Shown here: one piece after another, positions 1 to 64,000 of the stretch
Numbering within the stretch: the first letter of the stretch is position 1
Layout: every line of letters starts with the position of its first letter
Origin: Fimbriosthenelais zetlandica
Taxonomy: Eukaryota
Assembly: GCA_977030845.1 (NCBI GenBank)
Contig: OZ365111.1
Coordinates: 9,052,001 to 9,116,000 of the forward strand
Length of the DNA stretch: 64,000 nucleotides
Direction of reading: 5' to 3'
The notes under the pieces: model-generated
The model's database searches: none
The model's input: only the letters and a program-made list of their open reading frames with translations
What the model was told of the DNA's origin: nothing
Made by a program: the position numbers and the translations under genes

Positions 1-1123
1 ATAAATAGTTAACAAACAATTGATGCCGTTGTAAAAATCAATGAGCTAATTTATAGGTATTGACAATGTTCATTGGCAGCAGCTCTACCACCTGAATTTG
101 TTACTGTAATTCTAAATAGATCTCCCCATCATATTCCTCAATAAAAGGATGCATTGACAACAATTATTTTAACTTAAACCTTCTAAATTACCGGTGTCCA
201 ATGCTGAGTCGAAGATTTCCCCCTCAGGGCACATTAAAATATTAATTTGCTGTATGTGGATAAGCGGTAAATGAGGGCAATGGCCGAGTGCAGCGGTATG
301 TGTTCAACACTACTGACATAGTGTGAAATCCATGTGGCAGCTTTAAGCGCAAGTTTATGACGGCCATGCTGCTTTAAAACCTGCTACAAATATGTATTTG
401 TGAGATTAAGCTCAGAGCTATTACCGGGTAGGTAAATAAGTGGACACTCTGCTTTAGGAATGGGAATGAAAATCCCCCAATCTACGCCCAGCCTTACTGA
501 CACATCCTCAGGATGGATTCAGGATTTCAGTAAGTCACTGGCTTTCCAAGAGCCATTAGATATGCATTACGGTATAGGGCAAAAATCAATACTTCAGCAA
601 GGGGAATTTTTCTTTCGATTTAAGTCTTGTACGTGCAGGAATGCACTAAGCTGTGGTAGATATTTTACAATAAAGTTCTACAATTAATGCTCCAATGTGG
701 ATCCAAATTTCAGCAAATCATCTCAAATACTTGTGCCTTTTCATATATATACATGTACATTACAATGTCACATTACAGAGCGATAGTATATTTTCAGTCA
801 CACCCAATGCTTGTAATTGTTTTCAGTGGTTAGCCTTAGCATTAGTTGCGACTAGAAATATACTATCGCCCTGCATCGCTTGGGCTAATCGGCATCAGGA
901 GGGTGATTGAGACTTCCTTGTAAAAGGTATAGGGCGAATAAACTAGGCTACTGATGTTATCAGACAAGCGGACTTCTGAGTAGTACATCAATCAGTAGTC
1001 AGCCGACTACTTAACAAAATCCATGGTAAAGAATGATTTATTACGTAGTGCCTAACAACCATGATTAATATCACATGTTTAACCCGTACAATAACATGTT
1101 CATATTTTCCTCTCACAGAAATC

Positions 1124-2821
1124 ATGGATTTAAGAGGGTATTCAGAAAACACTGACCCACGACCAAACCACTCCAACATGGACCAGGCAAGGTCAACAGA
1201 GAGGTCAAACATGCCACAGAATGACCTTCCAAGAAGTGAGGATGACAAAGACGACAAACATCGTCATCACCATCGACGTCATCACAAACGCCACTACCAT
1301 CGAATGCGCATGCACGACCACAACGTCAGGACACTGATCGACATTGACCTTGAAATATCCCAGGCCTGTATATGTGACGACTTAACAAACCCTTCTACGT
1401 CACTGGAGGTGTTTGGTGCATGGGGTACAAACTCACAGAGTTCAAAGACCAATCAACCCAAAGCAAAGAAACCCAATCATAAGAGGAATTCATTTGTTGG
1501 TGGGAGATTTTATACTGGTTCAGCGAGTAGTAAGAACAGCAGCTTAAGTCGAGAGAGGGAAGCTGTGAATGAAGAGGACGCCTATCGTTTCCAACATTAT
1601 GAGGATATTAGTTTTTATATAAAACAGTACCGAGAGGAGAATACCATATGTATTCAGGGTGAAGACCCCTGTGGTCCTCCAGTACTCGGGAAAGACACAC
1701 CGGATCCTTACTTTGCCAAGCTCAGTCAATGTGGGTGAGTACCGGTATACACTCTTATCAGTAATAGATTATCAGATATGACGCATATTCTTCTTGAAAT
1801 TCAATTGTATTACAATATTAGTTTTAAGGTAAAGTTGTGGAACAAATTAATAACTTCCCTCTTTGATAGTTCATTCCATATTACTAACAGAGACCTGTGG
1901 GATCGATTGATGGCATATACAGCTCTAGCAAGGGAACAGATGTACGACAGCGATCCTAGGTCAGTTTACATTTTAAAGTGATAACAATTGGCAAACCTGG
2001 TTACATGTAATTTTCTTATTGCATATATGCTAAAAAAAATTCAAGAATTTAAAAAAAAAAATCCAAACCTTGATATAATTATTGCTGTTCAGGAATGTCC
2101 CACTCATTGATTTAATTTTATTTTTTTCAGCCGTGACGCATTTCTGAGAGTACTGCATCCTCGGGATTCCCATTCAGCATCATCCCTGCCTCTCTCAGCC
2201 GATCTACAAATGAGAGGCCATGCCACTAGAAAAGCCATCAACCTGGCTCCAGTCCGCGACTGTCGTGTGGCCGTGAAAACCATCAACTTCCCCCATGCTG
2301 CACCCCCTAAACGTCAACCCAACCATATACCCCAATTACAAGCAGCTATACATTCTTCGCAGACCTCAAATTTACCCGACATTCAATCAACTAGGATAAC
2401 CCTGCCATTGCCTGTCCGCCTTCTCGTAAATTCAAACGCCATAAAGGAGAATAAACTGACAAGCCTCTCCCCACCTCAAACCCCTCCTAAACCTGAACCT
2501 TCTTTAGTGCGTTCTGAAAGTGTTGATAGACAGTTACACGCACATTACCGTTTAGGCAGACAGGCACTGGCGAAAAAACGCTCAGAAGGAGATATACGGT
2601 ACCCAATCTGTTCTACAGCTACAGCTACAGACTTTAGCCTTACAGACCCAAATATATACCAACAGTTCCTAGCTCAGCAACGAAAACTCAACAGACAAAA
2701 TATCAGTGACAATTCTAGTAAAAACAATAGTAAGAAAGAGTTGGGGAAACCTCAACCCTTAGATATATATAAGAGATATAGTTCTACTTCCTTGGTGCCT
2801 GCTGTAAACAAAGGTTACTAA
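1124..2821 (+). CDS. Uncharacterised protein, about 457 aa, 3 coding exons (1124-1734, 1891-1959, 2131-2821); His/Arg-rich N-terminal segment and Pro/Ser-rich C-terminal part
   Basis: Two long ORFs (1061-1738, 2210-2821) join in frame through a 69-nt middle exon with canonical GT-AG sites, both introns phase 2. An acceptor (ttttcctctcacag) sits just before the ATG at 1124, so an upstream exon may exist. No family motif recognised. Confidence 0.7.
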
Positions 2822-3295
2822 CCAGTGGAGACAAGATTGATTTATGATTTCTAAACAATTTATTGTCCGACTAAGTCGAAACTTAATTATCCATAACTGG
2901 GACATTGACAGATTCGCTAGCACCCGATGAGCGATCAGAGATCTTCATAAAATACTCTAAAGTATGGACCTCATAAATAGGAAGCCTTAGGTATTCCAAG
3001 AGTTCGGAAGTAAATATTCTCTATGAGAATGCAATTATAATAAATTAAGTGTTATTCGACTCTTGCTGTTGTCTGATGGAGTTAATAAATCTACATGAAA
3101 TGTTCTCTTACAAACCTAGAATATTTATCCAGTTATCTGTGAATAAATTAATCACAAGTATAAGAAGGGGATATTTCTTTGAAAAAGGATAAATATTCTT
3201 GATTTAATATATTATTTACTGATGAAAATCATACATATACATACGATGTATTTTTCTTGGGACTTCCATGCAACTCATTAACGTACTACTTTGAC

Positions 3296-6200
3296 TTAGT
3301 TTTTGCGAGTAGGTCCGGGGAATCCAAGTAATGCCCAGACGCAGATACCTCCAGATACAAACACACCGGCCCTGAAATAATTAAATATATATAGTATAGA
3401 CTAATCCCGTACCCAAAGCTCGATGATATCTCAGTTGAAAGTTTATATAAAATTTTAAAACTAAAGAAGTCTAGTGCAGAGTTTTGGTGTTCAACCAATT
3501 TCAAAATTTTAAATAATTTATCAATTAATTATATAAATAATACATATCAAATATGATAACTAACCATAAGAAACCTCGTACTATAGGCGAATGCTTCCAC
3601 ATACTGTATCTTGTAACAAACAATTTGTCATGCTTCCTGAAGTTCCGAAGAATATCTCGAATCCTAGAATAAGTAATGACAAATTTAAAGTGAATACTCA
3701 TTGGAAGGATTCTGAGTAAGAAAAACAAGGTAAAACGTTCCAATATATTGTTTAATATTGAATATATCAATACTCACTCTCTGTAATTGCTTACAGCCAC
3801 CAGCGCAGATTTAGCTCCCCTCATCTGTACATCGACAGACCCATACCCCGAGAACATCTGTGCCACCTGGTAGAAATCGATAAAACATAGCCATTCAAAT
3901 CAGTGCTTATAAAGACGAAATATTTCTCATATTTGTTTAAATCAAATTCAATATGACATGCGGAGATTGAATTTCATTCAAACACGAGATCAGGAAGTGG
4001 TCGTGTAGTATATGGTAATGCATAATTATCGCAGAATTTTATCTTAAAACACTAAGAGAATCAAAACTATGAGCTTACCATTGGTGCATTGATGGTCCCA
4101 TTGAATTTCCTTGGTTGAACATGTAGGTACTGTGGCCTTGGTGAGGGAGGGTCTGCTCCACCCAGATTCTAAAATGGATGATGAATTAAGTTCCTCTTAA
4201 AATGGACAAAAATGAAATGAGAATAATTTCAACAATTAACTAATTTATCTTAAAATTAAAAGATTAACAAGAGGGCAATTTTAACAATATCTGACAAAAG
4301 TATACTTACAACAAAATGCACATTTCCTCTTATTAGATTAATTCTCAACTTGAATCGCTTTAAGTCTGTCAAGTACTCATAGAATCCCAGAGGCCGATGC
4401 AAGTGAACACTGCAATAATGGAATACGAAATTAATTAAAGAAATATATTTAGGGCAGTCTTACCGTGAACAGCATTGTTTAAGGACATACGAATTACATT
4501 ACCGTAACGTTACTAAGGCAATCAGGGTGTTAACAACTGAATAAATTGGTCCATAAACTTACCTTTTCTCTTTCAGAGCTATAATGTGAGCCAGGCGAAT
4601 AAACACTAAAAAAATATAAAAGAATACCATTAATATGGGAAACGCAGCGCAAAAACCAATATGGCAATGGCCTAACAAACGATGAAAATATGGTTTCAAA
4701 TCATTGAGTGGTTTCAGTAATAACTATATATGTAGGTAATGCTTACCTTTGCCACACATGTAGGCATCATATCCAGCCTCGTGTGGACAATGTTCTGTCT
4801 TGTAGCGCTCAAAACCTTCTGCTAACTTGATATGAGGTGAGGACAGGACGAAAAACCGACCCTTCTCCGATTCAAGAGATTCAAATAGTCCAGCGAGAGA
4901 GGTTGTTCCAAAGAGACCTGACTCTTCCCATGGCTGAAGAAGGAAAGTTCAGAAGTATATAATAATGCAGAGTGCACCTATTACAAATACAACATTTTAT
5001 CATTTATATCTCATTGAAAATAGATTTTTACTGAATAGCTATAATATAAATAGCAAAATTAGGATACCTACCCTTTTAATAGTATTTACAATATGCTTGG
5101 TGTCATAAATATTAGGAAACAGCGCTGTGATATTCTCTTTGAATTTCGTGAACGTATCTGCAAAATGAGTTAAATCCTATAGGATACAAATCCATGGAGC
5201 CATATTATGGGTGGATACCAGGTCACATTCTTGATTACTCAGGTTAACGTATGATTTTCAGCAGGCGGCTCTTTCTATGTGCATTACTTATTTACTACAT
5301 TGCATTCTGTGCAATGGATATTTCTAGGTGCATGTATTCTAGAACACATATACAACACACCAACATCCTGAGGAGGGTGGCATGGGCAATGCCTTCAGGC
5401 TTGGACAATTCAGGGTATTGAACCGCCGACCCTCCAATTATTGGTCAACCACCCTGTGTGAGTTGGCGCTCTAACCAACTGAGCTAACGCCCCTTTTTTA
5501 CCTTTCCTACTATACATACCTGGAAGTGGTTCGTGGAAGTATTCATACATGAAGAGGAGGTCCATGAGGCAGTTATGACCGACAATCGTCTGAAAAGAAA
5601 AAAATATTTCATTTTTGAATGGATTAGCTACTTAGAAACAAGTCGTTCAAGCTTCATTTTCGAAATTCATTCAGATTATGTACCATAGTTATATTAATAA
5701 ACAGAGCAAGAGTTTCCATGCATACCTTTTTACATTCAACCATCTTCCTGAATATGAGGGTAAATCCGAGCCTCTCATTAAGAACTCTACAAAATAAAGC
5801 CATCATTTAATATCAAACAGCAAGCGATATGTCACTTTATTCTCATAAAAGACAGAATTTATCTCACCTATTCTCTTCCTCGTCTTTGGTATCTTCAAAA
5901 AGTTTCCTCCGTGTCTCTTCACCCACCAGTTCTACTATTATCTAATGAGATGAAAAAGTTCAAATTAATAAAACTTTACTGACAAAAGCATGATCTAATC
6001 TGTATTGACTGTCCCCAGAAATTGTATCAAGAAATATTGTACATTTACTATTAGTGATTTGGATTTAATATGGTATTAAGCCCATTTCAATCTACAAAAG
6101 AAACTAATACGGAACCAAATGTAAGGGGTTAAAAGAAACTGAATTTTCTAAGAGAATACAACCTGTCCATCATCTCGTAGGGTTGTCCATGTTGTAGGGA

Positions 6201-8131
6201 ACCGTAACCGTAACTCAGTAATTACAATATATGTGGAGACGCAGGCCGGACCTGGCACCTCTAACGTGTCACCATCACGTGCATTGATCAACCAATCAGC
6301 CACTGTAGAACAACATTCCTGTAACGAGTCCTCATCTACATTCCTGGAAAAAAATTTAACGTGTCCACTATTAGGTCACACTACAAAAGTTTTTCCGGTA
6401 AATATTAGGCTTGGAACATCTGTCCAAAAAAGTTGATCCGAAACCACAGTACAAATGTATAGTGGTTTCGGTTCAACTTATTTTGGACAGACTGTACTTT
6501 AGGGATTTTTTTTCATGAGGGAAAACCTGACACTCACGGTCTTTCGATGCCAGCGTGGTTTCTTCTCAAGTGCTCCTTTAATATTTTCTCTTGAGCATTA
6601 TTCAAGTATGGCACACCTTCGTATACAAACTGGAAACATAAATCGAGTTTATTTTTGCGACGTCATAAAATAAACCAATTTCAACTTAATTTCATGAGAA
6701 TCAATCCTGGAGTCGACTCAGACTCACCTTGTTGAAGTCATAATTGTGATTAGCCAGGAACTCGAAACTTGCTGCCTGAGAAAGAATTAGAAAGTACGTG
6801 TACTTCAATTGTTAAATAATTCGATTTCAATTAGGAAGCACATAATTGACTGTTAGGTCACTTACCTCACAAGCGAATCTCTTGTTGATAGGCCCAAAAC
6901 TTTGGGGGAACAGATTGATATTGTAGCTATAAGTGATGAATCTAAAAATAAAAAGAATGGACGTAAGAATAGTAGATCCAAGGAGTACTGGGTATACACG
7001 CCCAGTACTAAAACTATTGAGCACTACAATTAGTTTTAAGCTCCCGAGACATGTAAATTTTCATATACTAGTCACTATCCCCTTCCAGAATGATAATAAA
7101 TATGTCTTAACTAGAATAATCATCTATCATTTCTCTACACACACAGATAAATTATACGAGAGATGTTTCTTACTCATTGGTATTTCTGACTTGTGCATAG
7201 GCAGACAGACCTGTAAAATAAAATGAATTCAACTACATGTAATATGAAAGACGTTTTTTCATTGCAGGCTAAAACTATAATGTGGCCTGATCTAATGAAA
7301 CATTAGTGGAATATAATTGGCTATCATCGGCAATTATACATAAAACACAAAAAAAATAAGAATCTTGGACTTACCAATTTGACACGGCAAAAACTTTCTA
7401 ACATTTTCCTTTAGTTTCTGATAACGTGCCTCTCCGTCATCAAATAAACTGAAGAAAATAGCAAAGAAGTTATATACAATGTAGAATATTTAAAATGTCA
7501 TTATCAAGGCATTCTATCGGCATGCATATCAATGATGCATTTCCCCGGATACTACAAAAGTCCTCACGAATAGCCTTACCTTGACCGTAGGGAGTCAGCA
7601 AAATATAAGCCAGTGAATTCCGTGTCAATGGCTGCAAAAGTTCGAGTAAAACACATTTTTAATAGATCTAGACTCCTTCAACTTCAAATGAAATGGGACG
7701 AGATTAATAGTACAAGTAATACACATTAAATCATAATAACCAATAAAGTTGCTTTACATTCACTGTTTCAGAGATTTTCAGTTTCATTGAAATCTACCAC
7801 GGGGTTTCATTGAAATCTAAACTATGTATTAAGCACGCATGGATATCTATATAGTCGTCGGCGCATCACGTGTACGGTGGGCCTACCACGGGGTACCGGG
7901 TACTTCGAAATTCGACCTGCCATTCGAGATTAGCCAATGTCAATGACATTTGATTTGACCATTATCAATAAAAGACACAACGACAACCACTAAAAGTCTG
8001 GAAACCAAGTCCCTAAACACTTATAGACAAGATGCATAAATGACACACTTACCAATAAACACAGCATCATCGATTTCGTCCAATATATAAGGCAAGGCTT
8101 TGGCAAACTGAAACCGCGTTACCTCACACAT
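3296..8131 (-). CDS. PNLDC1: PARN-like ribonuclease PNLDC1 (piRNA 3' Trimmer), multi-exon
   Basis: Spliced translation begins MCEVTRFQFAKALPYILDEIDDAVFIAIDTEFTGL...SLFDDGEARYQKLKENVRKFLPCQIGLSA and includes FEFLANHNYDFNKFVYEGVPYL, IVGHNCLMDLL, LFPNIYDTKH and HEAGYDAYMCG, so the CAF1/DEDDh catalytic residues are intact. It ends ...WKHSPIVRGFLWAGVFVSGGICVWALLGFPGPTRKN*, a hydrophobic tail typical of PNLDC1 rather than PARN. The exon junctions I translated keep frame; a few short exons around 4080-4610 were not translated. Confidence 0.92.
5230..5493 (-). mobile_element. tRNA-derived SINE (or degenerate tRNA pseudogene) in a PNLDC1 intron
   Basis: The minus strand reads GGGGCGTTAGCTCAGTTGGTTAGAGCG...GGTTCAATACC, giving Pol III A box (5475-5486) and B box (5414-5424). 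The T-stem and acceptor stem do not pair properly and a non-tRNA body follows. The 3' boundary is approximate. Confidence 0.65.
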
Positions 8132-8480
8132 GGTTGTTGTTGCCGGCCACTTCCGGTTGCAGGCCGCTTCCTGTTTCAGGCGCGGGGATACTAAATTTTA
8201 AAGGTCTGAAAAATAAATAATTATCTCATTCATTTTCAGTAATTAATTACTTTTTCTTTGTAATATTTAATAATTACACACAAATCCTTTATGTTATGCA
8301 ATATTTATCGTCAATTATACTGGAAAGTGCAGTTGAGTAACACTTTTACAGTAAACATATTTCTGAGACCTGAATTACCCTCAGCCAATCAAATCGTCTG
8401 TAACAAGAGGGAACCAAGATGGACGCGAACTGGAGGTAATCTTGTAAAATGAGCAGATTCAAATCAAGAGAACGGTGAAA
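8132..8480. promoter_or_regulatory. Probable bidirectional promoter PNLDC1/TCTN2
   Basis: Divergent ATGs are only 350 bp apart. The interval contains an ETS-type ACTTCCGG (~8149), a CCAAT box (~8385) and a YY1-like CAAGATGG (~8415). Confidence 0.65.
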
Positions 8481-11400
8481 ATGGCATCATTCTTCTTATC
8501 GCTATACGTTCTGGTGGCAACTTTATGGACATGCTTCATTTTGGCAGGTAAGTTATTGGGAATTATGGTTAGATTGTATAGGAAACTGGTTATTCTCGGT
8601 CGTATCCATTGTAAACAAGGTGCTCCCTCGCTCTCTGCACTGACTGCGGTGCTCACTACTGGCCCATGTTGTCGGCCCTGGGTAGGGGCGTGATGCGACT
8701 TGTCCCGAGTACGGCAGTACCAAAGGCGGGAAATGAATTTCGACATTCCGTTACAATTTTCTTAACAAAATCTTGATCATCTTATCCATACTGATGTTAT
8801 AATAAAATCGAGGACAATTAAATTCTTATTGAATACCGGTATCCTATTTTACTGACACTGTTTCATAAAATGATAAATCTAGACATTTAACTGATTAACC
8901 GATGAAAAAAAAAGTTGTAAAAATTCAAAATGGTTTTTATTACAGGCACTGTGACACAAGTTGGGAAGGTGTATGTAGGTACCCCTGGAAACTTGGCCAC
9001 AAATCTATATTTTTCTGAAGCTTATACAGACGACGCCATTGATGTGTTCATCCAAGTAGAAGTTACTGATGGTGGAGCTACAACATTCGATGAGATAACC
9101 AATAATGTAAGTACCTTCCTCCAAGGAAATACATGTTTATATTATATATTCTTATAGTTAGAGTAGATTTATAAGAGTATAATTATACTGATATTTGTTT
9201 GAATGCATACCCGGTACATGAATTGTAAATGTAATAGAAGTAATACAATCCCAACAGGCCATGGACAGGGATTCATGAAATAATGCGATATTTTCAGCTG
9301 GATATTTTCCATCAATATTGTTAAAATATTTTGATATTTTTTTTTATATTTGCTTCAAGAATCTGAAATATAGGAAGGTGAGTCCCATAGAAAAGCATTG
9401 CCAATTTATTGTTTTTTTCACTCCTTAAATGTACGGACTGCCCACTGATAATACCAGTGTTATACATGTTCCTGTACATTGTCAACTTGTTTCACTGGGG
9501 TAACCAAGTGTGGAGGGAGGGATCTGATAAATGGATATCTGTCCTATGCTGCACCCATTTTTGTCAGATTATTCACCCAAATCTTTTTAAATATTTCACT
9601 TTCTCTCACAGGTAGGCCTATCTCTGTTGCTACCTTCTTTGAGAAGACAATTTTAAAAATATGCAATGCATGAAAAACACCTGAGAACCAAATGTTTTAT
9701 CCTAGTCGTCCAGAGCCAAGATAGAAGTGAAGAATACACTGATTGAGAAAACTTTCCGCAATATATTATCTCTAAGCTCTATAATGCTCTTATGTTATAG
9801 GTGACGCTGTCTTGTAGTCTCACATCTCAGTGGTTAGGCTACAGTCAGGCAATATTCACATCCATAGATGTAACCGCACCCGAAATACTTGCGCCAAACT
9901 ATACCTCAGATCCCTTTCAAGTACAGATCCCCTTTAGGTGAGTTATTTCCCAGATTTTAACGCTCATTCATATTTTCAATATATTAAAAATATGAATATA
10001 CAATGTATATTAAAAATTTAATAATCCCTTAATTTTTGTTGGGGAAATCAACACGATTTCTGTCTGGCAAAATATTATGTTAGGAAATGGTTTGAGGTAT
10101 TTTTTTTATCTGACATTTTTTTCAGCATAATTGTAGCTGGACGTCCAGTGGAGTTGCGATGCTGGGGAGAGTCTGCTTTAAATCCAGGAGAAAATGAAAT
10201 TCAAGGAAACAGCACACCGCAGTTTACCAAGGAAACGTCTATCAGCAAACCAGTGTAAGCGAGCTATTTAAAGTTAATTATGTGAACTTATGAATTGTTA
10301 ATTCCAACTTTTTTTTCTGTAAGAGGATCGCACTTGTCAGTCAACATTTATTTATAAATTATCACCCTCAAATAATGCCTTTCATAATATACATTAAATT
10401 GATTATTCTCATTTCATCTTTTCAGCATTTTCACCATTCGGAGAAAGGGTACGGTCAACATCTGCTACGATATTGTAATTGTACCTAATAAATTGCTGAA
10501 CAATGTGGGCGAGTTCCTTGTTGAATTGAGGTGCGTGTGATCATTATCATAATTAATACTAATTTAATTATTGATAAATATATTATCAGTTACAAGAAAG
10601 AAAATCTATAGTTATTTTAATATTAAAAAATATTATATACATTTTACCATGAAACTGTACCTTTTCAAAAATCGTCCTTTGTATATTTTATTATTGTATT
10701 TTAATTCAGTGAGCCTGTGGAAGTTAATAGCAATGTGACGATCACTTGTGACACCCAATCCGCAGATCCAGCTAACCCTGCAGGTTGGTACATAGATCTG
10801 ATATACTTCTAGTTCTTAGTGAAAACAACCTATTAAACTTGTGCTTTATTTCAGCTATTTCTATTTACTATTTGTAGATGCCATGGTGCTTGTAATTACA
10901 CCCGGCTTGATAACAGAAAAAGAGAGGAAAATTATGGTAAGTTTGTTTGTTTTCCTGTCTATTTATTGAAAAATTAAATCACATATTTGTTTCCATAAAT
11001 ATCTAATCCTTATATATTTTCATCATCAGTTGCCTTATGAGCGGACCAGCGGTGACGGTGCTATATTTGTGTCGTGTAAAGGTCAATCGGTTTACAAAAT
11101 TGGTAACGATTCATTCGATGGTGATCAGTTCCAGAATGACACGTCCAGAGGTGAGTGGTTAAAGGAAGATCTTGTAAAGGTTCGCGTCATATAGTTAGGT
11201 CAAAGACGAAAATTTTAAATGCATTGTTTCATCATTTCAGGAGAACTCGTGCCTTTTGTTCTTGATGCTGGTTACATTGCTCTCTACCCCGGGTCGGCCA
11301 TTCTCCAAACATCGGAAATGAAAGTAAGTTGATTCTTTGTTCTTATTTAAATATTTTAGATTATGGAAAGAATTGTAACTGATGGTAATTTAGAATGATT

Positions 11401-14400
11401 AAGTTGTTTGCAATAAAACCAGTAGTAATGTCTCAAAAAGTGAATGGGTTTGTTTGGCTAAAGCACTGTATGTATCCTAAGATTTCCATCTTCTTATTAC
11501 TCCATAGGTTGTTCGCGCGGATGATTATAAAATGAAGGTGAATAGTGTTAGGAAAGATTGTTTGAGAATTAGAGTACATTTAGTCGCATGTTTACATTCA
11601 ATCACATACATCTAAGCATTTGTTTGGCATTGTGATGGGTTTCTACTATTTTACTCCTGGGGAATTGTTAGAAGTAGTATTATGAATTTGCATCACAGTT
11701 TTAATAATTTTTCATTTGATATCGCAGAGCATTTCTTCATAGCTGTTCTGTCAATTTTTTCCATGGTTTTGGGGATTCTTTCCATGGAGTTTTACCTGAA
11801 ATTTGTAGAGCTCTTTTCACACATTTTTCTCTTTTTTTAAAATTTGGATTAAACAGTTCGCTTTGAAATAGGTTTTCATCACAACAGCTAGAGATGTCAA
11901 AATATTATTTAAGAGTGAAGTATATATAAACAGTTAAATAAATATATAATACTTGAACAACAGTGGGACATGAGTCTTTCCTGAGTAATAAATTCATTGA
12001 TTTTAAGACAGTATCTTTTCCACTTTCAGCTGTTCCTAGTTCTGGATGCTGGAGTCACGAGTGATGTGACTTTCGCCTGTCATGCTGAAACCACTAATTC
12101 CACAGAGACAGCGGACGATATAGCAAGCGACCCATTCTGTGAGGCTATAGCTGAAGATGTGATCAACAGACCCGTCTCCAACAGCTCTGGTAAGGCTTTT
12201 ATATCCCGACCTGTTCTTTCAGTTTCAGTATCAGTTTCTTAACTTGTGAAGTATTATATCTTCAGAGACTTCAATAGTTGAAAACCAGATTAATATAGAT
12301 TTGACTATAAAGACCTTTTTGAAAATATCTGTCGTTATATTAGGGCAATCTGGACCAGGCAGAGCCACCACAACTACAGCCGCTCCAGCACACAACACCA
12401 CAGACAATGATATAGGCAATGAAAATAGAATCCCTCCGGACCAAGCTGGTATAGCTAAAAGTTAGAGTCTGTTTAAAATTAGTTAGATTCTGTTTGAAAT
12501 TAGAAATCTGCCGCACTAGTGACTTCGTGTTTTCTACTTTCTTGATGATAGATCTGCTGCTATATTACTGTATCTATCCCAGATGCTTATTAAATTCTAT
12601 GGGTTGTGTCTAGAAAAAATCCGACACCATTCAATTTCCTATCCCTGTTACTTGCACCTTTGCTTGAACTCCTCCCTCAACTCGTACCGAAAACCTCTTT
12701 GAGATTGTTAAACATATCTTAAATCGATCCATCCATTCATCCATCCATCCATCCAACCATTTGCCATCCATCCAACAATCCATCCATACCACTTTTGTGT
12801 TGACTTCAATTTCAGAATTCTCAGGACCTTCAGAGTATGGGACATTGGCAGTGACCAATATTAGTGACCAATATCTTATAACCGCTTGCTTTGATTATCA
12901 GTTTGCTTCTTTGGTGAATGCTTGTTGACGTTGTGCTTGCTGCTTTTGCTATTCCAGACATTCCACAATTCAACCCAGCAGATTTCATTGGCAATTCCAC
13001 AGCTAAGCCTTACTTGACCACTGCTGCTTTGACCACTGAACCCCCTTTGACCACCACCGAGGACCCCTCCATTTGCTATATTGTTCAGCAGATTGAAGTA
13101 AATGAGACCTCAGTGATTGAAACTGTAGTGAATGGGAGCTTGGTGAAGCAGACAGTTTTGAGATCTCGTGTAGAGAACATCACTAAAACTGTGAACTGTT
13201 CAGGTAGACACCGTGTGGCTGTGTGACATTAGAAATAAGGACCAACTGAGTGATTTGACTTCATTCCCTCAAACCAACCTAATATTTGGCTCTTTTCTTC
13301 CTTCCTGAAATAGGCTTGGATTACCCTTTCTCCAGTCCTTTCGTTCATATAAGCCATGTGATCTTCCATTAATGTCACTGTTCTCTTTGTGCACGTTCGG
13401 TTATAAGTATTAATTTCTAGGCTTAAGTTTCATCTATGTAGAACGAGTTATGAATTGCTCGGTGATGGATTTCCATTAGATTTAGGACTTCCTTGGCACC
13501 ACCAATATTATATGATGTTTGTCATATTTCTGGGAGTTGCATTTTACTTAATACATCTATACCTATCGATCATAGATCAGTTAACTTGTTCTGTGCATAT
13601 AAATTTAACACAAATTTTCTTTCCTCCAGCCACCACCCAGACCCCTACATCTCCATCTAGGAACAAAACAAACGGTGAATGGCTAATTAGAAATCCCACG
13701 GTAGACTTCAAGGTAGGCAGAAACAATCAAAATTCTTTAGATGTATAATTTCATCCAAAATCTTTATTTGGATATAAGCCCTGTACCGTACCTAATTTCA
13801 AGAAAAATGGCCTCTAGTTAACTGGTTAAAAACTTAAAATTCCCCAAGGTTGATTTCCCACAAGATGAATCTATAATTAAAGTATGAAATTAAATGTGCA
13901 CAATATTAAATAATGTACCAAAATCCTCTGTTTTAGGAAGGAGGACCTCCACACCTGCCTCTGATACTAGAGAGGGAATCTATTCCCACTGTCAGTTTAC
14001 AGGAGTTTGTCGTGGTCACCTGCTGTGCCATACCTTCCACTGACAACCCCAAATATATAGATACTAATGCTGCCGTCCTCATCTCAGCCTCTCTCACCCC
14101 CAACATCACTGTCAACTGGACACTGGCCACAGGTAAAGGCTTTACTTTTTTGAAAAAATATTTCAAAGTATGGGTCCACCTTAACACACTTTGAAGTACA
14201 TCAAAAAATGAACAATAACGTTAGTAACCTACTCAAACACTTTGAATTTTTGTTCAAAGTACGTATGGTACCACAAATAGTAATCTTTGAAATCGTCCCA
14301 CTCGGCTTTTTTCGGTGTGTCGAAAATGACCAAAAATGATGAATTTTTGTTCGTTCCCAAATGCCTTCAAATCATCCCATGCGAGTTTTAGGGGGTTGTG

Positions 14401-17400
14401 AAGTAGCTTCCAATGATTTTTGAAAAAAAATTTCAAAGTGCCTAATTTTTCCAAATTCGGTTGTTACAGTGCCCACAGAAGAAACCAAAGAGACTGAGAT
14501 TCAGAATCCCGCCTATGTGGACGTTGCTCCATGCCCATGTGATTTAACTAAAGGTTCCTGTGACCTTGGCTGCTGTTGTGATACGGTAAGTTAAAAAATA
14601 AAACCTTCAGATATATATATTTTGAACAGTCAAATCAAGTTTAAACTGAAGTGTAATTGAATGTACTGAACTTGTGATCATTTCCAGGAGTGTACCACTG
14701 CAGACAAGGCCACGTTTGACTGTGTCCAGGGTGTAGCTGGTGGTTTTCCAGCTCCTGTACCCCAGTACAGCTGTGCCTCCCGCTATACCATTCGCGAAGA
14801 CTGGTTCCCATTTATGTGTGTTCACGCTGAAAATACAGCTTTTCTTGGCTATTATTTCTTTCCTTTAAAATCCACGCGCTCGGAGCTGGACTTCAATGAA
14901 AAAGCTGATGGCGTGAAACCCAAGTACTCATTCAAGTAAGTGGCATTAGTATCTACTTTTAGTATTTTTAGTCTCATATTTAATAAAAGAATATATTTCA
15001 GTGGGAGTCAAGAGTAATATCTTGCGGAAAAATCACATTTGGTTTTTTATTTATTTTTCAGGAGTAAAGATAAGAGATCCCAGTTCCCCAGTGATTCTTC
15101 AGTGGGCTACCAACACGGTGACAACATCAGGACCGGACGAGTAGAGAAAGCTGTCGCTGATAACGTCATTACCAGAGACAGCTTCCAGCTAGGCCTGCCA
15201 CAGAAATCCCTCCTGGGGGAATGTGTGACCACCTCCCCCGTCAAATACCTGGAGGATATTGACACCCAGTGTACGCGAACAGTCACCAAAGACTTATGCC
15301 ATTCCACTTCAATACTAAGCAGTGCAGTCTATGCCCAGCCCACCACAGGCACCCACCCACCATGCCCCAAAGCACCCGTCATTATTAAGTCCAAAGCTAC
15401 AAAGGAAATAGCTGAAGTCAACACCAACTATCTATGCATTTCAAGTCCATTGGACTATTTAAAATCAACTTCATATTACCAGGATTTTGTAAATCCTGGT
15501 CAAAAATCCCTCTTCTCCGATCCTGATTTTGACACATCGTTTTGTGACTTTAATCCTATCACTAATATTTATGAGTGTGAGTCCAGTGATCCTATGAGTG
15601 ATATAATGTCATATAATCTGACTCGTTGTTCATGGGATGACAGCTATACCCCAGCACCCACTCCGGTGTACAATGACACCACTGACACCTGTCACAATTC
15701 AATCATTGATGTTTTCTACAATTTCACATGGAGAGGTGGGGATATTCTGGTATTGAATGCCACATATATTCTTGCTGATCTCCCAACTGAGCTGGAGCGT
15801 GTTGATAATTACCCAGTGACCTACACAGACTTTGATAGTTATGATTATTCAGATGATGGCAATCTAACAACCACAGTCCCAACAGTCAGTTCCACTGAGA
15901 GTTCCATTGTTCCCCCAGATATGGACTATGGACTTGTAGAGTCTATATCTACTGTAGATGTCATTGTCACCAAGTATCCTGCAGTTCTAAGTCAAAAGAT
16001 CAGAGTTGTCTTCTGGCAGGAGTACACGCTTCCCAACGTAACCCATGATTCCGAATCGGAGGTGCCGCAGAGAGCTGAAAGATACCAGCGATCTGGAAAA
16101 ATGGGTCAGTAGTCTTCAAGGTTCAAATGATTCGCCCAAAGGGCCTTTCTCCATTCGGTTTGCGATTGAGAATCCAAATAGAAGTTAAGACTCCTCTGTA
16201 ATTTTTTTTAATCTTTTGATATTGCTTGCTTGCCTATTTAAGTCATAATTAATTTTCTCTGTAATTTTATGTTTCTAGGTTATGAGGAGGACCTGCCAGT
16301 ATTCAGTGGGGCACCTGTATATAACGAGACATCTGATACCCTGATACAAATGGACATCTCTCCCCCCTCTCAGCTCGCTCTCTGGCAGCCTGGACCTACT
16401 GGTCTCTGTGCTCAGGCTGGTAGGAGGGTGGTGGACTTCGGTCAGGATAGTTCCAGCAGCTGTGCCTTAAGACTGGGCCTCTCAGATTTCCATCAAAACT
16501 GCAATGATCTAAGGTAATACTTTTTTATTTCTGGAATATTACCTAATCAGACTGATGTTTGTTATGTTGGTATCTGAAAATCGTATAAAATCAAGGAGTC
16601 TTTTTATACTTTAAGTGAACAAAGTTAATATTATTTAAATGGTGATTACCTTATCAGACAGATATTTTTTAAGTTGGCTTCTAAAAATCGTATAAAATTA
16701 AGGAGTCTTTTTATGGTTTAAGTGGACAAAGTTGAAATTATTTACATAATCTTTGTAAAATCTTTGTGCAGGAAACAAATTCTTCATCACCAAAATGCCT
16801 TGATGAGCTCCATATACATCAGCCGCAATGGCGATCCTGTACTCACTAACCTCAATGACTGGATACAAATCATCAGGCAAGTTATACAGTATTTACCAAC
16901 CAAGAAATGGTATCCAATTACTAAATTTCATTCATTTTGGCCATCCCTATATATTAAATTAATTCAAATCCTCTTTGTCACAGGGAAAATATAAGTCATA
17001 TCTTCCCAGAGGGAGACATTTCCATGACGACCGGTCAAGGAGGGACGACCGCAGCAACGACCAATCCCGGATCCACTTCGGGAGATAACAGTACAGAAGC
17101 GACTGCGACTGCGACCACTCCCACATATAACAGTACCGAGGCCCCGCCCACTGATGGTGGATTACTGAGTGACATTATAGGCCGCTGTGCTAACCTCACG
17201 TCCGGCATTCATGTGGACATTATGTATGCCCAGTCTGGAGCTGTGAACTCACTACCACTGTATGAAATAGTGGGCGCCAAAATCAGGTAGGTTTATCATT
17301 AACTTTACATAATGGAACTGTTTAATAAATGTATTATAATTTGAATTAGTTTCCTTTTAAGTAAATAAATGCTAATCCCACTTTAAATACGAAGTAATGT

Positions 17401-18156
17401 CTATCTTAATTAATTCTTATATAAATAACTTACGCAAGTGACTTCATTTTATAAGAATGTTTTATTTTCTCTAATAGCTATACCGTGTCTGAGTGGCAGT
17501 TAACGTGTATGGGATCGCTGGGCCAGGCCTGCCTGGGCAACACCTCGGAGACTACTAACATGACTGAGTCTGTAGAGACTTTCTACCTCTCCAGCAGTGT
17601 CAGATTCATGATGGTTCCTGCTCAAACTCCAACACCCAAGACAAGGTATTTATTCCTCCCATTAAAAACCATTTACTCAGCTTCATGTCTACTATTTTTC
17701 ACTTTCTTGTGTACCTTATGAGTAGGTGGTTACTACTGGATTTGGAACATCAGAATGGTAGGTTGTTACTGGGTTTGGACTATGTCAAAAGAAATCTTAA
17801 AATGAATTATTTGTGTCTTTATTTAATTAAACCCATTATTCAGTTTCTCTTATTTTCCAGTTCCATGTACCTGTACTTTCATGTAGTGGGTGGTTGCCAT
17901 TGTTTCACGACTTGATCCCATGTCAAATCAAGTCTAAAAATGAAATGACTTTTGTCTTTAAATTTTTCATTAAAGATTCGAGCTCCGCTATGAAGAAGAG
18001 AGGAGTGTGTGTAAGCATGACGCATGCTGGGAGGAGCTGTTTTATCCCGTCCTCTCCGTCTTCCATGGCGATTCCCTCCACTACACCAGAGCCGTAGCTA
18101 TGACTACCTCCATATTTCTACTTAGTTATTTCTATGTAACCAAACCTTGGTGGTGA
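8481..18156 (+). CDS. TCTN2: Tectonic-2 (ciliary transition-zone protein) with extended N-terminus, more than 20 exons
   Basis: Signal peptide [22 protein letters not shown]; tectonic Cys motif [20 protein letters not shown] (exon 14470-14585). TCTN2-like motifs DWFPFMCV...FLGYYF and [12 protein letters not shown]...DFGQD, and a C-terminus RFELRYEE...[10 protein letters not shown]...hydrophobic tail...KPWW*. Exons join in frame. Confidence 0.88.
12727..12787. repeat. Imperfect (ATCC)n microsatellite in a TCTN2 intron
   Basis: atccatccattcatccatccatccatccaaccatttgccatccatccaacaatccatcca read directly. Confidence 0.9.
16537..16747. repeat. Intronic imperfect tandem duplication, period ~107 bp
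   Basis: ttacct(a/t)atcagac...aaaatcgtataaaat(c/t)aaggagtctttttat...ttaagtg(a/g)acaaagtt occurs twice, offset by 107 nt (tcg at 16581 and 16688). Confidence 0.85.
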
Positions 18157-18681
18157 TTAAGTGGTGAATTAATTAATTCTTGTTGTGATAAATTACATTC
18201 ATTAAGGTTTCCTTTGCAATTTTTTCTTTATGTACAGGACTTGTGATCTCTAAGTTTTTAGTTCTTTTGGGAAATATATCTGCTGGGGACTGTCTCGCGA
18301 ATTTTATTATATGTATTGAACATGTATCATCACTCACTCATCGTAAATTTCAAGATCATCTTTCTCATTTGCCATTCCATTTCATCATGATCTCCGTCCA
18401 ATGTTCTTGTAAGGCATTTTTCCAATATTAAAAATGGAAAATATCTAATCATAAATTGTGATACGGCCTGTAAAGCTATATACATTGTCTCAGAACGTCA
18501 GTTCAATTTTGATAGATATATCTTGGTTATGTCATTGTAAAAGTAAGAAATCATGAATAAAATAATTTAAAGACTTTGACAATTGCAATGTAATGAATTT
18601 ATTTCAACAGATGAATTGGCAACATTTATTTTGTACAGATCGATAGAAAAAATTGTAACATCAAATGGAAATCATAATAAA

Positions 18682-19936
18682 TTATTCTACATAATCAAAT
18701 TCTTCTGGGATTCCAAATTGCTTATCTATTGTGCTCCCCTCGAATCCGAATTTTCGTTTCGCCCACGACTTTATGTTGAAGATGTTATCTGAAATGGCCA
18801 AAAACTACGCTCAGCATGTGGAATAGAAATAGAGATTAATATTTTCAACAATTTGGAATTGATTAAAGGTATTTAATTTTTTTTAATAGAGAAGTTGTTA
18901 ACGTTATAAACATTGGGAGGTTTGATATATGGAAATGGTGACCATACCAGTCCATCTGTTAGCGGCCTCTTTAGCTATATCGATCTCTCCCACCATCTGA
19001 GCCATTACTTCAGGGTCACATTCACGATAAGCTTCCAAATCCTTCTGCAGCGATTGGTACTCTGCCTGCTTCTCTGATAGAGAAGCTAACAGCGAAGCTC
19101 TATCATCCTGCAATGAACAAAGAAAAATAATTAAAGTTATTATATATAATGGATTTAGTTTTAAAAAGGTATGCTACTATTCTGAGTTAGAAGGAACCTA
19201 AATTAATACATACTGATTCTTCCTTTCCTATCTTCGCACTTGCCACTTGCTTCAGCTTTTGTTTTTTCTTGTCTTCCTCGCTTTCCAATCTCCCTGTTAA
19301 ATCTGCGATCTTTCGTTTTTTCTGCAACAAAAAAATAGTTTATAAAATTGAACCGTACTTTATGCCTTTCTAGGCGGCTGTCATGCAGGTATATTATTGC
19401 CTACAGAAAGCTAATGATCATATGAACCTACGCTTTGACTAGCTTTGCTGGGAAATGCCCAGAAATAGACACAGGTGCCAATCTTGTCTGTGTCTACCAT
19501 AGCATCATCCACCAGGGACGTCAATATTTCCTTTACTGACATCGATGTTATGCCTTTCTCCTTTTGGCATTGTTTCTCCAGTTCCTTAAGTTGGAAGAAG
19601 TCTTTCTGCATTTAAAATAGAAAATAGAAATTAAAGTTAATTCATGTGTGCTAATTCTAGTTAATTTCCAAATCAAGTGACAATCAGTGACATGTTCATA
19701 TTGACTTTCACCTTTTCATAGAAGAATTCCATCATCCTAGTCCTTTTCTCTTCAACGCTGAGACCCCGTTTTTTAGACTGTAAGTGTAATAGAAAAAACC
19801 CAGGCAGGGCGCCTATGAATATGATTATCCATATCACTGACACTGTCAGGCAAGACCAAGGCAAGGGAAAGTTGATGTTCCTGTTCAGAAATACCCACGG
19901 AGAGGATTCAGAATATAATAATAACGTAATTACCAT
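18682..19936 (-). CDS. MND1: Meiotic nuclear division protein 1
   Basis: M|[77 protein letters not shown]...[42 protein letters not shown] matches the Mnd1 family throughout. The first coding exon contributes only the ATG (19934-19936, ATG|gtaatt). Confidence 0.95.
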
Positions 19937-20318
19937 GATGACGAACCTAACGTGCCCAAGTTATCACTTTCTGGTGAAGAAAACAGCACTAAAACCTTAT
20001 TTATGTGTGTGATAAAACTGAGATGGGAACGTAAACAAAAAACAAATATGGCGCCAATGAAATTTGCCTCGGTCGACAGATGATAATGGAAAATATTTTC
20101 TATTTGTACCTGAGACAATCACTTATAGAAAATCTAAATACAGTGAATGGACTCATCATTTGATTTTTATCGACCTTTCTGTAGCTGGGTATTTTCATTT
20201 TTATCAAATAAGTGTTTGTCACTTTTGACAAAATCACGAGGTGAATAACAAGATGGCCGCGCCCTTTTAAAGTTTTGGAAAGCGCACATTGTGAAGCTCG
20301 CCACAACTTTTACCGAAA
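19937..20318. promoter_or_regulatory. Probable bidirectional promoter MND1/TMCO6
   Basis: Divergent ATGs are 383 bp apart. YY1-type motifs AAGATGGCCGC (20250-20260) and AATATGGCGCC (~20045). Confidence 0.65.
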
Positions 20319-23300
20319 ATGGACCACCGAGAAATGTTTAAGGCTGGTGTCAGCACGGTAGATGACTTGCGGACAAAGAGAAGAAATGAAGAAGCAGGTT
20401 AGGTTAAGCAGTAGAGATTATATATGTGATTGTTTACGTTTTACCTTGGTCTAGCCTGTTCATCATCGATAGTGAGCGATAATTGAGTGAAGTTCCCATG
20501 CCTGTACTATGGGAATGGCCATGTCACACTGTCTATCTGTCATATATCATAATATTATATTCATTCAGTCTTAAGATGACATATCAATGCAGTTATCCTC
20601 TAAGTATGCCCATACTATGCCATACCAATGTCCATTAATAAAATTCCTTTTATTTTTAGTTATTTTTTACCTTATAGTTTTAATTTGTAGATGGAAGGAA
20701 GACTAGGAGACAAAGAGCGATCAACTCAAAGCGAGTTAGGCTCGGATCGGAAGGTGAGCATGAGGAAGACATCTCCACGGAACAGGTATGTTAAAACTGA
20801 TTTTCGTGTCTACCTCATCTTACAAGCCTACCAGAATCTATTTCAGAATACCAGTTAAGAGTTTTTCTGCAATAAATAATTTTGTGTGGACAATGGATGA
20901 AATACTAAATTGCCACAAAGAGGTATTCTAATGGTCGCCCCCTTACCTGCGATGCAAAAAATATAGGTGGCATCTATATTTTTCTATGATTAATTTTTTT
21001 TTTAAAATAGCACTCTAATTTTTCCCTCTCTGTCTTGTAGGTCCTGCTTGTAACCAAACGGTTTGTGGCAAAAGATGGCCACAAATTGGAACAGCTTAAA
21101 TTTCTGCAAAGGGCTTTTGCTCAAGGAACACTCCTGACGGAGACTTTCTTGAAGTAAATACCTATTTCTTCAATTATAACAAACTAAGTTCTGCAAAATT
21201 TAGAAATAACTAAATTTATTCTGCTATAATTAGTCCTATTACTGGTATACAACTTTTTTTTACAACTTTGAAAATACACGTCTGCATAGCATAACATTGT
21301 TGAAATTATTTTAATACCATTAGTTTTCATTCCTGTGTAATTTATGTGATCACTAATCTATTTTTGCGACATTTATTTTCAACAGGGTTGACAGTAGTTT
21401 GTCTACCATGGTGGGTCTGCTGACTGGGAATGATGCTGAAGTTCAGCTTCAGGCTGCCTGGTGTCTAACCAACATGGCAGCAGGTACAGATGATCAGGCT
21501 CAGGCCGTGCTGAGAGCTGCTGGGGCTTACCTGGTCACCTACCTGACTAGTGGCAACATACCTCTACAGGTAGGACTAAAGAGAAAAAAAAATATATTCA
21601 GTATATCCATATTTTAATGTTTATTAAAAGCCGAAATTTTTATTCCTGTGATATATTTTATTTAAAGATCTTTCACCCTTTGTGAAAATTACCACGATTA
21701 CTATCATTTTCTTGCTTTAATGACATTTAATTTTGAATTTATACCCACCGTCGCATCTTTTCCTTTCACAGTACCAGTGTTCGTGGGCTATTGGAAATCT
21801 GGCAGGCGACGGTCCAGCCTGTCGTGACATTCTTCTGTCACAAGGCGCCCTCCAGCCCCTAATTAATCATCTCCAGGTATGTATTTTATCCCTAGAGCAA
21901 TATACGAAATCTATATTGACATTGTTTTAAGTCAAAAGTATATATTGACAGTTATACCGTACATTAATTTCCTCTCTGTCCTTTCATTAAAGTATTCGGT
22001 GGATTTCATCTATTTAATACTAAGGTGGAACTGGACGAGGGTTGGGAATCATCAATGCCTCTCATAGTATTGAATACTTTTTTGAGTAATTTGTCTTGAA
22101 CTTAAATTCATAAAGTGATGTTTTAAACCCTTGCAGTCCGACATGAATCACGTCGTTCAGTCAGCAGCTTTTGCTTTGTCCAACATGGCTAGAGGACCTG
22201 GGGCAAACACGGAGTAAGTCATGATATATAATATTAATGCGTTTAAATTGATGTTATATAAAAATAGAATGTCTTTTATTAATGTATTTAATCATATTTT
22301 ATCGATGTAAATTATGTGATAAATTAATATTACCCTTTACATTTTATGATCAGGTTGATGGTTGGCCTGGGTCTGTTACCAAATCTTATTCCAAACCTAA
22401 CATACAACGGTGAGAGGCTAGATGTCATCGCCGAAGCTGCCTGGGTCCTTACATACATCGCTGCCAGGTAATTCTTCCGATAATCTAATGCACATTCTTT
22501 TTTCTATTTATCCAAATTGATGTCTACCAGGAACCAGGAATTTAGAAAATATTATTTTAACATTGGTTTAATTCTATATCTTTCAGTGGTGAGCACGAAG
22601 AAAAGTTGTTGTCCTGTGGAGCCGTTCAACAAGTATCAGCTTTGTTAGTAGCTCTGGCCCAAAATCATCCTGAGGATTATAAGGTGAAATAGTTGTCTTT
22701 TCGTCCTTCTCTTGAGCAAAATATTATGTAGTAAATTCTAAGATCATACAAGTTTTGGGACGTGTTTCATTCTTGCCCTGTCATTTTGTGAATCAATTTT
22801 TTTCAGGTATTTACACCCACCCTCCGTTGCCTTGGTAACTTGTGCAGTGCCAATGATGAAATGACCGAATTGGCTTGTATGAATCCCAACCTGATTCCAT
22901 CCCTGGGAAAATGTCTCACTTCTAACCACAGACACATCAAGAAAGAAACGCTCTGGGTTATTTCAAACATCACAGGTGAGACCTGCCTGTCTATCCTTGA
23001 TCACATTGTCTCACTCTTGGACGATTTGGGATTGTTGACTATGAGTATTAAATCTATGATCAAATTATACATTATATATAATCATCCCCGTTGCTCCCCA
23101 ACTTGCAAAACTGGATGGATACTGTATATATGATCAAATGATTCAAAGATATCCTCTCTAATTATTATCCTAGGTACTCCAAATGTTGCTGAAATGGTCG
23201 TAACCAATGGATTGCTGTCAATGATTGTTCAGTTTCTGGATTCTACTTTTGATATGAAAGCGGATGTAAGTATTTTCCACTGCATGTCTATATTTTCCCT

Positions 23301-24008
23301 ATTTCTGTAATATGTAATGTATGGTTGACTGTGAATATTTTTTTTATTTATAGGCGGCATATGCTCTATGCAACATAGCCAGTCACAGTAAAAAGCTCTG
23401 TGAGGAAACGGTGCAGCAGGGGGGTCTACTGAACATGATTCCTTTACTCAAGTCTCCAGACCCAGATCTCGCCAATATGGGCCTCAGCTACGCTGAAATA
23501 GTCCTCAAAGAAATACCTAATGTAAGATCTCAAGTCTGTGTCACATAAAATAATAACTATCCAATGATCACGAAAATCAAAGGTTAAAAAATAACTGGCA
23601 TTTAAACTGTAAATTAGTTCTTTCAGACTTGTACATTTCCCTTTTGTGTTGTAACTGAATATTTTGTTTTATTCCTCCAGGGAAAGTTTCTCTTTGAAGA
23701 AGCCAAGGGCTTAGAAGGTCTGGAGGTCCTCGAATATCACAGCAATGACGCTTTGAGAGATCAAACCACAGAAATTTTGGACAAATACTTCTACAATACA
23801 GATGTAAGTACTCCTATATTTTTTTTTATCTTCAATCAATTTTCAAATTCTATTATAATATACATCCATGTTTGGATCGCAAGAGAAATTTAATCAATTT
23901 CAGAAATGACCATTCATATTCGGCACGGACTGTCAGGTCCATGTTCCTGTGTGGCCCCATTTAATATGTGTATTTTTCTTCCAGATAATGGAAGATGACG
24001 ACCGGTGA
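20319..24008 (+). CDS. TMCO6: Transmembrane and coiled-coil domain protein 6 (importin-alpha-like ARM-repeat protein)
   Basis: IBB-like N-terminus [48 protein letters not shown]...[21 protein letters not shown] resembles TMCO6 rather than canonical importin-alpha. ARM motifs [14 protein letters not shown] and [15 protein letters not shown]. Confidence 0.8.
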
Positions 24009-24942
24009 AGTGGCATAATTTTCCTCCCAAATTCTCATATATCAATCTTGGCTTGTAAGTAAATTAATGCAGTTCATTTCTTATGCTTATCAGGAATGTA
24101 CATAATATGAAAAGGACGAAAACTTTTTGTGGGTTTTTTTTTTGGAAAAAAACTTTAATGTATTCCGGCAAGATCAACTTGTATAAAACAGGTACAAGCT
24201 CCTCTGGGATGAATTATGTATATCAAAATCACAAAATAAATATGCAACTGATGAAGTATTTGAACCTTACTCTCTAAGTTGATCATCGATTTGATAGAAA
24301 ATAGGGAAATCCACAAAATGAAATATACTCCGTTCTTAATGGGTTTTTTCCATGTCTAAGGACTAAACAGAAGATTATCTCCTCACATTCTGGTAGATTA
24401 TCCTGAAGTGACGGTTTGCAAATTGCAAACACCAGGTGCTCTACAAATTAAGCTGACTAGTGATTTGACATTTTTTAATTTTTTTTTGATACGCGGAAAT
24501 GTATTTATAGTTATATTATACCTCAGGAACACCCATGCTATGGCAGCATGAGTGTTGCCAAGCTAACGTCTTGAGTTAGTTAGTCCACCTGTGTCGTATA
24601 TATGGCTCTCAGTGGTGAGAATGTTTCACTGTACATGTGAACAGCTTCCACTGGCAAACTTATAACAAGCCTTAAGCTTCCACTAAACATACCACATTAT
24701 GTCCTCGTCACAATACTCACCTTTTAAAAAGCCATTAATAGCGATATAACTAAAACGAGTTGTCTTCATCACAGTTCACAAACACAGGCCATATAAACAC
24801 AGCCTTTTGTAAATGGTTCTTTTTTTCACAATTTTTTTTTATGTGTCCATAACAATATTAAACATCTATCCTCTGTAGTAAAAGTGATATTTCCACCCTC
24901 CAAGGTGTAGTAAACCAAAGAAAAATGTATGATACAAAGTGT

Positions 24943-25988
24943 CTAGCTCAGATCCATGGCAATTTGCTCGGCGAGCCAGGGTTGGCCCGAGCGGCGAAGA
25001 GCAGTGCGGAACACTTCGAAAGCCTTAGCGCCACGGAAGGGCAGGATTTGGAGGAGGGTGTCAATCTGCTGTGCACGTGATGGCTGGCTGGTGATAAAGC
25101 GGTACAGATCTCCAGTGAGGACGCTATCCGTGCGCAGATAGGTGAGCAAATCCTTATCAGGAATCATACTGGCGGCGATGTTCTGACGATGGTGCTCCAA
25201 GAAAGCCACATGTTTCTCACTCATTCCTTCTTTATCCACGCCTGAAATGTTAAAGATTTGCGAGTTATAATACTTTACATCCAAATTTTCATAGAACATG
25301 AAGAGAGAGACTGGAAAGCTAATGTTTTTAAAGAAATCACATTCTATTGCAAGAAGATAATTAGTTAAAGATGTCTACCAGTTATATATTGCATTGCAAC
25401 AAATTGCATCAAGTGGTGACAGGAGAGAAAATGGCTATGGAATGATATTTTTTTGTAGGAATTATATTCGTACTAAGGGTCGCTCAAATCGTACCTGTTC
25501 CCTTGAGTAGTTCTGACAGATGACCTTGTCCTGATTTCTGTAAGGCGTCACAGAAACCGTCAGTGATGGCCTCCTCTGTAATGTTGAGGAGGTCCGGCAG
25601 GAGGCGTTCCATGGCATCCCGACGCGTCTTCATGCGACGTACCTTCCAAAAACATAATGTAATACAATGCATTAATCCTTAACATAATGGTAAATAACTT
25701 ACATATTTCAGATTTACAAAATTTTCTAATACGAAAATTTTTTTTTTTACATAATACATTCTAATACGAAATAACATTCTTAACATATTATATTATTACA
25801 TTTATTTGTAACTTAAAATTCTAATGCCAAATTATATCTTTGAAATTAAAATCCTTAACCCTTACCCGGTCAACAAGAACTTGATCGATGAGGCCTTTGA
25901 CGAAAAGATGTGAGAGAAGGACGTTGTTAGGGTCGAGGTGATCAGCTATTATCGCTTTGTAGCGGCCTAGTGGACGCTCATCACTGAT
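24943..25988 (-). other. Two tandem CARD domains
   Basis: CARD1: LGRYKAIIADHLDPNNVLLSHLFVKGLIDQVLVDRVRRMKTRRDAMERLLPDLLN...FCDALQKSGQGHLSELL. CARD2: MSEKHVAFLEHHRQNIAASMIPDKDLLTYLRTDSVLT...ITSQPSRAQQIDTLLQILPFRGAKAFEVFRTALRRSGQPWLAEQI. Both fit the CARD pattern, including the RGxxAFxxFxxAL...Q.WLAE signature in CARD2. Confidence 0.8.
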
Positions 25989-28900
25989 CTGTAAAATATT
26001 TGGGACAAAAGATTGACAAATTTTACCATGTTAAAAATACCTATAAATTATATAAAATATATCATACATACATGTATATTCATCCTATTTATCTTCATGA
26101 ATAATATGAAAATAATATTGGAAATATATCCATTAAAACTTTACTTTTTCCTTCGAGTCACATTTCTCAATGCTGTGACTGTTGGACTCTTTCCCCACTG
26201 GGCTGACATCCTTCTCTTCTCGGCCGTCTTCTCTCTTCCCATTGGTGATAACATTATTTCCTGTGCTTGTTTTAGGACTGGGATTATTATTGAGATTTCC
26301 CGGTTTACCATGGCTCTCCATTTTCTTCTGTTTTCCCTCAGAAGGTCGACTAGAGCCACGGTAATTGTTGTTGTTATATCTTGCATTATGATCACGGTTG
26401 TAGTAGGGACCTCTATAAGGATAATGTGGACCATATCGACCATTGTAATTCCTTGAATGATTTTGAGTTCGAGACCCTACATGATGTTCACGAGTATAGG
26501 TTTTATCCATCCCTTGATCAACTCTCTTGTTTATTTTACCTCCATCAGGAGGACCTTTAACACTCTCCTCATTATTATTTAGTTGATCCTTGGTTGGCGA
26601 CTCTTCCTGACTTCGACCAGATTCTGGTTTATCCGTTTTTTCGCTAGTCTCTTTCCTCGGTTCAATTTTCTCAGGTACTGTAGGAGTTTCGTCAGTTTTT
26701 TGGTTTAGACTAGCTTGTTTAGCCAGGCGCCTGCATATATCATCGAGAACTTCTGTGCCCATGTATTTACTGGCTTCACTCTTGGTTGGTTCTTTATCAC
26801 CAGAGTTACACCTTTGTCTCATTTTGCCATCATTATTGTAATGATGATGGTTTGTTTGTCGGTGATTCTGCCCCTGACCGTTACCAGACTTGGACCTGTT
26901 GTTGTGATGGCCGCCGCGGTGTCTCTCTGGATTCCCCCTGCCGTAGTTTTGTTTCGAGAAAGACTGATGTCTTCCCTGATTGAGTTTATTGAATGCAACC
27001 TGAGTACGGATGTGATTCTGGTAAGTCCCAGTTGAAGTGAAGCCACTGAAATGTTGTCTCTTTGCCTGGGTGTTTCTATACCCAGTATTGACACCTGAGT
27101 AATTGGCAAAGTCCTTAGAGTTCATATTCCCATTGGAATAGGTGGCAGGGCCTTGGTGTTGGCCGGAATAGGTTCTGTTCGATGCCCCCAGGCCAAATGT
27201 ATTTTGATATTGGTTGTAGGGCCCGTTGGGGAAATGTCCCATGTTCACAAAATTGGCGGCCTGGGTGAGAGGGGCCTGCTGGTGGTGGTGATGGTGGTGG
27301 TGCAGGGTTTGCATCTGTTGTTGGTGTTGATGGTGGTGATGTTGGGTGTTGGGAGCATTGTTGTTGAGATTGCCAGTGGCGGTGTGGTGGTACTGCTGCT
27401 GGGAGTAGGGCATGACGCCTGGATCTAAACCATGCTGATGATGGTGATGGACCGACTGGTATCCTCCCAGTGTTCGCGTCTCCTGAGGTGCTGGTGGTGG
27501 AGGAGGTGGGGGTGGGGGTGGGGGTGGACCCTGAGGTCCGGTCATCCCATACTGACCCACCGTCTCCGCCTTGATAATCTCCTGGACAACATAAGTTGGC
27601 ATCACCTGATTGTTCCTCATATTCCCATTGTTGGGTGCGTAGTTACTTTGGCTGTAGTGGTTGTGACTGTGGTTGGCTCGACCAAAGCCCGAGGATCCTG
27701 GTGATTTGTGGTTTAACCCTGTGGATGATATGGACGAGCTGAAGTGGTTGTTCCTGGGGAAGTCACTGGGTCCTTGATTATGGGTGACTGGGAAGTTTTG
27801 GAGCCCGGACTGGACCGAGCCTGGGTTGACTCCATTGCTCATATGCCTGACATGGTTGCTGGTCATGTAGATATCATTAGGTCCATCGTGATTCATATCA
27901 CTCTCATGATTTGCATGGTGGGCATAGTTAATGTTAAAATTCCCTTGCATTGCTCCTGATGTCATGTTCATGTTAGGACCTCCGTTCATATCATTCAGGG
28001 CCATACCACCACCACTGCCACCGTTTGCACCCCCTCCAGACCCATAACCATGCATGGATGTGAACTCCCCCTGGTTCATATAGTCCTTGTTGTTCCTCTG
28101 TTTACTATCCATCCCATTCATGGTCATGTGCATGTTGACATGATCAGGCCTAGTGTCCACCGTGTTATACAGGCCTTGACTGGGGTAGGTCGGAGTGGTT
28201 GTGAACACATTGGAGGAGGCCGAGTTGAGGGTGGCTTCAGTGAAGTTGGCGGCGGCAGATACTGTGAGACCAGTATCATTAGATGCCACCATTGAGCTGA
28301 CATTATGCGCCGGGTTGATATAGTTGGTGTTTGTGGTTACGTGACTGTAGGACATGATTTGATGGAAATCTGCCTGGCTGACATCACTAGATGGGGCACT
28401 TGTGACAGAGGTGTGGTTGTCCAGGTGGACTGGGTCGTCATCTTCATCATGGTGAGCCTGAATATCAGTGGGGTCCCATTCCAGGTCTGCCTTGGTGGAC
28501 TGTGGACGGCTTGGGCGAGCATCATCATGTAAATCTATAGACTGAAAAAGAAATGTTTAAATTAGCTCTAGAATTAAAAAAAAATACACACATAATGTAA
28601 GCCTACATGTATACACATATTATTTATGATCGGTACCGTATATTGGAATATTTATTAATTTATTGTTTATTGATGGTCATTTACGAACAGTCTAAAGTTG
28701 AATACAAAAATAATATTATATTGCAGGTAACTATTGAAATATTGAAGGTAGCTAGACTATCGCAAACTTATATCTTAGTTAATGAGTGGAATGTGGGTGC
28801 ATGTACATACATTAGGGTGCATTGATCCGTTCTCTTGTCTTGGATTCCCACTCAACATTCTCAGGCTCTCTGCGGTCCCAGCTGACGAGCTCCCTGTATT

Positions 28901-30420
28901 AGGCAGGGCCATGACAGCGGCAGTAGAGACACCCTCCCGGCTCGAGCAGTACTTCCATAGGGGTGTGTTATTCATGGTGACTCGGCTCACCATGCCGTAC
29001 CCCTCCAGTCTCAGCAGGGTTGGGTTGATGTCCTTGGCTGATTGGTAACCCAGAGTCTTGGCCAGGATGCCAGCACGGAGAGGCTTGTCCTCCTCCTTCA
29101 ACATTCCAAGCAGCTTTTCAATATGCTGCTGGGATAAAACCTTCTTCTTCTGAAAAATGAATGAAATAAATGATTTAAGACCGAGATTAATTTTTTAAAT
29201 ACCAATATTGCTATTCTACTGATTTTGGTATAGGATTTCAATTTCAGATTACATGTATACATGTCATTTGGCCAGGCAATATCAGATATTTTCAATCATT
29301 GTAACCCCACAAATTCTTCAGTAGGCCTACTAGAAATGAGCTGATTGATCTTATAATGAGACTGAAGATGAATCATCTTGCTCTGTCAGAACTTGATCCA
29401 GATTTCCTCATCATCATCGTTGACTCAATTTATAGGCCACAGACAGACAAATTATTCACAAGCCAGGAAATAAAACTGAAGGGAATCGGTTAGTTTTACA
29501 ACAGGGGCAAATTGGCAGTTTGAAATGTCAGTGGATCATTCAATAGGCCAACAGACTTTCACCTTTCACGAGAACTGGGTTTTATTTATGTGGATCATTC
29601 CAGATTAAAACCAAATGTTGCCAAAGTTCTGTGGTTTAGACCTAAATAGTAGTCTATGGATCTACAGGTATAGGCCAAGCAGAATATCGATATTTCAGAA
29701 GGCTAAGCTGTCTTGATGTCAGCTCTGGATTTGTCCGTGTTAATTGGGTGATGGGCTAGTATATAGCATCATTGAATACCCTCACTACATCCATTCCCAG
29801 TATTGACCCAGAATATAGCCCATACTGATCAATAGCCAATTCAAGTGCAGTGTGTGCAGGTCGGTCGGCCTTGGCAGGGTAGAGGGGCGGGCGGTGTGTA
29901 GGCCAGGGTGCGGCTGGCACATATTGGAGGCCATACTCGTCAGTTCTCACGAGAAAAATACCTCAAAAATACACATGTCAATGTCACAATGGACCCCAAC
30001 CATAATCTTCATTTTCGTTTCTTGATTATATCAATGTGATTAGACTGTCAGAGCACGTGTAATCTTTGTCAGATGGGTGCTTTGCAAAAGTATGTGTCCT
30101 GACAGCCCTCAGTGCCGCATGGAACAATGCAAAAATCGTGAGCTGTCAATGCAACTCGCCAACTGTCAAAAAATATACAAGGCACCATCGTCACGGCACG
30201 CATGCCCTCGTCAAAATACCACCAAGACGGCTTTATTAGGTGCAATTCGATTTAATATAAACTAAAAGTAAGGGTGAATTTATCATTCTTGTTGACATTA
30301 AATGCATACAAATATATGAGTCATCAAAATGTGATCTACATTTTGTGGCCATGTCTCCGGCTTTCGATCGTGCTCGCATGTGGTGTGTCTTACCTTCTTT
30401 CCTTGTTGTGACGCGGCCAT
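24943..30420 (-). CDS. Z-alpha/Z-beta-like domain + prion-like disordered region + tandem CARD protein (~1110 aa), 6 coding exons: 30394-30420, 28811-29149, 26145-28541, 25866-25988, 25495-25642, 24943-25241
   Basis: All five introns have AG acceptors and GT donors, and phases are consistent (0,0,0,0,1), giving 3333 nt with no internal stop. Exon 2 encodes a Z-alpha-family winged helix, exon 3 an N/H/Q/G-rich region, and exons 4-6 two CARD-like death folds. Confidence 0.85.
28950..29140 (-). other. Z-alpha-family (Z-DNA/Z-RNA-binding type) winged-helix domain
   Basis: IEKLLGMLKEEDKPLRAGILAKTLGYQSAKDINPTLLRLEGYGMVSRVTMNNTPLWKY aligns by eye with ADAR1 Z-beta ([24 protein letters not shown]...PPIW) and ZBP1 Z-alpha2 (AQALGMRTAKDVNRDLY). 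The Asn and the wing Pro-x-Trp are conserved. Confidence 0.8.
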
Positions 30421-30575
30421 ATTTGCACACTTTTTACAGAGATAGGTGTAAAATCTTGGTATATACTAAGTCCTAAGCTAGTGCAGTATAAATATTGGGT
30501 ACATATCGGCGTTAAACAAAGCCAATACACAATAGTTCCTAGCACGCCATAGTCCACCAGGCGGAATCCACAACT

Positions 30576-30627
30576 GGGGAATGCCCTCTGACGTCATCAT
30601 CTCATAACGAGGCTATAGGGAATCCCC
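30576..30627. promoter_or_regulatory. kB-kB-CRE motif cluster upstream of the Z-alpha/CARD gene
   Basis: GGGGAATGCCC (30576-30586), palindromic TGACGTCA (30589-30596) and GGGAATCCCC (30618-30627), 156-207 bp upstream of the ATG at 30420. Confidence 0.6.
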
Positions 30628-31352
30628 CCATTTGTTTTGATTTCATGTGATGACAAAACAACATATTAAAAACTTTTTTTTACCACATAGATGCGGAGAT
30701 ATATTGAATAAGAATGGCAATGTTGGGCTTTGATGAAAATCCTTTAGAATCGGAGAAGGATGACAAGGTGGCTTTTGTCCGCGTAATTGGAGCAGGAATA
30801 GTGCCCGGGCAAGGCGAGTGGGCGTGGCACCAGGTTGTTGAATGTGAATAATGTAGGAATAATTTCTCTTATCAAAGCGTTCCTACACTACGCTTTTCTT
30901 TCGTTCAATTGCATAAAAATATAAATGACACACATAAATGTCAAATCTTTATTAGAAAAGACAAATTCACTCGTCATTAGAAGTGACAGGGTATCGGCAC
31001 GATTTTGGCACGTTAGTACGCTTTTTTTTCCATTAATTTAATATTTCGTATCATATATCATAGAACAAATTCTTTATCTGAAGATAAAATATATATCACA
31101 TATGTGCACGTGTATATCCATACAATCAGTGTTTTAAATTTAAAATGTCAAGTCATGTTTTATTAGGAATAGATTAACAAAGCACAAAGCTTTATCATTG
31201 CCAATAAATTATATCACAGATAATAATCTTCCAAGTGAATCATAGGACTCTTGAAAGTTGTATCTATTGACAAGGCCATGTCAATACATACATACTTAAG
31301 TTAGCAGCTGGTTAGTTACTAAAATATCAATAAATAAGTTCGGTAATCAAGT

Positions 31353-42211
<10,859 letters not shown>

Positions 42212-42699
42212 GTTGCTTTCCGACACACCGCAAATTAACCAATCTCTACCTGGAATATAAAAAGGCATAGACTCTAGAGTTTAGTCTAATGCTCAGACAG
42301 TACTAGTAGATCTAGTAGTAGTCAGGTAGGCCTACCGTACGTTACTACGTAGGCCTAGCCCTAGCCAATATTCCACTCAAGTCTATCGAATTCATTTATC
42401 CTACTCAGTAAAGTTTAATTTAGGTCAGGCACGAACTGACTATCCCTGGCTCTGCAAGACAAGTCACAAGTCATGCAAAGACCCGCCCCATTCCAACCCA
42501 GGCCAAGTCAAGAGTAAGACTAAGACTGGCCAACAAATAACGTTATTAATCAAATGAAAATGCATGAACTTGAAGTCATGAGGAAATTTGAGGAACTAGT
42601 CCTCATATATTAGAAGATAAATACCTGTTCATAAGATGACAAGGCGGCGAAGAGTCAAGAAAGTTGTTTTATTACTTTGCTGGCGTAAACCTTGAGCAG

Positions 42700-42830
42700 A
42701 AATAGGAGAAAGCTTGGTCTGTTGTTAGGGGTTGCTAAGTGGTGAGTGCGCAGGCGCACTGAGGTCAGTCGGCGGATTCTACTTCCGGGTCATTGAGCGT
42801 GACAGCCACAACATATGGTATGGCGGACAT
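42700..42830. promoter_or_regulatory. Probable bidirectional promoter EFCAB5/SSH
   Basis: NRF1-type TGCGCAGGCGCA (42747-42758), ETS-type ACTTCCGG (42781-42788), YY1-like ATGGCGG (~42821) and RFX half-site GTTGCTA (42731), lying between the divergent genes. Confidence 0.7.
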
Positions 42831-42936
42831 GGGAGGCCATTCGAAACATATCTAATCCAATTTGTGCCTTTCTTGACTGCCAGCATGGATATAAGTTAGA
42901 CCAGATGACCAAGTGAGGGGAGGAAAGGGCCTCCAG

Positions 42937-45900
42937 ATGGCTTTAGTAACGGTACAACGATCTCCAAGTCCCAGCAACAGCCCAGAATCAACGAGTTCGG
43001 TGAGTGTTTTGATCAGGATTTTTGTCTCCTAGTCTGACCGAGTCGGCGGGCTTCTCCAAATCAACCACCTGCCATGAAAAAACAGTGAATCATGTCATTC
43101 CTTGTCATTCAAGCAGTTCTGAGTATAATAAGGGCAATTATCGATGTCCTTGCAACATCATAAAGTATCAATTAATGGTTCTATCATTGGTATTTTGACA
43201 TCTATTGATGCTCAATCGTAATGCTGCTCCACCCAACTCTCCCCTGAACAAGCTTGACGGCTTCCATCCTCTCACCTCTGCCTCGGCCCTGGGTCTGGCC
43301 AGGGCCTCTAGTTACCCAGCCTTCTTCTCACTTCTGGTGCAGTTAGTTAACACTGGTTAAGTTTTGATTTTTAAATCTCCCAGTTTCATGATCTATGTGA
43401 ATTTTCAAGATCGTTTGAGAGTGAGTGACAGAGACATTGTCTATAAAACGTGATTAATCATTAGATTGTCAATAATGTCATTGACTCAAAGTCTCAATTC
43501 AAAAGAGTCAAAATAGTAATTGGCTTATTACCAATCAGTGTAGCCACTAGACTAAATATTAGATCTATAATTGATTAATTATCTACCGTAGGGCTCTAGT
43601 ATTATTGTCTAAGTAATGAGTTTTTATACTGTGTCTGTAGGCAATTATATCAGCAAGTAAATACTAAACTTAAAAAAGTCAAGAAATATCGGGCCTAATA
43701 TAAATTAGGAGGTTGCCTTTGCCAAGCCTTTGGCTTTGTTTATAGGTCTTGGTACCGGTATATAATTCTCCTCTGCATCATTCACAACATTTGCCCACTT
43801 TTATTGGCCTATTGATGTTATCTGTTGCCTTTGTCGTTTTGGTCTGCATGCAGTCGTTCTGCTGGTGCACACCCACTGCAATGGCAGATCTCAGACTCAG
43901 AGGTGTTTGATATGTCTGCTGCACCCAACACATAGGCTAATAATTACCAGGTATATTATAAGTCAGACCAGGCCTAGAAACTGTATACGATAACACCTTA
44001 TCATGCTGTACATTAGGGCTATATATTTTGGCTTGCACATTTTCACTTTCTCATTTTACTAAGGAATTACAAATATTCTGGCATAAATTATATTATATAC
44101 CGTACGGTACTGTAGCCTTTTCATTTAATGGTAGGGTCTTCCTATTTAATTGGAAGGTCCGACCTTTAATAGGCAACTGTATTATAATAGACAAAGGAGT
44201 ACCATCTTTATAATGTATATTTCTAGGCCTACCCCTAATAGGCAGCTGGCTGAACATATATATTCTGCTTGTTAGTTGTCTTAAGCTTGTCTGCTTACTT
44301 GTATGGTTGCCAATATTTGGCACACCCAGTCTAGCTGGACATTTCTTGGTTAGACTTAGGGAAATAGAGAGACCCAGAAACATACTTATACAGCATAAAG
44401 AGTGACATGCACCCTGTGGTAGAAGGACGACCCTGGCCCTCACACCCTCTCACATATCTCCTCACCTGGGAGAGCAAATATAATCCTAATGTGGCCATAG
44501 AAAAACTGAATTTTCCTCTAGTGTATTCCAACTTATATAAGTACTGCAGGGTCTGACTAATTTGTTGGCAAATTTTCAATATAATAATAATATTGATGTA
44601 CGGTAGGCTACAACGTAAGGCCCAGGGATAATATAACAGCTTTAGGTTTTTCTTTATAGCGGAATTTTACTTAATTACACTTTTAAAGTACAAAATAAAA
44701 GAAACCAAATTCAGGACGTTTGTATTGAAGTTGTGATTTGGCAATTAAACCAAGAGAAACTTCCTGCTCTTTATCTGATAGTGCACCACTGGTTATCATT
44801 ATAACACAGATAAGATCCACATCTCTGGGATTTCAAGTAGATTTTTCATTTTTAATATGTTCTAAAATTGTTCTGTTCTGAGGAAACGATGAAGAAAAAA
44901 AAGATCGTTATATTAAAAGTGCCAGGAAAAATAGTCTGGAGATGATGGATTTCTATCGGTAGTCTAGTGGTTTGAATTTATCTGAAGTATGAGATAAGAG
45001 ACAGGTGTGAAAAGATAAAGCCCCTGACATATCACGACATGAGACAGTTCCTATGGTAGAGATCACTGTCTTATCTACTCCCATGTCAATATTAATTTCT
45101 TTTCCATTTCGTCTATCACAGCTCCTCCCTCTTTGTCTTTCAATCAAATTGGCATTAATTTTACTGACAGTAAGTAATAGATTACTTTAGCAAATATAAT
45201 GGATGCAAACTTGAGGTCCTACTCTTTGAAGTTCAAAACATTTTCAAGGCATATGATAGCTGGAAATATGTTGTAAGAATATTCCATTAAATTTTGTGAG
45301 TTAATTAAGGATATTATCGGTACAGAAACTGAGAAAGAAAGAACGAAACTACCGGTATATATCTACCATGTAGATATGTTTTTATGATTTTAAATTCATT
45401 ATTTTGGCATAAAACATGTCCATTGAAACATCATGAACATCTGCCACACTCCCGCACTGCCAGATTATGCCGGTCCCAAAATGTGCATTCCACCATTATC
45501 CTAACTCCTGGTCAGGACTTCAACTTCAGTATTGTTTATATAAGGTCTAATATATAGTCCAATATGTACTCATATTTTATCTGTTGAGAGGGCATCATCC
45601 TCTTTGTCTGAAATTTTTATCATTAAAACATTTTGATAAATAACGTTAAGGTGTAGCAAAATAGAAACTGGTTCAGTCATAGGTCAAGTTTGCATCCATT
45701 AGATTTACTCCTGATAGGAAATGATCCTATTCCTGGATATGGTTGAAACATAGAACTATGGTTGAAAGAAGGAGCAAAGATCCCTAATCTAGATGTCAGT
45801 GCATACATCTTTACGTTTAGATTTGAATGGTTTTCACGGGTATAATGACATCTATTATCTCTACATTTATTGGATCAATCTGTCCTGGATTCATCCTAGT

Positions 45901-46757
45901 AGACTCGTCACGACTCCAGTCTTTAATCTCTTTAATACAGTTTTTAACCTTTGCTTGTTTTCCGTATTAGTTACAACCCTATGTGTGAGGCCAGTGCAAA
46001 GTTTAACAAATTCACTGAGCTTTAAATATCGGTGGGGTTGGGGGGCGGGGACACTCCCCCCTCCCCCCTGTCACGTTAGATATTCATAGATCTATACACC
46101 TGGTCTGTAAAATAAACCCACTCCCTGAACCTATCCGCCCCCCCCCTCCCTATCCCCCTTCCCTGGAGCCCCGCCCCTTAAACTTTACACACAATACACA
46201 TACAGAGTGTGGATGCAATACACAAAGGATATGAGGAGAGTCAAACAGAGAGGCACATGTATAAAGGGTGGGACACTCCCCAGCTTTTTTGAAAGTGGAA
46301 ATTAAAAAAAAATATCCCCTGGCCTGTGGTCCATCTTTCGTATCTAAGCCTTGGTTTGATTGAGTCGGTCCATGTGGCTCTAGTTGGTGATGATTCATAG
46401 CATGGCCCATATATCAGATCACTTTGATCTCTTACTATCTCAATCACGGTTGACTTAATGCCACTAGTTTTAGGATCTTATTCATACCAAAAGGTGGCTA
46501 AGATCATAAATTTTACATTAAGCTTTAATAAATCAGTCTAATGTATCTGTATGTAAATAGCAGAAATTAATCACCAATTTAGGACTCAATTGTTATGTAT
46601 ATTCACATAGATCAATTCTATTATCAAAAATATTTTCCATGAGATTTGTAATAATTTCCTAAATTATTAATTTTATTTTTTTCCAGGATGTAGCAGATGG
46701 GCTTTTTAGCCCCGCTGACAACAATAGCAGTCTCAAGTCACCTCTTCGTGCCAGGAG
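42937..46757 (+). CDS. SSH: Slingshot protein phosphatase, first two coding exons only (42937-42999, 46687-46757); the remainder apparently lies beyond the window
   Basis: Exon 1 encodes MALVTVQRSPSPSNSPESTSS, the conserved Slingshot N-terminus. Exon 2 (DVADGLFSPADNNSSLKSPLRAR) ends phase 2. I could not find the expected next exon (SE.F..KGAAL motif) before position 64000. Confidence 0.85.
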
Positions 46758-48829
46758 GTATGCAAACTATTTGATTCTTATAAATTCAAGATTTAAAAAA
46801 TTACCACAAATCATTCTTACTGTGTATGCAGGTCCACTTCAGGTGCCACTAACTCTAAAATATCAGTTGCTGAGTGTCAAATACCAACTACGTAAAGTAT
46901 GCACCGAAACTGTGAGAAATATTGTTGTCTTATCTCTAAGAGGGATGTTTGCTGTTCAAATTATGAGAGGAGACTTGAATAGAATATAACAAGACCTATC
47001 CATATAAGGAAGCATGAGAAACTTACTAAAAAAAACAACATGACCACATAACGCTCATGTTTGTAGGGTGGGGTTAGGTTCGTGCTGTAATATCATGATA
47101 AGTTTCTATTTTGTGATTTGACTGAGACCTTATAGCCGCATCATATATAACGTGTTATCTGGTACTTACAATATGTGCTCTAATACCTATCACCATGTCT
47201 CCATGAACTCTACTTCTATACTATATGTATGCTACATGCAACGCCCCTTCCATTGTCTGATAAAGGGGCTTTTAGGTATGTTACAGTAGTGGGCTGTTTT
47301 CAGGTAATATAATGGAACTAGCGACGGGCATAAAACCATTGTTGAGGACCTAATAGCATCAGATTTTTGTCTGTGAGGCCAGAGAAAGTAACGTTATTTT
47401 TCCATACTGGTTTCGTGGATAACAAAGGTAATGGAAGTTATGTTTTTGTTTAATCCCAGACCAATTTAATCAGGTTTTCTGTTTTTGAAGGAGTCCCGAT
47501 TTTTATATGGATTTATGAACCTAGAATCAGACTGATGTTTATATGTACTCAAAGCATTGAGTATGTGTAGGTGAGAAGAACAGGTGTATTCACCAGCTAT
47601 TGATTGTACCTTCAATATATTATCATTTTGCCAAACCGCTTCAACGAATTTAATCACTGCGGTTACTCACTATTGTGAGTCCCTTTAAATGTCTATACAA
47701 TCATGTACCAGACATTTTTTATCAGGATGCCACACGTTTGAAAAATTAATACAGTTTCATTATCACCCAACATCCCATGGATTGGGTGATTCCTACGGGA
47801 GCGAAAAACACCACATATGGTGTCAAATATGGTTGCAAACTAGGATGTGCTCAGAAAATCTGATCCTAGGAAAATATCCTCAGGAAATTGATGCTCTGAT
47901 TTTGGCTTGAGTTTTGGGGATATTGTTTTGTGCAAACACTTTCACTTCAGCGAATCTGTTAGAAACATCATGGTTTTCATGCTCTCCAGTTTCCATGAAT
48001 TTTATAAGAAACTTTTTAAAAAGCTTGATGTTTATACAAGTAAAATTTTGGCGCATTTAAATGGAAATCATTTGCCTGAATTCACTGCATATCTCCTTAC
48101 TTCATATTTGTTGGTTGGTGATGTGTGAAAAAACGCAGTGAATAGGTGTGGGAAAAGTAAATATTAGAAGAACAGAGGCACAAACCTCGTGCGTCCACCA
48201 TACCATAAAATGTATGATCATTGAGCTTATGAGCTATGATTTTTAGTTGAGTCGTGTCTGGAAAAATGTTAAAAAAACAACTCTAGTTTATGCTATATAA
48301 TATATCCTTTCATTATTTACCCGGAAAGTATTTATTGTAGGTGTTTCCCCTGTCCTAGAATGAAAGTGGGTTCTCATAACATCACTGCCCAATAATTTAT
48401 GCGATATGTTTAATCAGACAGGAAAACCCCTTCATCACCATGTAATATAGAAATTAGATGCCAAGAATAATTTAAATAGATAGGTATACCGTCAAAATGG
48501 AAATCTTTCTCGTAAATGCTTGATAATTGAAGGGTAATATATGGGGTAATATGCACGTATAATAAGACTCGAACTATATATCTCCAATGTAGATTGTGGT
48601 TACCCAGTCCCAGATATTGTCTATTAAACTGTGTCGGATTGGCATAGATTAGTAGCCACTAGTACACTGGTATAGCACTAGGCCGCAGCACCTGTGGAGT
48701 CTGGGCTTGCCTAGAACTGCAGACATGGACTAATATGGCTTGCCACTTCCCCTCATAAGGTCCGAGGCTTCTCTTCTAGGAACATGCGTACTCCTCCCAC
48801 TCTTACTCATACAACTCCTATGCCCAACC

Positions 48830-48843
48830 GTTGCCATGGCAAC
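48830..48843. promoter_or_regulatory. RFX X-box (perfect palindrome)
   Basis: GTTGCCATGGCAAC read directly, in a locally GC-richer patch. Confidence 0.6.
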
Positions 48844-51800
48844 TGGGTCACTGGGCCTGTTCATCTCCAACTCACTGGAGGAGTGTACATCTTTCACACT
48901 GGAGGAATACCCAGGTGCTGAATAACTTGCGTACATTTATATTTATTTGACTTACAGTAAATAACACCTGGAGATATTATCTAAAAACTTAGGGGATAAT
49001 CACTGGATTTCTTCACATTTTTTTAAATGCTTCAAATTTATATTCAGTGACTGATTACAACTTGAACCCAGTACTAGAGGAGGGTTGTCTAGGTATGTAT
49101 GTTGAAGGAGAACCTTGGTGGAAACTGTCTGGATGTCTGACCATGGGATTAACTCTCCATCCTCAACATATCTACTCCTGCAACTCAAAAACTTTTCCAG
49201 AACTTTTTCATACAGTCTTTCCCCCTATTAATCTTGATCAGACTGGCACATGAGAGATCATTCTGAAAAGTGGATTTCTTCACAATGTTTCAGCCGTGAG
49301 TTGGTTGTGTTTACATACCATCAGACTAGGAGAGACTCGCACTCGGTGGTCTTATATGGTCCGCTAAATGGTTCACACACAAGAAGGGCATTAGGATCAT
49401 CATTAGCCTATTTACCTACATAGTCCTGGAATAAGCTGCTAAAATCAGCAGTCTGCCCTGAAACCCTTGTGATATTTGGGTTAGTAGGTGTGAAGTTAAT
49501 TTCAAGTGGCGGGAGGCCAGCATGGGAAGAGAAGGTTTTCTAGGAACATTCTTTCTGTGTATCATCTATTCTCCTTGAGTATTGGATACATACAAACATA
49601 AAGGATTACAGATATTAATATTACATCTCAGCTTATAATGTTGAATAAGGCACTAAATCCTCTGACAATAACAGATTTACAGATTTAAAATATCCATTTT
49701 AGATACTTACAAACTTGTGATATTAGTACACAATGGATATAAGACAAATACTTTTTGTCTTTCCTAAAACAAAAAAATAACCATTTTGAACTATATATGA
49801 GTGAACTTCTGGCCAATATGACCTTGGCCAGACACATTGTATGAAGTCAGCCTGGTCCATTAGAACAACTATATTTAGTCCTGGAAAAAAATAATGGCAC
49901 ACTCGCTAGATAAAACTTTCTTTGTTTCAGGCGACCTTGGTTAGCCTTGATTCATCCAGAAGGAGTAAAATCTAGTATTTCTTTGGGGAAAATGAACCTA
50001 CAGTGATCCATACATGCATATTATTGTCGCATATTTTAAAGTTCAATATTGAAGCAAGTGAAATTAAATATTAATTTTGGAGAAGCCTCACCATCTGAGC
50101 AGACATTATTTTGTCTCCATTGCTTCTATGAGTAAAATGTCATTTTACTCTAGCATTGCTTCAAGTACTTCCCCTCATCCTCCAAATTATTTTTTTGTAG
50201 CCGAGAGCATATTTAAACTACAGGCTTCAATTAAACAAAGCTGAACCTGATGGATAAACGATGTTCATTTATATTAATTCAAAGCCTCTGGTGCTAAATT
50301 CCTGCATAGATCACTAATATTACCTTCTAAGAATATATTACTGACTATGTAATTAAGAGTTAATGTCCATATTGGAAGGTGACAAGAAGAGGACAAGTGG
50401 TACATGTCCATGTATAATTATCATGTACTATTGTGGGTCCAGACACACGTACACCTATATAGAGGTCTATATGACTTGACCAAGGTGGTGTTTCCTCTCT
50501 CATTCACTCAATCATCCAGCCACCTGAGCATCCCTTCCAGGCCCTGGCTTTTAGCAGAGGCCAGTCGTACTTCCCAGGCCTGTGTAGACTTGATCACTAA
50601 CTCATATTTCTTCTCCATTGCTCACAAGACCAATTTTGCCTTTACACATCCCTGGATGAGACTGCCCGGGAAATCAACTAAAACATGCCTCTAAATGAAT
50701 TGGTCTGACGAAGCTGATCTGCTCCTGCTCAAATTTATTATAATTAGCACCTCGGAGGAATTGATAATAATTGTAGAGAACCAAGCACGACTCTCAGACT
50801 CTTTGTTGGGTAGGGAAAGAAAGACAGACGCAGAGAGAGCGCACTCGGCAGTGGTCGGTGCGAAATGAAGCACTAGTAATCAGAGTTGTCTGCTTCCGTC
50901 ATAAAAAAAGAAGGGAAAAGAAAGATTCTTCGTCATCCAAATGTCGTCTGCGCTGAGAGAAACGCGAGAAGCAAATCTGCTGAAGTCTGGTGTATTTATC
51001 CTATCTACCTAACTATCCGTGGATTTAGTCTGATTCATTGGGAGATTAATTTACTGTCTCGTCAATTGTACCAAAGGATCCGATTGTAACATATTCTAAG
51101 GATCATAATATTTCCAAAGTGAATGATTAAATAACATTCGGAGAATTGAATACAGAAAGTGGAAGTTATCATAGATCTCTTGGAATATTGTTCTATACGA
51201 TTAATGATATTGGTCGTCTGATATAGTATCCGCCAGTCAGTTCAAGAGGAGCGGCAATCAATATATGACTGAAGGAAATATCCAAGATAAATATTGATAC
51301 CAAGAACCATGTTGCTGGAGAAATGGCCGCACGCTTACTATAACAGGCGCGTCTCTCAACTGGACCTGACATGCAGATCTTTACCAGGAGGGACATGTTC
51401 CATTAGAGTTAACATTTTGAGTCTTTAATGGAAAAGCTGAAATCCACTGGATCTGGCAGAGAAATCTTTAAAAACTGAACTATATCCAGGACTTATTCCA
51501 TTGGTCTTTATTGACAGTTTTTCACACTAGAAGAAGCCTGATTGAAGACAATTTTCAATAAGAAAAATATTAACAGGAAAAAGCAAAGGCATTGTATTAG
51601 CAATTGTCCACATTCCTAAATATGGAATAAGAGGACCCAATGATTCATGTTCACGGGGAGAGGCGTTTAAAGCGAATTATCAGCTGTTTCTAGGAGCAGT
51701 GTTATCAGTAATATTGTGATATTTATAAACATAAGGGTGATGCCTGTATTGATTGGATACATGTGGTAATATAGGGGGAAATCATCATCCACTATCATGA

Positions 51801-54800
51801 GGAATATATTCACACTGGAGGGGATTAGACAGCGCACTCAAGATGGGCTGGATCAGCATCCCCTCATCCGCTGGTGTAGGGACAAAAAACGGTGAGATTA
51901 TCATCACATTTATTCTTTATATCCACCCATTTCTCCTTCAGGAATTATCATTAAATTGTGAAATGATTGATGAGTTATGAATGAGAATGGGTTAAAGTTT
52001 AACTAACCTTGTATGCAGCTTATTCTGAGGGTTTCCCTTGTTTTTCTGTTTTCTGTTAATAACTTCTCCGACCGAAATAATTTAACTTAAAATAAGGTAA
52101 TCATAAAAATAACAACAGCCTAAATAATTATAAAAGTCAAATGATCAATTATTAAAAGCTCATACGTTATTAAAGTGGTAAGAATGGAAAAAAAGAAAAT
52201 TAAAATGATTTTCTTTTAGTCAGAATATTTGTACAGCAAAAAGTAATTATAGGCTCACGGAGCAGACATTAGAAATGAGAGTCAAATCCTAATACATGTA
52301 TTCTGATATGTCACACCTTCTGGGAATATAAGATTTTGTAATCAACCCCATCTTAGGGACAAACGAATATTCAGAAGTGGATTGTTTGTTTAATATGTTA
52401 TATACAGACGACAACTGCTTATTTAATACACACAGGGAATATAAACTTTAATCATTTTTCGCATTTCATCGTAAATTGAAAACATCATTCAGCCTTTGTT
52501 AAATAGTAATTATAAAGAGTGAATAGCACGGGTTTAGAAAGAAAGAGATTTTATCAAATTATTTAAGGATCCAGACCTTCATAAACTGAGAATTAATGAC
52601 CGTGACCGAAATACACCTCCCATTATCTCATGGTTAAATATCCCTGTTTACACTGCTGTGACCGCATCCATAAGGAAGCTGATACTATTTTATGAAGGAG
52701 TTGCTATAATAAGCCTGTCCATAAATATCCACAGACCTGCTTATAGAAGGTGGTAAATATTCTTTATTTGACTGGCATGTACATATAAGATAAATGTATC
52801 ATACGGTACCATTTAATTAGCTACATTCAATACACACTCTTTCCACTGTCCTGGAATATGAAAAAAAGAGAAGAAAATGTACTATATAAACTTGAACCAT
52901 GTAAAATGTCTTCTTATAGTAATCATATATTCTGTTTATTGAAATGGGTGCTGAAAAAGCTCGGGCAACATTGTGGTGGCTAAAGAGCCTTTTGCCCTTT
53001 TATGGTATTCAAATAGTATTTGTAGATAAACTTGATTGACCACAGTTCTAACCACAACACAGACATGACTGTTGTTTTCATTCCAACCCTAAACCTGGCC
53101 ATTGTCATGTATGGGATATTCTCTTTGTATAGGGATCCATTCCTCCACTTTGTGGCCACTGTTGCCATTCTCCTCGGCTTTTCTCTCTCTCCCCATGTTT
53201 TCCCAAGCCACGACCCAAGGCGAACCCAAATGTTTGCATTGAGAGAGAAATGTGATAGAGCCCTCTGTTTTCTAAACGCCAAAATTGTTCCATTGTTATC
53301 TCAAGTCTTCTTTGATCTCTGCAAAATATTGAGTGTCATTTCCATTTTATAACAGTTCATTTTACTGTAGAAAAAATTAGGATACGCTAACAAAGAATTC
53401 TATGAGGCAAATTTGTCTCAGTGCAATTTGATACCGTAGATTTGAAGCACATATTTATGGAGATAATTTATTAGGCCTTAATGAGATTGTCCCCTGGATC
53501 CTGGTAATTTCATGGCTATAAAAAGATGGGGTACCTGCACTGAGGACAAGACTAAATAAACCTGACTCATTACATCAGTATTGTAAACAGGCTGATATTT
53601 ATGATTATGATAATGATCAGATAATAATCAAAACACAGCTGGTATCTATTGTTCTTGATCCTAATCAGAAACTTTCCACCTATCTGTCCTTTGCTATCAT
53701 GCAATATATAATGCTCCTGATAGTACAACGTTGAATAATGTCTCGTCGCTTTAAAAAAGGAATTCTCTTCCTTCCAAGATCTGACTTGTCAATACTTGAG
53801 TGTCTGATAAAGGAATACGGTGACGATTCCATGAAAACTTGAGAGTGTCGGGCGAAGTGTCCTCTTGTTCACTTCTTTGAAAATATATTTAGCTTGACGC
53901 CTATTTGTTTAGCAAATTTGCACGTGATGTAGCTGAAATCAATTAAACGTAAAAGCAAAAATGTGAAGTAACATTACACTTTGATGTCGGGAAATGATGG
54001 ACTTCCTTGTCCATGAAAATCCGGATCCTTTTTTCTGTGATGTCATAACGATAGGTTATAGGGATTCATATTTATGTTGCTTGCTTCAATATGATAGCAT
54101 AATTTACAAGCTTTTAATTTCATTACAGCAGTCATTTGATAACTATTAAACTTCTAGGTTATAATCAAATGAATCGAAATTAATAATTTATTATTTTAAA
54201 TGGTGTGACGTAGCAGGTATGGTTGGAGTTTTGGTGAGTCGATCGTACCATAAGTAAAGAGGGAATAAATTATATTTAGTTATACATTTTTTTTAAATAT
54301 AGGGCCATTTAAGACCATAGTTGGCTCAATAATGGAGGTAATAGTTCTTTTTTTTGGTGGTTTTATGGGGAAACACTGGAGTTGGTTGTTTGTCCTTGGC
54401 AGAGAACAAGGATGTTGTAAGTAGATTGTGTGGGTCGTGTTCTATGAAGGCTGGTATTTGTCATTCTGATATGAGAGGATTATGGTCAACCTCCACCGAC
54501 ATCGCTACCCCGAGATCAAGATCCTCTACATAAGAGGGTAGGTTAATATACACTTAATAAATTACCCTTCAGATAGCACAATTGTATATAAATTATATGG
54601 GATACTGATCTTATTTAACAGGGTATAATGTAGCCGGTATCGTATCGCATTCTGCGATGTAATTTGAAGTATTTGTGATATCAATTTGGCATCGCAATTT
54701 TTACGATACATGTTATCTGCATTCTTCTGGTGGCAAAAGAGAATTTGCTATGCAAAATCAACTTTGTCATAAGAATCCATCATGTTTTTCGAAGTAAATT

Positions 54801-56581
54801 ATTATACCCTGATTAATATAATATATTGTCCATATTTCTTTTTCCTCATATCTTATTTATCTCTACAGTAGACCTATAATAATTACCGGTATATTACCTG
54901 GATAAAAAAAATATTAGCCCATATACATGGATTAAATGTCCATAGATGCTCTTGTATGTTATAGTCTAGCATTGATTAGACCTATAAATGAATAATGCAA
55001 GCTGGTACATTTAGCAACAAAGGCGGGGCTATACTGAGGTACTTAGTTCGGACATAAAGAGGCCAGGTTGAACCGGACCATCTCTGTGTACATAATGTAC
55101 AGAGAGTGAGGGCACCAAAAGGCAATGAGATCAATGATCCAAACACATACTCAGGTTATCTCGGTACAAGCTACACTGCAAAAAAAAAAGATCATCTTAA
55201 TATAATAGTCTACTCAAAGTACAAAGATAGGTTCTTATATAGGGGTGTCCAGAATTGTTATCCTACCCTTTGGGATTGGATGAAGGAACGGATCCTGTGC
55301 CAACGTTCTCTGGATCTAACCTAGAGGTTCTGGACCATTTCCTAGTACATACAATACATGAAAGAATATTTTTAATATATATAAAGGAATTGATAATGAT
55401 TTGTGGTAAAAGGCATTGTTCTCAGTCTTTGATTGCTCACAGAAAGAGTTTCCATTTAGCGCATCATTTTGGAGGCAAATACTTTTATTAGAAGTATTCC
55501 CAGTAAATGAGAAACTGATCATTGTGCTACCTTCAGGAGCCTTTGTCATGGAAACGCTGAGGGCTGACTGCTTGTTGGGTGGTATGGGATGATCTGAATA
55601 TGGAAAGGTTAGATGAAAAGGCCGATTGTCTGCCAGGCCTGCCAACTTGGCCAGTCTGAAGGTGATGTCTGAAGCACCTATAATAGTAGTGGTGCACTGG
55701 CAGTACGTGTACCTACTCCTAAAGTGCTGATCAGGTACATATTATCCTAACCCCAGACTCCCCCCACCCACCCCCACCCCACTATACATACACCAGCCAT
55801 CCCATACCCATACATGTATAATATCAATGGGTTCTGGGGAAAATCAAGCTTCTAATACCTGTATTTTTTCCTGATATATTTTGATGAAATTTCGCATAAA
55901 AATTCCCAGGGAAATGACTCCCTGGTGATCTTGAGTCTGTTAGGAGAAATGTGTTGAATGCCAACTTGCCTAGTTTATGGTGCTGTATTGTGGTGTTTTG
56001 GTAACCAGAGGCAATAATTGCCCGTGCTGGATCTTGATATTAGCATCAGCTTTTAATGTCCCCTGGAGAAATAGCAGCTAAAAGCTGGTGTGAGATGATC
56101 TGTTGGCGTGACTCGGGCCTGCCGACATGGACCATATCTTCACACTCTACCTCCCACTGCATCTAGCTGTACAGTGCACCCTCCTCCCCACACCGCCCCT
56201 TATCATTGTGAAATATTAATCTTCCACAGTTGTTATTTAAGCATCAGATCTTAATTCCATTACGTTGTGTGGAAAATAAGGAAGGGTTGATCTCCCATCT
56301 GTGGAACTAGATCTATCATCCTAAATTTAAATTTTCGGTTTAATTATCATAAATGATAAAGGAATGATAGATTGTCATTTCCATCCCACCAGCACCCAAT
56401 TGTGTCCTGGAAGGAACAAAATGGGTTTAAACCTTTATTCGACTAAGGTATTTTATTTTTAGACACCATTAAAATATACAGAATATTGACTGATGGGTCA
56501 TTTGCTTTTGGCATGACAGTTGGTAGCCCTTTGTTTATTTCGTTTTGACTTTCTGACCTTATCATGGCAAACAATACCTTT

Positions 56582-56689
56582 GTTACCATGGCAACATATG
56601 TAACTGTTGAGATCACAGGTGAAACAGGTGTTTTGTACTAAATGCTCGAGATGAGCTCCAGGCATCTTGGATGCGGTTGCCATAGATAC
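56582..56689. promoter_or_regulatory. Pair of RFX X-boxes
   Basis: GTTACCATGGCAAC (56582-56595) and GTTGCCATAGATAC (56676-56689). Confidence 0.55.
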
Positions 56690-57777
56690 TACTTAGTGAC
56701 TCACTACTGGAGTTTGATGAGGATGCTCTGATGATATCTGGGCACATTTTCTTCCCTGTGTCTGTGATTTGTCTTGGGGAAAATTCTTTTGAATTTTACG
56801 AGAGAGAGACATTTGAGAAGATCATATTTTGGAGATCCATCGTCATTCCTTTAATATACAATCTTTTTGATTAAGGTTTTTTGACTTCGCAGTTGACTAG
56901 TTTAGTAAAAAAAAAAAAAAATGAAGGAAAGGGATGATTTCTTATCAGAGTTGTTTTTAAACAAGGATTTGATCGCATTTTGAGAGGTGGGAGTCAGGCC
57001 CAGGTGCTTCCCCATGATGGTTAGTCACTCCTGGAATATGGCCACTTTCTTCCTGCTGCTAAGCAGCCATAAAACTTACACAGAAGACACGCCCTTTCAC
57101 TTGATAAAATTGTTTAGTGACTTGCTCAAAGGTTCTATCTTTTTTTTCAATATTAATATGGAACCGACCATTAAGTTTTACTTCTGGATTGCTCCGGTTT
57201 TAGGCCAATTACTGGGCTAAATATTTTTAGGGGATATGGATAGAATGCATTTCATTGTGCATCCAGAGAGATGCTACGGAGATGAGGTTTCATAACAAGC
57301 TTGTGGCGCAGTTACATGTTCCTCCTGTGGCTCCGCATAATGCATCGCAGTTGGTCAGTCTCTAGGATTTATCTTGTGTTCTTGCGCTGAGTACTAATCA
57401 GCAATATTTCCAGACCCTGCGATGGCTGGTCTTGATTAATTTTCTCAGAATAATTTTCTCAGAGATGGCAGATTGGGATGATATGTTATAATATATCCCA
57501 TGCAGTCAAAGACCATTGATCAGCTCTTTTGTCAATATTATTGGCAGTGGCACCTTGAATATAAATGCATGTAATTGCGTTCCTATAGCCTTTGGTTTCT
57601 TGGAAAACTTGTTTGCAATCCCTTAGTTTTTTATGCCATACATGATTTGGTTATTGTCAGGGAATTCTTTTGATTTAACGAGTTTCCGATCTGTATTTTT
57701 TCATCAAAATAATTGGGCATAACTCCAAGTGATGCTTGCATAGATATTTTAGCTGCTTCTTGACTCTTCACCACAAT

Positions 57778-57815
57778 CCCCCCCCCCCCCCCCTCCCATC
57801 TCTCCCCCCTCCCCC
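57778..57815. repeat. Poly-C / C-rich tract
   Basis: C16 (57778-57793) followed by further C runs. Confidence 0.9.
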
Positions 57816-57845
57816 CTCTGTCTCTCTGGCGCACAAAATGCGATG

Positions 57846-57873
57846 GTTGCCAAGGTAATGTTACCATGGGAAC
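57846..57873. promoter_or_regulatory. Directly adjacent tandem X-box-like motifs
   Basis: GTTGCCAAGGTAAT immediately followed by GTTACCATGGGAAC. Confidence 0.5.
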
Positions 57874-60800
57874 GGAATTCCCTGGGCTGCTGACGGATAC
57901 TTGCCTATTTAGAGGCCAGTTGATAACACAAAGAGATATGTATATCTTGGGGTTTTAACCGAATTAGTACGGGATCTTCATACGTTGCAACCCCAGCTAG
58001 TGCTTTTCTAACTGTGGCATCTAAAAAAGCTTTCTATGAAATTGGTTACACATTACATTTAATAAAATTTAAAGACCAATTTGATCATCCTTTACCCCTG
58101 AAGTAACAAGAGAAACATTGCAGTTCAATTGATAAAGTAATAAATTAATAAAATAACTTTATATTATAATTGATCAAATGAGGAGTCTTCAAGGCAAAAC
58201 AAATTAAAGTCTAACTGAGGTGTCCTCAAGATGAGCCCATTGGATTCTTCACCTTAATGACCTGAATACTAGACATAGAGACTATTCATGAAAGTCTCTG
58301 CCCTCATTTCTCTGTCAATACCTGTCTGTATAACTCATCCCTCTGTTGACGACTGTAAGCTCTGGTCATCCGAGGACACCAAAAGCAGCAGGGCTTTGTC
58401 TATTACTGTTGCCATGGTAAACACATGCCCTAACTATAGACTCCACCTGGTGAATTCTCTCCACACTTTCCTACTGAATGCGTTGTGCCTTGGTTGAGCA
58501 CTGTGAGTAATCCTGCTTCTGGTATCTGAATTACTCCTCTATGGTTTAAGCAGGTTATAGCCGACCAATCATTTAAAATTTCTCCCATCTGTGCAAATTG
58601 GAGAAGATGGTTTTAATAAGGCTCGGGATAGGATTCAGATATCAAAAGAAAGCAATATTACCAGGATCACATATATAATGTCATTGAAGATCCGTGTTCA
58701 TTTTTTACTGCCACTCCCTGACATGCACATTGTTCTGTGATAAATCTGTTTGGAATATATAGGTGTACGGGATTGCTGAAACGCTCTGAATCATACCAAA
58801 AGACATGACTGACTCAATTGACCATTGTGAATGGCATTGTGTAAAAAGGTTACTGCTTTTCTTGATGGGTGACACATTAGGTTTTCGTCCATGGTATTTG
58901 GCTGTGAGAAAGTTTTTTTCACATGATGGATGAATCTGTCGTTTTCTTGTGAGATAAATAGCTATAGTTTAGGGTACATCTCAAAAGTTCGTACTAAATT
59001 AATATTTAAGTCCCTTTAAAACAGTAGTTGGTGGTCCGAGGCCCACTTTAATTTCTGGGAAAAAAACTGCATGGATATCAGTTACCATGATACTGATTTT
59101 CACACTTTAAGGTAGGAGGTGGGATGGTGGTCTGGCTCCAAATTAAAGGTCTTAAATTAAATTAAAAAAACATGCGAACTTTAGACAGTACCCTTAGGAC
59201 AATATGTGGTCTTTAAAGTCTATAAATACCTAAACTCAGTATAGATCTCTAATATATCCAGTATGACTCATAGATAATGTATAATATAGTAATGACTGTA
59301 TGGAGCTATATTGTGCCTCAGATCTATTGATTGCATTATTGATTGAGCCAGGGAGGTCCCTATTTTATGGTCTGGGATGTACTCTCTGGATATTGGCCTT
59401 GAACCTCAAGTCCTGAGATTTATCCTCTTATGATTCTTGCATCGACAAACTTGGTCCTAGTTCTTAGGCTACAGATCTATGATTTTCAGATGCCATTAAA
59501 ATTATAAATATCAATCCTAAAATACATCTTATGAAAATGGTTTCTGGAGAAATAATCCCTCATTTATTCTTTTCATCACATTTTTTTGGGAGGATGAACA
59601 GATAGATAGTGGCATCCCTTTGATTGGATCAAGGAATTTATAAAACAAATTTTGACAAGGTTGCCTTGGTGCAAGACACACGATGGTGCCTAGAACATCA
59701 TCACATCACAACAACACACTGCTGACCCAGACGGCAGGCTTCCATGTATATATATAGGACATCACAAGCTACCCTCTACCAAAATACTGCTATTCTATAA
59801 ACATTCATAATGACCACCAAATCATTTCACCATCTCTCTTAATGCTAGGATTTAAGCGGCTTCTAGTTCAACCCATGGAATGTTCGTAGCCATAATGATC
59901 CTTCATTTACCGTTTGTCTATACGGGGCCAGTGCCAATGGATTGTGTATGGAATATGTTCTCATAGGACAAAGGGGTGTTGGTGAGATATATCATATATA
60001 GTTACGATTAATCTCCGATGTTAGTATATTTTGGCAGTTAGCATACAGCCCAAGGATTCATTGGGCACTGCTTGCTAAATGTGTATCCCACGGATATGGG
60101 ACATCTTAACCTGGGGACAAACCACAGGCCGTTGGTTTCCAGAGCATGGATGTTGTTCTCCAGTGGCTGCAGAAACTGCCATTGATTGGTTTTGATTTTA
60201 TGCGCTTGATCTCATCTGATAACGGATATATGAGAAATAGGTTGAGCTTACCATAACAAAAATTTGCCCCAGAAAAAGGACTGACCCTTGTCTAAATCTA
60301 TCATTTTATACAATTAAAATAGATTATTTCCCCCAAAAGATCATTTTCCTTCTCAGATAGGACAAGATATAGAAGAATTTTTATGGTTAGCAAAAAGTGC
60401 ACCGAGCTATTGGAAAATGGTCTTTCCGAGGCCAAATTGATGATGCGCAAATGAAAGGTGTGAGGTCAGTGGGGAAGCATTGAAATCCACAGGTGCGTTG
60501 CTTCAGCACCAGACATCCCCACTTTGAGTAAAAATGCATGTGAACCAGGCAGATGAAGCTGGAGAGAAAAGAACTGGAATCAATATTGTTGCACTTGACA
60601 TGCTATCTCCTGCTATCTTTGATGTCCTGAAGGGATTAGACATTCTCTAGTCAATCTTAATGAAATCAATTTTGAAAGGAACAGGTTGGGATGACATTTT
60701 ATTTGTAAATTGTAGGGGATATGGATGCATTCATTCATGGAAAAGTCGCTCACTCATTTTAATTCATGTTCTCATAAATTTGATGTATTTAGAATTATAG

Positions 60801-61544
60801 ACATCTTCATTTGATATAAAATTATATCTAGTTGAAAATTATCTCTTTGAAAATTGTCCACCTTCCTTTATATTTCTTCAAAAGGTAATTACTACATGGG
60901 GTATTCTCAGGTGTATTTTCTCCATGATTCTGCATTATCCCTGAACTAATTTTGGTAATTTCTCCAAATTTAAAGCCTACATCACATCATGGACCTTTTA
61001 GAAAGCTTTATTCTTTAGAACTGAACCATAAACTAGTACGTTGTGTGTCATTTCACTTCCTTTTATATCAGGTGGGACTCTAACTTAAATACAAGCCTGT
61101 TTTAAAAACAATCAAATTTAGGCAAACAAAGCATTGATAGATGTTGCCACCGCCCTATTGATTCATCCCTGTGTTTGAACGTGTCGGCTGTGGACCAGTA
61201 CTTTTTTCTTAGAACTTTTTTTCTGGTTTTTATCAAATCCGTGGAAATATTTTTCCTTGAAGTATTTCCTCCCCCTGATACACCCCCTTGTTTTCTGACA
61301 TTTTCACTGTGAACAACACTACCCTCGACTGTACAAGTTCAGTACATCATCCATCCAAAACTAAAAAGAAATCCTGTTTGGCTAAAAGTAGTCTATATTT
61401 TTAGTCAGTTTCTTGCTCTGAGTAAGAATGTTTCTATGGTTTCTTGGCTATTTGTTTTCGAATAGATGTAGGTATCTTTTCTGTTACCTTGGTTACGTAC
61501 GGGGATGTGACGTGCTCACCGGAGCATGACATGTATGTCAGGGT

Positions 61545-61564
61545 GGGGGGGGGGGGGGGGGGGG
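61545..61564. repeat. Poly-G tract (G20)
   Basis: Read directly. Confidence 0.9.
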
Positions 61565-64000
61565 ATGTGTTATTTTCACTCTCAGTCTTCAGTTATGGCC
61601 GTAACTGGAGCTTTCATAAACAGAAACACTTTTGTTTCATTCACGTAAAAATCTTCAGATCCCCTTTCTCAGTTTTGAGTGGCACATCTCGTTTTGGGAA
61701 GTCTTCATCTGCTTTTACAAGTAGTGGATGTTCAGGAAGTTTGGTTGCTGAAATGTCATTAATCACACTTTCATTGACGACTCTTTCTATGGGAAATGCA
61801 GGTCTTGGAGATTTAGGCCAAGGAAAAAATACACAGAATTATTCCTTGAGTACAAGCTTATACTGAATATTATGCGATTCTGACTTGTAAAATAGCATAC
61901 ATTCTCATACTAATCGCCTCAATTTTAACTATTGGATATGGTGACATAATAATTTGGTGTCATAATAATTCCTATGAACCTTCAAAGGGAGAAAAGGAAT
62001 AATACTTTGGGATTCCATTAGTTTTAACCCAAAGTTACAAACCAGAATAATTACTTAACTACCTGTGTGTTTTTATGCTAGATCTTCAACAAAACGCCTT
62101 TTGTACTTGGCAAAACGCATGAAGCTCTAGCAGATGTATCTGTTGGTTGTTGTTGGCCTATGTTGGAGGTCTATTCTCCACACTATAGAGTCATGCCTGG
62201 CCTAGATATACCCAGGTTTAAGGACGAGTACAAGGACCCTGTACGCGGCAAATATTCCTACATTAGTACCTACATAATACGTATCAGCATGGAGGTCAGA
62301 AAATGCCTGATAACAGGATCCACTTGTGGGATACTTATCTATTGAGTTTAGTTAACTGTTCCACAGACCTGCTAAACTATTCCAAGAACAGGGACAGACA
62401 TAGAGAGAGGCCTATATCAAAGGATCTCTATCCTCGGCACTCGACTCAGCTGGACTACAGGAAATCTTTTGTAAATTTAAAAGCACAATTTTATATTTCG
62501 AACCAATTCCTGTTCTGGATATCCTATTGCAATATATAAATACTCCGAGTTGAATTAGTGGAATTGGATTATATACCTTCTATCAGTGCCACATATTTGA
62601 GGAAATTATAGGCTAACGTCTTCATTGGATGAATGCCAATCACTTGTGGATTCCATGTTCTACATAAATAACATATTTCTGTTAGACCTTGCATTGGGTA
62701 GGTAAACCAGGCAGGAAACATGCATGGTTTGGATAATAGGGCTAAAAGCAATGATGTAAAGTATGCCGCAGATTTGTCTCTATTAGTGTCAGTGTCAGAT
62801 TCGAGAGGGATAAAAGGGCAAGGTGTCACACTATACCTGTTTAAATGTCAACATGACCCTAGACTAGCTTACTTACCTGTCACCGACTCATGCCTTAACT
62901 ACTTTCACAGATTACAACACTCTGTCAACATCAAAGTCCATAGTACATGCATACATGTATAATTACATTGTATTTTAAAAATGTACTTTCGAGTAATATT
63001 TAATTGAGAAATTAATTCCTTAATTATTCGTACTTGTGTCCATCCATGTTTTCTGAAGCTTAATGGGGGTGGAGTCGGGGGTGGAACTTTTGAATTGTAG
63101 GCAGATATTATCATTTCACTGCCTGTTTCATAATACCATTAGGTCCTACTGAACTTTACCCTTTAATGGCCCTGTGGAAATCACCCACCAATCTGACTAC
63201 ATCATTCCATTACAAGTGGAACAAATGTGATTACAGTTGATATTTATGGCTTAAATAGTTGACACACGTGAATGTAATACATTTTTTTCAATTCATTTCT
63301 TTATTGAAGCTGCCTTTAGTAAAACTATTCATGTTATACCCTGGACCCAGATTATGACAGGACTGTCTAAGATTAATGATGTCACAGTATTTCCGTGCCA
63401 TATCCTGTTTTCCTGTGTCCAAAACTCTTGTCTTTAAGACACAAACATACATTTCCCATCCTTGAGAGGGGAATCAAATCTAGAATTACTGTATTCCTAT
63501 CTGACGAGGGTCATCCATGTTTATCGGGGGAGAACTTTGATCTTTCCAAAGTTTTTTGTGGTTGTATTAGATTGATTAGTATAATGGTGTCATGTCATGG
63601 CCATGGCACAGCAGGTTATATATCAACACCCCATAACATGAAATGACAGAGCGATTATGTATGGTACTGTACATACTGGGTGGTTCCACCATAGCTAACA
63701 CTGTCATGTATAATGATAAATAACTGGGGACGTGAACTCTTGTCTCATATGAATTCCTTCACCTCACTTTACTCTGCCAAATTATATTTATACATAGATA
63801 AATATCTTGGATCCAGAGCTTTAATATAAACACTTAATTTAGAATGTATTACATGTACTTCCTATTAGGTGCTCACTGCCAAGACTCAAAAATGCCTCAA
63901 AGATGGCAAGATAGTTTCTTTCTCCACAAAGTGAGAAAATGTTTGAGATTTGAGTGTACAATGATCCATTCTTTTTCTTTATTTTCTCAATGGGCATATA

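What the first reader, a model, noticed from the sequence alone, without database searches (positions are those of the whole stretch)
24943..30420. Z-alpha-like domain fused through a prion-like linker to tandem CARDs: candidate invertebrate Z-nucleic-acid immune sensor
Seen: six exons splice in frame to ~1110 aa with architecture Z-alpha-like / ~800-aa low-complexity / CARD-CARD. Established: the best-characterised cellular Z-alpha proteins are ADAR1 (deaminase), ZBP1 (RHIMs) and fish PKZ (kinase), and tandem CARDs are the signalling module of RIG-I/MDA5 acting on MAVS. Inference: this protein may couple Z-RNA/Z-DNA sensing directly to CARD-filament signalling (MAVS-like or caspase), a ZBP1 analogue built from different effector parts. 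No deaminase, helicase or kinase domain is present. I recall that non-ADAR Z-alpha proteins have been reported in some invertebrates, so novelty must be checked.
Basis: partly seen in the sequence, partly recalled or inferred. Interest (0 to 1): 0.92.

Follow-up and report, generated by a model that had tools for sequence, protein, structure and literature searches.

The report
Tyrosine-less Z-domain fused to tandem CARDs
A real, transcribed and conserved animal gene joins a winged-helix domain of the ADAR/ZBP1 "Z" family, through a roughly 840-residue disordered linker, to two CARD signalling domains; this combination was not found in the literature searched, but the domain lacks the tyrosine that Z-DNA/Z-RNA recognition depends on.

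Summary
Six GT-AG exons on the minus strand (CDS 30420-24943) splice in frame to 1110 aa. A 4.86-kb intron-free RNA-derived contig from a related species (79% aa identity) is colinear across all five junctions. Two further genomes keep the same exons, phases and exon lengths.

Pfam supports z-alpha (21.9-23.3 bits, cutoff 21), CARD1 (28.0 bits) and CARD2 (45-48 bits). The linker has no family hit and no RHIM. A profile of the Z domain retrieves bona fide ADAR Z domains (E to 5e-15). Its AlphaFold model best matches ZBP1 Zbeta and ADAR1 Zalpha structures. The Z domain is the most constrained part of the protein (dN/dS about 0.01-0.05).

The residue equivalent to ADAR1 Tyr177, described in the literature as indispensable for Z-form recognition, is Leu in all four orthologues. 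Asn173 and Trp195 are kept. CARD2 is closest to the RAIDD CARD rather than RLR or MAVS CARDs.

Verdict: a new domain architecture of a known logic, a binding domain fused to a death-fold oligomeriser, as in AIM2, ZBP1 and RIG-I. It is probably an inducible immune or cell-death adaptor or sensor, with conserved kappaB and CRE sites and a uORF. Z-form specificity is unsupported. The source taxon is unresolved.

The parts
30618..30628 (-). kappaB consensus site (GGGGATTCCC / GGGGGATTCC) about 45-55 nt upstream of the 5' end of the orthologous mRNA
   Evidence: One search found five distinct kappaB-consensus loci in the 64 kb, close to the shuffle expectation. One search shows the equivalent GGGAAATCCC (L001) and GGGAATTCCC (L002) at the same aligned position, and conservation stops just upstream of it.
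30589..30596 (.). Palindromic CRE/ATF site TGACGTCA
   Evidence: It is the only copy in the window and is invariant in L001 and L002.
30576..30586 (-). Second kappaB-like element (GGGCATTCCCC)
   Evidence: Conserved in L001 (GGGCATCCCC) and degenerate in L002. The reading is by eye.
30394..30572 (-). Exon 1: a 5' UTR of at least 152 nt plus the first 9 codons (MAASQQGKK). The CDS part is 30420-30394.
   Evidence: blastn of mRNA contig L004 matches 30572-30394 at 89%. The GTAAGA donor is shown. The same first exon is present in L001 and L002.
30478..30504 (-). Conserved upstream ORF (ATG at -84, 8 codons, stop at -60)
   Evidence: Same position and length in the window, L004, L001 and L002. A longer 31-codon version starts at -153/-152 in the three others.
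28811..29149 (-). Exon 2 (phase 0-0, 113 codons): lysine patch, Z-family winged helix, short variable tail
28946..29137 (-). Z-domain (aa 14-77). Asn51 = N173, Leu55 = the Y177 position (29014-29012), Trp74 = W195.
   Evidence: Pfam z-alpha 21.9 bits. PDB alignments. AlphaFold pLDDT 78.9 with helix-helix-helix-strand-strand. Foldseek top hits are ZBP1 Zbeta and ADAR1 Zalpha. The profile search returns Z domains. Identity between orthologues is 85-95%.
26145..28541 (-). Exon 3 (phase 0-0, 799 codons): disordered linker rich in N/G/S/H/T/P/Q/Y, with poly-Pro, His/Gln tracts and an Arg/Tyr-rich stretch
   Evidence: Composition. No Pfam family. Orthologues P0001-P0003. dN/dS 0.07 against L004.
28449..28514 (-). 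Conserved linker island 1: PSRPQSTKADLEWDPTDIQAHH (aa 132-153)
   Evidence: Nearly invariant in four species. The partner is unknown.
27531..27605 (-). Conserved linker island 2: VMPTYVVQEIIKAETVGQYGMTGPQ (aa 435-459), followed by poly-Pro
27156..27272 (-). Conserved linker island 3: PLTQAANFVNMG.F..G.YNQ.Q..FG.G (aa 546-584)
   Evidence: The hydrophobic-N-hydrophobic-G core recalls a RHIM tetrad only loosely, and there is no Pfam RHIM hit.
26715..26768 (-). Conserved linker island 4: KYMGTEVLDDICRRLAKQ (aa 714-731)
25866..25988 (-). Exon 4: first half of CARD1
   Evidence: The 123-nt length is the same in all three genomes (with the L001 end corrected to 13250).
25495..25642 (-). Exon 5: second half of CARD1 (ends in phase 1)
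   Evidence: Pfam CARD 18.1 bits on profile positions 39-84. The spliced CARD1 of P0067 scores 28.0 bits. hhalign of CARD1 against CARD2 gives probability 89.7% and E 1.8e-6.
24943..25241 (-). Exon 6: CARD2 and the stop codon
   Evidence: Pfam CARD 45.3 bits. The best PDB match is the RAIDD CARD 3crd, E 4.5e-6.

Best explanation
This is one transcribed, conserved animal gene. It encodes a 1110-aa cytosolic or nuclear protein built from three modules.

1. A conserved lysine patch plus one winged-helix domain of the ADAR/ZBP1 Z-domain family. By its closest relatives it was apparently grafted from an ADAR-type Z domain, as a single phase-0/0 exon. It has Leu where Z-form binders have Tyr177, so it is 'Zalpha-like/Zbeta-like'.
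2. A roughly 840-aa disordered region (exon 3 plus the tail of exon 2). It is N/Q/G/S/Y/H-rich and R/Y-rich, and carries four conserved short motifs.
3. Two C-terminal CARDs that arose by internal duplication.

Most likely mechanism (inferred, not shown): the N-terminal module binds a ligand, probably a nucleic acid but not with canonical Z-form specificity. The linker promotes multivalent clustering. The clustered tandem CARDs nucleate a CARD filament that recruits a CARD-bearing caspase or adaptor. This is the same sensor-to-death-fold logic as AIM2, ZBP1 and RIG-I. Conserved kappaB and CRE sites and a conserved uORF suggest inducible, translationally gated expression.
For: Shown:
- Gene model and single mRNA.
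- Z-family membership: Pfam 21.9 and 23.3 bits. PDB sequence hits are ZBP1 Zbeta and ADAR1 Zbeta. The AlphaFold model has pLDDT 78.9, and Foldseek's top hits are 4ka4, 3eyi and 1qbj at TM 0.7-0.9. The orthologue profile finds 40 proteins, of which 36 are Pfam z-alpha and 16 are ADARs, with E down to 5e-15.
- Both CARDs pass Pfam's cutoff and are homologous to each other.
- Purifying selection is strongest on the Z domain: dN 0.013 against 0.16 in the linker, omega about 0.01-0.05. Identities are Z 85-95%, CARDs 68-77% and linker 39-46%.
- The kappaB and CRE sites and the uORF are conserved.

Inferred:
- CARD2's nearest solved relative is the caspase-2 adaptor RAIDD.
- From established knowledge, CARDs signal by nucleated homotypic filaments.
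Against: - There is no functional data of any kind.
- The ligand is unknown. The Tyr-less Z domain could bind no nucleic acid at all.
- The Pfam z-alpha score is marginal (19.2 bits, below cutoff, in the full-length context).
- The tandem-CARD AlphaFold model is poor (pLDDT 55.6), and Foldseek gave no hit below E 1e-3.
- No CARD partner was identified.
- The kappaB and CRE sites could lie in the 5' leader rather than the promoter, because the transcription start is not mapped.
- dS is saturated, so the omega values are rough.
- The taxon is unknown.
Confidence: 0.5

Rival explanations
1. One reading: a genuine Z-RNA/Z-DNA sensor. The domain recognises left-handed helices and couples that directly to CARD-filament signalling, as a ZBP1 analogue.
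For: - It belongs to the Z-domain family by profile, fold and reciprocal search.
- The Asn173 and Trp195 equivalents and the PLW wing motif are kept in all orthologues.
- Selection on the domain is very strong.
- The best structural matches include Z-DNA complexes 3eyi and 1qbj.
Against: - The Tyr177 equivalent is Leu in all four orthologues, whereas relatives have Tyr or Phe.
- The K169 and R174 equivalents are Ala and Pro (read from the alignment).
- PMC13136903 states that N173, Y177 and W195 are indispensable and that Zbeta lacks the Tyr.
- PMC11298590 states that wHTH domains bind Z-nucleic acids only when these residues are present, and that prediction alone is insufficient.
- There is only one Z domain. 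ZBP1, PKZ and ADAR1 p150 each have two (from my own knowledge).
Confidence: 0.17
2. The Z-like domain is not a nucleic-acid sensor. It is a protein-interaction or regulatory module, or binds another structure such as G-quadruplexes, as reported for ADAR1 Zbeta. The protein would then be a scaffold, adaptor or inhibitor inside a CARD network or an RNP condensate, not the primary receptor.
For: - The substitution is Zbeta-like, Leu here for Ile335.
- PMC13136903 reports Zbeta as a G-quadruplex-specific domain with no Z binding.
- The long linker has an R/Y-rich, prion-like composition and four conserved short motifs that look like docking sites.
- CARD2 resembles an adaptor CARD, RAIDD.
Against: - The conserved lysine patch directly precedes the domain, and the N173/W195 pair is retained. 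Both are what one expects of a nucleic-acid surface.
- No partner is known.
- Nothing distinguishes this reading from the best explanation except the nature of the ligand.
Confidence: 0.27
3. Artefact: the Z exon, the long exon and the CARD exons belong to separate genes, or the long open frame is a chance or degenerate low-complexity ORF.
For: - Retaining intron 3 would stop translation 3 codons after exon 3 (ORF 26133-28355).
- There is no RNA data from the source species itself.
Against: - The intron-free 1101-aa ORF on an RNA-derived contig of a related species spans all six exons. That contig also carries spliced exons of the neighbouring gene.
- Introns 2-5 are only 156-269 nt.
- Exon structure and phases are conserved in three genomes.
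- dN/dS is far below 1 in all parts.
Confidence: 0.02

Closest known systems
ZBP1 (DAI)
   Same: An N-terminal Z-family winged helix is followed by a disordered region and C-terminal homotypic oligomerisation modules that trigger cell death or NF-kB. The Z domain's best sequence and structure matches in the PDB are ZBP1's second Z domain (2l4m, 3eyi, 4ka4).
   Different: It has one Z domain rather than two, and that domain lacks the Tyr. It has CARDs in place of RHIMs, with no Pfam RHIM hit. The linker is far longer. It is not an orthologue: the nearest relatives of the Z domain in the profile search are invertebrate ADAR Z domains.
ADAR1 Z domains (Zalpha/Zbeta), especially invertebrate ADARs
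   Same: These are the closest sequence relatives. The named ones, in score order, are ADARs of Branchiostoma, Saccoglossus, Lytechinus and Antedon/Anneissia, sharing the INPTL-x-x-x-x-x-G...P(P)LW signature. Leu55 aligns with Ile335 of human Zbeta.
   Different: There is no dsRBD and no deaminase domain. The best-matching ADAR domains have Phe or Tyr at the key position, whereas this protein has Leu.
RIG-I / MDA5 tandem CARDs
   Same: Two CARDs sit in tandem, joined by a short connector and fused to a putative nucleic-acid-binding module. CARD1 gives a borderline hit to the CARD_2 model PF16739 (28.5 bits against a cutoff of 28.2 in full-length P0067).
   Different: The CARDs are C-terminal rather than N-terminal. 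There is no helicase or CTD. On the isolated CARD1, generic CARD (28.0 bits) outscores CARD_2 (24.7 bits). RIG-I scores only E 0.54 by sequence. MDA5 2CARD ranks 26th with low probability in the fold search.
RAIDD/CRADD CARD (the caspase-2 adaptor)
   Same: It is the best solved-structure match of CARD2: 3crd, E 4.5e-6, about 80 aligned residues.
   Different: RAIDD pairs its CARD with a death domain and has no nucleic-acid-binding module. Sequence similarity between CARDs does not predict the binding partner.
AIM2-like receptors (HIN + PYD)
   Same: The logic is the same: a nucleic-acid-binding domain fused directly to a death-fold domain that nucleates a filament on clustering. This comparison rests on my own knowledge and was not tested here.
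   Different: The binding fold differs (wHTH against HIN/OB), and so does the death-fold subfamily (CARD against PYD). AIM2 has no long prion-like linker.
Fish PKZ
   Same: It is another lineage-restricted graft of Z domains onto an immune effector module (from my own knowledge, and PMC10523160).
   Different: PKZ has two Tyr-bearing Zalpha domains and a kinase domain. Here there is a single Tyr-less domain and CARDs.

Membership tests
Z-domain family (Pfam z-alpha PF02295) | Profile match at or above the curated cutoff (21 bits) | tested here: met
   21.9 bits on window exon 2 and 23.3 bits on P0067:1-125. The match is marginal: 19.2 bits when the full-length P0067 is scanned.
Z-domain family (Pfam z-alpha PF02295) | Reciprocal search: a profile of the orthologues retrieves bona fide Z domains | tested here: met
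   There were 40 hits in 1.84 billion representatives. 36 carry Pfam z-alpha and 16 are ADARs, with E down to 5e-15. Four HEAT-repeat proteins are false positives.
Z-domain family (Pfam z-alpha PF02295) | Winged helix-turn-helix fold (three helices plus a beta hairpin wing) closest to solved Z domains | tested here: met
   The AlphaFold model has pLDDT 78.9 with H-H-H-E-E. Foldseek ranks 1-8 are ZBP1 Zbeta and ADAR1 Zalpha, TM 0.70-0.73 (query-normalised) and 0.77-0.89 (target-normalised), rmsd 1.7-2.6 A. Generic MarR/ArsR wHTH proteins follow closely.
Z-form-binding Zalpha (functional subclass) | Asn173 and Trp195 equivalents | tested here: met
   Asn51 and Trp74 are invariant in all orthologues.
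Z-form-binding Zalpha (functional subclass) | Tyr177 equivalent on helix alpha-3 | tested here: not met
   Leu55 in the window, P0067, L001 and L002. It aligns to Tyr of ZBP1 and ADAR1 Zalpha and to Ile335 of ADAR1 Zbeta. PMC13136903 and PMC11298590 treat this Tyr as required.
Z-form-binding Zalpha (functional subclass) | Pro192-Pro193 in the wing; basic contacts K169, K170 and R174 | tested here: inconclusive
   The wing reads Thr-Pro (P193 kept, P192 not). The K170 equivalent is kept. The K169 equivalent is Ala and the R174 equivalent is Pro. Pro at the 174 position is common in invertebrate ADAR Z domains.
Z-form-binding Zalpha (functional subclass) | B-to-Z / A-to-Z conversion or preferential binding of Z-form nucleic acid | not testable with these tools
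   This needs purified protein with CD or EMSA.
CARD (Pfam PF00619) | Profile match above cutoff (23.9 bits) for each of the two domains | tested here: met
   CARD2 scores 45.3 bits (window exon 6) and 47.9 bits (P0067). CARD1 scores 28.0 bits on the spliced orthologue. Window exon 5 alone covers profile positions 39-84 at 18.1 bits. hhalign of CARD1 against CARD2 gives E 1.8e-6.
CARD (Pfam PF00619) | Six-helix death fold | tested here: inconclusive
   The AlphaFold model of both CARDs is all-helical, with 5-6 helices each, but has pLDDT 55.6 (CARD2 about 70-80, CARD1 below 50). Most top Foldseek hits are CARDs or other death-fold domains (ASC, ARC, CARD8, RIP2, Apaf-1), but the best E is 0.04.
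RIG-I-like receptors | DExD/H helicase and C-terminal RNA-binding domain; CARDs at the N-terminus | tested here: not met
   There are no helicase or CTD hits in any piece or in P0067. The CARDs are C-terminal.
RIG-I-like receptors | RLR-type CARD profile (Pfam CARD_2, PF16739, cutoff 28.2) | tested here: inconclusive
   28.5 bits on full-length P0067. 24.7 bits on the isolated CARD1 and 15.5 bits on CARD2.
ZBP1 | RHIM motifs downstream of the Z domains | tested here: not met
   There is no Pfam RHIM (or any other) hit in the linker at E up to 10 (window exon 3) or up to 1 (P0067:120-915). HMMER's filters may drop very weak matches.
ADAR | dsRNA-binding motifs and an adenosine deaminase domain | tested here: not met
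   Both are absent, whereas the related ADAR hits show A_deamin and dsrm.

The most novel reading that the evidence does not exclude
Despite the Tyr-to-Leu change, the domain recognises a non-B nucleic-acid conformation (Z-form, a B-Z junction or a G-quadruplex) and thereby directly seeds CARD filaments. That would make it an independently evolved invertebrate counterpart of ZBP1, in which an ADAR-derived Z domain was exon-shuffled onto a death-fold output. It would show that conformation-specific nucleic-acid sensing was wired to cell-death signalling more than once in animals.
Probability: 0.2. Interest if true: 0.85.

Novelty: new variant of a known kind. Interest (0 to 1): 0.6.

Why it matters
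Cellular Z-domain proteins with a described function are ADAR1, ZBP1 and fish PKZ (PMC10523160, PMC11298590). A fourth effector context, CARDs, would widen the picture of how animals use this fold. It would also give a natural experiment on the role of the 'indispensable' tyrosine. Here is a Tyr-less Z domain under stronger purifying selection than any other part of its protein, so it must do something.

The gene is compact and transcript-supported, so the question is directly testable with a 75-residue domain and a 190-residue 2CARD fragment. It is also a caution: published Zalpha screens that require N173 and Y177 (PMC11298590) would have filtered this family out.

Against over-rating it: shuffling of death-fold domains into new architectures is common in invertebrate immune genes (PMC2575513, PMC8998645). 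The family was seen in only four species-level sequences, all of unknown taxon.

Tried and rejected
- Source taxon. A word-indexed search with the neighbouring Tectonic-domain exon returned only unnamed Logan and ENA proteins. Rfam found nothing in the 64 kb. The run and analysis accessions occur in no paper held. Only a weak hint remains: the nearest named Z domains are ambulacrarian and cephalochordate ADARs.
- Annotated full-length orthologues. The exon-3 search found three unnamed clusters. The 2CARD-region search found nothing. The exhaustive Z-profile search found only one orthologous exon fragment, P0004. The full-length P0067 is hidden behind a fragment representative, so other full-length members may also be hidden.
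- CARD in the 20 non-ADAR Z-domain hits: none has one.
- RHIM or any other domain in the linker: none. The VN[MV]G core of island 3 is only a loose visual resemblance, and I do not claim it.
- Tandem-CARD structure. The alignment was shallow, and MAFFT first misplaced the exon-5 pieces of L001 and L002 onto CARD2, so I dropped them. The model still had low confidence, so its arrangement cannot be compared with the RIG-I 2CARD.
- Paralogous exons elsewhere in the window: none.
- My first L001 exon-4 end was wrong by 6 nt. It was corrected to 13250.
- Literature. Six searches found no Zalpha-CARD protein. One search was badly designed and uninformative.
- I did not type the spliced protein into any tool. 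Work on the spliced protein used run_python files or the orthologue P0067.

Full report
**1. What is in the sequence**

The feature lies on the minus strand. Reading the reverse complement, I built a six-exon model:

| Exon | Coordinates |
|---|---|
| E1 | 30420-30394 |
| E2 | 29149-28811 |
| E3 | 28541-26145 |
| E4 | 25988-25866 |
| E5 | 25642-25495 |
| E6 | 25241-24943 |

Every intron is GT-AG with a pyrimidine-rich acceptor. The exon-to-exon junction phases are 0/0/0/0/1. The sum is 3333 nt, which is 1110 codons plus a stop. Introns 2-5 are only 269, 156, 223 and 253 nt. The window contains no N.

**2. Is it one gene?**

Yes.

- A word-indexed protein search with exon 3 found three unnamed clusters.
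- The genomic loci around two of them (L001, L002) carry, in the same order and orientation, a Z exon, the long exon, two small exons and a CARD exon.
- Splice sites, phases and the lengths of E4/E5/E6 (123/148/299 nt) are identical. The first exon MA[A/T]SQQGKK|GTRAG is also present upstream in both.
- A cluster look-up then revealed P0067, a 1101-aa uninterrupted ORF on a 4859-nt Logan contig (L004, run ERR14707600).
- P0067 is 79% identical to my model and colinear across all five junctions without gaps.
- blastn of L004 against the window breaks precisely at my exon edges. It adds a 152-nt 5' UTR contiguous with E1 (30572-30421). It also contains two spliced exons of the convergent neighbour gene (23378-23522 and 23681-23807), so the contig is RNA-derived.

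This is transcript-level support from an orthologue, not from the source species.

**3. Domains**

- **Window pieces.** Pfam z-alpha scores 21.9 bits on E2 (cutoff 21). CARD scores 45.3 bits on E6. The C-terminal half of a CARD falls on E5 (18.1 bits, profile positions 39-84). E3 has no hit.
- **Spliced orthologue, cut by domain.** z-alpha scores 23.3 bits, CARD1 28.0 bits on PF00619 (24.7 on CARD_2), and CARD2 47.9 bits. The linker gives nothing at E up to 1.
- **Internal duplication.** CARD1 and CARD2 align end to end (hhalign probability 89.7%, E 1.8e-6), so the pair is an internal duplication.
- **Nearest solved CARDs.** CARD2's nearest solved relative is the RAIDD CARD (E 4.5e-6), followed by ARC, CARD8 and ASC. 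CARD1 has only weak PDB sequence matches: designed proteins, at least one built on the 1cy5 (Apaf-1 CARD) template, and RIG-I at E 0.54.
- **Absent domains.** No deaminase, dsRBD, helicase, kinase, RHIM or TM-type family was found.

**4. The N-terminal domain is a real Z-family domain but lacks the tyrosine**

Evidence for family membership:

- A profile of the three genomic orthologues was searched against 1.84 billion representatives. It gave 40 hits: 36 carry Pfam z-alpha and 16 are ADARs, with E down to 5e-15.
- The four other hits are HEAT-repeat false positives.
- The named hits are, in score order, ADARs of Branchiostoma, Saccoglossus, Lytechinus and Antedon/Anneissia, then Strigamia, Ephydatia, Lingula and Oscarella.
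- The AlphaFold model (pLDDT 78.9) is helix-helix-helix-hairpin.
- Foldseek's first eight PDB matches are ZBP1 Zbeta (4ka4, 3eyi, 2l4m) and ADAR1 Zalpha (1qbj).

Evidence on the key residues:

- The HMMER alignments to ZBP1, ADAR1 Zalpha and ADAR1 Zbeta place Asn51 on N173 and Trp74 on W195.
- They place Leu55 on Tyr177, which corresponds to Ile335 of Zbeta.
- Leu55 is invariant in the window, P0067, L001 and L002.
- In the 82 related domain instances, that column is overwhelmingly Tyr. It is Phe in the best-matching ADAR domains, and only occasionally Ser, His, Glu or Ala.

What the literature says:

- PMC13136903 states that N173, Y177 and W195 are indispensable for Z-form recognition. It says Zbeta lacks the Tyr, and reports Zbeta as a G-quadruplex binder.
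- PMC11298590 states that wHTH domains bind Z-nucleic acids only with the full residue set. It adds that profile or fold similarity alone does not establish Z binding.
- That paper's screen kept only candidates with both N173 and Y177, so this family would have been excluded.

**5. Constraint**

| Region | Identity between orthologues | omega, window vs L004 |
|---|---|---|
| Z domain | 85-95% | 0.008 (dN 0.013) |
| E2 tail | 26-43% | 0.116 |
| Linker | 39-46% | 0.068 (dN 0.162) |
| CARD1 | 68-70% | 0.070 |
| CARD2 | 71-77% | 0.038 |

dS is saturated, so the ratios are rough. The ranking is still clear: the Tyr-less Z domain is the most constrained module and is not a decaying relic.

The linker is 799 aa in exon 3. 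Its composition is N 11.8%, G 9.5%, S 9.4%, H 7.6%, T 7.1%, P 7.0%, Q 6.6% and Y 4.3%. It has a 12-residue poly-Pro run, His/Gln runs and an R/Y-rich stretch. 'Low-complexity, prion-like in composition' is a fair description. I did not run a prion predictor.

Four islands in the linker are nearly invariant:

- PSRPQSTKADLEWDPTDIQAHH
- VMPTYVVQEIIK..VGQYGM.GPQ
- PLTQAANFVN.G.F..G.YNQ
- KYMGTEVLDDICRRL

Their partners are unknown.

**6. Regulation (noticed while checking exon 1)**

- The aligned upstream regions of the three genomes are unalignable until a kappaB consensus site: GGGGATTCCC, GGGAAATCCC and GGGAATTCCC respectively (window 30618-30628).
- This is followed by an invariant TGACGTCA (30589-30596, the only one in the window) and a second kappaB-like element.
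- A highly conserved 5' leader comes next.
- The leader holds a uORF with its ATG at -84 and its stop at -60 in all four sequences. A 31-codon version is present in three of them.
- The count of kappaB-like sites in the window is not above chance. The evidence here is positional conservation.
- The transcription start is not mapped.

**7. Mechanism**

Shown: the gene, the mRNA, the three modules, their conservation, and the missing Tyr.

Inferred: the wHTH plus lysine patch binds a ligand. Clustering, helped by the multivalent linker, brings the 2CARDs together. These nucleate a CARD filament that recruits a CARD caspase or adaptor. This is the logic of AIM2, ZBP1 and RIG-I. Because CARD2 looks most like RAIDD, a caspase-recruiting output is at least as likely as a MAVS-type one. 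CARD similarity does not predict partners, however.

I put 0.5 on this general reading. I put 0.17 on canonical Z-form sensing, 0.27 on a non-nucleic-acid or Zbeta-like (G4 or protein-binding) scaffold role, and 0.02 on a gene-model artefact.

**8. Comparison and novelty**

- It is not a ZBP1: there is no RHIM, only one Z domain, and no Tyr.
- It is not an ADAR: there is no dsRBD or deaminase.
- It is not an RLR: there is no helicase, and the CARDs are C-terminal.
- None of the 20 non-ADAR Z-domain proteins retrieved has a CARD.
- No long protein shares the 2CARD.
- Six literature searches and four papers read found no Zalpha-CARD protein.
- Absence from these libraries is not proof. Full-length members can hide behind fragment representatives, as P0067 did.

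I class it as a new variant of a known kind: a new domain architecture within sensor/death-fold signalling. It was seen in four species-level sequences of an unidentified, poorly annotated animal lineage.

**9. Surroundings**

- Downstream, a convergent plus-strand Arm-repeat gene has exons around 22.8-24.0 kb.
- Further on there is a Tectonic-domain gene (15039-16112). Its orthologue lies on the same 749-kb ENA contig as the Z-CARD orthologue fragments, so synteny is kept.
- An ORF with a weak Dpy-30 motif lies at 41444-42268.
- There are no paralogous Z or CARD exons in the window and no Rfam families.

Noticed in passing
window 30576-30628 (minus strand), aligned with L001:~7540-7600 and L002:~6215-6275: There is a conserved promoter-proximal block: a kappaB consensus site, an invariant CRE (TGACGTCA) and a second kappaB-like site. 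Conservation between the three genomes starts exactly at the first kappaB site.
   Followed up: partly
window 30478-30504 (minus strand); L004:71-97; the -84 to -60 interval in L001 and L002: A conserved 8-codon uORF lies in a very conserved 5' leader. In three of the four sequences a 31-codon uORF (..IPPGG..YCVLALF..) starts at -153/-152 in the same frame. In its most conserved stretch the changes are at third codon positions, which hints at a conserved-peptide uORF.
   Followed up: partly
window 22800-24260 (+ strand); L004:4567-4857: A convergent Arm/HEAT-repeat gene has its last exons at 23378-23522 and 23681-23807, with a probable AATAAA near 24234. Its 3' end abuts or overlaps the 3' UTR of the Z-CARD gene, and the two are merged in one Logan RNA contig.
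   Followed up: partly
window 15039-16112 (+ strand): A large exon encodes a Tectonic (TCTN_DUF1619) domain. Its 45%-identical orthologue P0070 sits on the same 749-kb ENA contig as the Z-CARD orthologue fragments P0004 and P0068, so the neighbourhood is syntenic. No named homologue shared words with it, which shows how poorly annotated this lineage is.
   Followed up: partly
window 28449-28514, 27531-27605, 27156-27272, 26715-26768 (minus strand): Four nearly invariant short motifs sit inside an otherwise fast-evolving disordered linker. They are likely docking or assembly motifs with unknown partners. The third has a hydrophobic-N-hydrophobic-G core.
   Followed up: no
proteins P0009, P0010-P0011, P0013 (hits): Unnamed multi-Z-domain proteins come from metagenome-type contigs. 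P0009 has three near-identical Z repeats with Ser at the Tyr position. The P0010 cluster (about 860-900 aa, 12 members) sits on 3-6 kb contigs from ENA, Logan and JGI/IMG. Their organisms and functions are unknown.
   Followed up: no
proteins P0007, P0018, P0031, P0033: The first half of the Z domain (LLGMLKEEDKPLRA..LAKTLG) resembles a HEAT-repeat unit closely enough to pull four HEAT-repeat proteins into the profile search. It also gives a weak Pfam HEAT_2 hit on exon 2. This is a source of false positives for anyone mining this family.
   Followed up: yes
window 31353-31682 (minus strand): A Q/P-rich terminal ORF of another minus-strand gene ends about 780 nt upstream of the 5' end of the Z-CARD mRNA match (30572). 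It has no Pfam hit.
   Followed up: no
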